From Terriglobia bacterium (GTDB taxonomy: Bacteria; Acidobacteriota; Terriglobia; 20CM-2-55-15): a DNA stretch of 64,000 bases. Shown one piece after another: positions 1 to 64,000 of the stretch. Within the stretch, counting starts at the first letter, position 1. The number at the start of each line of letters is the position of its first letter. The DNA is taken from the NCBI GenBank assembly GCA_965218585.1, contig CBDCLE010000025.1:64001-128000 (forward strand), read 5' to 3'. The position numbers and the translations under genes were made by a program. The notes under the pieces were generated by a model that did not search any database, was not told where the DNA came from, and saw only the letters and a program-made list of their open reading frames with translations.

Positions 1-1041
1 CCCGGGCAGCGACAAGACTCTCGCCTCGCCCGTCGCCCCACCACCGAGAATATCGACTTGAAGATCTGTTGCAGCCAGTAGACTCTCCGGGAACGAATAC
101 TCGAAGTCCGAGATAACGCTCTCTGCTGCCCAACCGTCCACTGTCAACCCGTCGGATCTGACGCGTCCGGCAGCCTCGAAGTGTTCAGCGGAAAACTCAA
201 GATCCCCTGCAATATCCATCCGGCCTTCGAGGTCTTCCTCGACGAAGAAATAGTTCAGAAAACCAAGTTCGAGGATTCCGGTATAGCCAAGCCGTCCCTC
301 CGGGGTCCGGAGAACCTGGTCGATCCTCCCCTGAAGGTTCAGGCTGCTTTCGGCCGATTCCAATTCGGCCCTCTCGACTAGAACTGTGCCCCGCGTGTAA
401 TCGAAATCTGCGGACAGCGCATACGGAATAAGCGGTCGTCCCTCGCGTTCCACTGCCCCTGCATATTCGATACTCCCGGACAAAACTCCCGTAGGGCCGT
501 CGTATGCGAATTCACCCTCCAGACCGGTCAGATTGAAGTCTACGTCCACGCGCTGTTCGTCCACTACGAGCGAACCGTTGGCGACGACAAATTCGTCAAT
601 CGAAAGTCCGAAGGCATTGGACTCACCGGGGGGATTCGACTCCGGAACGGGCACGTTGGTACCTTCGCCGGCATCGATCGTCATGAAGATTTGTGGTTGT
701 TCAATCGAAAGGCTCGAAAGATCCAGAGACCGCCTCAATAGGCCTGTCCAGGACAAACCGATCTCGACGCGCTCGATCGACATGAGGGGCGCATCAGACG
801 GGTCCTCTTCACCCCGCAAAACAAGACCCTCGAGGTTGAAGCGTTGCCGTCGGAAATCCGCATCGAAAGTCTCCAGCGTAACGGCCGCACCGGTTCGCTG
901 TTCGATCCAGCCAACGATGTAGTCGGCACCAAATTCTTCGAAGTCTGGTGAACTGAGAAAGTAGACCCCACCTCCCGCCAGCGCCAGCAGTGCAAGCGTG
1001 AAAGCGCTCAATAACTTCCAGACTCTCTTTTTATTCCACAA
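1..1041 (-). CDS. TamB/AsmA-like translocation-assembly protein, N-terminal part (runs off window)
   Basis: Not in the ORF track. I translated the first ~130 codons by hand from TTG at 1041: MWNKKRVWKLLSAFTLALLALAGGGVYFLSSPDFEEFGADYIVGWIEQRTGAAVTLETFDADFRRQRFNLEGLVLRG... This is an N-terminal TM anchor plus an AsmA-like start. It lies downstream of an Omp85 gene. Confidence 0.75.
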   Translation of the reverse strand, partial: MWNKKRVWKLLSAFTLALLALAGGGVYFLSSPDFEEFGADYIVGWIEQRTGAAVTLETFDADFRRQRFNLEGLVLRGEEDPSDAPLMSIERVEIGLSWTGLLRRSLDLSSLSIEQPQIFMTIDAGEGTNVPVPESNPPGESNAFGLSIDEFVVANGSLVVDEQRVDVDFNLTGLEGEFAYDGPTGVLSGSIEYAGAVEREGRPLIPYALSADFDYTRGTVLVERAELESAESSLNLQGRIDQVLRTPEGRLGYTGILELGFLNYFFVEEDLEGRMDIAGDLEFSAEHFEAAGRVRSDGLTVDGWAAESVISDFEYSFPESLLAATDLQVDILGGGATGEARVLSLPG

Positions 1042-1660
1042 CTTCAATTTCGCTTCTCGACATAAGCGAATCCGTCCACACCGAGATTTCGCGGTCCGCT
1101 TTCTCGGTAATGACGTTCTCGCCTATCAACTCGCGCACTTCTTCCAGTGCCGGCATCGCCTCCAGGCCGCGTGACATCGCCTCGGGACGAAACACTGTTT
1201 CGTAATACGCAGTAATTTCTTCTTCTGTCGCCTCTGTGAACCTTCGAAATCTCAAATCAAAATAATTGATTCGCTCCAACCTTTTCTGCGCGGCTTCACG
1301 TATCAGTTCCGGAGTAAGGGTAGTCGCTTCAGGAAGACTGGAAACGTACTCATCGATCAACTGTTGGTCCACGCCGAGCCCTGGAAACTGATCGATCTGA
1401 TCCTGAATCAGCAAGTCTTCAATCACTTCCCGGAGCAGATCGACTTCATCTTCCGCTACGACGTCGCCAAACATCCGGGCCACATCCTGGTGTCGCCGAA
1501 CATCACCAAGCGTTACGACGCGTCCATCGACCACCGCCATCATCCGATCAATCACATCTGCCCGGCCGACCTCGCCAAACAGGACCACCATCACCGCGAT
1601 TACAAGCACGAACTCGCAGCAGCGGCGCCAGCTGGACCATCGATGTTTTATCCGCATCAA
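1031..1660 (-). CDS. SurA N-terminal-domain-like periplasmic chaperone
   Basis: Signal peptide then DVIDRMMAVVDGRVVTLGDV, typical of the SurA N-domain; overlaps both neighbours. Confidence 0.7.
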   Translation of the reverse strand: MMRIKHRWSSWRRCCEFVLVIAVMVVLFGEVGRADVIDRMMAVVDGRVVTLGDVRRHQDVARMFGDVVAEDEVDLLREVIEDLLIQDQIDQFPGLGVDQQLIDEYVSSLPEATTLTPELIREAAQKRLERINYFDLRFRRFTEATEEEITAYYETVFRPEAMSRGLEAMPALEEVRELIGENVITEKADREISVWTDSLMSRSEIEVVE

Positions 1661-4341
1661 AACGTATGTCCCAATGTCAGAAATACCTTGTTCGGTGACT
1701 CATTCGGTTGTCGATTCATGTTGAAGCCAAAGTCCAGTCGGATCGGACCCAAGGGCGTCTCGTACCGAATCCCGAAACCTGCGGTATGCGTAAAATCTCC
1801 AAAACTAAAATCGGAGATGTACTGGAAAGTCGTGCCGGTATCGTAGAACGCAGCGCCTCCGAGTCCGGAAATCAAAAGCGGTATCGGGAATCGGTACTCG
1901 GCATTCAGGATCGCGAGTGCGTTTCCGCCGCCTTCGGTTCCCGCCTCATCCAATCCGAAGGACCGCAGTGTCGTCGACCCGCCTGCGAAATAGCGTTCAG
2001 TTATCGGAAGCGATTCGGTTTTCCCGTACGGCTGATTCCAGCCGAACCGCGCCGACGCGGCGATGACGGTTTCCTTTGCTGGGCGGTAAATGCTCGCCTG
2101 GGTAAACAACGATACGTAGTTAACCTGGGACCCTATATACTCGTTTGCCAACTGAAGAGTTCCGGTGAAGTAATTTCCCCGCCTTGGATTGATCGGATCG
2201 TTCCGCGTGTCATGGATATAGGAACCTCCGACACTCGCGATCTGAACCGTCCCCGTCTCGTCAGGGAAGCTACCAGCCCTTGGATTGACGCGAATATCGC
2301 GAAGGTTCACAGTCTGGAAACTTGCGGAAACCAACAGGCTGTCCTGATTGGCAAACTGCTTCAAGGACTGGAACGAGAAGTCGATCCGGTTGGCGTCGAA
2401 GAATTGCTGGCGCGTACGTTCAAAAAACAACGAGGCAAAACCGTCCAACTCCCAATTGAAAAGTCTTGGCTCTCTGAACGTGGTCTGAAACCTCTGTTCG
2501 CGCCGGCTTCCGCGGATTCTGAAGCTCAATGAACGGTCCAATCCCCAGAGGTTGCTATGGGTGAGTTCGACGGTGCCTCGAGGACCCTCCCGATCCTGAA
2601 CGCCCACTCCATAAGTGAGCAGCAAGGGGCCCGCGTCTTCGAGTTGAATCAAAAGGTCGCGTGTACCCGGCTTGTCGTGCTCGAGCGTAACAATGTCAAC
2701 GCGACTGAAAAGCCCCGTAGCATATAAACGCTGTTGAGCCTGGAGAATCGTTTCCGGATCGTATACGTCGCCTTCGGCGAACTGACTGTTACGGTGAATG
2801 ACCTTGTCTCGCGTTCGTGTGTTCCCAGACACGAGTATCTTCCCGATCGTATACGGCTCACCCTCATCGATGTTGTAGGTCAGGTCAACGAGGTCCCCAT
2901 TTACGTTCTGCTCTAGGGTCGACTGCACACGAACATCTGGATATCCACGCCTGTGATAATTCGAAGTGATGGTCCCCCGGGCCCCCTCCGCCTCCCCCGG
3001 AGTGTAAACGTTGCCCGAGGGCAGATTCACAATCCGTTCCAGTTCCGTATCGTCGAACGCCGTGTTTCCTTCAAAGTAGACGCTGCCTATTTCAAGCTGG
3101 TTTCCCTCCTCAATCACCAGGGTCACCGTTATCGCGTTACTCTCCGTTGAGTATTCCGGATCGACGCGAGTTGCGTCAAAACCAGACACTGCATACAGCC
3201 TCTCGATGGCCTCGGCCGCCGTCTCGAGGAGTTCAGGGCTAAAAACACCCCGGCTGAAAAGGCTGTTTCGAGAGATCCCGATGATTCCGTACAAGACGTC
3301 TTCGTCGAAAAACGTGTGTCCCTCAAAACTTACTTCGCGGACAGAGTATCTCTCGCCTGAACTAACCAGATAATTGATCTGAAACGCGTTGTCGCGAGGG
3401 GCCGCGATCAACTCGGCGGCAACCGAAGCTTCGAAAAAACCTTCCTGGCGAACGTATTCCAACAGACCGACACGACCTTCCTCGATCAGGTCCGGGTCGA
3501 CGCTGCCTTCCTCAAAGACCGGAATCAGATCTCGGATAATGGAATCATCCAAGTCGTAACCCCGAACCTGTACTAGCGTAAACGGTCCTGGCTCTATAAC
3601 GACTCTGACGTCTATGGCGTTGTCGGCTCGATCATAGCTTTCGACGAAGTCGACTGCTGTGTTGAGGAAGCCCAGTTCGGCAAACTCAGAACGAATATTC
3701 TCTCTGCCGTCTTCAAGTCTCTCAGTCAGAAACTCGTCGCCCGCTTCCACGCCAAAAGCGTTTCCAAGCTCGGCTTCGGTGAAGGTCTGTTCGCCACCGG
3801 CGAATTCAAGGGTTCGGATCCGCGCCGGCGAGCCGACGCCGACCTCTACGGTGACAGTCACCAGCCGGCTCCCGTCGTCGAACTCATAGGTCGGGCGCAC
3901 TTCGGCCTCGAAATATCCTTCCCTGCCAAACTGTTCACCGACCGCCGCAACGATCTCGTCAAGTTGAGTTCTGGAAAAACGTTCTCCGTAGGGCAGATCC
4001 AGGTAGTTGGATAGCGGCCGGTCGAGCAGAGTGTCGGGACGCAGAATGACTGTCGCCAGAAAATACGGCTCCTCTACGAGAAACGTCAGCGAGGTCGTAC
4101 CGTCCTGACTTTCTGAGGCATCGACCTCGATATGGCCGTAGCGACCCTCGTCAAACAAAGCCTGTATAGAAGCTCGAACCAATTCGGTAGTTAGGATATC
4201 GCCCGATCGGAGGGGGATGACTTCGAGGATTGATTCGGGGGCACCTTCGATAGCGATTGTGCCAACCCTTGTAGAGTCAGGTTGTTGCGCGGCAAGCGCG
4301 AGGGGTAGGAGGACACAGGATATGAGGCAGATTATCCTCAT
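1657..4341 (-). CDS. Omp85-family outer membrane assembly protein (BamA/TamA-like) with multiple POTRA domains
   Basis: POTRA repeats (e.g. ILVSGNTRTRDKVIHR), barrel motifs RYFAGGSTTLRSF and GIRYETPLGPIRLDFG, C-terminal F. Confidence 0.92.
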   Translation of the reverse strand: MRIICLISCVLLPLALAAQQPDSTRVGTIAIEGAPESILEVIPLRSGDILTTELVRASIQALFDEGRYGHIEVDASESQDGTTSLTFLVEEPYFLATVILRPDTLLDRPLSNYLDLPYGERFSRTQLDEIVAAVGEQFGREGYFEAEVRPTYEFDDGSRLVTVTVEVGVGSPARIRTLEFAGGEQTFTEAELGNAFGVEAGDEFLTERLEDGRENIRSEFAELGFLNTAVDFVESYDRADNAIDVRVVIEPGPFTLVQVRGYDLDDSIIRDLIPVFEEGSVDPDLIEEGRVGLLEYVRQEGFFEASVAAELIAAPRDNAFQINYLVSSGERYSVREVSFEGHTFFDEDVLYGIIGISRNSLFSRGVFSPELLETAAEAIERLYAVSGFDATRVDPEYSTESNAITVTLVIEEGNQLEIGSVYFEGNTAFDDTELERIVNLPSGNVYTPGEAEGARGTITSNYHRRGYPDVRVQSTLEQNVNGDLVDLTYNIDEGEPYTIGKILVSGNTRTRDKVIHRNSQFAEGDVYDPETILQAQQRLYATGLFSRVDIVTLEHDKPGTRDLLIQLEDAGPLLLTYGVGVQDREGPRGTVELTHSNLWGLDRSLSFRIRGSRREQRFQTTFREPRLFNWELDGFASLFFERTRQQFFDANRIDFSFQSLKQFANQDSLLVSASFQTVNLRDIRVNPRAGSFPDETGTVQIASVGGSYIHDTRNDPINPRRGNYFTGTLQLANEYIGSQVNYVSLFTQASIYRPAKETVIAASARFGWNQPYGKTESLPITERYFAGGSTTLRSFGLDEAGTEGGGNALAILNAEYRFPIPLLISGLGGAAFYDTGTTFQYISDFSFGDFTHTAGFGIRYETPLGPIRLDFGFNMNRQPNESPNKVFLTLGHTF

Positions 4342-4409
4342 AAGAACCTTTGACGACCCTCACCCCCTATCGACACCAACCAAAAAGCCCGGAAAGCCCG
4401 GCATCACTA

Positions 4410-4436
4410 GAAAAAGCCCTACTCACGCAGGGCTTT
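4410..4436 (-). terminator. Intrinsic terminator after rpmB
   Basis: Stem AAAGCCCT/AGGGCTTT with a T run on the minus strand just after the rpmB stop. Confidence 0.6.
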
Positions 4437-4459
4437 CGGAGACTTTGAACGAACGGAAC

Positions 4460-4651
4460 TCAAGCGGGTTTGACGATCCGGCCATTTCGAATGCAGCTGG
4501 TACATACCCGCATCCGTTTGGGTGTCTTACCTACAAGGACTCGCACCCGTTGCAAATTGGGGTTCCATCGTCGATTAGTCAGGTTGTGGGCGTGGCTGAC
4601 TCGGTGCCCGTACATGGGGCCTTTCCCACAGATTTCGCATCGCTTTGCCAT
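4460..4651 (-). CDS. rpmB: 50S ribosomal protein L28
   Basis: [34 protein letters not shown]...VCTSCIR; true start at 4651 rather than 4753. Confidence 0.97.
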
Positions 4652-4724
4652 GAACCGTGATTCCTCGTCTGGCAAAAGCCGGCTGCGGGCCGGTGCGGGT
4701 CCGGGAGCCTCTGCCAAGCTGTAA

Positions 4725-4753
4725 ATTATACCAGACAGGGCGGTTGGGCTCAA
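4725..4753 (-). promoter_or_regulatory. sigma70-type promoter of rpmB
   Basis: Minus strand reads TTGAGC-17 bp-TATAAT with an extended -10 (TGGTATAAT). Confidence 0.7.
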
Positions 4754-4848
4754 TGTGAGGGCGGCGAAGAGACTGGAAATCCTTTGATTCAGAGCGCCCG
4801 GCAGATGCTAGAATGTCTGAATATTCTTTGGATACTGGAGCATTGTCA

Positions 4849-5883
4849 GTGAAGTCAGTCTTTTCCTTCATGCTAGCAGCGAGCGCCGTGTTCCTTCTGG
4901 CTGCCTGTTCAGGAACCTCAACACCTTCCGCTAACGTCGTGGCACGTGTCAACGGAATCGACGTGACAGTCGACGAACTCGATCAGAGACTCGCCGCCAG
5001 CCTGGTGGGTGTTGAACCGGTGCCGGAGGAGGAAGAAATCACAGATCTCCGGCTCCAGCTTCTGACCGAAATGATCGGCAACGAGATCCTTCTCCAGTTA
5101 GCCGCGGGCGATGAATTGACGGCGACCGACGCTGAAGTGGATGTGGAGTACAACGACTTCAAGAACCAGTACTCCGAAGAGCGATTCGAAGAAGTCCTGA
5201 GCCAGCAGCAGATGACGACGGATGACTTGAGGGAACAGCTTCGCATGTCGCTGACGATCGATAAGCTCCTCAACAAAGAAATAACGTCCAAAATTTCAGT
5301 GTCGGATGCGGACATTTCGGAATTCTTTGAGTCGAACCGGGAGAGCTTCGATCTCCCGATGTCTTACCACTTCGCGCATATCCTGGTGACTCCGTTCGCC
5401 GACGATGGGCTCAACAACCTCGAAGGTGACGACGCGACTACGGACGATGAAGCACTCGATAAGGCAACCAGGCTCCTCCGCAGTATTCAGGGTGGCCAGG
5501 ACTTCGGCACGGTCGCACGGCAGTACTCGGAAGACCCCACGTCGGCTGCAGTAAGCGGAGATCTGAACTTCCAACCGATCGAAGCCATAGCGGCCGTCGA
5601 TCCCGCGATAGCCGACGCCATTCTCGAGATGAGAGAAGGAGAAACCTACCCGCAGATCATACCGACACGCTTTGGACTCCATCTCTTAAGGCTCTTTGAA
5701 GTAGATGAAGGTGGGCAAAAGGAGCTGTCTGACCCTCAAATAGAGGCTCAGGTTCGTCAGATCCTCTTTGATCAGCAGGATCAGCTGCTCAGAACGGCCT
5801 ACTTCGAAACGATCCGGAACGACGCCAGAGTCGAAAACTTTCTGGCACAGAGGATCCTCGACCAAGCCAGCGGCCCCTCCTAA
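4849..5883 (+). CDS. SurA/PrsA-like parvulin peptidyl-prolyl isomerase lipoprotein
   Basis: Lipobox LAAC, VARVNG, parvulin motifs (AHILV, DFGTVARQYSEDPTS, GDL). GTG at 4849 follows GGAG; the ORF track gives 4813. Confidence 0.85.
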   Translation: MKSVFSFMLAASAVFLLAACSGTSTPSANVVARVNGIDVTVDELDQRLAASLVGVEPVPEEEEITDLRLQLLTEMIGNEILLQLAAGDELTATDAEVDVEYNDFKNQYSEERFEEVLSQQQMTTDDLREQLRMSLTIDKLLNKEITSKISVSDADISEFFESNRESFDLPMSYHFAHILVTPFADDGLNNLEGDDATTDDEALDKATRLLRSIQGGQDFGTVARQYSEDPTSAAVSGDLNFQPIEAIAAVDPAIADAILEMREGETYPQIIPTRFGLHLLRLFEVDEGGQKELSDPQIEAQVRQILFDQQDQLLRTAYFETIRNDARVENFLAQRILDQASGPS

Positions 5884-5927
5884 CCTTTCTTGGAGCCGGT
5901 TGTGCTTTACTCTCAGCCGGCAGCTCC

Positions 5928-6698
5928 ATGACCTACGCTATTAACAGTCTTTCTTTCGCATACTCCCGTACCCGGGTTGTGGACAGGCTTTCCGTCAATA
6001 TCCAATCCGGCGAGTTCATCGCGATCGTCGGTCCCAACGGTGCAGGAAAATCCACTCTGCTCAAGTTGATGGCGGGCCTTCTATCCGACTTCGAGGGGTC
6101 ATTGGAGTTCATGGGAAGACCCATCGCCGACTATAAACCCGGCGAACTGGCCCGGAAGGTGGCTTTCGTCCCGCAGGAGACGCACGTCGTATTTCCCTTT
6201 ACGGTGGATGAAATGATCCTGATGGGCCGCATGCCCTATCGACAGAGCGTGCTGTTTGATACAGAAGCCGATGACGAGTTCGTCCGCAAGGCGATGGTCC
6301 TGACCGAAACCGAACACCTTGCGGGGAAGATGTTTGCTGAAATAAGCGGTGGCGAACGTCAACGGGTGGTCCTGGCGAGCGCACTGGCACAAACTCCCGA
6401 AGTGTTGCTGCTGGACGAGCCAACAGTCTACCTGGACATGAAGCACCAGCTCGGGTTCTACCAGATACTGGCGCGCCTCAATGCCCAGCAGCGCATGACG
6501 ATCGTTGCCGTAACTCACGACATCAACCTGGCGGCCCGTCACGCGGGACGAATGCTCGCGATTCTTGATGGTGCAATCGCGGCAGATGGGACACCTGATC
6601 AGGTTCTGACAGCAGATAAATTGCATGAAGTCTTTGGAATCACAGCCGACATCATCGACCGCCCTGACGGCGGAAGATACGTCGTCCCATCTGCGTAG
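5928..6698 (+). CDS. Iron-chelate/cobalamin ABC transporter ATP-binding protein
   Basis: Walker A GPNGAGKST, ISGGERQRV, LLLDEPT, HDINLA. Confidence 0.92.
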   Translation: MTYAINSLSFAYSRTRVVDRLSVNIQSGEFIAIVGPNGAGKSTLLKLMAGLLSDFEGSLEFMGRPIADYKPGELARKVAFVPQETHVVFPFTVDEMILMGRMPYRQSVLFDTEADDEFVRKAMVLTETEHLAGKMFAEISGGERQRVVLASALAQTPEVLLLDEPTVYLDMKHQLGFYQILARLNAQQRMTIVAVTHDINLAARHAGRMLAILDGAIAADGTPDQVLTADKLHEVFGITADIIDRPDGGRYVVPSA

Positions 6699-7701
6699 AG
6701 GGGGATTGACTCCCGCGCGGTTCCTGGCCGTTGTCGGTCCCTGCGCCCTGTTCCTGATCCTTGTCCTGCTCGTGACACCCTGGATTGGATCGGCTGGCGT
6801 TACGTGGCAGCGCGTATGGGAAGGCCTCAGTCCAGATCGCGAAATTTTTCTTGTAGCACGCCTTCCGCGAATTCTCTTCGGCGCCCTCGCGGGTGGTTCC
6901 CTGGCCGTAGCGGGAGTTCTCTTTCAGGCGATCCTGCGAAACGCGCTGGCCACCCCATTTACCTTAGGCGTATCGAGTGGGAGTTCCTTCGGTGCCGTGT
7001 TCGCGATCTGGCTCGGATTGGATATTGTCCTGCTGGGAATCCCGATCGTCTCGGTCGCAGCGTTTGCGGGAGCCCTCCTTACAATCTCACTCGTCTTCCT
7101 GATCGCCCGGAGCCGCCACGCTCTGCCAACGTTCACGCTTTTGCTGGCCGGTGTCACTTTGAACTTCATATTCTCAGCCCTCATCCTTTTCATCCATTTC
7201 GCGGCGTCCGATTTCAACGAGTCCTTCCTGATGGTGCGGTGGATGATGGGTGGCGTCAACGACGTGACTTACTCCATGATCGCCAAGACAGCCCCGCTGA
7301 TCATCGCATCGGTTCTTCTTCTGCTCGTATATGCTGCTCGATTGAATCCGCTGGCCGCGGGTGAGGATTGGGCTACGACGCGTGGAGTCAATGTGGAACA
7401 TCTGAAAAGAGTCTGCTACATCGGAGGCTCTCTCTTGACGGCCACAATCACTGCGGTAACCGGTCCTATCGGATTCGTAGGACTGATCGTCCCCCATTCC
7501 TTACGCCTCATCGCAGGTCCAGATCACCGCATCCTCATCCCGGGAGCGTTTTTCGTGGGAGGCGGGTTTCTCATCCTCTGCGATACGATGGCACGCACTC
7601 TGTTCGCACCTACTGAAGTACCGGTAGGAGTGATCACGGCCCTGCTCGGCGGTCCCTTCTTTATCGTCCTGCTGAAACAAAGAAAAGGCGACCTTTTCTA
7701 G
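6625..7701 (+). CDS. FecCD/BtuC-family ABC transporter permease
   Basis: RLPRI, QAILRNALATPFTLGVSSG, GPIGFVGLIVPH, PVGVITALLGGPFF; start position uncertain. Confidence 0.92.
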   Translation: MKSLESQPTSSTALTAEDTSSHLRRGGLTPARFLAVVGPCALFLILVLLVTPWIGSAGVTWQRVWEGLSPDREIFLVARLPRILFGALAGGSLAVAGVLFQAILRNALATPFTLGVSSGSSFGAVFAIWLGLDIVLLGIPIVSVAAFAGALLTISLVFLIARSRHALPTFTLLLAGVTLNFIFSALILFIHFAASDFNESFLMVRWMMGGVNDVTYSMIAKTAPLIIASVLLLLVYAARLNPLAAGEDWATTRGVNVEHLKRVCYIGGSLLTATITAVTGPIGFVGLIVPHSLRLIAGPDHRILIPGAFFVGGGFLILCDTMARTLFAPTEVPVGVITALLGGPFFIVLLKQRKGDLF

Positions 7702-7864
7702 CACTTGGGGTCTCGCAAGAGAAGAGAGGAGAGACGGTCCATCTGGTGCCACGCGACCACGTCCGAGGGCTCTTGCATGCTGAAGGCATCACTGGCGAAA
7801 TTTTTCCTTCTCGATATACTTACGAAGTTTCATCCACATCGTTCCGGCACGGAGCGCTTGCCCG

Positions 7865-8887
7865 ATGAATAGACCACGCGACAGGAGTCGATCCTATGCT
7901 GTTTCGCCCGTGGAACCACATATAGAGGGACAGGAGTTTCTCGGTCCCGCGCCCGAAGGCATCGATGTCAGGTATGCCTGGCAGTTCGATGGCGGACGTG
8001 GCGAGGGTCTTGGTTTTGTCGACCTGGAGTTGGGTTGGACGCTCGACCACGAAGACCTCGTCTCGGACAAGAGACCAGTGCCCCAAGTGCTGTGCGGACA
8101 AATTGTGGACGGCGAGAGAGAACACGGAACATCCGCTCTCGGTGTTGTGGCTTCCACCAGCGAAAGGCCCGGGCACATCGGGATTGCGCCGAACGTCGAA
8201 TCCCTAAACGTCGTCTCCTACTGGCCGGACTGGGATATCGCGGATACGATCTTGATTGCCGTCAAGCACCTGGAGTTCGGGGACGTTCTGCTCTTGGAAG
8301 CGCATGTTCGTGAGGTCGGACACCCACCGGTTGAGGTCTTTCCGAATGTCTTCGATGCCATCCGGCAGGCAACGGCGAAAGGAATCACTGTCGTGGAGCC
8401 CGCAGGCAATGGTGGAATCGATCTAGACGAGTACCGAAAAGAAGGCCGGAGGACTCCCAGTCGCACAGCCGAGAGCGACTCTATGGCGATCCTGGTAGCT
8501 GCCGCGACAGCCGATGCACCTCACGCACCGATTCAGAAAAACATGCCGGATCGTGAGTGGGGCACCAATTTTGGTAGTCGGGTGGACTGCTATGCCTGGG
8601 GTGAGCGAGTGGCGACTTGTACGTCGAACTCCCTAGCTTCGAGGAAGGCGTATACCGACAGTTTCCACGGTACGTCTTCCGCGGCGGCCATCGTTGCCGG
8701 GGCAGCGTTGGTGATTCAGGGGATCGCCGAACATCGACTCGGCCGACGTTTTGGTCCGCTTGAGATTCGGTCGCTACTCAGCGATCCCAGCCTCGCGACG
8801 CCGTCAATGAACGGTCTCGAGATTGATCGAATAGGAGTGATGCCGGACTTAAGAGGAATCGTCGCCCACGAGGGCGTAAAAACTTGA
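7865..8887 (+). CDS. S8 (subtilisin-like) serine peptidase, catalytic domain only
   Basis: Triad motifs FVDLELGW (D), EHGTS (H), HGTSSAAAIVAG (S) and oxyanion AGNG; no signal peptide seen. Confidence 0.9.
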   Translation: MNRPRDRSRSYAVSPVEPHIEGQEFLGPAPEGIDVRYAWQFDGGRGEGLGFVDLELGWTLDHEDLVSDKRPVPQVLCGQIVDGEREHGTSALGVVASTSERPGHIGIAPNVESLNVVSYWPDWDIADTILIAVKHLEFGDVLLLEAHVREVGHPPVEVFPNVFDAIRQATAKGITVVEPAGNGGIDLDEYRKEGRRTPSRTAESDSMAILVAAATADAPHAPIQKNMPDREWGTNFGSRVDCYAWGERVATCTSNSLASRKAYTDSFHGTSSAAAIVAGAALVIQGIAEHRLGRRFGPLEIRSLLSDPSLATPSMNGLEIDRIGVMPDLRGIVAHEGVKT

Positions 8888-8971
8888 TAGTAGAGAACTT
8901 TGTGCAAAAAATGTGACCAGATCGATCCGAACAGGCCGATTCCCACATCATTACCATAAGGAGAAAACCAT

Positions 8972-9325
8972 ATGGCAAAGGGAAAGAATCCAGAATTGAC
9001 TGAACACGAATTTGCGGATGCACGTTTCGAGGACATGAAGGCCCTACTGAAGACCGGTGCACATCCGAAGACGCTCTCGACGCCAGCGGAAAACTTTCTG
9101 AACGGCGCTCTCAAACAGCGGTTCAGGAAAATCATCCGCAAGAGTGGGCAAGGAGCTTGGGTGAGGGACCATGTGATGGTGTCGTTGGGGGCACGCTTGA
9201 TCGGCCACATGGCTGCCGGTAAGCAAGCGTCCGGGCCGATTAGTGTAACGAACCTTAAAGAAGCCGGTAGAGAAGTGTTTGACTTCATACACATTCCCGA
9301 TGGCGATCCTGATTACGGAGATTGA
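8972..9325 (+). CDS. Hypothetical helical protein A (paralog of next gene; histone-fold-like candidate)
   Basis: Strong RBS AAGGAG; 117 aa; ungapped similarity to the next ORF. Confidence 0.75.
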   Translation: MAKGKNPELTEHEFADARFEDMKALLKTGAHPKTLSTPAENFLNGALKQRFRKIIRKSGQGAWVRDHVMVSLGARLIGHMAAGKQASGPISVTNLKEAGREVFDFIHIPDGDPDYGD

Positions 9326-9327
9326 CG

Positions 9328-9744
9328 ATGATGAAAATAACTAAGCAAACTCCGATCTATTCGATCCGACCAAGAGAGGAATCCGTACGCGAGAGACTTC
9401 GAACAGAAGATCCCGATGTTTTCGTCGAGGATTGCGTGAATCGTTGTATTTCATTCATGCGTAGCGGAGTCGGTGAGATGAGTCTCAACGGCGAGGCCGT
9501 CCTGTATCTCGAAGACCACTTCAGGCCACGTTTTCGAAAAGCTTTCGAAAACGGCGGCGGTGCCCGATGGGACAAAGACTCCCGTTTTGTGTTTCACTGC
9601 TCCCGCATTCTGGGTCGTGTGGCTGCCCGCTTTGCCTCGGCTCGAGGTTCATCCACCGTCACAAAACAGGATATCGAGCAAGCTCGAGAGAAAGTCGTTG
9701 CCGAGAAGAGTCCAGGTCCCGGATCCTGGTGTGCGCCGTTCTAA
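9328..9744 (+). CDS. Hypothetical helical protein B (histone-fold-like C-terminal motif, GPGSWCAPF tail)
   Basis: GGAG at 9317-9320 precedes ATG 9328/9331; AARFASARGSSTVTKQDIEQA resembles histone alpha2-L2-alpha3. Confidence 0.75.
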   Translation: MMKITKQTPIYSIRPREESVRERLRTEDPDVFVEDCVNRCISFMRSGVGEMSLNGEAVLYLEDHFRPRFRKAFENGGGARWDKDSRFVFHCSRILGRVAARFASARGSSTVTKQDIEQAREKVVAEKSPGPGSWCAPF

Positions 9745-11272
9745 GGATTTCGAAATAAAGGAAACGTACTGATCCGTTTCTCGCCGTAGGCATTGCCATG
9801 GCCATTTCTCTCTGGGCGAGAGCGTGTCTTGCGCTTCTTAAAGTCGTTGGGGGAATCGCCGGGTTCTTCCTCGGCCAGACGCCCTTCACAGACACGAGTC
9901 CCGTCCCCACCATCCACCTGATCAATCTGGGTGTTTTTGGCGCGGCTGCGGCTCTGTTGATTTTCGTTGGGCCCAGAGATCGCAGAGCACAGCATCTGGG
10001 TACTGTCTTTCTTCTCTCCGCGTCCGCTTTTTCCGACGCGTCACTCATCCAACTTGGCTTTAGTGTTCCTGCATCTGTCGCGCCGGCTCTTACTTCGTTG
10101 GTGAATCTACAACCCTATGCGTTCTCACCATATTTTTTCTGGCTTTTTGTCCGCGATTTTCCAAGAGTGTCCTCGCTCAGCTGGGCGACTCAAGTACTTC
10201 GATCTGATATTCGCCTGTCTCTTGTTGCAGGCACTGCGCTGTTTCTGGCGAATGCATTGCTCCTGTTTCGATCGTTGTTACCGGACCTCGTTCTCACTAT
10301 ATTTCTCGCGTTCGATGGCACTGTATCGACGAGTCTCTACTGGGGAATTCTGTACGCACTGATTCTTGCAGCATTCCCTCTTGCGTTGTGGAAATGCAGG
10401 ACCGCACAAGGCGACGAACGATTCCGAGCCCAGCTCTTTATTGCAGGCTTTGCAATCGGAACCTGCCCCATCGTGATTGCGGTTCTTGTCGTGAGCCTGT
10501 TTTCTTCCCTGGAAGTGTTTCTGAATTCGACAAGCACATTAGGTGTTCCCATCTATGCGTTTCTGTTGTCCGTTCCCTTCACAACCGCTTATTCCGTTCT
10601 GGTCAATGAGGTTCTCGAAGTCAAGCTTATCGTTCGGAAGGCGCTCCGGTATGCTCTTGCCCGATACACCGTCATAGCGTTGACCGTGCTGCCTTTCGGA
10701 CTGCTCGTTTATCAGCTGCGCGACCGGACGATCGCACAGCTCTTTTCAGGTCCCCTTCCGCTCGGACTCATTGCAGCCACCGGACTCGGGCTGACGGCAT
10801 TGGCCGTACGTGAAAAAGTCTTGAAGTCTATCGACAGGCATTTTTTCAGGGAGGCTTACGATTCACCCCGGATACTCTCCCAATTCATGCAGAACTGGCA
10901 GTCCGCATCGAACGTTGAAGAATACAGTGCCGGATTCCTTGAGACTGCTGACAACCTGAACCTTGAATCTCTCGCGATACTGACGCTGGATCGCGCTAGG
11001 GGTGAGTTTCGATCCGCCCACGACGAGGTTCGCCCGCTTCCGGTCGGTTCATCCCTGTCCAGGTTTCTCCAGGGGAGCACCGATCCGGTAGACATCGACC
11101 TCAGCGATCCCGATTCGCCACTCCCTCCCTGACAACGGACGATCGCGACTGGCTTGCCCGTATTGGAGCGAATCTGCTCGTGCCACTGATCGGAACAGAT
11201 GGTTCCCTTTTGGGTCTTCTGAACCGCCCGGGTTTTCCGGAGACTCCATTTCTTGAGAGGATGGGAGTCATC

Positions 11273-12591
<1,319 letters not shown>

Positions 12592-13836
12592 TGAAGACAA
12601 TTGCGGCTTCGGAAGCGTTAATGATCGAAAACCGGTTTGTGCGACCTGTTTCTGCTGGAGAGGCCACGTCTCACGGGTTTGGCGCCGCAGACTCGGTTGA
12701 AGAAATGCCCGTCGGCGAGGTTGCCTTCGAATGCAGGCGCTGTGGCACTTTGCAGTCGGAACCAGCGTCTACCTGCGAATGCGGCGGCACATTCGAGCCC
12801 GCCTCTGTACCCAAGGTTATTCCGGACAAGTTCGAGTTCGAACGAAGACTCGGGTCCGGCGGCATGGGAGTTGTTTACAGCGCTATCGATCTGGCGCTTG
12901 GACGGCGTGTCGCCGTCAAGACGCTACCAAGAACTTCGCCTGAGGGTGCGCTGCTGCTTCGAAATGAGGGTCTTAAAGTGGCTGCACTCGAGCACCCAAA
13001 TCTGGCCACGATATTTATGGTGGAGACATGGTTCGGCACCCCAATGCTGATCTTTGAGTTTCTGGCCGGTGGCAGTCTTTTCGACAAGCTGAAGCTCGGC
13101 AATCGCTCGATAATGGAAACGATCCGCTTGGGAATCGTCCTTGCGGACGCATTGGAACGTGTACACGCTTCGAACATGCTGCATCGGGACATCAAGCCGG
13201 GCAACATCGGATACACGGGGGATGGTATTCCGAAGCTCTTGGATTTTGGATTAGCCCAAATCCTTGAAGACCGGCGCCGGAAAGGTTTGGTCCGTTCAGT
13301 TCAGCTAGGCGATCCAGAAGCGGCCGCGAAATCGACTCTGTCTACCCAGTCGATTTCGGTGACCCTTTCCAGTGCGCCATCCTTCCGCCTGGTTGGAACT
13401 CCCGCCTATTTCTCTCCGGAAACGCTCAAGAAAAAGGCCTCCGATCACGCATCACGTGACCTGTGGGCGCTCAACATAGTGCTCTATGAGGCGTTGACGG
13501 GCAAGAATCCGGTGAGAGGTGCCACCCTGCTCGAAACATTTGAGGTGATTTCGAAAGCGAGTATTCCCGACATCCGACAATTTCTTCCGGATTGTCCCAC
13601 AAGCCTCGCGATGTTCTTCACGGAGACGTTGGCCAAGGATACGCGCCAGCGTCCTTCCAGTGCAACGGCATTGCGCGAGCGCCTGGAACAACTCGAGAAA
13701 ACCCTGCCTGAGAACGGTTTGGCTGCCAGTCAGACCTGAGGGACGTTAGTGTGGCACTAATTGTGGGACAAACGGTCGATGCTGCATCGGATCATCTGCC
13801 TAACCAACATCCTAGTAATACGTGTAGTAATGCGAG

Positions 13837-13923
13837 CGGAGAGGGGGGGATTCGAACCCCCGGCACGGTTACCCGTGCAACTGCTTAGCAGGCAGCCCTG
13901 TTCGGCCACTCCAGCACCTCTCC
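13837..13923 (-). tRNA. tRNA-Ser(GCT)
   Basis: GGAGAGGTGCTGGAGTGGCCGAACAGGGCTGCCT-GCT-AAGCAGT, long variable arm, GGTTCGAATCC, acceptor end CCTCTCCG; CCA not encoded. Confidence 0.95.
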
Positions 13924-14041
13924 ATTGGCCTTCAACCGGCTTTCAACCAAGCGCGCCATTGCTGACACGTAGCGGAAAACCTGTCAATTATAGGAAACCC
14001 CTCCCCAAAAAACCACTGAAGGCGCTATCCTAAACACAGGT

Positions 14042-14494
14042 ATGGAATTTCGACTCGCACTATTTGTAGCGCTTGTCTTCGTGGTTCTCGTTTGGAACAC
14101 AGCCCTACTCTGGTTCATCCATCGGGCAGTGTCCCGATCGGTGGATCGAGCTGCGCGTTATCAGCACTATTCCTCTCAGTTGATCGTAGGACTTCGAGGC
14201 GCACTAGAAAAGGCCGAGGTCGCTTCGGGTAGAGCCACCGAATGGTCGGGACAACTCCGGGAGAGAGTGGCCGAAGCCAGTGGAAACGTAGACAGGATTG
14301 AAAACCTGCTCGGCTACGGCCTCGCAAAGATAGACTTCAACGTAGATCGCGTCTCGAGGGAAATCAACGATGGGGCGGATCGCATAAAAGCTGCGGTCTC
14401 CGAGCCGTTATTCCGAACGGGAACCGTCGTGCACGGGATCAAAGCTCTTCTCGACCTTCTTGCTTTGGGCAGGAAGGATCACCCCCGCAGCTAG
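14042..14494 (+). CDS. Hypothetical membrane-anchored coiled-coil protein
   Basis: N-terminal TM helix followed by amphipathic helices; fills the gap between the tRNA and galE. Confidence 0.6.
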   Translation: MEFRLALFVALVFVVLVWNTALLWFIHRAVSRSVDRAARYQHYSSQLIVGLRGALEKAEVASGRATEWSGQLRERVAEASGNVDRIENLLGYGLAKIDFNVDRVSREINDGADRIKAAVSEPLFRTGTVVHGIKALLDLLALGRKDHPRS

Positions 14495-15467
14495 ACTCTC
14501 TTTCTTTTCTTCAACCAGTTCCAGGCTGTCTCGATGATCGTTGGAACGTCGCTGTGCTTCGGGTCCCAACCGAGCAGTGTCCTTGCCTTGTCCGCCTTCG
14601 CAACAAGTCTCGGAGGGCCACCCTCCCGGCGCGGACCTTCCTCCACCCGAACGTCACGTCCCGTAACGTTCCGAGCAACATCGATCACTTCTCGAACCGA
14701 CGCACCCTTCCCGGTACCAAGATTCAACGCTTGAGACTCGATCGTCCCTTCCAAAAGCATACCCAAACCCGCAACGTGCGCCTCGGCCAGATCGGTGACG
14801 TGCACGTAGTCCCGGATACAGGTGCCGTCGGGCGTCGGATAGTCGGCCCCATGAATGATTACACGGCTGCGGAAGCCCGCAGTGGCCTCCAGCACCAGGG
14901 GGATCAAGTGCGTCTCTGGTTCGTGATCTTCCCCCAAGCCCCATCGGGATCGGCACCGGCCGCATTGAAATAACGGAGGGAAAGATGCCGGACACCATGG
15001 GCGGAACCAACCGATGACATCGCTTTCTCAAAAGCCAGCTTGGTTTCGCCGTAGGGATTGACGGGATTCTGAGGATGCTCTTCCGCGATCAATTCCGTCT
15101 CAGGCACGCCGTACGTTGCGCACGTCGAAGAAAAGACCAGCGGCTCCACTCCCGAATCGGCCATCGTGCGAAGCAGGTTCATCCCTCCACCGACATTTAT
15201 TTCGTGATAAAGATCCGGGTGCTCGTGGGACTCTGCCACCAGGGCCTTTCCTGCAAAGTGCAGGACGCCCTCAATCGGGTTCTCGGAAAACACGTTCTCC
15301 AGGTCTTCCAGGCGGCGAATATCTCCTTCGACAAACCGAACGTCGCCGACGAAATCTCGATGTCCGGTCGAAAAATCGTCGAAGACCAGGGTTTCGAATC
15401 CGTGGCGTTCCAGGGCCTGGACAGTGTGCCGGCCGATGTAGCCGGCTCCACCCGTAACGAGGATCAC
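14491..15467 (-). CDS. galE: UDP-glucose 4-epimerase, frameshifted at ~14940 (probable indel error)
   Basis: [29 protein letters not shown], then [12 protein letters not shown] and [15 protein letters not shown] in a second frame. Confidence 0.9.
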
Positions 15468-16414
15468 GAATTCAACTCCTGCCGGAAGTAATCGATGGTC
15501 AATCCGAGACCTTGATCAATGTTCGTTCGAGGTTTCCAGTCCAGGTACTGTCGGGCCCGGCTGATATCGGGGCACCGGACCTTGGGATCGTCAGTGGGCA
15601 GGTCCGTACGAACAATTCGGCCTGAACTGCCGGTAAGTTCCAAAACCTTGGTGGCAAGCTCGGCGACTGTCCGTTCTTCCGGATTCCCTATGTTGAACGG
15701 CATCCCGATGTTTTCCGACGGAGTCGCCTCGGCGAGACGCAGAATTCCCTCTATCGTGTCGGAAACGTAGGAAAAACTGCGGGTCTGTTCGCCATCTCCG
15801 TAGACGGTCAGAGGCTCGCCGTTGAGGGCCTGGACGATGAAGTTTGACACGACACGCCCGTCCGATGCTCGCATCCGGGGACCATATGTATTGAAGATGC
15901 GAGCAATACGTGTGTCCAGTTCGTGATAACGGCGGTAAGCCACGGTCATGGCTTCGGCGAAACGTTTTGCCTCGTCATAAACACCGCGTGGCCCTATAGG
16001 ATTGACGTTTCCCCAATATTCTTCGTCCTGGGGATTGGTTAGCGGATCACCATAGACCTCCGACGTACTGGCGAGAACGAAACGGGCTCTCTTCGCCATT
16101 GCAAGCCCCAAGGCCTTGTGCGTCCCGAGGGAACCGACTTTGAGAGTCTGAATCGGCATCTCCAGATAGTCTTTTGGAGATGCTGGCGAGGCGAAGTGAA
16201 GGACGAGGTCGACGGTTCCCGTAACCTTGATGAATTCGGTCACGTCGTGTTCGACAAATAGAAATCCGGAATTCCCTTCCAGATGCTGGATATTGCGTGT
16301 GCTGCCGGTAAGCAGGTTATCGAAACAGACCACTTCATAACCACCGTCCAGCAGGCGCTCGCACAAGTGGCTTCCGAGAAATCCGGCGCCACCGGTGACC
16401 ACGGCACGTTTCAT
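15464..16414 (-). CDS. UDP-glucuronate decarboxylase (UDP-xylose synthase)-like SDR
   Basis: [52 protein letters not shown]. Confidence 0.9.
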
Positions 16415-17718
16415 CCAGCCTGAGACCTGCCGATACCGTAGTAGGTGAACCCCATCTCGCTGATCTGTTTCGGGTTGTAGACGTTACGGCCATCGAAGAT
16501 GACCAGTTGACGCATCTCCGATTTCATCCGGTCGAAGTCCGGGTTGCGGAAAACCTGCCATTCGGTAATCAGCAGGACTGCGTCGGAGCCAGGAAGACAT
16601 CCGTAATTGGTGTCTGCAAACCTGACTCGGGATCCGAAGACCTTTCGTGTCTCCTCCATCGCTTCCGGATCGTAAGCAACGACAGTGGCTCCAGCCTCCA
16701 GGAGTCCTTCGACAATGTCGATTGCGGGTGACTCCCTGATGTCATTCGTTCGCGGTTTGAAAGAAAGCCCCCACACGGCAATCTGTTTCCCGGCCATATC
16801 TCCCTCAAAATGAGTGAACACTTTCTTGAGGAACCGCTCACGCTGATGGGCATTGACACGCGCAACTGCTTCCACGATCCGGAGCGGATAGTCATGACGG
16901 CGACCGGTCGCGATCAAAGCTTCGACGTCCTTGGGAAAACAACTCCCGCCAAAGCCAACACCCGCAAACAGAAATGACGATCCGATTCGCCGGTCCAGAC
17001 CCATCCCGCGCCGGACCGTATCGATGTCCGCGCCCAGATACTCGCAAAGGTTCGCAATCTCATTCATGAACGAGACGCGGGTCGCCAGATAGGCGTTGGA
17101 GGCGTACTTGGTCATCTCGGCCGTCCGTATGTCAGTGACGAGGACCGGACTTCCCGTACGAACGAAGGGTGCGTACAGTTCTCGAACAGCTTCAGCTGCT
17201 TTTTCATCCTCCGCTCCGAGAATGACACGATCAGGTTTCAGAAAATCTTCGACAGCAGCTCCTTCTTTCATGAACTCCGGGTTCGAGATGACGTCAAACG
17301 GTTGGTCCGTCTCGACGCGGATGATGTCCCGGAGCTGTTCGGTCAGGCCAACGGGAACTGTCGACTTCACCACAATCACCTTGAAATCCTTCATCGACTG
17401 TCCGATTCCAGCAGCTACCTTACGGACAGCGGTAAGATCGATATCGCCCCCGACCTGAGGCGTCCCAACGGCAATAAACAATACAAAGGATTTCTTAACG
17501 GCTGCGGCCAGATCCGTCGTGAAACTGAGGCGCCCCTCGGCAAGATTCCGTTGAACAAGTTCGCCGAGGCCTGGCTCGTAAATAGAGGTCTTGCCTTTCG
17601 ACAAGGCCTTGACCTTATCCTCGTCGCTATCCACACAAATGACGTCGTTGCCGCTTTCCGCGAAGCAACTACTCGCAACCAGACCGACATACCCCGCACC
17701 GATAATCGCGATATTCAT
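16411..17718 (-). CDS. ugd: UDP-glucose 6-dehydrogenase
   Basis: [42 protein letters not shown]. Confidence 0.95.
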
Positions 17719-17721
17719 CGC

Positions 17722-18033
17722 TCACTCCAGGTAGTCATCAATAGAAGTCCCGGTTTTTGTCAGAAAAGTGTTGGCCAGAGACGGTATTCCGCCTATGTCC
17801 TCGTCCAGCATGATCTTTTCGACTCGATGCAAAGGAAAGAATATCGTTGTGGGCCTGACACCGCTCTCTTCCTCGGTCGAGATGTCATTCATCCAATCGT
17901 CGAACGATCTCAAGTCAAGACCGCGGAGTGTGACACCCGGTGTCCCGATCTCGATCAAGAGATCCACAAAGCGCTCCATTGGGCTTTGAAGGTTGACGAT
18001 GACAACTTTGTTCGTCTGCATCTCGTTATCCAA
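17722..18033 (-). CDS. Hypothetical protein
   Basis: 103 aa ORF tightly packed between trpA and ugd on the same strand. Confidence 0.7.
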   Translation of the reverse strand: MDNEMQTNKVVIVNLQSPMERFVDLLIEIGTPGVTLRGLDLRSFDDWMNDISTEEESGVRPTTIFFPLHRVEKIMLDEDIGGIPSLANTFLTKTGTSIDDYLE

Positions 18034-18044
18034 ACCCGCATTCC

Positions 18045-18860
18045 TTACCTAGGTTCGGACTTCCCTTCGAGCTTCTCATCCCGCATCCAACGAATCAATT
18101 CTCCGACCCTCTCGGCCATGTCCGCCTGACCGAGACACTCCTCAATCTGTTTAACGATAGCACTACCTACGATTGCGCCTTCGGCTTCCTTCCAGACGGC
18201 CCGGACATGTTCGGGCCGCGAGATACCAAATCCGACCGCAATTGGATTTTCAGTCTGTTCTCTGAGGTGTCGGAGAAAATCGACGAGGTCGTCCGGTAAC
18301 TCGCTGGCTTCACCTGTAACACCTGTACGCGAGACAGCGTAAAGGAAGCCTGTCGACGTGCGGGCGATCTTTTCTATTCTTTCAGCCGAACTCGTGGGGG
18401 CAACGAGAAACACCGAATTGAGACCCGCCGCACTCATCGTGTCTACGAACGGCCCTGATTCTTCAACCGTCAGATCACTCGCCAGAATGCCATCCAGACC
18501 AATGTCTGCTGCCCTGCGGGCAAGTTCTTCGAGGCCATGGTTCAACAGGGGATTGTAGTAGCTGAACAACAACAGCGGCATTTCGGACGATGCCCTGATC
18601 TTGCTGACCAGGTCAAGAATTCCAAGCAGTGAAGTCCCGGACTCCAGGGCTCTTTCTGTGGCTCTCTGGATGACCGGCCCGTCTGCAATGGGATCGGAGA
18701 ACGGAACGCCCAACTCGACAATGTCGGCTCCCGCATCCTCCATGGCGAGGACGATTTCGTGCGTCGCATCGAGGTCGGGATCGCCGGCGGTCAAGAAAGG
18801 AATAAAAGCCTTCTTCCCCTCTGAACCTAGCTGTTCGAACTTATTATCGATCCGGCTCAC
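18045..18860 (-). CDS. trpA: Tryptophan synthase alpha chain
   Basis: [35 protein letters not shown]. Confidence 0.97.
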
Positions 18861-20038
18861 TCCGGTCTTTCCTTTTCGAGGCGGGCGACCTCTGTAACAT
18901 CCTTGTCGCCGCGACCCGACAGATTCAGAATCGTGACGTCATTAGGCCCAAGATCCGCCTTTTTCATATACGCCACTGCATGCGCACTCTCCAGCGCCGG
19001 TATGATGCCCTCCAATCGGCTCAGCTCATGAAAGCCCTCGAGGGCTTTCGTGTCATTGACGGAGGCGTAGGTAACCCTCCCGGATTCGTGTAGCTCTGCA
19101 TGCTCCGGGCCGACGGACGGGTAATCGAGGCCGGCTGAGACGGAATGTGTGGGTACAATCTGCCCATCGTCGTCCTGAAGAATATAGGAGTAAGTTCCGT
19201 GTAACACACCGGGACGGCCTCCGGAAAAGCGAGCGGCATGTTCCCCCAGCGTCGTACTATGTCCACCGGCTTCAACACCCACCATCCGAACGTCAGATTC
19301 TGCGAGGAAGGGATAGAACAGCCCAATTGAGTTGGAACCGCCTCCCACGCAGGCGACCAGCAAATCCGGTAAGCGTCCTTCCTGCGCGATGATCTGCACA
19401 CGTGCCTCCCGTCCGATGACCGACTGGAAATCGCGAACCATCTCCGGATAGGGATGGGGTCCCAGGACTGATCCCAGCATGTAGTAGGTCGTTCGAACGT
19501 TGGTCACCCAGTCGCGCATGGACTCATTGATCGCATCCTTCAATGTACGGCTCCCGGACCCGACCGGCAGTACCCGGGCGCCCAGAAGCTTCATCCGGAA
19601 GACGTTGAGTTCTTGGCGTCGAATATCCTCTTCCCCCATGTAGACGTCGCACTCCAGACCCAGAAGCGCACAGACAGTGGCTGTCGCAACGCCATGCTGT
19701 CCCGCGCCAGTCTCAGCGATGATCCGCTTCTTTCCCATCCTCTCGGCCAGCAGGGCCTGCCCCAGGCAGTTATTGATCTTGTGCGCACCCGTATGGTTCA
19801 GGTCTTCCCTCTTAAGGTAGATCTTCCCTTTCCCTAAGGCTTCGCTCAGTCGTTTCGCGAAATAGAGGGGTGTCGGCCGACCCGAATAATGACGGAAGAG
19901 CTCGTCGAGTTGAACCTCAAAAGATGAATCATCCTTAGCCTGCCGGTATGCCTCCTCCAGTTCCTCGAGCGGATGCATCAAGGTTTCCGGAACAAACTGG
20001 CCGCCGTACGGTCCGTAATGACCTTTCCTTTTCGACAT
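18857..20038 (-). CDS. trpB: Tryptophan synthase beta chain
   Basis: [38 protein letters not shown]. Confidence 0.98.
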
Positions 20039-20047
20039 TTCGATTTC

Positions 20048-20674
20048 CTATTCGGAATCCGCTCTCTGAACCGCCTCGATGAAACGGCGCATTGATTCGT
20101 AGCTCTTCTTCCCGGGCGATTCCTCAACGCCACTGGCAACGTCAACGGCAAACGGATGCAACTCGGCAATAGCATCACCGACGTTTTCCGGTTTCAAGCC
20201 GCCAGCCAGGACGATCTGGCCGAAAGCGTTCGCTCCAGCAGCCAGGGACCATTCAAAAGACTCTCCGGTTCCCCCCGATCCTTTCTTGCTGTAAGCGTCT
20301 AACAAGAAACCGGAGACCGGATACTGTTTCAGGCTTTCCACTCGAAACTGTTCGTTCACTCTGACCGCCTTAATCACCTTTACCCTGTTGATCATCGAAC
20401 AATAATCCGGGGATTCCCTGCCGTGTAACTGAACGGCATCCAGGCGGATCGAAAGCGCAAAATCCTCCAAAGCTTGAGGATCGCCGTAGTTCACAAACAC
20501 ACCAACCGCAGCGACAAACGGCGGCAACGCATCGATAATTCTGGAAGCTCTCTCGGCCGTGATTTTTCTCGAACTTTCTGCCGAGAAGTTCAACCCGACG
20601 GCGGATGCACCCAAAAGCGCTGCATTACGGGCATCTTCAACGTCAGTAACGCCACAGATCTTGACCCGGGTCAC
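20048..20674 (-). CDS. trpF: Phosphoribosylanthranilate isomerase
   Basis: VKICGVT, VQLHG, GGTG, LAGGL, VDVASGVE. Confidence 0.96.
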   Translation of the reverse strand: MTRVKICGVTDVEDARNAALLGASAVGLNFSAESSRKITAERASRIIDALPPFVAAVGVFVNYGDPQALEDFALSIRLDAVQLHGRESPDYCSMINRVKVIKAVRVNEQFRVESLKQYPVSGFLLDAYSKKGSGGTGESFEWSLAAGANAFGQIVLAGGLKPENVGDAIAELHPFAVDVASGVEESPGKKSYESMRRFIEAVQRADSE

Positions 20675-21462
20675 AGCAACTCCTTCAACGCCGCTCCGGG
20701 ATCTTTTGAACGGACCAGCCTCTCACCGATCAGAAACGCATCCGCGCCTGCCTCGCCCAACTGCTGGACATCGGTCTTCTTGTGGATGCCGCTTTCTGCG
20801 ACAAACAGAACACCATCCGGAATCAGCTCACCGAGACGAATTCCTGTCTGGAGGCTGACTTCAAAGGTCTTCAGATCCCTGTTGTTGACTCCGATGATTG
20901 AAGCTCCCGCCTCGAGCGCTTCGGCAAGCTCAACCTCGTCGTGAACTTCGACGAGCGCATCCAGCCCGAACTCCCCGCAGCTTTCCAGGAGACGAACAAG
21001 CTCGCCCGTTTCCAGCATCGCAACGATCAACAGGGCCGCACTGGCGCCTGCAGCTCTAGTTTCAGCCAACTGATACGCGTCGAAGATGAAATCCTTCCTC
21101 AGTACGGGTAACCCTGAACTCCGGGCAGCGAGACCCACCCAGGCCAGACTTCCCTTGAAGAAGTCTTCTTCAGTAACGACGGATATAGCCGAGGCACCAG
21201 ACCGGGCGTAGGTTCCGGCCAAGGCCGCAACGTCCAGGTCGGCAATCAAGACCCCGGCGGACGGTGACGCTTTCTTAACTTCCGCTATGATCCGTGTTCT
21301 TCCATCCGCCTCAAGAGCGTTTCGGAAAGACGGGACCGGGGCGGCCGTTGCCGCCATCTTCCGTACGATGGCTTCCGGTGCACGCAACTCGGAATCCTTA
21401 ACACGTTTGCGCTTAGCCTTCAGGATCCGGGCTAAGACATGCGTTTCGGCGAGTTTCTTCAT
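20671..21462 (-). CDS. trpC: Indole-3-glycerol phosphate synthase
   Basis: IAEVKKASPS, LRKDF, GVNNRDL, AESGI. Confidence 0.96.
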   Translation of the reverse strand: MKKLAETHVLARILKAKRKRVKDSELRAPEAIVRKMAATAAPVPSFRNALEADGRTRIIAEVKKASPSAGVLIADLDVAALAGTYARSGASAISVVTEEDFFKGSLAWVGLAARSSGLPVLRKDFIFDAYQLAETRAAGASAALLIVAMLETGELVRLLESCGEFGLDALVEVHDEVELAEALEAGASIIGVNNRDLKTFEVSLQTGIRLGELIPDGVLFVAESGIHKKTDVQQLGEAGADAFLIGERLVRSKDPGAALKELL

Positions 21463-22472
21463 GATGCCGACAAGGCCTGAAGTGCTTCGAGCTTCCCCAG
21501 CGCGTTTCCCGAATCAATCGCGTCCGCTCCAACTGCGAAGCCCGATTTCAGATCTTTAGCCAAACCCGCAGCGGTAATCGCCGCGGCCGCATTCAGTAAG
21601 ACCGCATCTCGGTGGGGACCCTTCGCGCCTCGGAGCACCTCGCGGACTATACCGGCATTGGTCTGGGCGTCGCCTCCCCGGATCGCCTCGAGCGAAGACC
21701 TCTCTACACCCAGATCCTCGGGCTGAAGGACAAAACTATTCAGCTTCCCGTCATGGCACTCGACGATACGCGTCGGGGCAGCGATCGAAATCTCGTCCAC
21801 ACCGTCTGTCCCGTGAACGACGAACGCGTGAGTCACCCCCAGGCGACTAGCTGCGTTAGCCATAAGATCCAGTATGTTGTCAGAATTGACACCAATGACC
21901 TGAAATCGTGCTGCAGCAGGGTTGGCCAGCGGACCGAGAATGTTAAACACCGTACGCACCTTGATTTCGGACCTGACGGGCATGACGTACTTCATAGAAC
22001 GATGGAATGCCTGTGCGAAGAAGAAGCCGATACCAATCTCCTTCAACGCCTTCCGTAGCTTCTCGACGGGCATCTGAATATCGACGTCCAGAGCTTCCAT
22101 GACATCCGCGCTCCCTGAACGACTGCTGATAGACCGGTTTCCGTGTTTAGCTACCGAAGCTCCGGCTCCGGCCGCCACGAAAGCAGCTGCCGTGGAAATA
22201 TTGAACGTTCCTGACCTGTCTCCACCCGTGCCCGCTGTATCGAGAGTTTCGAGCGGTTCACCTTCCCAGACGGGCGTTGCCTTTTCCCGCATGACGCGGG
22301 CAAACCCCACAAGCTCTTCAAGCGTCTCGCCTTTCATTCGAAGCGCCGTCAAAAAGGCTGCAACCTGCGCGGAGGTCGATTGTCCAGTCATGATTTCGTT
22401 CATGACTTCGCGGGCCTCATCCTCACTCAGATCGATGCCTTCGGTTAACCGCACGATGACGTCGGTGATCAT
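21459..22472 (-). CDS. trpD: Anthranilate phosphoribosyltransferase
   Basis: GTGGD, FNISTA, KHGNR, SGSAD, FNILGPLANP. Confidence 0.97.
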   Translation of the reverse strand: MITDVIVRLTEGIDLSEDEAREVMNEIMTGQSTSAQVAAFLTALRMKGETLEELVGFARVMREKATPVWEGEPLETLDTAGTGGDRSGTFNISTAAAFVAAGAGASVAKHGNRSISSRSGSADVMEALDVDIQMPVEKLRKALKEIGIGFFFAQAFHRSMKYVMPVRSEIKVRTVFNILGPLANPAAARFQVIGVNSDNILDLMANAASRLGVTHAFVVHGTDGVDEISIAAPTRIVECHDGKLNSFVLQPEDLGVERSSLEAIRGGDAQTNAGIVREVLRGAKGPHRDAVLLNAAAAITAAGLAKDLKSGFAVGADAIDSGNALGKLEALQALSAS

Positions 22473-23026
22473 AATTTCAGAAAGTTCGACAGCAGGTCAT
22501 GTCCAACCTGGGTCAATATCGATTCCGGGTGAAACTGAATGCCTTCGGTCGAACCGTCCCGGTGCCGCACGCCCATGACAACGCCATCCTCAGTTGTCGC
22601 GGTCGGCTCCAGACTGTCGGGAAGATCATCCACCATCAGAGAATGATATCGAGTAGCTGAAAAATCCTGGGGCAAGTCCGCAAAAATCGTCCGGCCATCG
22701 TGATGGATACGGCTCACCTTACCGTGCATCAGGTTTGGGGCAGCGACAACCTGGCCTCCAAACACCTCAGCGATGGCTTGATGCCCGAGGCACACACCCA
22801 GAATCGGGATTTTGGCATGAAAGTACTCTACAACCTGTTCCGAAATTCCAGCTCTGGAGGGAACGCCCGGACCTGGAGAGATGACGATACGGTCCGGCCT
22901 GCTCTCGTCGATGGCTTCTACAGTCGTCTTGTCGTTTCGGAATACGTACGGTTGCTCACCCAACTCCCCCAGATACTGAACCAGGTTGTAGGTAAAGGAG
23001 TCGTAATTATCGATAACGACGATCAT
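22469..23026 (-). CDS. trpG: Anthranilate synthase component II (glutamine amidotransferase)
   Basis: IDNYDSFTYNL, SPGPG, GVCLGHQ, QFHPES. Confidence 0.95.
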   Translation of the reverse strand: MIVVIDNYDSFTYNLVQYLGELGEQPYVFRNDKTTVEAIDESRPDRIVISPGPGVPSRAGISEQVVEYFHAKIPILGVCLGHQAIAEVFGGQVVAAPNLMHGKVSRIHHDGRTIFADLPQDFSATRYHSLMVDDLPDSLEPTATTEDGVVMGVRHRDGSTEGIQFHPESILTQVGHDLLSNFLKL

Positions 23027-24525
23027 ATCTCCAGGCCTTTCGCAGCCAGCTCGACAGCTCGCACCAAGGCCCGAGCCTTGTTTACCGTCTCCATGTATTC
23101 AGTCTCGGGTACGGAATCAGCCACGATTCCGCCGCCTGCCTGGATATAACCGCGGCCGTCCTTTGCGAGGAGCGTCCGGATAGCGATACACGAATCCAGG
23201 TTATTGCTGAAATCTGCGTAGAGAACAGCTCCGGAATAGACACCACGCCTTGTCGGTTCCTGCTCGTCGATGATCTCCATCGCACGAACCTTGGGCGCAC
23301 CCGATACCGTTCCCGCTGGGAAGCAGGCCATTAGCGCATCAAAGCGATCCACATCATCGGCAAGCTCTCCCGACAGAGAAGAAACCAGATGCATTACGTG
23401 GGAATACCGCTCAACGAACATGAAGTCGTCCACGTGCACCGTACCGTACTTCGAGACTCGACCCAGATCGTTGCGGCCCAGATCGACGAGCATGACGTGC
23501 TCGGCGCGTTCTTTTTCATCGGCTAGCAATTCATCCGCAAGTCGACGGTCTTCGGATTCGTCCTGCCCACGCGGACGCGTCCCGGCTATAGGACGATACG
23601 CCGCGTTTCGGCCGCGAACCTGGATCAACATTTCTGGAGATGCCCCCACGATGGAAGCGTCGGGCATCTCGAGAAAGTACATATACGGCGAGGGGTTAAC
23701 CATGCGGAGCGCCCTGTAGATCTCAAACGGGGGCATTGGCAGATCCACTTCGAAACGTTGCGCCAACACGACTTGAAAAATGTCGCCGGCGGTGATGTAT
23801 TCTTTGGCGCGCCTGACAGCTTCGAGGTAATCCTCTTTATCGAAATTCGATCGGACTTCGACCTCAGTCTGGCTTCGTGTCGGCGTCGGAATCTCCACAG
23901 CCTGGCTTAACAGGGTCTCTGTCGCTTCTATTTCTTCCACTGCTTTCGCGTACAGAGTTTCAATCGATTCCTCACGCTCATCGTTCTCGTTCAGAAAGAG
24001 GTTCGACACGATGTGAATCTGATTTCTAAGGTGATCGAAGGCAAGAACGGTCCTGAAGAACATCAACGTCGCATCGTTGCTGCCGAGGTCGTCGTGACCG
24101 GAATCGGGAATTTCTTCGATCAGGCGCACCATGCCATAGCCGAAGTACCCGACGGCTCCACCGGAAAATGGTGGCAGGCCTGGAACCGCTACCGATCGAA
24201 AACTTCGCATCGTCTTGCGCAAGTCGTCGAAAAAGTTCTCGCGTTCGGCCGGGGGAAAGTGCCTGTGCTCAGTCTTATCATCGGAAACGTCGGGCGCGGT
24301 TGGCCCGACACTGATTACGAGAAAAGGATCGCAACCGAGGAACGAATAGCGCGCCAGTTTTTCGCCCCCCTCAACGGATTCGAGCAGGAACGCATGGCGG
24401 CTTCCCTCCCGGAGCTTGAGGAAAGCGGAAACCGGCGTCAGGAAGTCGGCGACGACCGATTTGTAAATCGGAACGACGTTGCCGTCCTTGGCGAGTTGCT
24501 TAGCTTCTTCCAGACTGGGACGCAT
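23023..24525 (-). CDS. trpE: Anthranilate synthase component I
   Basis: [44 protein letters not shown]. Confidence 0.96.
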
Positions 24526-25129
24526 GGCGATTCTTCAGTTCGCGAGTGATGTCTTCCAGGGACACACCGCGTTCGACGAGCAGGACCATTAGGTGATAGA
24601 TCAGATCGGAAGTCTCTGAAACGAGCTCTCGAGGCTCCTGGTTTTTGGATGCAACAATCGTCTCCGTTGCCTCTTCGCCTACCTTCTTGAGAATCTTGTC
24701 CAGCCCGCTGTCAAACAGGTAAGTCGTGTAACTGCCCTCGGGACGCGATTCCTTTCGTCCCTCAATAAGTTCAAAGAGCTGGCCTAAGAAACCCTCAAAT
24801 TGAGGTTCGACACCGAAACAGGAATACGTTCCCTTGTGACACGCAGGCCCTGCGGGCGTCACTTCAACGAGGACCGTATCAGAATCACAATCCAAACGGA
24901 CCTGCTGGACCGACTGCAGGTTCCCTGACGTTGCTCCCTTGTGCCAGATTTCCTGCCGGCTCCGACTGTAGAAGTAGGTTTCGCCTTTATCCAGCGTCAA
25001 CCCGAGCGACTCCCGATTCATGTACGCCACCATCAGGATCTCACGCGTCGCACTGTCCTGGACAACGGCAGGCACTAGGCCGTCGGCATCAAACTGAACG
25101 CTTTCAAGGATCTTCTTTCTATCCGTCAT
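24500..25129 (-). CDS. hisIE: Bifunctional phosphoribosyl-AMP cyclohydrolase/phosphoribosyl-ATP pyrophosphatase
   Basis: [27 protein letters not shown]...[12 protein letters not shown]. Confidence 0.96.
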
Positions 25130-25908
25130 CGAACCACAACCCCCTCATCCCGAAGGTGCGCCTTGGCCTCCTCGATCGTGAACTTTCTGAAGTGAAAGAT
25201 CGATGCAGCCAGAACGGCACTGGCTTTTCCCTCGACCAGGGCATCGAGCAGGTGATCGAGATTTCCCGCTCCACCCGAAGCGATCACGGGGACATCCAGA
25301 CCCGAAGCTATTTCCCGCGTAAGCTCAATGTCATAGCCGTCGTTCGTACCGTCAGCATCCATGCTCGTGAGCAAAATCTCACCCGCACCACGCCGGGCAG
25401 CCTCCCGGGCCCATTCGACGGCGTCGTTGTCGGTCCGGGTGCGGCCACCGTGGGTGTAAGCCTGCCATTTAACCGGACATTTTTTCGGACCGTCATCCAT
25501 AGGTCGCTCTCTACGGGCGTCGATTGCGACGACGATGCACTGGCTGCCGAATCGCTCAGCGACCTCGCTGACCAATTCCGGACGTTCTAGTGCGGACGTA
25601 TTGATGGACACCTTGTCGGCTCCAGACCGGAGGATATCCCGAACGTCCTCTACCGATCGTAACCCGCCACCTACCGTAAACGGGATGTTGATCGAGTCGG
25701 CGACCCGGCGAACCATATCGGTGACGATATCTCTTCGGTCCGAGGAAGCTGTAATATCGAGGAACACCAACTCGTCGGCTCCTTCCTCGGAATAGCGCAG
25801 TCCTGTTTCAACGGGATCCCCGGCATCCCTCAGCTCAAGAAAGTTCACGCCCTTGACAACACGTCCCTCCTTTACATCTAAACAGGGAATGATGCGCTTA
25901 GCTAACAG
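25126..25908 (-). CDS. hisF: Imidazole glycerol phosphate synthase cyclase subunit
   Basis: [30 protein letters not shown]; start is either CTG 25908 (after GGAGG) or GTG 25923. Confidence 0.96.
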
Positions 25909-26635
25909 GGCCGGCCTCCACAATATTCAGGACTTCCTCCAGATCTATTCGTCCTTCGTACAGGGCTTTGCCTATGATTGCGCCTTCGAGACGAGGATGT
26001 CCCACTTCGTGCAAGAGCTCGATGTCTGAACGATCCGACACACCACCGGAAGCAATGACACGAAGACCTGTGGTATCGAGCATCTTTTTGGTAGCTTCCA
26101 CATTGACGCCTCCGAGCTCACCGTCACGGGAAATATCGGTATAAATCACCAGTTCGACGCCGGCTGTCTCAAGTTGAGTGGCCAGTTCGAGGGCCGTCAA
26201 CGACCCATCGCTGGTCCACCCCTCTAAACGAACTGCTCCATCACGTGCGTCAATTCCGACTGCGATCCGAGCACCAAAGCGCGTGATTGCATCGCTGAGC
26301 AGGTCGGGGCTTTTTACCGCGGCAGTTCCAAGGATGACCCGGTCAACACCCGTGTCCAGCAAGCGTTCCACAGCCTCTATGTCCCGTATGCCTCCGCCCA
26401 CCTGAATCTGTACGTCCGGGCACCGGGTACGTATTCCCCTGATCGCATCTATGTTCCGGGACTCCCCTTCGAAAGCACCGTCCAGGTCCACAACATGCAA
26501 CCACCGTGCGCCAGCCTTAACCCATCGGCTGGCCATATCCACCGGCACTCCGTAAACGGTCGACTCCTCGCGACGGCCTTGACGGAGGCGGACGGCCTGC
26601 CCTCCGAGAATGTCAATTGCAGGATAGAGATTCAT
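25898..26635 (-). CDS. hisA: ProFAR isomerase
   Basis: [38 protein letters not shown]. Confidence 0.96.
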
Positions 26636-27237
26636 GATCGTGCGAAGTTGTCGAGAATACGTTCACCGACGTGTTGGCTCTTCTCAGGATGAAACTGCGT
26701 CGCCCATACATTCCCGTTCCCCACTACGGAAGCAAATTCGATTCCGTAATCCGTGCTGGCGACAACCAGCTCCGGGTCGTCCGGCATCACGTAGTAGGAA
26801 TGGACAAAGTAGACGAAACTGCCCTCGTCAATGCCCTCCAGAATGGTATTCCGTTTTTGCCTGTGAAGCTGGTTCCAACCCATGTGCGGTACGTGGACAC
26901 CTTCCGGAATGCGTCTGACCTTTCCAGACAAAATACCCAGTCCGGAGTGATTGCCAAACTCTTTACTCTCGGTGAACAGGAGTTGCATGCCCAGACACAC
27001 ACCCAGCATCGGTGTGCCTTCCGCCACTTTCTTCACGATAAGTTCAGCCAGCCCAAGTTCATGCAGATTCCGCATCGCGTCACCGAAGGCGCCTACACCA
27101 GGCAGGATCAGTTTCCGGGCGCTGCTGACATCCTCGCGCCGGGAGGTGACACACGTCTCGTGTCGAAGGCGACCGAGCGTGTTCTCCAGGCTCCGAAGGT
27201 TGTTCAGCTGGTAGTCAATAATCGTAATCATCTTCAA
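26632..27237 (-). CDS. hisH: Imidazole glycerol phosphate synthase amidotransferase subunit
   Basis: LPGVGAF, GVCLGMQ, PHMGWN, YFVHSY, QFHPEKS. Confidence 0.96.
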   Translation of the reverse strand: MKMITIIDYQLNNLRSLENTLGRLRHETCVTSRREDVSSARKLILPGVGAFGDAMRNLHELGLAELIVKKVAEGTPMLGVCLGMQLLFTESKEFGNHSGLGILSGKVRRIPEGVHVPHMGWNQLHRQKRNTILEGIDEGSFVYFVHSYYVMPDDPELVVASTDYGIEFASVVGNGNVWATQFHPEKSQHVGERILDNFARS

Positions 27238-27305
27238 GAGCGGTCAGCTTCTCAGTTGTCAACTGCAACCTGACAGCAGAACGCCGATCGCTGAGGGCCT
27301 CTTAG

Positions 27306-27896
27306 CTACAACGTCCCTTTGGTTGAAGGAATTTCGCCGTCGTCAAACACCACTCGGCTCGCCAGGTGGATTGCACGGGCCGCAGCTTTGAACATCGTCT
27401 CGGCCATGTGGTGCTGGTTCCTCCCGTACAGGACTTCTGCATGAAGGTTCAGCCGGCCCTGCTGAACAAAAGCTTTGAAAAACTCCTCTATGAGCTCAGT
27501 CTGCAAGTCGCCAAGTAACGCCGTTTCGAAACGGGCCTTGTAAATGAGATATCCACGACCAGAAAAATCCACAACCACGCGACTGAGCGCTTCGTCCAGG
27601 GGAACGTAAGCGTGTGCGAAGCGCGCAATTCCACGACGTTCGCCCAGCGCTTCGTCGACGGCTTGGCCGAGAGCCCAACCGACGTCCTCTACGGTGTGGT
27701 GACCGTCGATTTCAAGGTCGCCCTTGGCCGCAATCTCCAAATCCATGCGGCCATGCCTTGCCAGCTGCGCCAACATATGATCGAAGAAAGGAATTCCAGT
27801 TGAGATTTCGTGCTCTCCAGTTCCGTCCAGGTTCAGGCGCACACGGATATCCGTTTCTTTCGTCGTCCTCTGTTTTTCTGCGATGCGAGGATTCAT
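27306..27896 (-). CDS. hisB: Imidazoleglycerol-phosphate dehydratase (monofunctional)
   Basis: RTTKETDI, FFDHML, DGHHTVED, NQHHMAE, PSTKGTL. Confidence 0.97.
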   Translation of the reverse strand: MNPRIAEKQRTTKETDIRVRLNLDGTGEHEISTGIPFFDHMLAQLARHGRMDLEIAAKGDLEIDGHHTVEDVGWALGQAVDEALGERRGIARFAHAYVPLDEALSRVVVDFSGRGYLIYKARFETALLGDLQTELIEEFFKAFVQQGRLNLHAEVLYGRNQHHMAETMFKAAARAIHLASRVVFDDGEIPSTKGTL

Positions 27897-28969
27897 GCCA
27901 GTGTCTCCAGTGCCCTGTCAAGAGCCTCAAGAAATCGCGTATTCTCATCCGGAGTACCCACGGAAACCCGCAGACACCCCTCAAGCATCGGGTAACCGCT
28001 CACGTCCCGCACAAGAACGCCCAACTCGTATAGGGCATCGAACAGCTGAAGAGCGGGGAACTGTGTGCGAAAGAGGATGAAGTTGGCGCGCGAGGGAAAG
28101 GCCTCAACACCTTTACGGCCGTCCAACTCTCCGTGTAGCCGCGAGCGTTCAGCAAGGAGCCGTCTCACCGGTGGCTCAACGTCAAACTCCTCAGCAATCA
28201 ACTCCGCCGCCGCCAACGTAAATATGTTCACGTTGTAGGGCAGCTTCACTTTCTGAACTTCAGTAGCGATCGCAGCGCTGGTCATCATGTAGCCAAAACG
28301 GAGACCGGCCAGCGACCATGCTTTCGAAAACGTTCTCAGCAGCAAGAGATTGTCGAATTTCTCCAGCAGCGGAAACAGCGTCTGCCCACTGAACTCGTGA
28401 TATGCCTCATCGATAATCACAAGCCCTCGTGCTTGGGAGAGGAGGCGTTCGGCATCGGATCGCTCCAGCAACGATCCGGTGGGGCTGTTAGGCGAACAGA
28501 CGATGACAACGTCCGATCCTTGCGCCGCTTCCAATAATTTGTCGACGTCAAAAGAAAAATCCGCCTCCTTTAACCCAACGCGTTCGATCGTGGCGCCCGC
28601 TGCTGTCGCCATCAATTCGTAAAGAGCGAATGTGGGCTGGGGGATGGCCACCCTTTTACCCGGGCCGAGTGTTACGGTTACCGCCGCGCTGATCAACTCG
28701 TTCGAACCGTTGCCAACCAGAATGCCGTCCGCATTCCACCCGGTAAATCGAGCGAGCGTCCGGAGAAGCTTTCCGGGCACGAACTCCGGATAGCGCCCCC
28801 AGTCTCTCTGGAGGGCACGATCCACAATCCTCCGCTTGAGATCCTCGGGGATCTCGTACGGGTTCTCATTCTGGTCGAGTTTGACCTCCGCCTCGAAGTG
28901 CGTCAGCGTATAGGCCGATACCGCCCGCACCTCCGGCTTAATGACTTCGGATTGTGATCGATCGGGCAT
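27893..28969 (-). CDS. hisC: Histidinol-phosphate aminotransferase
   Basis: KLDQNENP, GNGSNELI, DEAY, RTFSKAWSLAGLR. Confidence 0.95.
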   Translation of the reverse strand: MPDRSQSEVIKPEVRAVSAYTLTHFEAEVKLDQNENPYEIPEDLKRRIVDRALQRDWGRYPEFVPGKLLRTLARFTGWNADGILVGNGSNELISAAVTVTLGPGKRVAIPQPTFALYELMATAAGATIERVGLKEADFSFDVDKLLEAAQGSDVVIVCSPNSPTGSLLERSDAERLLSQARGLVIIDEAYHEFSGQTLFPLLEKFDNLLLLRTFSKAWSLAGLRFGYMMTSAAIATEVQKVKLPYNVNIFTLAAAELIAEEFDVEPPVRRLLAERSRLHGELDGRKGVEAFPSRANFILFRTQFPALQLFDALYELGVLVRDVSGYPMLEGCLRVSVGTPDENTRFLEALDRALETLA

Positions 28970-30221
28970 GTCCTGTCAGACCTTCTGCAATTGCGAACTT
29001 TTCTATGAGGCTACCTGAGCGTTCGATCGCCCGGCCTGAATAACGCACAATGCTTGTCCGCTTCAAGAAGTCATAAACACCGAGCGGTGAAAAGAACCGG
29101 GCCGACCGAGCGGTCGGCAATACATGATTCGGACCTGCAAAATAGTCGCCAACGACGGTCGGAGAGTAACGCCCAATAAAGACAGCGCCGGCATTCCTAA
29201 TGCCGTCGGCAATCCGGTCGGGCTCAGCCATCAGGACTTCCACGTGCTCGGGCGCGATGTGGTTGACCAGCCGGATGGCATCCTCTTGTCCACCGACTAT
29301 GAAACTGATCCCATTGTTGGCGACAGCCGTCCGGGCAATGGAATCTCTGTCCAGTGTCTCCAGCTGGATCTGGACCTGGTCGAACACCGCAGCTGCGAGG
29401 TCCTCAGACCAACAGATGAGCCAGACACCGGCCATCTCGTCATGTTCTGCCTGAGCCAACAGGTCCGCCGCGATCCAGCTCGGATCGCAGGTTTCGTCAG
29501 CCACTACGGCGACTTCACTGGGACCGGCGATCATGTCGATGTGCACACGGCCGAAGACAAGCCTCTTGGCCCCCTGAACGTACTGATTGCCGGGCCCGAC
29601 GATCTTGTCGACACTCGGAATAGATTCGGTTCCAAACGCAAGGGCCGCGATCGCCTGCGCACCACCCACTCGATAGACTTCGTGTATGCCAAGAAGGTCG
29701 AGGGCGGCTGCAACCAACGGATTCTCCTCGAGTGATTTCGGCGGCGTTGCCACGACCAGGCGTTCGACACCCGCTACCTGAGCCGGAATCGCGTTCATCA
29801 GCACGGACGAAGGATAGGCTGCCTTGAATCCCGGGATGTAGAGCCCCACAAGGCCGACAGGGGTGATCCGCTGGCCCAGATGGACGCCGTCTCCGGCGTA
29901 GATCTCCCAGGACTGCTGCAACTGCTCCTCATGAAATTGTCGAATGTTGGAAATTGCAATCTTGAGAATCTCTACAAGCTCGTCATCAGCACCGCTGGCA
30001 TATTCCCGGATCTGTTCACCGCTGACACGTACATGTTCTGGATCGAGCGTAGTTCCGTCGAAGCGACTGGTGTATTCGAACAACGCTTCATCACCCCGGT
30101 CACGGACCCCCGCAACGATGTCGGCGATCGTCTGGCTGACATCCGTTTCACCCTCGGCCGAAGGTAACAACCTGTCTACCACACCCAGATCCAGCGTTTC
30201 ACTTAGATCGACGATCCGCAT
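28938..30221 (-). CDS. hisD: Histidinol dehydrogenase
   Basis: GGAQAIAALAFG, GPGN, IDMIAGPSE, QAEH, APEH, GPNHVLPT. Confidence 0.97.
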   Translation of the reverse strand: MRIVDLSETLDLGVVDRLLPSAEGETDVSQTIADIVAGVRDRGDEALFEYTSRFDGTTLDPEHVRVSGEQIREYASGADDELVEILKIAISNIRQFHEEQLQQSWEIYAGDGVHLGQRITPVGLVGLYIPGFKAAYPSSVLMNAIPAQVAGVERLVVATPPKSLEENPLVAAALDLLGIHEVYRVGGAQAIAALAFGTESIPSVDKIVGPGNQYVQGAKRLVFGRVHIDMIAGPSEVAVVADETCDPSWIAADLLAQAEHDEMAGVWLICWSEDLAAAVFDQVQIQLETLDRDSIARTAVANNGISFIVGGQEDAIRLVNHIAPEHVEVLMAEPDRIADGIRNAGAVFIGRYSPTVVGDYFAGPNHVLPTARSARFFSPLGVYDFLKRTSIVRYSGRAIERSGSLIEKFAIAEGLTGHARSITIRSH

Positions 30222-30847
30222 CAGACCAAACCCTCCAGGGTCTCCACCATCTGTACGATTTCTTTCCGCTTCGTCTGGTAACTCGCTCTGTTAATCATCA
30301 GGCGCGCCGAACTCTCGGCGATGACCTCTACGATCTGCATCCCGTTGTCCGCCAGCGTGCGTCCTGTTTCCACGAGGTCTACAATCCGGTCCGCAAGTCC
30401 CACTAGAGGTGCCAGTTCGATCGACCCCGACAGAGGGATAATCTCCACCGCAATCCCCTGCGCATTGAAGTGCTCAAGCGTGATATGCGGATATTTGGTC
30501 GCGACGCGGACGACTGTGCGGAACGGTTCGTCCCCGCCCGGCTTCCTATCGGGGACTGCCACTACAATTCTGCACTGACCGAACCCCAGATCGAGCGGCT
30601 GCAGCACGTCAGTCTCCGATTCCATCAGCACGTCTCGACCTGCGATGCCGGCATCCGCCGCACCGTACTCAACGTACGTCGGTGCGTCCATGGGCTTCAC
30701 CAGTATCACGCGACACTTACTGTCCTTCGAATCGAAAATGAGCCTCCGGGATTCGGCAACGTCTTCTTCAAATTCGATACCCGCACGCGCCAGTAAATCC
30801 AGTGACGGTTCAAGAAAGCGCCCCTTCGCGATCGCAATCACAAGCAC
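30221..30847 (-). CDS. hisG: ATP phosphoribosyltransferase, short form
   Basis: AKGR, VATKYP, GSIELAPLVGLADRIVDLVETGRTL; 208 aa with adjacent hisZ. Confidence 0.96.
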   Translation of the reverse strand: MLVIAIAKGRFLEPSLDLLARAGIEFEEDVAESRRLIFDSKDSKCRVILVKPMDAPTYVEYGAADAGIAGRDVLMESETDVLQPLDLGFGQCRIVVAVPDRKPGGDEPFRTVVRVATKYPHITLEHFNAQGIAVEIIPLSGSIELAPLVGLADRIVDLVETGRTLADNGMQIVEVIAESSARLMINRASYQTKRKEIVQMVETLEGLV

Positions 30848-31920
30848 AACCGCACCCGCCTGCCTTCCCGACGCACTCGTATGGCTTCTTCGAAACTGGT
30901 TTCCTCACTTCCGGGTTCGGAGTCGATTTCGACCCCAAACGCCTTCGGGTCCACGATCTGTTCCAGCCGGTCCAGGCTGAATGAAAATCCAACCGCCGGC
31001 GTATCATGGCCAAACTGAGCGGGGAGGCCGTCATATCGCCCTCCGCTGGCCACTTCGAAGCCCAGACCGCGAACATAAGCCCGAAAGAGAATGCCGCTGT
31101 AATAGTCGAATCGTCGAATCTCCCCGAGATCGATCGTCAGATGCTGGTCCAGACCCAACCGCTCAAAGATCCCATATATGTTTTCGAGATGTCCGACGGC
31201 GCCTACGGACCGTTCATTGGTAACCAGCTCTCGAGCCTTGGCGAGGGTCTCGCGCCCTCCCGTTAGATGAGGGATCGCAAGCAGAATGTCCTTCAGGCGC
31301 TTTTCGAAACTGAGGCCGTCGAGCATCCTCTCCAATCCGGTTTGATCCTTAACGTTCAACAACCCTTTGAGCTGGTCGATATCTTTCTCGGGAAGATCGA
31401 TCCTGTCGACAATGCCGCCGAAGAAGTCCACACTCCCGAGGTTGATCTGGAAGTCCGTAACGCCGAGTTTTTCGAGGACCTCCATACAGACCAGCAACAC
31501 CTCACCGTCAGAATTCAAGGCCGAGCCTCCGTAATGTTCCAGCCCCATTTGAGCAAACTCCCTCTGCTGACCCCCCTTTGGCGTTTCAAACCGGAGCACC
31601 TCGCCGGAATAAGAGAGACGAACCGGTTTGGGTTCTTCCGACAGCCGCGTGGCCGCCATCTTCGCAAGCAGAGACGTGAATTCAGGCCGCAGAGCAAGAA
31701 CGTTGCCTTCACGGTCTATAAACCTGTATATGCGATCCTCCAGCTCGTTCCCCATTCCCTTCACAAAAACATCGAAGTAGTCGAGCATCGGGGGGATGAT
31801 CTCTTCGTAGGACCACCCTTCGAAAACCGAAAATATGGCCCTCTCGACAGCCCGGCGACGACGCGCAGCATCGCCGATAAGGATCTGGGTACCAGGCGGT
31901 ATCTGCGTAAGCGAATTCAT
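30838..31920 (-). CDS. hisZ: ATP phosphoribosyltransferase regulatory subunit
   Basis: HisRS-like motifs LALRPEFT, REFAQMGLE, YYSGILF, GGRYD; directly upstream of short hisG. Confidence 0.93.
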   Translation of the reverse strand: MNSLTQIPPGTQILIGDAARRRRAVERAIFSVFEGWSYEEIIPPMLDYFDVFVKGMGNELEDRIYRFIDREGNVLALRPEFTSLLAKMAATRLSEEPKPVRLSYSGEVLRFETPKGGQQREFAQMGLEHYGGSALNSDGEVLLVCMEVLEKLGVTDFQINLGSVDFFGGIVDRIDLPEKDIDQLKGLLNVKDQTGLERMLDGLSFEKRLKDILLAIPHLTGGRETLAKARELVTNERSVGAVGHLENIYGIFERLGLDQHLTIDLGEIRRFDYYSGILFRAYVRGLGFEVASGGRYDGLPAQFGHDTPAVGFSFSLDRLEQIVDPKAFGVEIDSEPGSEETSFEEAIRVRREGRRVRLCL

Positions 31921-33005
31921 CCGATCAGTCCTCGGCGATACAACAACTCCGCGTTCAAGACAGCAGCTCCGGCCGCCCCACGAATCGTGTTGTGGCTCAG
32001 CACCCGAAACTTGTGGTCCAACACAGAGCAGCGCGACACGGGACCTACGACCACAGTCATACCTTCACCCCGGTCACGATCCAGTCGCGGTTGCGGCCGA
32101 TCGTTGGCCTTTTCGACCACCATGAGGGGCCGCGGTGCCGACGGCAAATCCAGATCGTCGATACTGGATCTGTAGTCCTGGAAGGCCGCTTCCAGCTGCT
32201 CGGGTTGGGCCACCTGCTTCAGCTTGACCGAGCAGGCCTCCAGATGGCCATCCCGCACATTGACCCGATGCGTCATCGCGCTGATGCGAAACTGATTGTC
32301 TTCAAACCTGTCGCCTGACCACGTTCCGAGAATCTTCAGCGGCTCGGTCTCCATCTTCTCGGCTTCCTCACCGCCTGCGATATCGGGAACGACGTTGTCG
32401 ACTGCATCCAAAGAAGCGACGCCCGGGTATCCTGCTCCCGACAAAGCCTGCATGGTCACCACATGTACGGCTTCCAGTCCGAACGTACGGTCGAGGGCCG
32501 CCAGGGGAATGACCAGTCCGATCGTTGAACAGTTCGGGTTCGTTACGATGAAACCCTTGCCTCCGAAACGCGGCCGTTGCTTATCAAGAGCCTCTATGTG
32601 ATCCGCATTGATCTCGGGGACCAGAAGCGGGATATCCGCACCCATGCGATGAGGCGCCGCGTTGCTGATAACGGCGTATCCAGCTTCGGCAAACTCGATT
32701 TCGGTCTCACGCGCAATCGAAGATGGAAGTCCCGACAAAACGAAGTCGCAGTCCAGTCCTGGACGGCAGGCCTCGACCGTCATCGACCGAATCGCGTCCG
32801 GAATCGGTGACTCGAGTTGCCAATGGGCCGCTTCACTGTACTGTTTCCCGGCCGAGTTGCCCGAAGCGGCCACGGCTCCGATCTCAAACCACGGGTGGTC
32901 CTCAAGCATCTGAATCATCCGCTGGCCCACCGTCCCTGTCGCACCTAATATGGCAGTCTTGATCTTCTTCATGGCTTCAAACTCTTCAACACGGTTCCCA
33001 CTCAT
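31917..33005 (-). CDS. asd: Aspartate-semialdehyde dehydrogenase
   Basis: GATGTVGQR, PNCST, QALSGAG, HNTIRGAAG. Confidence 0.95.
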   Translation of the reverse strand: MSGNRVEEFEAMKKIKTAILGATGTVGQRMIQMLEDHPWFEIGAVAASGNSAGKQYSEAAHWQLESPIPDAIRSMTVEACRPGLDCDFVLSGLPSSIARETEIEFAEAGYAVISNAAPHRMGADIPLLVPEINADHIEALDKQRPRFGGKGFIVTNPNCSTIGLVIPLAALDRTFGLEAVHVVTMQALSGAGYPGVASLDAVDNVVPDIAGGEEAEKMETEPLKILGTWSGDRFEDNQFRISAMTHRVNVRDGHLEACSVKLKQVAQPEQLEAAFQDYRSSIDDLDLPSAPRPLMVVEKANDRPQPRLDRDRGEGMTVVVGPVSRCSVLDHKFRVLSHNTIRGAAGAAVLNAELLYRRGLIG

Positions 33006-33916
33006 TCGGTGAGAAAACGCCGTCCTTCAGTATCGATCCCGGAAACTCTTAAAGACGCCTCCACACCACTCTGTCCGAACAACTTGACAATCTCCCTGCC
33101 GACGGTCTCAGCCGACTGGGGCACGGTGAAACCGAGAACTGTCGGCCCTGCTCCACTCAAGGCGATGCCGGCGAGTCCGTCGATCTTCATCTCCAGGATT
33201 TTCTCAAATCCTGGAATCAACGGTGCCCTGTACGGCTGATGGACCCGATCTCTCATGGCTTCTGAAAGCATCGTCCAATCTCCGCTCGTCAACGCAGCGA
33301 CAATCAGCGCCGACCGCTGGATGTTGAAAACAGCATCCCCTCGTGAGTAACGCTCCGGCAGCACCTCACGAGCCTTCTGGGTCGAGAGTTCGAACTCCGG
33401 AATCACCAGAACCGGTGTTATTCCATCGGAAACACTCATCGTGGACGACATGGCCTGCCCGTTCTCGCCAACAGCGGAGACCGTGAGCCCTCCGAGGAGC
33501 CCGGCAGCCAGATTGTCCGGATGGGGTTCGAACTCCATCGCACAATCGAAAATCTCTCGCTCCGACAAAGACTCCCCTGCAACTATCTCGTAACAGGAGA
33601 TCCCGGCAAGAATCGCCGTCGCACTGCTTCCCAATCCTCGCGCCAACGGTATTTCATTCTCGACTTTCAGGAGTACCGGTGCTAATTGCCGGCCACGCCG
33701 TTCGGCCACAGCCTCCATCACCTGGACAATCAGGTTTTCCCTACCTTCGGGCATCTTCTCGTTGTCAACGCCCCTGGCAACGACACCGGTCGAACTCGCT
33801 GCTTCGACTTCTACCCTCAGGTAGATTCGAAGCGCCAGGCTCAATGCGTCGAAGCCGGGGCCCAGGTTCGACGTGCTCGCTGGCACCCGGACACCGATCG
33901 GTCTACTCACAGTCAT
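33002..33916 (-). CDS. thrB: Homoserine kinase
   Basis: PASTSNLGPGFD, PLARGLGSS, HPDN, LSGAGPT. Confidence 0.95.
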   Translation of the reverse strand: MTVSRPIGVRVPASTSNLGPGFDALSLALRIYLRVEVEAASSTGVVARGVDNEKMPEGRENLIVQVMEAVAERRGRQLAPVLLKVENEIPLARGLGSSATAILAGISCYEIVAGESLSEREIFDCAMEFEPHPDNLAAGLLGGLTVSAVGENGQAMSSTMSVSDGITPVLVIPEFELSTQKAREVLPERYSRGDAVFNIQRSALIVAALTSGDWTMLSEAMRDRVHQPYRAPLIPGFEKILEMKIDGLAGIALSGAGPTVLGFTVPQSAETVGREIVKLFGQSGVEASLRVSGIDTEGRRFLTE

Positions 33917-35331
33917 TCCAATAAGGCCGCCCTCGCTCCGAAAACATGCTCCGGAGCCGGCTGCCCTGTCCAGATTTCAAACTGACGCGCGGCCTGGGAA
34001 ACAAACATTTCTGTGCCCGCCACCACCTGTTTCCCTTGCCTTTCGGCCTCGCTTAACAAGCGGGTAAGCGGTGGGCTGTAGACCATGTCGAAAACAAGGT
34101 CGGCATGGATCGTGCCTCGGATCGGCATCGCGTCAACGTCGGGAGTCATGCCCACAGGTGTCGCATTCACTAGAAGGTCCTCTTCATGTCTGGAGTAATT
34201 CTCGAGACGATCCACCTTCACGGGGCGAGACCAGTCCAGAGTTCCAGCCTCCATGCTTCGCGATAGCACAGTCACCGATTCCGCAGACTCCAGCGCCGCA
34301 ACGGCTGCCCGGGCCGCACCACCGGTGCCCAGGACGATCACCTTCTTGCCACGAACGTCGAATCCTTTGAGTGCTTCGCGTATTCCGTACACGTCCGTGT
34401 TGTCGCCTTTCCATCTGCCTTCGTCGCGAAACACGGTGTTCACTGCGCCTACGGCCGAAGCTTCCGGTGTTACATCGTCCAGGTACCGCATGACCTCCAC
34501 CTTGTGCGGAATCGTGACTGAGAAACCTTCGATCCCGATACGTTCCGCATTCTCAAAAAAGTCGTCCACACTCTCCACGGAAAACTTCATGTAAACATAA
34601 TCAAGTCCCGCGGCGCCGAACGCCTTGTTGTGCAACGACGGCGATCTTGAATGGTCCACCGGATTTCCCACGATTCCAATAAGACGCGTCGAAGACGCGA
34701 TCTCACGGAATCGATAGGTGCCAAGCAATTCCCCCAGGCCAAGTTGACCTGGGGCGGAGGGCTGTCCGGCCGACGTGTACGTCAAAGCGCTGCCTCGACA
34801 TGGTCCGACGATCCTCGTGATCTGCCCGAGAACCCCCATCCCGATGACAATCACCGGCTTCGGCCACGGTTCGTCGAGCAGATCAAGGAGCCTTCGGTTG
34901 TCTGACCATGTCCGGACCGACGTCGCGATCTTGGCCACAGACGCTGGACTCTGACAGACTGCGTCCAGCAGTTCCCGAAGATCCTCCGGGGTCGAATCGA
35001 AGTCGTGATACGAGCTGATTATGCCGGCCGAGGAAAACTGCTTCGCAAACCGGTAATCCAGATCCACCCAGCGGGCTCCGTTCCGAACAGCCTGCTCAAG
35101 TATTTTCAGCTGGTCGTCCCTCGACCCAGCAAACAGACCGCCTTCGGCGCGGCCCCGGCACGTGGCGATCGCGGGAACCGGCAGGTCGCCCCATCTGATC
35201 TCTCCAGATGCCTCTGGATCGTCAAGGTAGTCCAGGCGTACCTCGACGCAGTCCGCCCCATCCGTGGCCGAGGCAACGACTTCGGCTACGTCCTTAGGTG
35301 TCAGGGAAACACAGACAGATCCCGGGAACAT
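33913..35331 (-). CDS. aroE: Fused type I 3-dehydroquinate dehydratase/shikimate dehydrogenase (AroD-AroE)
   Basis: N-half VEVRLD, SYHDF, SAPGQL; C-half HSRSPSLHN, SVTIPHK, GAVNT, NTD, GTGGAA. True start is MFPGSVCVSL at 35331, just after the cysK stop. Confidence 0.92.
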   Translation of the reverse strand: MFPGSVCVSLTPKDVAEVVASATDGADCVEVRLDYLDDPEASGEIRWGDLPVPAIATCRGRAEGGLFAGSRDDQLKILEQAVRNGARWVDLDYRFAKQFSSAGIISSYHDFDSTPEDLRELLDAVCQSPASVAKIATSVRTWSDNRRLLDLLDEPWPKPVIVIGMGVLGQITRIVGPCRGSALTYTSAGQPSAPGQLGLGELLGTYRFREIASSTRLIGIVGNPVDHSRSPSLHNKAFGAAGLDYVYMKFSVESVDDFFENAERIGIEGFSVTIPHKVEVMRYLDDVTPEASAVGAVNTVFRDEGRWKGDNTDVYGIREALKGFDVRGKKVIVLGTGGAARAAVAALESAESVTVLSRSMEAGTLDWSRPVKVDRLENYSRHEEDLLVNATPVGMTPDVDAMPIRGTIHADLVFDMVYSPPLTRLLSEAERQGKQVVAGTEMFVSQAARQFEIWTGQPAPEHVFGARAALLE

Positions 35332-35332
35332 T

Positions 35333-36256
35333 TCAAGCAAACAACTCCGTGCTGAGGTAGCGCTCCCCGGTATCACACATGATTGCGAGGACTCTCTTTC
35401 CGGATCCGAATTCACGAGACACTTCCATCGCAACGTGGAGGATTGCACCTGAAGAAATCCCGACCAGGATGCCTTCCTTTTCTGCCAGAAGGCGTGCCTG
35501 CCGACGGGCATCCATGTAACGGACCGGTACGATGTGATCGACGACGTCAAGATTGAGAACTTCAGGTACAAAACCAGCGCCAATACCCTGAATCGGGTGA
35601 GGTGCCGGAGCACCTCCGGAAAGTACCGGAGAGTCGCTGGGTTCGATCGCATAGAGCTGCAGTTGCGGGAGTTCTGCTTTGAGCGCTTCACCCGTGCCGG
35701 TGGCCGTTCCTCCGGTTCCGATACCAACAACCAGCGCGTCCAGCTCCCCGCTTACAGCATCAAGGATTTCGCGTGCCGTCGTTCGCCGGTGGGCGTCAGG
35801 ATTCGCTTCGTTACGAAACTGATGGGGCATAAAATAGCCCGGGTTTTCCCGAACGAGATCCTCAGCCTTGTCTATAGCTCCCTGCATGACATCGTTTCTC
35901 GGCGTCACGACAATTTCTGCTCCAAAAGCTCTCAGAAGGTTCAACCGTTCGATGCTCATGTCTTCGGGCATGGTCAGGATCACCTTGTAGCCCTTTGAGG
36001 CAGCGACCATGGCAAGACCCACACCTGTGTTGCCGCTGGTCGGCTCTACGATGGTGCCACCGGGCTTCAGTCGCCCGTCCCGCTCGGCCGCTTCGATCAT
36101 GCTGAGCCCAATCCGGTCCTTCACGCTGCCGCCGGGATTGAAAAATTCCAGTTTGACCAGAAGGTCTGCCCATCCCGGCTCCGAAAGCCGGTTGAGCCGC
36201 ACAACCGGCGTATTCCCGACCAACTCGCAAATGCTGTCGTAAATCCGGTTCGACAT
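35333..36256 (-). CDS. cysK: Cysteine synthase A
   Basis: GNTPVV, NPGGSVKDR, EPTSGNTG, GTGGT, IQGIGAGF, GERYLST; ATG 36256 follows AGAGG. Confidence 0.95.
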   Translation of the reverse strand: MSNRIYDSICELVGNTPVVRLNRLSEPGWADLLVKLEFFNPGGSVKDRIGLSMIEAAERDGRLKPGGTIVEPTSGNTGVGLAMVAASKGYKVILTMPEDMSIERLNLLRAFGAEIVVTPRNDVMQGAIDKAEDLVRENPGYFMPHQFRNEANPDAHRRTTAREILDAVSGELDALVVGIGTGGTATGTGEALKAELPQLQLYAIEPSDSPVLSGGAPAPHPIQGIGAGFVPEVLNLDVVDHIVPVRYMDARRQARLLAEKEGILVGISSGAILHVAMEVSREFGSGKRVLAIMCDTGERYLSTELFA

Positions 36257-36444
36257 GGTTCCTCTTCTTATGATTATGTTCTCCAGCAGGTTTTCGGGCA
36301 CTCACCCACTGCGACGCCCAATCACGAGTGCGGAAACTTCTCACGATATCACAAATCGGGCTCAAACGGTTCAATTCATTAGTAGATAGCCGTCGCCAGA
36401 CCACCTCCGCCCGGGGATCTTGATCCAGACAGCTCTGCGGAACA

Positions 36445-36471
36445 GAATGTGCGCAATATTTGCGCGCATTC
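36445..36471. promoter_or_regulatory. Near-perfect 27-bp palindrome, candidate transcription-factor operator
   Basis: GAATGTGCGCAA-TAT-TTGCGCGCATTC (11 of 12 arm positions match) in the divergent cysK/LysM intergenic region. Confidence 0.45.
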
Positions 36472-36664
36472 AACTATCGCCATTCTCCTCCAGGGTGAAA
36501 TCGTCCAAGCTGAATTCCCTCGGACCCTCCCGACCCCTTTCGGGGGAAACAGCTATGGGTTCGGGAGTCACACCTATCCCACCACAGGATCTTGAGTTCC
36601 CAAATCAACCAAGTGTTATCAATATGTTGACTCCCACCCGGCCTTCTGTTAGAAAGGGGGCCTT

Positions 36665-37758
36665 ATGAAGAAATTCCTCACGTTGACGGCCTTGATAATG
36701 CTCGTGTCTGCAACGGGAAGCGGGCAACAGGGGCCCCTTCCTGAGCAGGGAGCACCTCCGAGCGAATTGACCGAGCGGGACGGATTCGTGAGCGCAAACA
36801 ATGCGCCCATCACTACAGAGAACTTCGAAGTACATGTCGTCGAAGAGGGTGACACTCTCTGGGACATTGCCAGGCGCTATCTGAACAACTCCTTCCTGTG
36901 GCCGCAGCTTTGGGAATCCAACGAACACATTATCAATCCGCATTGGATCTATCCGCAGGACCAGATCTTAATCCGGGCTATCACCCAGATAACCCAAGCA
37001 GTTGAGCCACAAGCTCCGGAACCGGTAGTGGATGCCGAGCCAGAGCCGGAACCGGTAGCTCAGGTTCGATTGCCGGCGACACCTCAGCTGACACCAGAGT
37101 CAGCTCCCGCCCCGCCTCCGGTCATCTTTGAACTACCGGATCTCCGCGAGAGATCAGCAGTACACGTGAGAGCGTGGGAGACCTGGGAATGCACTACCTG
37201 AAAATCGGCCAGATGCGTGCCGTAATGGTGCAACCGGAGTTTTCGATGGCGCGTGTGGTCCATGCCTGTGATGGGATTGAAATCGGCGACACGATCATTG
37301 CCTTTGAGGAAATAGATTTTCCGGAACTCCCTGCGGACCGTCCCTTTAATTCGATGATGCCGAGCACGGGGAAGACTACTGGAGCAATAGTGATGTCGCG
37401 CGACACGTTGTTGAATTCAGGGTCACCGCTGTTTGGGGGGACAACCGTGGTACCCGGTGTTAGCGGCGGGCGACTTGGAGGGATCTCAAGTGGAGTCGTA
37501 GCCGAGGGGCAGGTCGTCTACATCGACCTCGGTGATCGAGACGGAATCCAGACGGGAAATCTCTTCTTGATTTACCGCCCACTGAACGCGGACTCACCGC
37601 TCCACCCACTCTCAGGAGAAGCAGCCAGGCTGCTGGCTGGGCAGAGGGAAGTCATCGGGGAGCTCGTTGTACTCAAGGTTCGAGAACGATCCGCAACTGC
37701 TCTGATTACTTTTACTTCGGGTGCCGTTTTCGCGGGTTCTTCGATCGAGCTCCGTTAG
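36665..37758 (+). CDS. Secreted LysM peptidoglycan-binding protein, split into two frames near 37165-37200
   Basis: Signal peptide, LysM HVVEEGDTLWDIARRYL...WPQLWESN..IINPHWIYP; C-terminal beta domain (VYIDLGDRDGIQTG...IGELVVL) in a second frame. Confidence 0.75.
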
Positions 37759-38554
37759 ACGGCACCCTGCCTGCCTGCACGACGCGAATAAAGAAAAACG
37801 CCCCGATGAGCAGCATGGGAAGACTGAGAAGCTGACCCCGGGTCAGCGGTCCCATATCCAAGCCGATGTGTGCATCGGGGGAGCGCAGGAACTCGACCAT
37901 AAACCGGACCAGCCCGTATCCGGAGATCAACCCCCATAAGGCCGCTCCCGGATGGAAAGACCGGTTGTAGATCCACCGCACAAACAGAAATAGAACAAGT
38001 CCTTCCAGCAAAGCTTCATACAATTGCGACGGGTGACGCCCCACGTTCCCGCCCCCGGGGAAGACCATCGCCCATGGCAGGGAAGTTTCGCGGCCATAAA
38101 GCTCACCGTTAATGAAGTTTCCGATGCGTCCCAACCCCAATCCGATGGGAACGGCAAGCGCAATCATGTCGCCAACTTGCCAGAAATCCCAGCGCCTGCG
38201 CCTCACGACCAGCACGGCTGCCAGCGTCGTACCGAGCAGGCCGCCATGAAAGGACATCCCCCCCTCCCAGATCGCGACAATAGACAAGGGATCCTGAATG
38301 TATGCCCCCAGGTCATAGATCAATACGTACCCGAATCGCCCACCCAGCATGACACCCAGGATGAGATAAAACAGCAGATCGTAAAGATCGTCTCTGGACA
38401 AGGACAGTCGTCCCTGCCTTACCACACTTTTCATGACGAAATAGGCAGCGACAAACCCCAACATGTACATCAGTCCGTACCAGCGGAGTTGGAGTGGCCC
38501 GATTTCAAAAAAGACAGGATCAATTCCGTGAAAGGGAAGCTGAAGTAGCATCAT
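37712..38554 (-). CDS. lgt: Prolipoprotein diacylglyceryl transferase
   Basis: LRWYGLMY, GGRFGYV, GGMSFHGG, GRIGNFINGELYGR, HPSQLYE; ATGA overlap at 38551-38554. Confidence 0.96.
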   Translation of the reverse strand: MMLLQLPFHGIDPVFFEIGPLQLRWYGLMYMLGFVAAYFVMKSVVRQGRLSLSRDDLYDLLFYLILGVMLGGRFGYVLIYDLGAYIQDPLSIVAIWEGGMSFHGGLLGTTLAAVLVVRRRRWDFWQVGDMIALAVPIGLGLGRIGNFINGELYGRETSLPWAMVFPGGGNVGRHPSQLYEALLEGLVLFLFVRWIYNRSFHPGAALWGLISGYGLVRFMVEFLRSPDAHIGLDMGPLTRGQLLSLPMLLIGAFFFIRVVQAGRVPSNGARSKNPRKRHPK

Positions 38555-39108
38555 TCGGCCCGGACACTTTCTCCAAACACCAGGGCCTCGAAAGAAAAAA
38601 TCTGAGCTCCCTCCTGCCAGGCCTCTCGGGAAAGCCCTGCCTTCACGCACGTCTCGGAGAGAAATTCTGCTCGATCCCAACCGTACTCGGTCGCGACTTG
38701 GGGCAGCAGGAGACCCCTCCGTCCATCCTTTTCGACCAACAACCCGTGTCGACCAACCTCGAGTTTGTCCGGTGCCTCAACCTTTTGCAGAACAGACAAA
38801 ACGGAGATCTCGAACCTCAGCCCCTCAAGCTCTTCGATCCTGACCGGGGGGAACCGGGGGTCAGACACAGCGGCCGAAACGGCGCATTCGGCGGTCACCT
38901 CATAAAGAGGCCCTTCCGACTCGATACGTCCGATACAACCACGGAGTTGGGCCTCGCGATGAATAGATACAAAGACTCCGCACTCGGTGCTTAACGAAGG
39001 ACTAAGAGCTCCCGATTTTTCGGCGGGGGTGTCTGTCAGATAAGAACGAACGGCTGTGCGGGCGATGCCGAGAAGTAGTCGTCTTTCCTGATTACTGAGT
39101 GGGAGCAT
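38551..39108 (-). CDS. AMMECR1-domain protein (AmmeMemoRadiSam system protein A)
   Basis: GVFVSI...LRGCIG, AAVSDPRF, EISVLS, GLLLPQVA, CVKAGL. Confidence 0.92.
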   Translation of the reverse strand: MLPLSNQERRLLLGIARTAVRSYLTDTPAEKSGALSPSLSTECGVFVSIHREAQLRGCIGRIESEGPLYEVTAECAVSAAVSDPRFPPVRIEELEGLRFEISVLSVLQKVEAPDKLEVGRHGLLVEKDGRRGLLLPQVATEYGWDRAEFLSETCVKAGLSREAWQEGAQIFSFEALVFGESVRAE

Positions 39109-39694
39109 GCCGACCCTGCCTCTTCTTCACGAGAACGTGGCGGCGGCGCTCCTGCTGGGCTTTGAAACGGTGGTCAATCTTAGACCAGAAGGTACGGAAG
39201 TATCCGACAGCGGACCAAAGCGCAAAAAGGACAACCATCCAGAGCGCGATGTTTCCGGCGGCGCTGAAGAAAAATGTGTATTCGCTCCCCAGGATCAACA
39301 GTGTGATTGCAGCAACTTGCGCACCCATCTTCAACTTGCCGAGCTCGGATGCCTCAATCGTAAAGCCCTGAGAGGCAGCAATGCTGCGAAGGCCACTGAC
39401 AGCAAACTCCCGACCGATGATGACAACGACCATCCAGGCTTGGACGATCTGAAGCTCAACGAGCGAAATGAAGGCTGCCGACACCAAGAGCTTGTCGGCG
39501 ACCGGATCCAGGAGCATTCCCAGAGTGGTTACTTCGTTCCTCGACCGGGCAAGATAGCCGTCGAGAAAGTCGGTCATGGACGCCGCGAGAAACACCGCGG
39601 CTGCGATCGACACACTGTACTTCGTCAACAGCAGCGTCACCAGCACCGGTACGAGGAAAATCCTCGATAGCGTCACTGCATTAGGCAGATTCAT
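39092..39694 (-). CDS. pgsA: CDP-diacylglycerol--glycerol-3-phosphate 3-phosphatidyltransferase
   Basis: MNLPNAVTLSR, DFLDGYLAR...LGMLLDPVADK, GKLKM. Confidence 0.93.
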   Translation of the reverse strand: MNLPNAVTLSRIFLVPVLVTLLLTKYSVSIAAAVFLAASMTDFLDGYLARSRNEVTTLGMLLDPVADKLLVSAAFISLVELQIVQAWMVVVIIGREFAVSGLRSIAASQGFTIEASELGKLKMGAQVAAITLLILGSEYTFFFSAAGNIALWMVVLFALWSAVGYFRTFWSKIDHRFKAQQERRRHVLVKKRQGRHAPTQ

Positions 39695-39782
39695 AAGGGT
39701 GGCCAGTCTATCAGATTTAAGGACTAATGGACCACGATTCAAGCACCCAATCGGGGCCACGGACCCGTCTGCTGTATTATAA

Positions 39783-40826
39783 GTGACGGTCATGAAAGGA
39801 CTCATCCTCGCAGGCGGCAAAGGGACGCGGCTCAGGCCGCTTACCTTGAATCTTCCCAAACCGATCGTGCCTGTAGCCAACCGGCCGTTTCTTCTCTACC
39901 AGATCGATCTCATGAAGAGTGCGGGAATTAGCGAAATCATATTGAGCCTGTCCTACCAACCTCGAAAGATTGAAGACCTGCTCAAGGACGGCGCGGATTT
40001 CGACGTTCTTATTCGTTACGCCGTGGAGAGCGCGCCTCTGGGAACGGCTGGGGCGTTTAAAAACGCAGAAGAGTGGATAGAAGGCCCTACGGTAGTCTTC
40101 AATGGAGACGTCCTGACGTCGATCAACCTTCCTGCGGTCATCGAAACCCACCGCCAGAAGAAGTCGGTAGCGACCCTGGTCCTGGCACCCGTTGAGGATC
40201 CGACCGCCTATGGCCTGGTAGAGTCGGACGACTCCGGGCAGATCCATCGGTTTCTCGAAAAGCCGGGGATGGACGAAATTACCTCCAACACGATTAACGC
40301 TGGGATTTACGTCCTCGAACCCTCCGTCCTCGAGGACATGCCAAAGGGAAAACCCTTTTCCTTCGAACGCGAACTGTTTCCGTCTTTATTAGAAAAGGGC
40401 AAACCTATGTATGCGGTCGTTTCGAACGAGTATTGGATCGACATAGGAACGCCCGGGAAATACCTCGAAGTACATCGCGATATCCTCGGCGGAAAGTTCG
40501 CCTCACCCGAGATTCCTCTGACGAAGTTGACGGCTGACACTATTCCCGGCAGCGCCTTTGTCGATAGTGCGTCTCGAGTGGCCGAAGGAGTCACAATCCG
40601 TGAAGGTGTCCGCATCGAGTCATCGGTCATTGGGCCCAACTGCAAAATCGATTCCGGAGCACACATCGTGGACTCGGTGATTTGGTCGGGAAATACGATC
40701 GACGCTGATGCGCGTATTTCAGGCAGCATATTGGCGCGCGGCTGTTACATAGGCCGGTCGGCAATGCTCCAGCCGGGTACTCTGCTCGGCGGCAAGTCCG
40801 TTGTGACGGATTACTCAATCTTGTAG
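39783..40826 (+). CDS. NDP-sugar pyrophosphorylase (mannose-1-phosphate guanylyltransferase-like)
   Basis: ILAGGKGTRLRPLT..PKP, PLGTAG, EKP, WIDIGTP and C-terminal hexapeptide repeats. Confidence 0.9.
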   Translation: MTVMKGLILAGGKGTRLRPLTLNLPKPIVPVANRPFLLYQIDLMKSAGISEIILSLSYQPRKIEDLLKDGADFDVLIRYAVESAPLGTAGAFKNAEEWIEGPTVVFNGDVLTSINLPAVIETHRQKKSVATLVLAPVEDPTAYGLVESDDSGQIHRFLEKPGMDEITSNTINAGIYVLEPSVLEDMPKGKPFSFERELFPSLLEKGKPMYAVVSNEYWIDIGTPGKYLEVHRDILGGKFASPEIPLTKLTADTIPGSAFVDSASRVAEGVTIREGVRIESSVIGPNCKIDSGAHIVDSVIWSGNTIDADARISGSILARGCYIGRSAMLQPGTLLGGKSVVTDYSIL

Positions 40827-40851
40827 GTACTCTTAGATTCCTTCTTCGTCA

Positions 40852-42261
40852 ATGACGATCCGCTTCGGAACCGATGGATGGCGAGCCGTCATAGCCGACG
40901 AGTTCACCTTCGACAACCTGCTTCTCGCATCCCAGGCCACGGCGGACTATTTCCAGACTGTAAACGGGCGCGAACGAACTGTCGTCGTGGGTTACGACGT
41001 TCGTTTTCTGTCTGGGAGGTTCGCCGCCGCCGCTGCCGAGGTCTTCGCCGGTAACGGATTTCGCGTACAGTTGATAGACCGTCCCTACACCACCCCTTAC
41101 GTTTCATTCGAAGTTCGACGCCAGGGCCTCGTGGGTGGCGTTGTTATTACGGCCAGCCATAACCCAGCCACCTTCAACGGCTTCAAGGTAAAGGCGGAAT
41201 ACGGCGGGAGCGCAACTCCCGAAATCACTCGAACCATAGAGGGGCATCTGGGAAAGCATGAGATTCGGACGTCGACAACCGGGATCGATTTGGTCGCGCC
41301 GTCCACGGAGTACTTCGAACATTTGAGATCACTGGTCGACTGGGAGCGAATCGCCGACTCCAATCTCAATGTCGTCGTGGATTCGATGCACGGGAGCGGA
41401 GGGCGGTTACTGGAAGAGATGCTGGCAGCGACGACGGTTAGCGTCGAAACAATTAGAGCTGAACCCGATCCGCTGTTTGGCGGCATCAGCCCTGAGCCTA
41501 TGATGCCTCAGCTAGAGCCCCTCGCGAAGATGGTTCGACAATCGGGCGCAGCAATCGGCCTGGCCACCGACGGAGATGCCGACCGCCTGGGCGTGGTCTC
41601 GAATGACGGGCGCTTTGTCAGCACGCTACAGGTATTGCCCCTTCTCCTACTCCACACCTACCGTACGCTCGGATGGCGGGGCTCGGTCGCCCATACCTTT
41701 TCCCAGAGCCAACTGATCAAACGCATTGCAAGCCGACTCGGCCTGGATGTCATCGAAACGCCGATCGGCTTTAAGAACATCGCCGAGTTGATGCTCAAAG
41801 GTCCGATCCTCATCGGAGGAGAAGAAAGTGGCGGGATCGGTCTGTCTAATCACTTACCTGAGCGAGATGGACTCTTCCTGCACCTGCTCCTGCTCGATCT
41901 GCTCGCTACGTCCGGAAAATCGCTCACTGCATTGATCGGCGATATGTGGGCGGAATTCGGCGAATTCCACTACAATCGTCTCGATTTGCAGATCGACTCG
42001 GAAGCAAGCGAACGGCTCATAAGTACCTTAAAAGAAAAGCCTCCGTCGAATTTAGCCGACCGATCGATCACCGAGATCCGGACGTTGGACGGCCTCAAGC
42101 TGGTACTGGAGGGTGACGGCTGGATCCTGTTCCGCAGATCGGGAACCGAGCCGGTTCTTCGGGTCTACTCTGAAGCGCCGGAGGAAACGGCGGTCACTGA
42201 AATTCTGGAAGCCGGCGTCAAATTGGTGGAACAATTCGCTCCCCCCGGTGTCTCACAATAG
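40852..42261 (+). CDS. Phosphoglucomutase/phosphomannomutase
   Basis: FGTDGWR, TASHNP, DGDADR, GEESG, RRSGTEP. Confidence 0.94.
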   Translation: MTIRFGTDGWRAVIADEFTFDNLLLASQATADYFQTVNGRERTVVVGYDVRFLSGRFAAAAAEVFAGNGFRVQLIDRPYTTPYVSFEVRRQGLVGGVVITASHNPATFNGFKVKAEYGGSATPEITRTIEGHLGKHEIRTSTTGIDLVAPSTEYFEHLRSLVDWERIADSNLNVVVDSMHGSGGRLLEEMLAATTVSVETIRAEPDPLFGGISPEPMMPQLEPLAKMVRQSGAAIGLATDGDADRLGVVSNDGRFVSTLQVLPLLLLHTYRTLGWRGSVAHTFSQSQLIKRIASRLGLDVIETPIGFKNIAELMLKGPILIGGEESGGIGLSNHLPERDGLFLHLLLLDLLATSGKSLTALIGDMWAEFGEFHYNRLDLQIDSEASERLISTLKEKPPSNLADRSITEIRTLDGLKLVLEGDGWILFRRSGTEPVLRVYSEAPEETAVTEILEAGVKLVEQFAPPGVSQ

Positions 42262-42321
42262 AGCACAAGAACTTACAATCCGTGGCAGAAGCTTTCCGGG
42301 CCGCGGGACGAGCATTGCCCC

Positions 42322-42330
42322 TGATATAAT
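42322..42330 (+). promoter_or_regulatory. Extended -10 promoter element of the ECF sigma gene
   Basis: TGATATAAT upstream of AAAGGAG and ATG 42365. Confidence 0.5.
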
Positions 42331-42364
42331 TGTGGAACGGCAGAAAGGAGACTCGTATCTCGTA

Positions 42365-43012
42365 ATGCTTCGTCCAGAGATATCTTATTCGGATCTTGCC
42401 TCGACAGAGGCCATATCGACTGAAGAAGCACTGTTTGTGCTCCGGCTTCGCGCTAACGAGGACGCGGCCTACGACGAATTGGTCCGAACGTATCACGCGC
42501 CGCTCTATCACGTTGCGTGCCGAATGCTTCAGGACCCCGGCGAGGCTGCCGATGTGACTCAGGACATCTTCGTCAAAGTGTTTCGTAACATCGGAAGATT
42601 CAAGGGTCAGGCCAGTCTCAAAACATGGATATTCAAGATCGGCTTTCGAGAGATCCTGAACCGTATTCGTTGGTCCAGGCGGCGTCACCGCCAATCAACG
42701 GTACCGTTGGAACAAGATTCCTTAGGCGCAGACGAGCGAAGCGCGCCGATTCAGATCGCAGACGAAGGCCCGACGCCCGACGCCGCACTGGAGAGAAGAG
42801 AACGCGAGGAAGCGATTCAGGAAGCTCTCTGGAAGCTTTCATCGGAACATCGATCGATCGTTGTCCTGCGCGATATCCAGGGATTTTCCTACAGCGAGAT
42901 TTCCGAGATCCTTGGCGTCTCCATGGGCACAGTAAAATCCCGACTCGCGCGGGCTCGGATGGAACTTAAGAAACGCCTGATGCGTTATCTGTCAGTGCAA
43001 CGCATCGGCTAA
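42365..43012 (+). CDS. ECF RNA polymerase sigma factor
   Basis: Region 2 AADVTQDIFVKVFRNI..F...SLKTWIFKI; region 4 FSYSEISEILGVSMGTVKSRLARAR. Confidence 0.93.
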   Translation: MLRPEISYSDLASTEAISTEEALFVLRLRANEDAAYDELVRTYHAPLYHVACRMLQDPGEAADVTQDIFVKVFRNIGRFKGQASLKTWIFKIGFREILNRIRWSRRRHRQSTVPLEQDSLGADERSAPIQIADEGPTPDAALERREREEAIQEALWKLSSEHRSIVVLRDIQGFSYSEISEILGVSMGTVKSRLARARMELKKRLMRYLSVQRIG

Positions 43013-43016
43013 TTCT

Positions 43017-43736
43017 GTGAGAAAAACGATGAAGAATCTCAAATCGATTCTGCGGAAAAGACAGCCTGGGGAAATGCACTGTGAGCAAGCTCAAGAACTC
43101 ATGAGCGCATTCATTGACTCAATGGCGACGCCGGACGAAGCGATCCAGATCGAAACACACGTTTCTGGATGTGAACCGTGTCAGAGACAACTCCAGTCGT
43201 ATGTGTCGGTGAGAAACCTGATGCGCGGCGTCGAAGAACCGGTGCTTCCTGCCGATCTGGTGCTGGAAACGCGCGTTCGACTCTCTCACGAAAGGACCTT
43301 CGATCCCCTGGCATGGGTAGAAACGTGGCTCGCGAATTCTCTGAGGCCGGTCGCACTGCCCGCTCTATTGGGCACGTGCTTTACCTTTCTCTTCTTTGGA
43401 ATGCTGTTGGGCGACCTCGTAGCACCTCCCGTCATCGCATCGGACAACGTGTCGACAGTACCGATCGCGCTATACCAGCGTGTACGCACGACCGATCCGA
43501 CCTTGACTCGTTTCGCAGATAACGGATCAACCCTGTCGGCACCGTTGACGGTAGATATTCTGGTAAGTGGAACTGGCCGAATGATCGACTACACGGTTCT
43601 CGCAGGATCGAGCGACCCGGACATCGACCGCTGGTTGCAGGAATTGCTCTACTATGCGGAGTTCACCCCAGCCAGTCTGTTTGGTCAGCCGGTAAACTCA
43701 AGGATCATCGTCTCGTTCATCGGCGTGAGGAGTTGA
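43017..43736 (+). CDS. Zinc-binding (HxxxCxxC) anti-sigma factor with TM helix and extracytoplasmic domain
   Basis: CEQAQELMSAFID...HVSGCEPC, one TM segment; directly follows the sigma gene. Confidence 0.85.
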   Translation: MRKTMKNLKSILRKRQPGEMHCEQAQELMSAFIDSMATPDEAIQIETHVSGCEPCQRQLQSYVSVRNLMRGVEEPVLPADLVLETRVRLSHERTFDPLAWVETWLANSLRPVALPALLGTCFTFLFFGMLLGDLVAPPVIASDNVSTVPIALYQRVRTTDPTLTRFADNGSTLSAPLTVDILVSGTGRMIDYTVLAGSSDPDIDRWLQELLYYAEFTPASLFGQPVNSRIIVSFIGVRS

Positions 43737-44859
43737 CCACGCCGGCAACTGCATCCGCAACTTTTCCGGCTACGTTCCCTGCCCCGAGCTTCCGTCTCAG
43801 TTTCTCGTAGTTGCCACGAATCTCCGACTGTATCCAGACATCATCCATCAGCTTCAGAGTTACTTCTGCAACGTTCGCCTCAGTCATACGGTCCTGATAG
43901 AGTTCAGGTACAACCTTCTCACCAAGAATGATATTGACCAGGCCGAACATCCGAACCTTCAACAGGAACTTCCCCAGTAACCAGGTGGCCCGACCGATCC
44001 GGTAAACAATAACCTCGGGGGTACCCAGCAAAGCAGTTTCCAGTGTAGCCGTGCCGCTGGCAACGATTGCTGCCCTGGAATAACGAATGGCGTCGTAGGT
44101 ATCCCCCTTCACCAATCGGATCGGGCGAGAGCCCAAGAATCCCCGGACAAAATCCTCCGGCAGACCCGTCGCAACAGGAAGAACAAACTGCGTATCTGGC
44201 TTCTCCGCCAGTATCCGATCCACTGCAAGACAAACGGTGGGAAGGATGTAGCGCAACTCCTTGCGCCGGCTTCCTGGAAGTAGCGCAACCAGCGGTTTGT
44301 TGTTGTCCAGACGATACTTTGCAAGGAATGCACCGCGAGCCATTCGGGGGTGCACATTGTCCAGAAGAGGGTGTCCGACAAACTCGACGTCGATGCCGGC
44401 GCGGCGATAGATCTCCTCCTCAAACGGAAGGATCACGAGCATCTTGTCCACAACCTCCCGAATCTGGTTGACCCGTCCCGGACGCCAGGCCCAGATCTGA
44501 GGGCTGATGTAGTACACGACCGGAATCCCCAGCGCCTTCAACCGGCCGGCCAGACGCATATTGAAATCGGGGAAATCAATTAGGACTGCTGCAGAAGGAG
44601 GTTGATCTTCGACAAGGCGGCTCAGATTGCGGAAGACCCGATAAAGGGATCCGAAATGACTGATCGCTTCAAACGGACCCACTACTGCGGTGTGACTGAT
44701 GTCGGCGACCGATTCCACACCGGCGTCGCGCATCCGCTCTCCTCCAAGGCCGAAAATTCGTGAACCTCTGAATTTCCGTTTCAGCGCCCGAGCCACTTCG
44801 GCCCCATACATGTCTCCGGAAGCTTCACCTGCAACGAGGAGGAACTGCTGGGATGTCAC
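43717..44859 (-). CDS. lpxB: Lipid-A-disaccharide synthase
   Basis: AGEASGD, IDFPDFN, SPQIWAWR, VGHPL, LPGSR, SGTATLE. Confidence 0.97.
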   Translation of the reverse strand: MTSQQFLLVAGEASGDMYGAEVARALKRKFRGSRIFGLGGERMRDAGVESVADISHTAVVGPFEAISHFGSLYRVFRNLSRLVEDQPPSAAVLIDFPDFNMRLAGRLKALGIPVVYYISPQIWAWRPGRVNQIREVVDKMLVILPFEEEIYRRAGIDVEFVGHPLLDNVHPRMARGAFLAKYRLDNNKPLVALLPGSRRKELRYILPTVCLAVDRILAEKPDTQFVLPVATGLPEDFVRGFLGSRPIRLVKGDTYDAIRYSRAAIVASGTATLETALLGTPEVIVYRIGRATWLLGKFLLKVRMFGLVNIILGEKVVPELYQDRMTEANVAEVTLKLMDDVWIQSEIRGNYEKLRRKLGAGNVAGKVADAVAGVVNSSRR

Positions 44860-44869
44860 GAGTGGCCTG

Positions 44870-45442
44870 TCACTGGATAACGTTCTGAACTTCGATAAAC
44901 TGCGGGATGGGGCCCGACACGCTCAACGCTTCAGTCCAGATGAGCGTCCTTCCTTCGACAACAGCCAGGACTATCACCCTGTAGTCGCCCAAGGGAACGC
45001 CGGTGAATTCGAAGCGGCCGTCACGGGACACTTCCCTAAACCACTTCGGGAACTCTTCCCCTAAAGACCTCTGCATCTCCGTAATAACGGATCTCGTTGC
45101 GTCACGATAAGCCCAACCCGCTATTTCGGTGTAGGCGTCCCTGTTTCTGGCAACCACATCGCGATAGCGATTGAAATACAGGTCCAAACCCTGCTGCACA
45201 TCTCTGTTCCAGAACAAGGCCCAATCAGGGGTCATGAGGACGGCGCGTGGCAGATCCGAACCTTCCATGTCGTCGTCGATCGCCACACGCCCAATGATCG
45301 TTCCAACCCTCGAGTCCTGCCCAGAATCTTGCTCGGCCAAAGCTGCACGCGGACCAGCCCCCAGCAAGGCTGCGATCAGAAAGGACAGACCGATTGCCGA
45401 TAATTCCCTCTGTCTCATTAAACGTGTGGTTTCGCCAAACAT
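44870..45442 (-). CDS. Hypothetical exported protein (carboxypeptidase-regulatory-like beta sandwich)
   Basis: Signal-like N-terminus, GTIIGRV and DGRFEFTGVPLGDYRV; packed between murA and lpxB. Confidence 0.6.
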   Translation of the reverse strand: MFGETTRLMRQRELSAIGLSFLIAALLGAGPRAALAEQDSGQDSRVGTIIGRVAIDDDMEGSDLPRAVLMTPDWALFWNRDVQQGLDLYFNRYRDVVARNRDAYTEIAGWAYRDATRSVITEMQRSLGEEFPKWFREVSRDGRFEFTGVPLGDYRVIVLAVVEGRTLIWTEALSVSGPIPQFIEVQNVIQ

Positions 45443-45448
45443 ACCGGA

Positions 45449-46703
45449 CTACTTCAGGCGTTCAATCGAGGCACCAACTGCGGACAACCGCTCGTCGAGC
45501 CGCTCGTAACCACGATCCAGATGATAGACACGGTCGATGACGGTCTCTCCCTCAGCCACCAGGCCGGCCAAGACAAGAGAAGCACTGGCCCGCAGGTCGG
45601 AGGCAATAACATTGGCGCCGCTCAAACGAGTCGGACCTTTGACTATTGCGCGCGCCCCCTCGATTTTGACGTCAGCACCCATCCGAACCAACTCGCTTGC
45701 GTGCATGAAGCGATTCTCAAAGATTCGCTCCGTAATGACTGATGTTCCCGAAGCCTGCGTCATGAGGGCCATGTACTGCGCCTGCATGTCGGTCGCAAAT
45801 CCAGGGTATTCCTTCGTCATCACATCCGCGGCCTTCGGAGCGGAACCGCCGCAGACATGGATGGCATGCCCATCCGTCCTGATCTCGGCTCCAGCTTCGC
45901 TCAGTTTTTCGATGGTGCTGGAAAGCGAAATTGGATCGGCTCCCTGCAGCCTCGAGGTTGCCCTCGGTGATGACTCCAGCGATGAGGAAGGTTCCCGCCT
46001 CGATACGGTCTGGGATCACCCGGTGGCTGGTTCCATTCAACCTGGATACACCTTGAATCGTAATCGTTGATGTGCCGGCACCCTCGACTCGCGCGCCCAT
46101 TCGGTTGAGCAGTAGTGCGAGATCCGAGACCTCCGGCTCACACGCCGCGTTGCGTAGAGTTGTCGTGCCATCGGCGAGCGTCGCGGCCATCATCAGGTTC
46201 TCGGTTCCTGTAACGGTAATCCTATCGAACAAGATATCCGCGCCTCTGAGTCGATCTGCAACGGCCTCGACGTATCCATGGTCGGTTCGAACCTCAGCCC
46301 CGAGTTTCCGGAAACCCCGGATGTGGAGATCGATCGGTCGGGCTCCGATGGCACAGCCACCCGGAAGCGAAACGCGCGCTCGACCGAACCGGGCCAGCAG
46401 TGGCCCTAGCACCAATACAGAGGCTCGCATCGTTTTAACCAATTCGTAGCGCGCTTCACAGGAATCCAGAGCAGCAGCCGATAACGTCGCGCTACGGTCG
46501 CTGGAAACTTCAACGTCGACCCCTAACTCCTCAAGCAGTTTCCGGGTTGTTTGGATGTCGTTTACAAGTGGAAGATTTTGAAGCTCAACGGGTTCCCCCG
46601 TCAGCAGGGTGGCAGCCATCGCAGGCAAGGCCGCATTCTTTGCACCTTGGATGGGCACAATTCCCTCCAAACGTGTACCACCCTGTATCTTCAGTTTGTC
46701 CAT
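45449..46703 (-). CDS. murA: UDP-N-acetylglucosamine 1-carboxyvinyltransferase, frameshifted at ~45950 (probable indel error)
   Basis: [31 protein letters not shown], then [27 protein letters not shown] in a second frame. Confidence 0.93.
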
Positions 46704-46750
46704 CTATCCCGATGTCCTCGAGCAAACTATCCTATATTCTAGTCTTCGCT

Positions 46751-47581
46751 ATGAGCCAAGTCGACGACGTTCGGATTCGAAGAGCAGGGGGACTCGAAGA
46801 CTATGAGGCGTGTGTCACTTTGCAGCAAGCCGTCCCTCAGGCTGCCCCGTCGGAGGACATTGTCGGCCTGACTTTTCTGGTAGCTGGGAACAGCTACGGA
46901 GGCAGCCTTCTGCTCGCAGAGGAGGCTGACGGGCAGCTTGCCGGTTTCTCTTTCGCCCTGTTGTGCCGTACTCCCGAGGATGGCGGGTTGTTCTGGTGGT
47001 CTCAGCTAACGCTGGTCGCACGTGAAGCTCAAGGGAAAGATGTCCACTTTCAGCTGAAGCTGGCCCAGCGGAAAGATGCGCTCGAAAATGGTATTCATGA
47101 AATTCGCTGGACTGTCGATCCCTTGCGGGCAACGAGCGCTCACCTCAACCTCCGGAAGCTCGGAGCGGTCTCGCACGTACTGGAAGAGAACGCCTACGGT
47201 TTCCCTCCCAACCCTCTCGAACGGGCTCTTCCCACGGATCGCCTTCATGTCGAATGGCATCTGAATTCAAACAGGGTCACGAACCGGCTAAGCGGCTCCG
47301 CGGGACTCATCTTCCGCGACTTAGACGGCTTGATACGCGTTTTTGAGGTCCACGAGGGAAGCCCGGGACCTCCGGATCTCACATTCGAAGAAAGTCTTCT
47401 ATTGTTGGAAATTCCGACAGATTTCGAGGCCGTGAAAGAAGCGAACCTGGCCTCAGCATGGCAGGACATCCTCCGCAAGACGTTCCACCACTATTTCGAA
47501 CAGGGCTATGCCGTCACAGATTTCATGATGGTAGATAAACCTCGTCCCAAGGCGTTCTATGTACTGGAAAAGACCGAGTGA
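46751..47581 (+). CDS. GNAT-family N-acetyltransferase-like protein
   Basis: GGSLLLA...LAGFSF, QGKDVHFQLKLAQR, IRWTVDPL..AHLNLRKLGA, PTDRLHVEW; start ATG 46751. Confidence 0.75.
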   Translation: MSQVDDVRIRRAGGLEDYEACVTLQQAVPQAAPSEDIVGLTFLVAGNSYGGSLLLAEEADGQLAGFSFALLCRTPEDGGLFWWSQLTLVAREAQGKDVHFQLKLAQRKDALENGIHEIRWTVDPLRATSAHLNLRKLGAVSHVLEENAYGFPPNPLERALPTDRLHVEWHLNSNRVTNRLSGSAGLIFRDLDGLIRVFEVHEGSPGPPDLTFEESLLLLEIPTDFEAVKEANLASAWQDILRKTFHHYFEQGYAVTDFMMVDKPRPKAFYVLEKTE

Positions 47582-47595
47582 TTAGTTTCGCCAGT

Positions 47596-48972
47596 TTATC
47601 GCGAGAAAATGACTTGAGCGTTTCCGAAATCGATGGTGACCCGGTACTCCTTCAGAAAATCGTACCCGACAATTCCTGCAACCTCGATGCCCAGGATTTT
47701 TGAGATTTCATCCATATCGATCGCTACCATCAACGGAAACGACGCCTGAAACTCTTCGGTCGAGAGCGCTACTCCGGGCACGGGCAGGGCAACCCCGCCA
47801 ACACCGGCAATGCCTGCCAGTCCGAGATTGATTCCGCCTCCGGAGTTGTCTTCGGTGACGCCGAGCGCTGCAGCGGTACTATGGGAAAGCACAGAAGTGA
47901 CGGCGCCCGTATCAACTAGAAACAATCCTTCATAATCACCGTTAACCCGAAGCGGCACGAATACCAGATTGCTGAAAAACCAACCGGGCACACTTTCGCC
48001 GAGGCTCTCTTCCGCTACATTGGATACATTTAATTCAATCACCGAGTTCGGATAGTCGATGGAAACAATTTCGTTGCTGAAAGTGGCCGTGCTGAAGATC
48101 CCGTCCGTCAGCTCCCCCAACAGAGGATCCGATAGGGTCCCAACCGGCAGATTCTGAACCTCGATACCGCCGATGGTTAATTCGTCGACCCGATAAATAC
48201 CGCTTTCCACGCGCCCGTCCCCACCGATTCCGTATATCAGCGTGGAAGTGATTGGCGTCAATCCCAGTTCCCCAAGCAATCGTTCGGTAAAAACCGTTTG
48301 AGAGGCACCCGAATCGACTATGAATTCGAACGGCCCCTCGGCCCCAACCGTGACTTCCGCAAATATCAGGTTCAAACCCTGCGAGACAGTGATCCGGCCG
48401 GTCTCACCAGACAGTTCGTAAGCCCCCATCTGGACAGACCCGAAGTCCTTGATGACTTCCAACACAGCTTCCACCTGTCCGAGCTTCTCCGGGTCATACG
48501 TCGGGTTGAGATCCACATAGGCCTCCAGCTCTCGAACCTGCTCTTGGACGTCCCCCTCATAGGCGTACGCATCCGCGAGAGCAAGCCGGTAAATCGCCAC
48601 ATCAGGCGCCAGCCGGACGGCTCTGGACAGAGAATCGATTGCCTCGCCGAGCCTCACTTTTCCCATGAAGAGCTTCCCAAGACCAAAATGGGCACGGGCA
48701 GTGTCGGGATCCAGATCCAGAGCACGCGAATAGTAATCGCGGGAGGTGTCGAACCGAGCCTTCCTGAATTCAATTTCCCCTTTAAACGCAAGGACATCCG
48801 CGCCTTCCGGCAATGAATCGAGGATGGTTTCCGCTTCGCCGATGGCATCGGCCAACAGAAGACTCGAGACTTCCTCGATCGGAGCCTCGGTCCCCTGTTG
48901 GCTGAAACCCAGAAAAGGAAGCGTCAGGAGGAGAAAAACAGCGCTCAGTGTGCCACGGGGGCTGCTTGACAT
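47596..48972 (-). CDS. Secreted TPR protein with two retropepsin-like aspartyl protease domains
   Basis: Signal peptide, TPR helices, FIVDSGAS and FLVDTGAV motifs, GIVGYDFL. Confidence 0.85.
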   Translation of the reverse strand: MSSSPRGTLSAVFLLLTLPFLGFSQQGTEAPIEEVSSLLLADAIGEAETILDSLPEGADVLAFKGEIEFRKARFDTSRDYYSRALDLDPDTARAHFGLGKLFMGKVRLGEAIDSLSRAVRLAPDVAIYRLALADAYAYEGDVQEQVRELEAYVDLNPTYDPEKLGQVEAVLEVIKDFGSVQMGAYELSGETGRITVSQGLNLIFAEVTVGAEGPFEFIVDSGASQTVFTERLLGELGLTPITSTLIYGIGGDGRVESGIYRVDELTIGGIEVQNLPVGTLSDPLLGELTDGIFSTATFSNEIVSIDYPNSVIELNVSNVAEESLGESVPGWFFSNLVFVPLRVNGDYEGLFLVDTGAVTSVLSHSTAAALGVTEDNSGGGINLGLAGIAGVGGVALPVPGVALSTEEFQASFPLMVAIDMDEISKILGIEVAGIVGYDFLKEYRVTIDFGNAQVIFSR

Positions 48973-49031
48973 GATGTTCAGTCTCCGTTTATTATCAGAA
49001 CTTTGCGTACACGTTAGGGGAGAGTCCAAGT

Positions 49032-49463
49032 ATGCCCACGCGTTTCTTAACTAAGGCTGAAGCCGCCGCCGATGATCAGTGGTTCGTCATCGATGCAGCT
49101 GATCAGGTACTCGGCCGTCTTGCCACCAAAGTCGCAACTCTTCTGAGCGGCAAGCACAAGGCGGGCTATGCCCCGTTCTTAATAACAGGCGATCACGTCA
49201 TTATTATCAACGCCAATAAGATTAGACTGACTGGACGAAAATTGGACCAGAAAATCTACTATCGACACACGGGATACCTCGGCGGACTGAAAGAGGTATC
49301 TGCACGTCGCATGTTCGAGGGCCGGCCCGAGCGCCTCGTCGAGGAGGCCGTGCTCGGCATGCTGCCCAAGAACAAATTGCGCAAAAGGATGGCTAAACGG
49401 CTTCGCGTATATGCGGGAGCGGAACATCCACATGCGGCGCAGAAACCCGAGGTCATCTCATAA
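49032..49463 (+). CDS. rplM: 50S ribosomal protein L13
   Basis: [40 protein letters not shown]. Confidence 0.98.
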
Positions 49464-49479
49464 TCCCTGTGGAGGTTGA

Positions 49480-49872
49480 TTGAGCTTAGTTCAGTATTAC
49501 GGTACGGGCCGGAGGAAGACGTCCACGGCCCGAGTTTTTCTGAGACCCGGAACCGGAAACATTAAGGTAAACGGTCGGCCTTTCGAGACGCATTTCTTCG
49601 ATGAAGTCCATCGGATGATCATCCGGCAGCCTCTCCAACTCTGCGACTCCCTGGACAAATTCGACATCCTGATCACCGTCAAGGGCGGCGGTGTCACCGG
49701 TCAGGCAGGAGCGGTCCGGCACGGATTGTCGAGAGCTCTGGTTGAAGCCAACACCGAGTTCAGGCCGGGATTGAAGAAGGCAGGGTTTCTCACTCGCGAT
49801 CCGCGGATGGTGGAGCGTAAAAAATACGGTCAGCCAGGAGCCCGAAAGCGGTTCCAGTTCTCGAAACGGTAA
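49480..49872 (+). CDS. rpsI: 30S ribosomal protein S9
   Basis: [30 protein letters not shown]...QFSKR. Confidence 0.98.
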
Positions 49873-49882
49873 TTAACCAGGA

Positions 49883-49912
49883 GCCCGGGACCGATCTCCC
49901 GGGCAATTTTTT
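49883..49912 (+). terminator. Hairpin/terminator between rpsI and rpsB
   Basis: GCCCGGGA-CCGATC-TCCCGGGC followed by AATTTTTT. Confidence 0.6.
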
Positions 49913-49963
49913 GTTCTCTTCTGGAGACAGAGAACGAACAAATCTTTTGTTACGGAGGTCTAT

Positions 49964-50878
49964 TTGGTATCTATCACAATGAAGGAGCTTCTGGAGGCAG
50001 GCGTACACTTTGGCCACCAGACCAAACGCTGGAACCCGAAAATGAAATCGTACATTTTCGGAGAACGTAACGGCATCTACATCATCGACCTGCAGAAGAC
50101 CCTCCACCTTTTCAAGGAAGCAACTCAGTTCGTTACAGAGCTTGCCGCTCAGGGAAAGACATTCCTTTTCGTTGGGACCAAACGCCAGGCACAGGATGCA
50201 ATCGCCGAAGAGTCGCAGCGGTGCGGCATGTTTTATGTAAACCAACGCTGGCTCGGTGGCCTGCTCACCAACTTCACAACCATCCAGAAATCTGTACGAC
50301 GACTCAAAGATTTGGAGGCAATGAAAGAAGACGGGCGCTATGAACTGCTACCGAAAAAGGAAGTCCTAAGGCTAGAGCGACTCCGAAAAGCTCTCGACAA
50401 GAACCTCTCAGGCGTCAAGAACATGTCCAGTCTGCCGGATGCTATCTTTATCATCGATTCCCGACGGGAAGAGATTGCCGTAGCTGAGGCGCGAAGACTG
50501 AAAATTCCTGTAATGGCGATAGTCGACACCAATTGCGATCCCGAACTGATCGACCACGTGATTCCCGGTAACGACGACGCATTGCGAGCAATCCGCCTCT
50601 TTACTTCAAGGATCGCAGATTCAATCCTCGAAGGGCAGGCTCTCGCTTCGAAGGCGAAAGCGGACGCGGAAGAGGAACAGGCTGAACAGACCGGAGAAGA
50701 AGCTGCCCCGCCAGAAACGGCGACTGCGAAGGCAAGCACAGCCGATCCCCAGCCAGCGAATACTCCGGAGGTAACCGAGGCAGCGGCTGAAACAACGACG
50801 GCCTCATCTGCGGCGCCGGAAGAATCGGGTGCAGAGGATTCGGTGAAGACGACAGACGAGACGCCCGCGACAACGTGA
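49964..50878 (+). CDS. rpsB: 30S ribosomal protein S2 (acidic Ala/Thr-rich C-tail)
   Basis: [34 protein letters not shown]. Confidence 0.98.
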
Positions 50879-50975
50879 CCTGCCCGCAGCGCGATTGTTC
50901 AGGTTCAGCGAGTTAAATATACGAAGGCGGAAATTGAAGATTTTCGCCTATTTTTTTGTAAGGAGTTGAGACTCG

Positions 50976-51626
50976 ATGGCGATCAATGCCCAGCAAGTTA
51001 AGGAACTGCGCGAAAAGACGGGCGCCGGGATGATGGACTGTAAGAACGCTCTGACGGAAAGCGAAGGCGATATCGAAAAGGCGATCGTCCTGCTCCGCAA
51101 GAAGGGCCTTGCGGCCGCTCAAAAGAAAGCGACTCGTGTGGCGGCCGAAGGAATGATCGGACACTATATCCACGGCGGTGGCACTCTAGGTGTCCTGATC
51201 GAAGTGAACTGTGAGACAGATTTCGCAGCCCGAAACGATGACTTTCAGGCTCTCGTCAAAGATCTCGCTATGCATGTCGCGGCACAGAACCCGGCCTATG
51301 TTCGCCGGGAAGAGGTACCGGAAGACATCGTTAACCGGGAAAAAGAGATTTACAGGGATCAGGCACGTAGTTCTGGAAAGCCGGAGCAGATTATCGATAA
51401 AATCGCGGAAGGCAAGCTGGGAGCTTTTTTTAAAGCCTCGTGCTTGTACGAACAGGAGTTTGTCAAGGACACCTCGTTAACCGTTGAGGAACTCATCAAT
51501 AATCTGACCGGTAAGATCGGCGAAAAGATCCAGGTCAGAAGGTTCGTGCGACTTAAGACGGGCGAAGGACTGGAGAAACGAGTGACAGACCTGGCTGCGG
51601 AAGTTCAAGAACAGTTGGGTGGCTAA
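50976..51626 (+). CDS. tsf: Elongation factor Ts (short form)
   Basis: VKELREKTGAGMMDCK, EVNCETDF. Confidence 0.97.
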   Translation: MAINAQQVKELREKTGAGMMDCKNALTESEGDIEKAIVLLRKKGLAAAQKKATRVAAEGMIGHYIHGGGTLGVLIEVNCETDFAARNDDFQALVKDLAMHVAAQNPAYVRREEVPEDIVNREKEIYRDQARSSGKPEQIIDKIAEGKLGAFFKASCLYEQEFVKDTSLTVEELINNLTGKIGEKIQVRRFVRLKTGEGLEKRVTDLAAEVQEQLGG

Positions 51627-51641
51627 TCGCAGGATCTTTCT

Positions 51642-52352
51642 ATGAAGACTCGGTACCAGCGCGTTCTGCTGAAGTTGAGCGGTGAATCGCTCATGGGTTC
51701 ACAACCGTTCGGTATCGACCCTGAGATCGTCGCGGGCATCGCCCGCCAGGTGAAAGATGTTCACAGCCTCGGCGTTGAAATCGGGATCGTCATCGGTGGT
51801 GGCAACATTTTTCGCGGACTCGCAGCAAGCGAACGAGGCTTCGACCGGGTCTCTGCTGACCATATGGGAATGCTAGCGACCGTGATGAACGCGTTAGCCA
51901 TGCAGGATGCCCTGGAAAACGCCGAAGTCCATACGCGAGTCCTCTCCGCAATCGAAATGCGGCAGGTAGCCGAGCCCTATATCCGACGTCGAGCGGTCCG
52001 GCACCTCGAAAAAGGGCGCGTCGTCGTCTTTGCTGCAGGAACGGGAAACCCATATTTCTCAACCGACACTACCGCCGCCTTACGCGCCATGGAAATAAAG
52101 GCGGAAGTCATCATGAAAGCCACTCGGGTCAACGGCATCTACGATGCCGACCCTGAAACCGTGCCAGATGCCAAGATGTTCCCCGAAATCTCCTATCTCG
52201 ATGTCCTTACCCAGGGCCTCCGTGTTATGGACACGACAGCAATATCCTTGTGTATGGATAACAATCTTCCGATCATCGTCTTCAACATCAAGGAAGAGGG
52301 AAACATCAAGCGCGTCGTGCTCGGGGAAAAGATAGGATCGCTCGTTCAGTAG
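51642..52352 (+). CDS. pyrH: UMP kinase
   Basis: [23 protein letters not shown]. Confidence 0.97.
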
Positions 52353-52386
52353 CCAGCTCGTCCGTGCAGTCCTGGAGGTTATTGCC

Positions 52387-52947
52387 ATGCCGACGAAAGC
52401 GGAAATCGCGCAGGTAAAAGAAAGAATGGGAAAGGCGGTAGAGGACCTCAGGCGCGAGCTTGCGTCCATTCGAACCGGGCGCGCTTCGCTCTCTCTGTTT
52501 GACAACATCGTGGTCGATTACTATGGCGTGCCGACACCCATCAATCAGGTCGCAACGTTATCGATCCCGGAACCGAGCCTGATTACCCTACAGGCCTACG
52601 ATGTCTCTCTTATCGGCGCTATTGAAAAAGCGATTCTCGCATCCGACCTGGGTCTGAATCCGGCCAATGACGGGCGCCTGATCCGGATCCCCATTCCTCC
52701 ACTAAACGAAGAAAGACGGCAACAGTTAGCCAAACACGTCCACAAGGTCCTTGAAGATCACCGGACAGCTGTTCGGAATATTCGTCGGGACGGAAACGAG
52801 ACCATGAAAAAACATCTCAAGAACAAGGAGATGTCTGAGGACGACGAGCATCGCGCGCTGGATGAAATCCAGAAACTCACCGACGAGTACATCGGTAAAC
52901 TGGAAGAGATCGCCAAGACCAAGGAAGAAGAAATCCTCACCGTCTGA
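52387..52947 (+). CDS. frr: Ribosome recycling factor
   Basis: IRTGRA, YYG.PTP, PPLNEERR, VRNIRRD. Confidence 0.97.
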   Translation: MPTKAEIAQVKERMGKAVEDLRRELASIRTGRASLSLFDNIVVDYYGVPTPINQVATLSIPEPSLITLQAYDVSLIGAIEKAILASDLGLNPANDGRLIRIPIPPLNEERRQQLAKHVHKVLEDHRTAVRNIRRDGNETMKKHLKNKEMSEDDEHRALDEIQKLTDEYIGKLEEIAKTKEEEILTV

Positions 52948-52966
52948 CTTCCCGTACCAAATCTGT

Positions 52967-53015
52967 AACGCAGAGAGCGCAGAGGCCGCAGTAAGACCGT
53001 CTTTATCTCTGCGTT
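52967..53015. repeat. CGCAGAG-type palindromic intergenic repeat
   Basis: AACGCAGAGAGCGCAGAGGCCGCAG...TCTCTGCGTT between convergent frr and tsaD. Confidence 0.55.
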
Positions 53016-53021
53016 TAGGAT

Positions 53022-54104
53022 TCAGACTTTCCAGCGGCCCTTTTTCGAAGGGGCAGGAGTCGGGGCGAGTCTGAGGGAAGGGTCGGCGTCAAGGTCGTAC
53101 CGGGAAGTCTCTCCGCGCTCAAGTTTGAAACTTCCTGCTGCCGCGATCATGACTGCATTGTCGGTCGTAAGGACCGGTTTCGGACAGAAGAAACCCAAAC
53201 TGCGTTCGAGGGTCGCTTCACCCAGTGCCTCCCGCAAGCGAGAATTCGCTGCGACCCCTCCAGAAAGCAGTATGGACTTGGGTTTCAAGTCACCGGAGGC
53301 CTCCATGGTCCTCGAAACGAGAGCATCGACGACTCCCTCTTGAAATCCGGCCAGTAGATCCAGACGCTGCTGGTCAGCCCGCGTTGCGGCTTCGTCCATG
53401 GGCTCGAGACCTTCTTCCTTTACGATCCGTAATACCGCAGTCTTGATGCCGCTGAAGCTAAAATCCAGTGTCTGATCGGAAATCTTGGCAACTGGGAATC
53501 GCCAGACATTCCGCTTCCCGAGTGCGGCAAGACGATCGATAACCGGTCCGCCCGGGTAGGACAATCCAAGGAGCTTGGCCACTTTGTCGTAGGCTTCACC
53601 GGCAGCATCGTCACGGGTCTTCCCGACCAATCGATAGTTCAGGCACGACCAATCCCCGGATTCCGACTCAACCCAGAACAGGTTCGTATGCCCGCCCGAC
53701 ACGACAAGCGCCAGAGCGGGAAATTCCGCGTCGGGATGTTCAATAGAAACCGAATAAATGTGACCTTCAATGTGGTCCACGCCAACCATCGGCTTACCGG
53801 CAGCGAACGCTATGGCCTTAGCGTATGTCAGACCAACCAAGAGAGAGCCGATCAGTCCCGGTCCATGCGTCACCGCGATCCCGTCCACCTCGTCCAGGGT
53901 CGTACCCGCTAGGGAGAAAGCTTCCTCCACGATAGGTCTGATCTTCTTGATATGCTCTCGCGAAGCGAGCTCGGGGACGATCCCGCCATACAGACGGTGT
54001 GTGTCCACCTGGGAATGAATCACGCTCGATAAAACTACACGATGGTCTGCCACCACAGCCGCAGCAGTTTCATCGCAGGAAGTCTCAATACCCAGTACCA
54101 ACAC
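53022..54104 (-). CDS. tsaD: tRNA N6-adenosine threonylcarbamoyltransferase
   Basis: LGIETSCDETA, GPGL, HIEGH, VSGGHT, DDAAGEAYDK, DNAVMIA. Confidence 0.97.
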   Translation of the reverse strand: MLVLGIETSCDETAAAVVADHRVVLSSVIHSQVDTHRLYGGIVPELASREHIKKIRPIVEEAFSLAGTTLDEVDGIAVTHGPGLIGSLLVGLTYAKAIAFAAGKPMVGVDHIEGHIYSVSIEHPDAEFPALALVVSGGHTNLFWVESESGDWSCLNYRLVGKTRDDAAGEAYDKVAKLLGLSYPGGPVIDRLAALGKRNVWRFPVAKISDQTLDFSFSGIKTAVLRIVKEEGLEPMDEAATRADQQRLDLLAGFQEGVVDALVSRTMEASGDLKPKSILLSGGVAANSRLREALGEATLERSLGFFCPKPVLTTDNAVMIAAAGSFKLERGETSRYDLDADPSLRLAPTPAPSKKGRWKV

Positions 54105-54119
54105 TACAGAAGCGTGCCT

Positions 54120-55172
54120 CTATGTGGCCGACGCAAGACGTGGCAGGGAATCCTCATACGGGGGGTGTGCAACGCCATGATCGGTAATGATCGCCGTCAC
54201 GAACTCAGAGGGAGTCACGTCGAAGGCAGGATTGAAAGCCGTCACCTCTTCTGGCACGACCCGTACTCCACCGAACGTGGTGACCTCTGAAGGATCTCGC
54301 TGTTCTATCGGTATGTCTGAACCATGCGCTATCGACAGGTCGAGCGTAGACAACGGGGCAGCGACATAAAAGGGAATATCGTGTTGCTTCGCCAGCACCG
54401 CGACTGTATATGTTCCAATCTTGTTGGCGACGTCACCGTTGCGCGCGATGCGATCCGCTCCCACGATGACCGCGTCAATCAATCCCTGGTGCATGAAGGC
54501 GCCCGACATATTATCGGAGATCACGCGTACATCTATCTCGTCCTTCCACAATTCCCAAGCGGTCAGCCGTGCACCCTGCAAGAAGGGGCGTGTCTCATCG
54601 GCCAAAACATGCAGGCGTTTACCACTCTCTACCGCCGCCCGAATGACACCCAAGGCTGTGCCGTAACCGGCGGTCGCCAGGGCACCGGCGTTGCAGTGCG
54701 TCAACACGGTCCCCCCCGATGGCATAAACTCCATGCCGAACTGTCCCATCCTCTTGTTGCTGGCGATATCTTCGTCCTGTATCGCAAGCGCTTCGGCGAC
54801 CAATTCCCGGCGCACGACATCGAGGTCCTGTCCGTCGTCCATCAAGGACTCGAATTTCCGCGTCATCCTGTCGGCCGCCCAGAACAGATTTACAGCTGTC
54901 GGACGTGTTTCTGAAATTGTTTGAACGATTTCTCGAAAATCCGAGCGGATACGTTCAGAGTCCTCGGCTTCAGAATCCTTTATCCCCAAAGCAATCCCCA
55001 TTGCTGCTGCGACTCCGATTGCAGGCGCTCCTCGAATTACCATCGACCGAATCGCTTCGGCCACGTCCTCATAGGTCTCAAATACCGGATACTCTTCAAC
55101 AGTCGGCAACTTGCGCTGGTCAATCATGCGCACGCCCCGATCGGTCCATTCAATCGTCTTGATCATCGACAC
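54120..55172 (-). CDS. mtnA: S-methyl-5-thioribose-1-phosphate isomerase
   Basis: [52 protein letters not shown]. Confidence 0.95.
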
Positions 55173-55388
55173 TCGTTGTTCGTTGGTTGACCGCTATTTC
55201 AAACCAATCATTTTAGCAGCCCCTCCGGACCACGATTCAAGGAGTGTGCTAAATTTGGCAGTGGGATCTTGAGATCCTCCTCTATAGGTGCGCTCTGGGA
55301 CCGCACAAGAAGCACGCTTGTGCATCGTGTGGTCACATAGACTGCATCTACAGCTGACAAGACCCACTACCACCAACGCTGGGCACAC

Positions 55389-56843
55389 ATGAGCCATAAG
55401 TACATGACAGTTATCGGGCTTGAGTGCCACGCGCAACTACTGACCGAATCGAAGCTGTTCTGCTCGTGCTCGACCCGCTTTGGTCAGGATCCGAATTTCA
55501 ATACGTGTCCGGTTTGTCTGGGTCTGCCCGGAGCGCTACCGGTGCTCAACCAGGGGGCCCTGGCGATGGCTGTTCGAGCGGCGCTGGCGCTCGACTGTAC
55601 GGTGAACCCGGTGTCGCAATGGTCTCGGAAGAACTATTTCTATCCGGATCTACCTAAGGGATATCAGATTTCGCAATTTGACAGACCTATCGCTGAACAT
55701 GGACATCTGGATGTCAGTCTCAACGGAAACGTCCGGGCCGTCCGAATCCAACGCATCCACATGGAAGAGGACGCAGGGAAATCCTTGCATGAAGGTTTCC
55801 CTGATTCCGATTCGACGACCTACGTCGACCTGAATCGGAGCGGCGTCCCGCTCGTCGAGATTGTTACTCATCCCGACATTCGGTCATCCGAAGAAGCCCA
55901 GGAATACCTGGCCCGATTGAAGCAAATTCTTGAGTATCTGGAAGTCTGCGACGGCAACATGGAGGAAGGAAGTCTTCGATGTGACGCCAATGTCTCGATC
56001 TGCCCTAAAGGATCGGCTGAGTACGGAACCCGAACCGAACTCAAAAACATCAACTCCTTTCGCTTTCTCGGCAAAGCTATCGACTACGAGGTAAAGCGCC
56101 AGATTGATCTTGTAGAAGGCGGCGAACGAGTTGTCCAGGAAACACGCCTGTGGAACAGTACTGAAGAACGAACCGTTTCCATGCGCAGCAAAGAAGAAGC
56201 ACATGATTATCGATACTTTCCTGAACCCGATCTTCCTCTTCTGAAACTCGATACGGCTTGGATAGAGGGAATCCAAAGTTCTCAACCTGAGCTCCCCGCC
56301 GCCCGTTCCAGGAGATTCGTAGAAACCTACTCGCTATCTACCTACGATGCAGAAATTCTTACTTCGACTCGATCACTTGCAGATTATTTCGAGTCCGCGG
56401 TTGAATTTTGTGACAAACCGAAAGGCGTTGCCAACTGGATGATGGGGGATCTGCTGCGCTTGTTGAAAGAAGACGGAATTGACCTGAAGCATATGAATTC
56501 AGTTACGGTAAAACCTCAGATGTTGGCCGAAATGATTCAACTTATTGAAAAGGGCACGATATCCGGAAAGATCGCCAAGTCCGTCCTTGAAGAAATGTAC
56601 CGCTCGGGCCGATCACCTGCGGCTATCGTCGAGGAGAAGGGCCTGGAACAGATATCGGATTCGGGTGAAATCGAAAAAATTGTCGATGAAATTGTTTCCG
56701 CAAACCCCGGTCCAGCAGAACAATACCGATCCGGAAAGACAGGAACAATCGGATGGTTTGTTGGTCAGGTGATGAAGGCTACTCAGGGTCGCGCAAATCC
56801 GAAAAGCGTGAATGAGCTTCTTCGGAAGAAACTTGCGAGTTAG
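55389..56843 (+). CDS. gatB: Asp/Glu-tRNA amidotransferase subunit B
   Basis: GLECHAQL, RKNYFYPDLPKGYQISQ, EEDAGK, GSLRCDAN, DYRYFPEPDL. Confidence 0.97.
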   Translation: MSHKYMTVIGLECHAQLLTESKLFCSCSTRFGQDPNFNTCPVCLGLPGALPVLNQGALAMAVRAALALDCTVNPVSQWSRKNYFYPDLPKGYQISQFDRPIAEHGHLDVSLNGNVRAVRIQRIHMEEDAGKSLHEGFPDSDSTTYVDLNRSGVPLVEIVTHPDIRSSEEAQEYLARLKQILEYLEVCDGNMEEGSLRCDANVSICPKGSAEYGTRTELKNINSFRFLGKAIDYEVKRQIDLVEGGERVVQETRLWNSTEERTVSMRSKEEAHDYRYFPEPDLPLLKLDTAWIEGIQSSQPELPAARSRRFVETYSLSTYDAEILTSTRSLADYFESAVEFCDKPKGVANWMMGDLLRLLKEDGIDLKHMNSVTVKPQMLAEMIQLIEKGTISGKIAKSVLEEMYRSGRSPAAIVEEKGLEQISDSGEIEKIVDEIVSANPGPAEQYRSGKTGTIGWFVGQVMKATQGRANPKSVNELLRKKLAS

Positions 56844-56872
56844 AAACTTTAAAGGTATAGTCCCCCGAATAT

Positions 56873-57145
56873 ATGAGCGTTCACGACCCACGAAAGAAGC
56901 AGATCTCTGAGTTTTATCGTCAGGAGTTCATTCGACACAAGTCCCGATTGGAAACTCAGCGCTCTTTTTTCGCTGAACAGACTTATGGAGAGATCGAGTC
57001 TGTCCTGGACAAAATCATTGAAGAAATGGACAAGATCTCTCAGGTTGACAACTTTGAAGAGCTTGCCAGCCATCTATTGCACCGCATCGACATCGTCACA
57101 AGCCTGTCGGCTTCAAAAGTCGACCCTTCCTACAAAGTTCACTAA
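56873..57145 (+). CDS. Hypothetical small helical protein
   Basis: 90 aa ORF directly after gatB with protein-like composition. Confidence 0.6.
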   Translation: MSVHDPRKKQISEFYRQEFIRHKSRLETQRSFFAEQTYGEIESVLDKIIEEMDKISQVDNFEELASHLLHRIDIVTSLSASKVDPSYKVH

Positions 57146-57233
57146 CAGCCATCCGCTGTCGGCTTTCAGTTATCGGCTATGAAGCGGGAAGGCAAGTCGG
57201 ACACGTTCGTTTGATAGCTGATCGAGGAAGAGC

Positions 57234-57623
57234 TTACTCGGCAACGGCGATACAGTCCACCTCGACGCCAACCCCCAACGGAAGAGCTGCGACCTCAACT
57301 GCGGCACGGGCTGGCGGTGCGCTCTTAAAGAATTCCGCATACACCTCATTCATGTCCCCAAAGTTTTTCATGTCGTCGAGGTAAACCGTAGCCTTGACGA
57401 CGTCACCTGTGGACAGTCCCGCCGCACTCAGAATTCCCTGTACGTTTAGGAGGGCGCGCCGAGTCTGAGCTTTAATCGAAAGGTCCCCGATTAGTTTACC
57501 TGTAGCCGGGTCAAGCCGAATCTGCCCGGAAATGAAAACGAGATTCCCGGAACGGACGGCCTGAGAATAGGGACCAATAGCTTGCGGCCCCAAGGGCGTA
57601 GAGATCACTTTCTTTGTTGTCAT
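57234..57623 (-). CDS. RidA-family reactive intermediate deaminase
   Basis: AIGPYSQA, ISGQI, MNEVY..FF...PAR..V.V..LP. Confidence 0.93.
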   Translation of the reverse strand: MTTKKVISTPLGPQAIGPYSQAVRSGNLVFISGQIRLDPATGKLIGDLSIKAQTRRALLNVQGILSAAGLSTGDVVKATVYLDDMKNFGDMNEVYAEFFKSAPPARAAVEVAALPLGVGVEVDCIAVAE

Positions 57624-57662
57624 AAGAAACTCTAACTTTCAGTAATGAATGATGGCAGAACT

Positions 57663-59840
57663 CTACGGTGTCACGCTCTTCACGGGCTTGGGTGACCTCA
57701 TGACGTCGTAAATGCCTTCAAGTTGGCGGATGGAACCGATAACTTTCTCGAGGTGTTTCATGTCCGGAATCTCGACCGTCATGTCGATAACTCCGCGTTC
57801 TTCGTCGGTGCGGGCGGACAGGTCCAGAATATTCGCATGGATGTCAGAAACCGCTGACGAAATTTCCGCAAGAATTCCCGGCCGGTCCCTGCTAACAACA
57901 GCTAAATGGACCGCATAGGATTCCTGGCTCTCCGGACGGCCAGCCCACTCCACGTCAATTCTCCGTTCCGGCTCATACATGAGATTCTGGACATTCGGAC
58001 AGTCCTTCGAGTGGACCGAAACACCCTTGCCTCGCGTTATAAAACCGACGATATTTTCTCCGCGAATGGGATTGCAGCACTTGGCTCTGTAGACCAACAG
58101 GTCGTCCATGCCCTTGACCTGGATCTTTACGTTTTCACCGAGCCCCAGAACCCGCTTCACAACAGAGCCAATCTTCGATTCTGGCGTTGCGGTTGATTTC
58201 AGCAATTCGGGCTCTGCCTTTTCCAGAACGGCGCGGACCGAGATCTTGCCATAACCAATCCCGGAAAATAAATCTTCCAGCTTACTGCATCCGTATTCCG
58301 GGGCCACTTCCAGCAAGCGGTCGTTCTGGATCAATTCCTTTATGTTGACTTTGTACTTACGCGCTTCCTTTTCCAGCAGTTTCCGCCCGAGCTCGACCGA
58401 CTTCTTCCGCTCTTGTACGGTAAGCCAATGTCGAATCTTGTTTCGAGCGCGGGAGGTCTTGACGAAGTTCAGCCAGTCACGGCTCGGCGTGTGACCTGTC
58501 TGAGTGACGATCTCGACGATGTCTCCATTCGTAAGGCGCGTTTTCAGTGGCAGAAGACGGCCATTGATCTTAGATCCTACGCACGTGTTGCCGACTTCCG
58601 TGTGGATTGCGTAAGCGAAATCAACGGGTGTTGCATCGCTCGGAAGCGTAACGACTTTACCCCGGGGAGTAAACGTGTAGACTTCCTCCGGATAGAGATC
58701 CACCTTGAGTGTGCTCAGGAAGTCCGTCGGATCCTTCATCTCCTGTTGCCACTCCACCAGGTGACGTAGCCAGGAGACACGTTGGTCTTCCCTGTTGTCG
58801 GCAACGAGCTTTCCATCCTTATACTTCCAGTGCGCAGCAATACCCTCTTCCGCAACTCGGTGCATTTCTTCCGTACGAATCTGGACTTCAAAAGGTTGCC
58901 CCTTGGCGATGACGGAGGTATGGAGAGACTGATACATGTTGGGTCGCGGCATCGCTATGAAATCTTTAATCCTTCCAGGAACGGGCCGCCACGTGTTGTG
59001 GATGATACCCAGGGCTGCGTAGCAGTTCTTAATGTCTTCGGTGACGATTCTGACAGCGAGCAAATCGTAAACCTGGTCGAGCGAGATATGCTGGCGGCGC
59101 AATTTCTGGTCGATCGAATAAATACGCTTGATTCGGGCTTCCGTTCTACACTGAATGTCGTGTTCCTGCATATTTTCTTCAACTACAGAACGCACCTCTT
59201 CAAGAAACGATTCGTTGAGTTTTCGTTTCTCTTCAAGAGTGTTCTTCAAACCTGTATATGATTTCGGATCGAGAAAACTGAACGCGAGATCCTCTAATTC
59301 TCCTCTAACTCTTCCCATTCCCAGCCGGTGGGCAAGGGGTGAGTAAATTTCCAACGTTTCTCTTGCTATGGCTTCACGCCGGGACGCCTTGAGATGACGC
59401 AGTGTGCGCATGTTGTGAAGACGGTCGGCCAACTTCACTATAATTACGCGAATGTCGTCGCTCATCGCGAGCAACATCTTGCGGAAGTTCTCTGCCTGTT
59501 TCTCTTCCGTCGAGGTAAAGTAGATCTGGCTTATCTTCGTGAGCGAATCGACGATGTGCGCGATCTCAGGACCGAACATTTCTTCCAGATGCTCCATCGT
59601 CGTCAGCGTATCTTCGACGACATCGTGAAGCAGCCCGACGCTCACCGTGACGGCATCCATCCTCATCTCAGCCAAAATGTTTGCCACTTCGAGCGGATGG
59701 GTCATATACGGTTCGCCTGAGGCGCGAACCTGTCCCTTGTGTTCTTTTGCCGAGAAGATGTAGGCCCGGCGTACGACGACTATGTCGTCGCCGGGATGGT
59801 TCTTGCTAACCTTCTCCAGAATTTGATCGACTCGGATCAT
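57663..59840 (-). CDS. relA: Bifunctional (p)ppGpp synthetase/hydrolase (long RSH)
   Basis: HD motif LLHDVVEDT, KLADRLHNMRT, YQSLHT, EVQIRT, AAHWKYK, TGS, CC.P and ACT domains. Confidence 0.95.
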   Translation of the reverse strand: MIRVDQILEKVSKNHPGDDIVVVRRAYIFSAKEHKGQVRASGEPYMTHPLEVANILAEMRMDAVTVSVGLLHDVVEDTLTTMEHLEEMFGPEIAHIVDSLTKISQIYFTSTEEKQAENFRKMLLAMSDDIRVIIVKLADRLHNMRTLRHLKASRREAIARETLEIYSPLAHRLGMGRVRGELEDLAFSFLDPKSYTGLKNTLEEKRKLNESFLEEVRSVVEENMQEHDIQCRTEARIKRIYSIDQKLRRQHISLDQVYDLLAVRIVTEDIKNCYAALGIIHNTWRPVPGRIKDFIAMPRPNMYQSLHTSVIAKGQPFEVQIRTEEMHRVAEEGIAAHWKYKDGKLVADNREDQRVSWLRHLVEWQQEMKDPTDFLSTLKVDLYPEEVYTFTPRGKVVTLPSDATPVDFAYAIHTEVGNTCVGSKINGRLLPLKTRLTNGDIVEIVTQTGHTPSRDWLNFVKTSRARNKIRHWLTVQERKKSVELGRKLLEKEARKYKVNIKELIQNDRLLEVAPEYGCSKLEDLFSGIGYGKISVRAVLEKAEPELLKSTATPESKIGSVVKRVLGLGENVKIQVKGMDDLLVYRAKCCNPIRGENIVGFITRGKGVSVHSKDCPNVQNLMYEPERRIDVEWAGRPESQESYAVHLAVVSRDRPGILAEISSAVSDIHANILDLSARTDEERGVIDMTVEIPDMKHLEKVIGSIRQLEGIYDVMRSPKPVKSVTP

Positions 59841-59979
59841 GGCTCAAATTCAATCTCAGACGGATAAGCTTATTGTAGCTCTAAAGCCAAATTAGGGAGA
59901 GTCTTAGATGGAAGGGGGCAGGTGGGACAGCTGAGAGTGACTGGCGTCGAGCGGTTCATTCTCTTTACCCCTCTTAACC

Positions 59980-60008
59980 AAAAAAGAGCCACCCGAAGGT
60001 GGCTCTTT
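59980..60008 (-). terminator. Intrinsic terminator of the TonB-Exb-TPR operon
   Basis: AAAGAGCCACC-CGAA-GGTGGCTCTTT; TTCG loop and T6 on the minus strand. Confidence 0.8.
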
Positions 60009-60030
60009 CCAATCTGTGTACGACTCGAGA

Positions 60031-60831
60031 TTACTCTACAGGGAGCCCTGCAGCAGCCAGCTCGGCATTCCGCTGACGCGTTTCCAGAGCCCGGTTGAAC
60101 CAATCATCGGCCATGGCCAGAAGCTCATCTCTCTGGGCCAATGCTTCCTCGTCTTCCGAATCTTCAGAGATCAATTCAGCAGCCTGACGGTAGAGTAGGT
60201 TCTTGTAGCTCATTGCATCTTCGTAATTCCCGCGGATCTCCAGCGCACGGTCGAGGTGCATCTGGCCCTCCTCGATCAGGCTGGCGATGTCTTCAGCTGT
60301 GACTGCATCGGGATCAATTTCTTCAGATTCTTCGCCGTCGTCCGCGACAGCCAATCGTGGCAGCTCGCTAAACACGATCATCCAATTAACACTACCCACG
60401 CTGTAATGCGCGACCGGGTCGTCCGGAGCGATTTCAGCCTGGCGTACATAACTCTCACGGGCTAGATCGAGTCGGTTCGTATTCTGGTAAATGCTGGCCA
60501 GTCCCGCAATGGCTGTCGTATTGGTCGGTTCTTTCTCGAGAACGCTCTCGAAAGTCGCAAGAGCCAGATCCGCGTTCCGCTGGTTCTCTTCACCCACTGC
60601 ACCTGGAACGAACTGCTGCAGGTATGCCATTCCCAGATACAGCTCGGCGTTTGTCAGCTCCGGATCAAGCCGAGTGGATTCCGCGAAAAACTCGACTGCG
60701 CTCTCATACTCGGACGCGCCGAAGGCCTGAACGCCCTTGTTGAGATTGTCCCTCGCCCTGAGCTGGTCACAGCCGACCATGCCCAGCGTCAACAAGCCGA
60801 CGAGAACGAAAAGGAATTTCTTGTCCCGCAT
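60031..60831 (-). CDS. TPR-repeat lipoprotein
   Basis: Lipobox MVGC then DQLRARDNLNKGVQAF and TPR helices. Confidence 0.8.
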   Translation of the reverse strand: MRDKKFLFVLVGLLTLGMVGCDQLRARDNLNKGVQAFGASEYESAVEFFAESTRLDPELTNAELYLGMAYLQQFVPGAVGEENQRNADLALATFESVLEKEPTNTTAIAGLASIYQNTNRLDLARESYVRQAEIAPDDPVAHYSVGSVNWMIVFSELPRLAVADDGEESEEIDPDAVTAEDIASLIEEGQMHLDRALEIRGNYEDAMSYKNLLYRQAAELISEDSEDEEALAQRDELLAMADDWFNRALETRQRNAELAAAGLPVE

Positions 60832-60850
60832 CTAATCCTCACCTCCGACT

Positions 60851-61294
60851 CTAATTACCACCAGTGATGTCCGCCGTTATCTGCTCGGTCATCAGGCCGA
60901 CCTTGTCAACACCCGACCCCTTCGCAATATCGATCACCTGGATCACGTCGTTGAAAAGAAGCTCTGGATCCGCGTTGACGAAGATCGTCCGGTCGTTGCG
61001 GGTCTTGAAGATGTCCTGCAACTGCGTGCCCAGGGTTCTGAGGTCCGACTGATCCTGGTTGATCATAATCTGATTGCGATCGTCGATCGTCACCACAACC
61101 GTCCGATTCTCTTCATCCGGCGGTGGTGGCGGTGTGCCCGGCGGCGGCGGCTGCGGCACCGCCGTATCCAACCCACTAGGCGTCAGGGGCGTGATAACCA
61201 TGAAAATAACCAGCAGCACCAACAGCACATCTATCAGCGGGGTGATGTTGATATCGGACTTCGATTCAAGTTTCTTGCCAAGTTTAGCTGCCAT
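60851..61294 (-). CDS. ExbD/TolR-family protein
   Basis: INITPLIDVLLVLLVIFMV. Confidence 0.92.
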   Translation of the reverse strand: MAAKLGKKLESKSDINITPLIDVLLVLLVIFMVITPLTPSGLDTAVPQPPPPGTPPPPPDEENRTVVVTIDDRNQIMINQDQSDLRTLGTQLQDIFKTRNDRTIFVNADPELLFNDVIQVIDIAKGSGVDKVGLMTEQITADITGGN

Positions 61295-61308
61295 CGGCTC
61301 CTCCTCCG

Positions 61309-61743
61309 TTACTGACGAATGGCAGAGTCCAGCCGTTCCGTCAACAAACCGATCCGATCGACGCCAGCCGAACGAACAGAATCCACAACCGCCACGACAT
61401 CACCATACCGGGACCGGAAATCGCTCTTGACGTATACCGTCTTGTCGAGCCTTTCCGCCAGCATGTTGACGACAAGCGTCGGCAACTCCGCAAGAGTCAC
61501 AGCGTTCTGCGCCAGGAAGAAATTGCCGTCGCGGGTCACCGACACCAGAACGGCATCTTCCGCATCGGCTTCCTGCATGTCCACGGGGTTGTTCGTCTGA
61601 GCCATCTCAACAGTAACGCCCTTCTGCAGCATGGGCGTAATGACCATGAAAATAATCAACAGGACCAGCATGACATCCGCCATCGGCGTCACGTTGATCT
61701 CAGAGCTTACCTTGCCGCGTTCTCCGCCGCCTGACATAGCCAT
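61309..61743 (-). CDS. ExbD/TolR-family protein
   Basis: INVTPMADVMLVLLIIFMV. Confidence 0.92.
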   Translation of the reverse strand: MAMSGGGERGKVSSEINVTPMADVMLVLLIIFMVITPMLQKGVTVEMAQTNNPVDMQEADAEDAVLVSVTRDGNFFLAQNAVTLAELPTLVVNMLAERLDKTVYVKSDFRSRYGDVVAVVDSVRSAGVDRIGLLTERLDSAIRQ

Positions 61744-61749
61744 GGCTGT

Positions 61750-62466
61750 TTATCCTCGCTTCTTTATGAAGTAGTCGATCAACTCGGAAGACGAATTGGT
61801 CATCTCGATCTGGAAGGCTTCCACGCGGTTGGTGAACGCGTTATACGCCCAAACCGCGGGAACCGCAACGAAGAGACCAAACGCGGTCGCGACCAGCGCC
61901 TCGGAAATACCACCAGCAACTGCAGAAAGACCGGCCGTCTGCTCGCTCGACATTCCCTGGAAGGCGTTGATGATACCGACCGTAGTTCCGAAGAGTCCCA
62001 CAAACGGCGCGGTCGCGCCGATCGTCGCCAGACCCGACAGGCCGCGTTTCAACTCGGCGTTGACGATCGCCTCCGCACGTTCACAGGCGCGACGAGAGGA
62101 TTCGATCTGCTCTCCAGACAAATCCGACGAGACCCCTTGCGACCGAAACTCCTGCAGACCGGCTTCAACGACTTTGGCGAGATGGCTGCGTTTACTCTGT
62201 TCGGCGACGCTGATCGCTTCTTCGATCTTGCCTTCCTTGAGGCAACCCGCAACGGCCGGCGCAAATTCCCGGGACTGTTTCCGGGCCTGGCTGAAGGCAA
62301 TGTAACGGTCAACCATCACACCAAAGGACCACATGGACATGAGTGCCAGGAGGACAACCACGGCCTTGGCCGTGAGACCCATCTGCGCCCACATAGAACG
62401 CAGGTCGAAACCAACTGTCTCCTGGAGCAGCAACATACCCATAAAGTTGAGCTTAAAGAGCATCAT
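61750..62466 (-). CDS. MotA/TolQ/ExbB proton channel protein
   Basis: [39 protein letters not shown]. Confidence 0.94.
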
Positions 62467-62578
62467 AAGATCAGAATCCTCCTACTGAATTCATAACTAA
62501 ATCTTTTCCGTACGCATTACTGCAATCAAAATCTTCTACTGAACTCGACCAACTATTTGACGGGAATCACCCGCAGGT

Positions 62579-63328
62579 CTAATTCAACGTGAACGTCACC
62601 GAAATCGTCGTAACAACCGGCACAGGTTCGCCGTTGAGCAGCGTCGGCTGGTACCGCCACTGACTCACGGCTTCCACGGCTGCAGGAGCTAACAGGGGAT
62701 GACCGGTGATCACCCGGAGATCTTCGATGGTGCCTTCTATGTTGATGTTAGCTTCCAGCAACACGACGCCCTGAATTCGAGCCTGGCGAGCCAACTCCGG
62801 ATAGCGTGGCGGTGTCTGGTTGATAATACTCGCTGCCTGCGCGCCCGCACTGACACGGAGACGTTCCGGCGCCGCTGGGGGAGGTGGTAGTGGCGGAGGT
62901 GGTGGCGGTGGTGGCGCTGCGGCCGCCTGAGCTGAAAGCACGCCGCCTAGGACGCCGCTCAAAACACCAGTGTTCGTGCCCCCTGCCACGCCTACTGCGG
63001 GTGGCGGCCCCTCGTCCACGATCCGGGCAACTTCATCAGGAATTTCAGTCGGTGCGACCATGGCCCCGGGATCGATCTGAACCTCGGTAACAACGGCCGG
63101 CACTTCCGGAATGATCTCCTCAGGTGGCGGTGGTGGCGGTGGCGGCGGTGGTGGTGGCGCGACCAGGAACGTCAGCAGTTGCTGCGCCGGCAATGCTTCA
63201 GTGTAGATCAATGGGATCAAGATCATCACGGTGAGGAGGACGATGTGAATGACGAATGAAAGGATGACCGTCGCCGACTTCTTCCCGCCGCCCTCTTGTG
63301 CGTTCTCCAGTAAGGCATCTTCAAACAT
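62579..63328 (-). CDS. TonB-family energy transducer
   Basis: TM anchor with SxxxH, poly-Pro linkers, C-terminal PRYPELARQARIQGVV...QWRYQP domain. Confidence 0.92.
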   Translation of the reverse strand: MFEDALLENAQEGGGKKSATVILSFVIHIVLLTVMILIPLIYTEALPAQQLLTFLVAPPPPPPPPPPPPEEIIPEVPAVVTEVQIDPGAMVAPTEIPDEVARIVDEGPPPAVGVAGGTNTGVLSGVLGGVLSAQAAAAPPPPPPPPLPPPPAAPERLRVSAGAQAASIINQTPPRYPELARQARIQGVVLLEANINIEGTIEDLRVITGHPLLAPAAVEAVSQWRYQPTLLNGEPVPVVTTISVTFTLN

Positions 63329-63508
63329 ACCGTTGTCTCACCTCCCTCATGAAATTCTCAACTCCGCTGTCTCCGGCTCTCTACGACGGTCGGGAAAAGC
63401 ACACAAACCTGCATGCCCCACAGCTGATTTTTGTGGCACAACTCTAATGACAGGCCACGCGATTACACGACTGAATCGCAGATTCGGCGGCTAACCAAAG
63501 GAGCGATT

Positions 63509-63538
63509 CTTATATCAACCCATCCGATGTCCTGTCAA
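63509..63538 (-). promoter_or_regulatory. sigma70-type promoter of the tonB operon
   Basis: Minus strand reads TTGACA-18 bp-TATAAG with TG extension. Confidence 0.55.
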
Positions 63539-63582
63539 CTACTTAATACCCGATATCCGCCCTCTGCGAACAGGCAATTCCG

Positions 63583-64000
63583 TCAGGCCGTCGCCCGCAC
63601 TTTTGCGCGCAATTTGTACTCGTCGTAAATGAGGACCATCGGTGCGGCCACTGCAATCGACGAATACGTTCCAATGAGCACTCCGATGACCAGGGCGAAC
63701 GCGAAATTGTTGATCACTTCTCCGCCGAAAAAGTACATCGCCAGCGCAGCAACCAACGTGAGACCGGACGTCAGAATCGTCCGACTGAGCGTCTGATTGA
63801 TGCTTCGATTCAAGATCGATTCGAAATTCATTCTACGGCTCAGCCTCAAGTTTTCGCGGACGCGGTCAAAGACGACGATCGTGTCGTTAACCGAGTACCC
63901 CACCAGCGTCAACAGTGCCGCGATCACCGTGAGGTTGATCTCCTTGTCGAACACGGAGAAGAAACCCAGCGTGATCAAGGTGTCGTGAAACACGGCAAAC
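63583..64000 (-). CDS. secF: Protein translocase subunit SecF, C-terminal part
   Basis: HD..ITLG, AALLTLVGYSVNDTIVVFDRVREN, QTLSRTILTS, GTYSS. Confidence 0.95.
   Translation of the reverse strand, partial: FAVFHDTLITLGFFSVFDKEINLTVIAALLTLVGYSVNDTIVVFDRVRENLRLSRRMNFESILNRSINQTLSRTILTSGLTLVAALAMYFFGGEVINNFAFALVIGVLIGTYSSIAVAAPMVLIYDEYKLRAKVRATA

What the first reader, a model, noticed from the sequence alone, without database searches (positions are those of the whole stretch)
8972..9744. Tandem paralogs with a histone-fold-like signature
Seen: a manual ungapped alignment of A residues 14-82 with B residues 34-102 (ORF-track numbering) gives 17/69 identities. The shared pattern is G-x5-L-x3-A-x3-L-x6-RFRK-x5-G-x3-W-x2-D-x3-V-x4-R-x2-G-x2-AA. 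B continues AARFASARGSSTVTKQDIEQAREKV and A continues SGPISVTNLKEAGREV. Known: archaeal histones end in a pattern like A..AKHAGRKTIKAEDIELA (alpha2-L2-alpha3), and their L1-alpha2 reads like GAERVSDDA..AL, compared with GEMSLNGEAVLYL here. Inference: a divergent or pseudo-doublet histone fold that may heterodimerise. The canonical RKT motif is not conserved, so DNA binding is uncertain.
Basis: partly seen in the sequence, partly recalled or inferred. Interest (0 to 1): 0.75.

Follow-up and report, generated by a model that had tools for sequence, protein, structure and literature searches.

The report
Histone-like small proteins partnering a membrane kinase
Two adjacent small genes encode divergent copies of an unnamed bacterial protein family that resembles half of a histone pair folded into one chain, and that almost always sits beside one particular membrane-bound protein kinase, so it is more likely a kinase partner than a DNA-packaging histone.

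Summary
A (8972-9325) and B (9328-9744) are real, translationally coupled paralogs: 17 of 69 ungapped identities, and 1 of 300 shuffles reaches 17. Both belong to a small unnamed family of 44 cluster representatives with no Pfam, NCBIfam or PADLOC model.

The histone-like signature is also real. The family profile's best PDB match is the Methanopyrus kandleri doublet histone 1f1e (E 5e-5). The same chain is the top structural match for both AlphaFold models (Z 8.8 and 6.2), followed by AAA+ lid domains.

The predicted topology is not a canonical histone fold. Each chain has two helix-strand-helix units joined by a hinge of 5-26 residues that tolerates indels. It closes on itself through an intrachain beta-bridge, like an AAA+ lid or half of a histone dimer.

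The new finding is genomic. The family lies within 200 bp of one orthologous group of multi-pass membrane Ser/Thr kinases in 10 of 11 genomes that carry that kinase, and beside 0 of 18 more distant kinase paralogs. In this genome the kinase is broken by a frameshift and an IS3-family insertion.

Best reading: a cytoplasmic kinase partner with an invariant C-terminal Cys. A DNA-binding histone role is unlikely, because family pI ranges from 4.2 to 10.5. A-B dimerisation remains untested.

The parts
7865..8887 (+). Subtilisin-like (S8) peptidase gene, 340 aa, first gene of the cassette. Linked to the family only in this genome and in G027.
   Evidence: Pfam Peptidase_S8 E 2.9e-10. 34% identical to the S8 core (residues 195-529) of the 850-aa peptidase upstream of the family gene in G027. 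No S8 homolog at the other family or kinase loci.
8959..8963 (+). Shine-Dalgarno-like AGGAG, 8 nt before the ATG of A
   Evidence: Read from the sequence.
8972..9325 (+). Gene A, 117 aa. Family member without any Cys, so it lacks the C-terminal aromatic-Cys motif.
   Evidence: ORF. 35.5 bits against a profile built without A and B. AF2 model pLDDT 89.1, pTM 0.79: H11-30, bridge at 35, H37-58, H60-84, bridge at 90, H92-106. Groups with the Cys-less P0011 in the tree (96/92).
9317..9320 (+). GGAG, 7 nt before B's ATG 9328. A's stop codon is at 9323-9325, which suggests translational coupling.
   Evidence: Read from the sequence.
9328..9744 (+). Gene B, 138 aa from ATG 9328 (137 aa from ATG 9331 as called by a public source; 140 aa from TTG 9322). 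Family member with the conserved alpha1 Cys and the C-terminal G-x-W-C motif.
   Evidence: ORF. Homologs at 65-89% identity. P0047, 137 aa. AF2 model pLDDT 76.3: H29-48, bridge at 52-53, H55-74, H79-105, bridge at 110-111, H113-126. Conserved columns.
9798..11132 (+). N-terminal multi-pass membrane part of a Ser/Thr kinase gene. The frame ends at a premature stop after a 1-nt frameshift near 11115-11130.
   Evidence: 35% identity over 445 columns to residues 16-455 of the 861-aa kinase of G027. The homology continues in another frame over 11045-11221.
11220..12530 (+). IS3-family insertion sequence (orfA 11180..11596 and orfB 11590..12594 as listed ORFs) that interrupts the kinase gene
   Evidence: Pfam HTH_Tnp_1, HTH_21 and rve. 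At least 16 further copies at 99-100% identity in the same genome share these ends. Terminal inverted repeat at 11227-11257 / 12492-12522.
12531..13739 (+). C-terminal part of the same kinase gene: linker, Cys-x2-Cys...Cys-x-Cys motif and Hanks-type kinase domain
   Evidence: Pfam Pkinase E 6.6e-35. 46% identity to residues 545-858 of the G027 kinase. tblastn of an orthologous kinase resumes at 12531.

Best explanation
A and B are two anciently diverged members of an uncharacterised bacterial family of small cytoplasmic proteins, about 100-140 aa long. Each chain is predicted to fold into two consecutive helix-strand-helix (HSH) units joined by a flexible hinge. The chain closes on itself, so that loop L1 of the first unit and loop L2 of the second form an intrachain beta-bridge. 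This is the architecture of an AAA+ ATPase lid domain. It also matches 'half of each partner' in a histone dimer, which is why the nearest sequence and structure match is a histone. The family is a dedicated genomic partner of one orthologous group of polytopic membrane Hanks-type Ser/Thr kinases. The most likely mechanism (inferred) is that the protein docks on the cytoplasmic part of the kinase as a regulatory subunit or adaptor, using the L1/L2 beta-bridge face. That face carries the conserved G-x-G loop, G96/R97/A99 and I111. The invariant C-terminal aromatic-Cys, often paired with a Cys in alpha1, would act as a thiol, metal or covalent switch. Cys-less copies such as A would act as a non-switching paralogous partner. 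In this genome the kinase is inactivated by a frameshift and a recent IS insertion, so the module is probably not working as a whole. Shown: paralogy, family membership, the histone/AAA+-lid-like signature and the gene linkage. Inferred: physical binding to the kinase, the role of the Cys and any A-B pairing.
For: Family: 44 representatives at E<=1e-3 among 1.84 billion, with no curated model.

Fold: both AF2 models give H-strand-H-H-strand-H. The hinge between the two units is 5-26 residues long and enriched in G/P/N/D/S (0.39 against 0.27 overall) across 47 members.

Relation to histones and lids:
- The family profile hits 1f1e_A at E 3.2e-4 and 5.2e-5. H2B follows at 9.1e-4, archaeal histone A at 0.028 and the MCM3 lid over the whole domain at 0.03.
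- VIA gives 1f1e_A Z 8.8 (rmsd 3.1, 96 aligned) for B, with AAA+ lids next at Z <=6.6.
- For A, 1f1e_A scores Z 6.2 and lids 5.7-5.8.
- In the profile alignment, the first unit maps to HMk residues 14-35 (first fold, alpha1-L1-alpha2). The second unit maps to HMk 108-144 (second fold, alpha2-L2-alpha3).

Linkage:
- Of 11 other family-bearing genomes among 401 of the phylum, 9 have an intact homolog of the membrane kinase within 200 bp. One has a 145-aa kinase remnant and one has none.
- G027, from the order-level search, has S8 - family gene - kinase.
- Starting from the kinase instead, 11 genomes have a membrane-domain match at E<=1e-33. Ten of them have a family gene adjacent.
- 0 of 18 loci of more distant paralogous kinases have one within 13.5-15.5 kb.

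Pairs: two copies at the locus in 5 of 14 family-bearing genomes, and one natural fusion of two copies, P0012, 222 aa.

Invariant features: C135 in 44/44, aromatic 134 in 42/43, G96 in 47/47, A119 in 47/47, W81 in 45/47.
Against: No physical interaction was shown.
- No column of the family alignment is >=50% Ser/Thr, so a conserved phospho-acceptor site, and with it a simple substrate role, is not evident.
- One genome with a closely related kinase (G319) has no family gene within 15.5 kb. One family gene (G210) has no kinase neighbour.
- The genomes are related: four of the linked genomes are from one family (f53) and two from another (f83). The counts therefore overstate independence.
- The structural Z scores (6-9) lie in the range that helical bundles can reach by chance, according to the tool's own note. 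Foldseek's E for 1f1e is only 0.094.
- The B model rests on a 5-row alignment.
- A closed monomer in an AF2 monomer run does not exclude a domain-swapped dimer in reality.
Confidence: 0.55

Rival explanations
1. A and B are true, divergent histone-fold proteins that form a handshake A/B heterodimer, or domain-swapped dimers, and bind DNA as nucleoid or transcription factors.
For: The best sequence and structure match is a histone. The nearest ESM Atlas clusters for B carry histone-fold Pfam families at scores 0.83-0.88, which the tool rates as a lead only. Tandem pairs and one fused doublet recur. A and B are mildly basic, pI 9.0 and 9.3.
Against: The central 'alpha2' is split by a hinge of 5-26 residues that tolerates indels, and both models close intramolecularly. 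PF00808 finds nothing in the genome. No histone model appears among the 25 Pfam families listed of 31 for the 47 members, apart from one sub-threshold Bromo_TP hit. Family pI spans 4.2-10.5. The family sits in multi-gene cassettes with a kinase, not as single-gene units.
Confidence: 0.1
2. The family is the kinase's dedicated substrate or output protein: it is phosphorylated by the neighbouring kinase and then acts on a downstream target, possibly DNA. It would be the analogue of a response regulator for a Hanks kinase.
For: The gene linkage is as tight as for the best explanation. HSH beta-bridges are binding sites for DNA phosphates or proteins in histones and Clp N-domains (Alva et al. 2007, PMC1847821, Discussion read).
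Against: There is no conserved Ser/Thr column. The most conserved side chains are Gly/Ala/Trp/Cys, which is typical of a structural core plus a Cys switch rather than a phosphosite.
Confidence: 0.2
3. A and B belong functionally to the upstream S8 peptidase, as a substrate, inhibitor or chaperone, and the kinase is incidental.
For: The order S8 - family gene(s) - kinase is shared by G000 and G027. A conserved C-terminal tail could be a processing site.
Against: An S8 homolog was found at 1 of 12 other family loci (G027 only) and at 0 of 20 further kinase loci. G000 and G027 belong to the same family of genomes.
Confidence: 0.08
4. The resemblance to histones and lids is convergent: a common four-helix arrangement. 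On this reading the family is an unrelated helical domain.
For: Z scores are below the tool's caution level for helical bundles. There is no significant internal repeat between the two halves (hhalign probability 2.3%). Pfam lid and histone models hit only below threshold.
Against: Two independent methods, sequence profile and structure, pick the same chain (1f1e) first out of 177,635 sequences and 48,161 chains. Dozens of histone H2B, HMf and MCM/FtsH lid sequences fill the profile hit list at E<1.
Confidence: 0.07

Closest known systems
Methanopyrus kandleri histone HMk (PDB 1f1e), a single-chain doublet of two histone folds
   Same: Top hit of the family profile (E 5.2e-5 and 3.2e-4) and top structural match of both models (Z 8.8 and 6.2). 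The helix-strand-helix units and the L1-L2 beta-bridge are shared. The alpha2(C-half)-L2-alpha3 sequence pattern (G-R/K-x-A-A ... G ... I/V ... D ... A) is shared.
   Different: HMk has two complete three-helix folds in 154 aa. A and B have only about 100 structured residues, equal to one alpha1-L1-alpha2 half plus one alpha2-L2-alpha3 half, joined by a variable hinge. HMk is an archaeal DNA-binding protein. This family is bacterial, kinase-linked, of variable charge, and carries an invariant C-terminal Cys.
C-terminal (lid) domain of AAA+ ATPases (FtsH, proteasomal Rpt, RuvBL, MCM, Lon)
   Same: Same predicted topology: two HSH units in one chain forming a small helical bundle with one beta-bridge. 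There are many structural matches at Z 5-6.6. The MCM3 lid aligns over the whole domain at E 0.03. Alva et al. 2007 (PMC1847821; abstract and Discussion read) derive the histone fold from this domain by a 3D domain swap after hinge shortening.
   Different: The family is free-standing, with no P-loop ATPase domain. No fused form was found among longer proteins, which the tool itself rates as weak evidence. The helices are longer, with about 100 against about 75 aligned residues. Pfam lid models hit only below threshold.
N-terminal domain of DNA polymerase epsilon subunit B (PDB 2v6z), a stand-alone AAA+-lid-like domain
   Same: A lid-like HSH domain outside an ATPase, used for protein-protein contacts. 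Z 6.3 for B and 5.0 for A. The paper PMC2528186 was seen only in a search listing.
   Different: It is eukaryotic and part of a larger replication subunit. No sequence relation was detected here.
Prokaryotic histone categories of Schwab et al. 2024 (PMC11390915), including DUF1931 and operon-encoded RdgC/IHF histones
   Same: Small prokaryotic histone-related proteins, some in conserved multi-gene operons and some lacking DNA-binding residues (passages read).
   Different: That census started from InterPro IPR009072, and the present family has no Pfam histone hit. In the passages found, the paper's only 'kinase' is polynucleotide kinase. Its supplementary tables, which list the categories, could not be seen. 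DUF1931 structures are not among the top 50 structural matches.

Membership tests
Histone fold (Pfam CBFD_NFYB_HMF PF00808 / Histone PF00125) | Recognised by the curated histone-fold sequence models | tested here: not met
   A has no Pfam hit and B has none to a histone model at E<=1. PF00808 finds no match in the whole genome at E<=0.01, while it rings in 3 archaeal control genomes. Among 47 family members, the 25 families listed (of 31) include no PF00808 or PF00125, and one member hits Bromo_TP at 0.029.
Histone fold | Three helices alpha1-L1-alpha2-L2-alpha3 with one long uninterrupted central helix | tested here: not met
   On predicted models only: the centre is a helix-hinge-helix hairpin (B: H55-74 / H79-105; A: H37-58 / H60-84), with bridge residues in both loops of the same chain, read here as an intrachain L1-L2 bridge. 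The hinge is 5-26 residues long across the family.
Histone fold | Sequence relation of the alpha2-L2-alpha3 segment to known histones | tested here: met
   Profile against PDB sequences: 1f1e_A at E 5.2e-5, H2B 8grq_D at 9.1e-4, archaeal histone A at 0.028, HMfA at 0.15. With the other alignment, 1f1e_A at E 3.2e-4.
Histone fold | Obligate handshake dimer | not testable with these tools
   Needs an experimental structure or solution studies of A, B and A+B.
Histone fold | DNA binding through the paired L1/L2 loops and basic residues | not testable with these tools
   Indirect only: pI of 20 family proteins from genomes ranges from 4.2 to 10.5. K/R reaches >=50% at five alignment columns (B positions 62, 66, 93, 97 and 106).
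AAA+ ATPase C-domain (lid) | Two helix-strand-helix units in one chain closing into a bundle with one beta-bridge | tested here: met
   AF2 models of A (pLDDT 89.1) and B (pLDDT 76.3). Structural matches to FtsH, Rpt, RuvBL, MCM and Lon lids at Z 5-6.6.
AAA+ ATPase C-domain (lid) | Located directly after a P-loop ATPase core in the same protein | tested here: not met
   A and B are 117 and 138 aa with no ATPase domain. Family members are 92-247 aa. No longer fused relatives were found, which is weak evidence.
AAA+ ATPase C-domain (lid) | Recognised by Pfam AAA_lid models | tested here: not met
   Only sub-threshold hits: Cdc6_lid 0.21 for B; AAA_lid_2 in 2 of 47 members (best 0.15); AAA_lid_3 in 1 (0.035); LonB lid in 1 (0.081); Phage-MuB_C in 1 (0.0019).
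DUF1931 (single-chain histone-like proteins) | Sequence or structural match to DUF1931 members | tested here: inconclusive
   Not among the 25 Pfam families listed, nor among the 50 rows listed by the structural searches. The tools warn that an unlisted family is not excluded.

The most novel reading that the evidence does not exclude
This family may be a living example of the 'closed' ancestor-like state that Alva et al. (2007) postulated for histones: a free-standing, single-chain pair of helix-strand-helix units with a long hinge. Its closest detectable sequence relatives are histones rather than ATPase lids. Bacteria would have recruited it as the dedicated cytoplasmic subunit of a family of polytopic Hanks-type Ser/Thr kinases, switched through an invariant C-terminal Cys. 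Recurrent duplication into a Cys-bearing and a Cys-less copy (A/B here; independently in G341, G302 and G359), and a natural fusion of two copies, would then point to paired action.
Probability: 0.2. Interest if true: 0.8.

Novelty: new variant of a known kind. Interest (0 to 1): 0.55.

Why it matters
There are three reasons.

First, it adds an unannotated bacterial family to the helix-strand-helix superfamily that links AAA+ lids and histones. The family is free-standing, and its nearest relatives by sequence are histones. This makes the domain-swap model of histone origin directly testable: solve the structure, then shorten the hinge and ask whether a handshake dimer forms.

Second, it identifies a candidate dedicated partner for a widespread but unstudied class of multi-pass membrane Ser/Thr kinases. 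Few bacterial Hanks kinases have known cognate partners.

Third, for annotation, it warns against calling these genes 'histones'. The signature is real, but the predicted topology, the charge range and the gene context all argue against a DNA-packaging role.

Tried and rejected
- A+B complex prediction: no verdict. Scores were 0.26 and 0.29, below the mark of 0.32, and the controls were not run. This is no evidence either way.
- ESM Atlas for A: no usable hit. For B: the nearest clusters carry histone-fold families, but at 0.83-0.88, below the tool's 0.9 line, so this is a lead only.
- Sequencing runs: no RNA holder is listed, so expression could not be examined and read laying was not used.
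- The search for related loci: no relatives with B in genome contigs, with alignment A1 in metagenome contigs, or with the kinase membrane domain in genome contigs. Alignments A2 and A4 were too divergent for the tool.
- Search for longer, fused relatives: none. The tool rates this as weak evidence.
- phmmer of A and B alone against PDB sequences: nothing meaningful. B gave 0 hits. A gave Mediator Med9 at 0.76 and THR2 at 1.1.
- Internal repeat test between the two HSH halves (hhalign): probability 2.3%, so no signal.
- PADLOC defence models and NCBIfam: nothing for A or B.
- The order-level hit in G028 (E 0.0019) was set aside as probably spurious. It lies in a 141-aa ORF (1345..1770, -) that overlaps a 284-aa ORF on the opposite strand, with no kinase-like ORF in the 3.2-kb locus.
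- DUF1931 and other single-chain histone-like structures are not among the 50 rows shown by either wide structural search. This does not exclude them.
- Profile-profile comparison with histone and lid alignments could not be run, because no histone sequences were obtainable as loci: the control genomes give no loci.
- Literature: searches for 'histone fold' + 'Hanks-type' + 'bacteria' and for 'histone fold' + 'threonine kinase' + 'operon' + 'bacterial' returned 0 papers.
Full report
**1. What is at the coordinates**

Two same-strand ORFs fill 8972-9744.
- A is 8972..9325, 117 aa.
- B runs to 9744. B can start at TTG 9322, ATG 9328 or ATG 9331.
- A public source calls B as 137 aa, from ATG 9331 (P0047). 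B's closest homologs begin about 19 residues further in.
- AGGAG lies 8 nt before A's ATG, and GGAG lies 7 nt before ATG 9328.
- A's stop codon (9323-9325) ends 2 nt before that ATG, so the two genes look translationally coupled.

**2. The observation**

- The best 69-residue diagonal in 300 shuffles of B averaged 10.9 (sd 1.1), and only 1 of 300 reached 17.
- BLASTP of A against B gives E 0.001, 27% identity over 74 columns.
- A profile built from 42 distant relatives, without A, B or B's three close homologs, scores B at 123.8 bits and A at 35.5 bits. The caveat is that those relatives were first collected with a profile that contained A and B.

A and B are therefore real paralogs.

They are not recent duplicates.
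- In a maximum-likelihood tree of 28 members, A groups with P0011, a metagenomic protein that also lacks the C-terminal Cys motif (support 96/92).
- B groups with its homolog P0003, outside the well-supported clade that holds A (95/93).
- The sequences are short and the tree has long branches and a midpoint root, so it should be read with care.

**3. The family**

Word-based searches of 5.8 billion clusters found three homologs of B (65-89% identity, 118-119 aa). For A they found only A itself.

An exhaustive HMMER profile search of 1.84 billion representatives found 44 proteins at E<=1e-3, of which 3 are at E<=1e-10. Most are 100-135 aa.
- None of 10 clusters looked up carries a name other than 'hypothetical protein'.
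- Pfam, PADLOC and NCBIfam have no model for A or B.
- Scanning all 47 aligned members against Pfam gave only scattered sub-threshold hits. Several are AAA+ lid models (AAA_lid_2, AAA_lid_3, LonB lid, Cdc6_lid, Phage-MuB_C), and one is the histone-fold-related Bromo_TP.

Conserved columns, in B numbering:

| Position | Residue | Count |
|---|---|---|
| 40 (alpha1) | Cys | 28/45 |
| 45 and 47 (first loop, G-x-G) | Gly | 29/44 and 40/44 |
| 57 | Ala | 40/47 |
| 81 | Trp | 45/47 |
| 96 | Gly | 47/47 |
| 97 | Arg | 29/47 |
| 99 | Ala | 46/47 |
| 111 (second loop) | Ile/Val | 47/47 |
| 119 | Ala | 47/47 |
| 129, 132 (tail, P-x2-G) | Pro, Gly | 33/42, 37/42 |
| 134 | aromatic | 42/43 |
| 135 | Cys | 44/44 where the tail is present |

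By pattern, 39 of 47 members have an aromatic-Cys pair within the last 14 residues. A has no Cys at all. No column is >=50% Ser/Thr.

**4. Fold**

AlphaFold2 gives the same topology for both proteins.

| Protein | Alignment rows | pLDDT | pTM | Elements |
|---|---|---|---|---|
| B | 5 | 76.3 | 0.67 | H29-48, bridge 52-53, H55-74, H79-105, bridge 110-111, H113-126 |
| A | 43 | 89.1 | 0.79 | H11-30, bridge 35, H37-58, H60-84, bridge 90, H92-106 |

Each chain has two helix-strand-helix (HSH) units. DSSP marks bridge residues in both loops of each single-chain model. I read these as an L1-L2 bridge within the chain, because the monomer run contains no other chain. The two central helices must therefore form a hairpin rather than one long helix.

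The family alignment agrees with this. The segment between the two units varies from 5 to 26 residues (median 9). It is enriched in G/P/N/D/S, at 0.39 against 0.27 overall. A continuous histone alpha2 helix would not tolerate that.

**5. Comparison with known structures and sequences**

The family profile was searched against 177,635 distinct PDB sequences.
- The first hit is 1f1e_A, the single-chain doublet histone of Methanopyrus kandleri: E 3.2e-4 with alignment A2 and 5.2e-5 with alignment A3.
- It is followed by an H2B (9.1e-4), archaeal histone A (0.028), the MCM3 lid over the whole domain (0.03), many H2B and HMf entries, and FtsH lids, all below E 1.

The structural searches point the same way.
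- Foldseek on the B model ranks 1f1e first (E 0.094, probability 1.00, TM 0.49), and then AAA+ lids.
- The Foldseek-independent aligner, run over 48,161 chains, also ranks 1f1e_A first for B: Z 8.8, rmsd 3.1, 96 residues aligned. That is 2.2 Z units above the next rows, which are AAA+ lids, the SOS histone domain and fused H2A-H2B.
- For A it ranks 1f1e_A first at Z 6.2, tied with lids at 5.7-5.8.
- The tool warns that such Z values can arise by chance for helical bundles.

The weight of this evidence lies in two independent methods choosing the same chain.

In the profile alignment, the first HSH unit maps to HMk residues 14-35 (alpha1-L1-start of alpha2 of the first fold). The second maps to HMk 108-144 (end of alpha2-L2-alpha3 of the second fold). 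That is the mapping expected (inference) if one A or B chain reproduces the half of a histone dimer in which L1 of one partner pairs with L2 of the other.

This is also the architecture of the AAA+ C-domain. Alva et al. (PMC1847821; abstract and Discussion read) propose that the histone fold arose from that domain by a 3D domain swap after the hinge was shortened.

The family therefore sits between lids and histones. It has lid-like closed topology and a long hinge, but its best sequence matches are histones. It fails the membership tests for the canonical histone fold: no Pfam histone hit and no single long alpha2. It also fails those for AAA+ lids: no ATPase core, and only sub-threshold lid hits.

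**6. Genomic context, the main new finding**

Upstream of A lies an S8 peptidase gene (7865..8887; Pfam E 2.9e-10).

Downstream lies a gene for a multi-pass membrane protein (9798..11132, no Pfam hit). It is the N-terminal half of a Hanks-type Ser/Thr kinase.
- It aligns at 35% identity with residues 16-455 of an 861-aa kinase in genome G027.
- The ORF at 12591..13739 carries the kinase domain (Pkinase E 6.6e-35) and aligns with residues 545-858 of the same protein.

Between these two parts lies an IS3-family element.
- Its approximate extent is 11220-12530.
- It has Pfam hits to HTH_Tnp_1, HTH_21 and rve.
- It has a terminal inverted repeat.
- At least 16 further copies at 99-100% identity occur in the genome.

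In addition, the kinase frame shifts by one base near 11115-11130, in a C-rich run, before it reaches the IS. The kinase is thus doubly disrupted here. This holds unless the frameshift is an assembly error. The IS copies are near-identical, so the insertion is recent, and the intactness of A and B says little about independent function.

**7. Conservation of the linkage**

In the window's order, 3 of 35 genomes matched the family profile: G000, G027 and a weak hit in G028 that I set aside as probably spurious. G027 has S8 (850 aa) - family gene (247 aa, with the family domain in its C-terminal half) - kinase (861 aa).

In an even sample of 401 genomes of the phylum, 12 genomes including G000 carry the family at E<=1e-3. 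Among the 11 others:
- 9 have an intact homolog of this kinase within 200 bp (G417, G425, G359, G302, G399, G168, G127, G300 and G049, the last cut by a contig end). It lies on the same strand in eight of them. In G127 the nearest copy is divergent.
- G341 has only a 145-aa kinase remnant next to a pair of family genes.
- G210 has no kinase. Its neighbour is a 927-aa protein with a CarboxypepD_reg domain.

Starting from the kinase avoids defining groups by the feature being counted. The membrane domain matches 61 of 401 genomes at E<=1e-10 (this tally includes one genome flagged unpublished, G186).
- 11 genomes stand out at E<=1e-33.
- 10 of these 11 have a family gene adjacent. G055's copy was found only in a local search, at E about 1e-6.
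- G319 has none within 15.5 kb.
- None of 18 loci of more distant paralogous kinases has a family gene within 13.5-15.5 kb at E<=1.

The genomes are related: four linked genomes are from family f53 and two from f83. The counts are therefore not independent events.

An S8 homolog occurs only in G000 and G027, which belong to the same family of genomes.

**8. Pairs**

Two family genes lie at the locus in 5 of 14 family-bearing genomes: G000, G341, G302, G359 and G127. P0012 (222 aa) is a natural fusion of two copies.

In G341, G302 and G359 the pair consists of a copy without the final aromatic-Cys motif and a copy with it. In the tree these two copies are sister groups (98/95), separate from the A and B lineages. 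Pairs of a Cys-bearing and a Cys-less copy have thus probably arisen more than once.

This is suggestive of paired action. The complex prediction gave no verdict and is listed only under Tried and rejected.

**9. Interpretation**

Shown:
- A and B are paralogs.
- They belong to an unnamed family.
- The family carries a histone/AAA+-lid-like HSH signature.
- The predicted topology is a closed single chain.
- The family is tightly and specifically linked to one orthologous group of membrane Ser/Thr kinases.

Inferred:
- The proteins are cytoplasmic partners of the kinase, either regulatory subunits or adaptors.
- They bind through the conserved beta-bridge face. Alva et al. note that this face is the ligand-binding site in histones (DNA) and in Clp N-domains (ClpS).
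- The invariant C-terminal Cys acts as a switch or ligand.

A simple substrate role is less likely, because no Ser/Thr column is conserved. A general histone-like DNA-packaging role is unlikely, because the pI of 20 family proteins ranges from 4.2 to 10.5 and the genes lie in kinase cassettes.

**10. Novelty**

Two literature searches that combined histone fold with bacterial Ser/Thr kinases returned no paper.

The 2024 census of prokaryotic histones (PMC11390915; passages read) started from InterPro IPR009072. It describes 17 categories, including operon-encoded ones. The passages found mention no kinase-linked category. Its supplementary tables could not be consulted and might list related proteins.

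I rate this as a new variant of a known kind: a new free-standing family in the HSH (histone / AAA+ lid) superfamily with a new functional context. Interest is moderate, at 0.55. It would be high if an experimental structure confirms a closed histone-like monomer and a kinase complex.

**11. Surroundings**

The cassette sits among ordinary chromosomal genes: a BamA-like Omp85 protein, a SurA-like chaperone, an ABC transporter ATPase with a FecCD permease, UDP-glucose dehydrogenase, an epimerase, and tryptophan synthase alpha with a PALP-family gene beside it that is probably the beta chain. Base composition is even, at GC 0.50-0.585 across the window. Nothing suggests a mobile island apart from the IS copy.

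Noticed in passing
window 11220-12530: An IS3-family element (orfA/orfB with HTH_Tnp_1, HTH_21 and rve) is present in at least 16 further copies at 99-100% identity across the genome's contigs. This points to a recent burst of transposition. The copy here splits the Ser/Thr kinase gene.
   Followed up: yes
window 11115-11130: The kinase reading frame shifts by one base in a C-rich run (CTCCCTCCCTG) about 90 nt before the IS border. This is either a second inactivating lesion or an assembly error.
   Followed up: partly
window 12591-12900 (kinase C-terminal part): A Cys-x2-Cys ... Cys-x-Cys motif (a possible zinc ribbon) lies directly before the kinase domain and is conserved in the G027 ortholog. 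Its relation to the invariant Cys of the small proteins is unknown.
   Followed up: no
window 7865-8887 versus L008 8678-11230: The S8 peptidase here is a minimal 340-aa core without an evident signal peptide or membrane segment. Its G027 counterpart is 850 aa, with a hydrophobic N-terminal stretch and a 320-aa C-terminal extension that has no Pfam hit.
   Followed up: partly
L008 11283-12026 (G027): The family protein of G027 is 247 aa. An extra N-terminal region of about 120 aa with no Pfam hit precedes the family domain.
   Followed up: no
L027 7469-8873 (G341): A pair of family genes lies next to a 145-aa fragment that matches only the C-terminal lobe of the kinase. This is an apparently decayed kinase with retained small genes.
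   Followed up: partly
L036 8992-12473 (G210): A family gene (221-aa ORF, no Cys) lies next to a 927-aa protein with a CarboxypepD_reg domain instead of the kinase. This is the one clear exception to the linkage.
   Followed up: partly
protein P0012 (metagenomic, 222 aa): Two complete copies of the family domain, each ending in G-R-W-C-P-P, are fused in one polypeptide.
   Followed up: partly
window 14042-14491: A 150-aa ORF just downstream of the kinase has no Pfam hit. It was not examined further.
   Followed up: no
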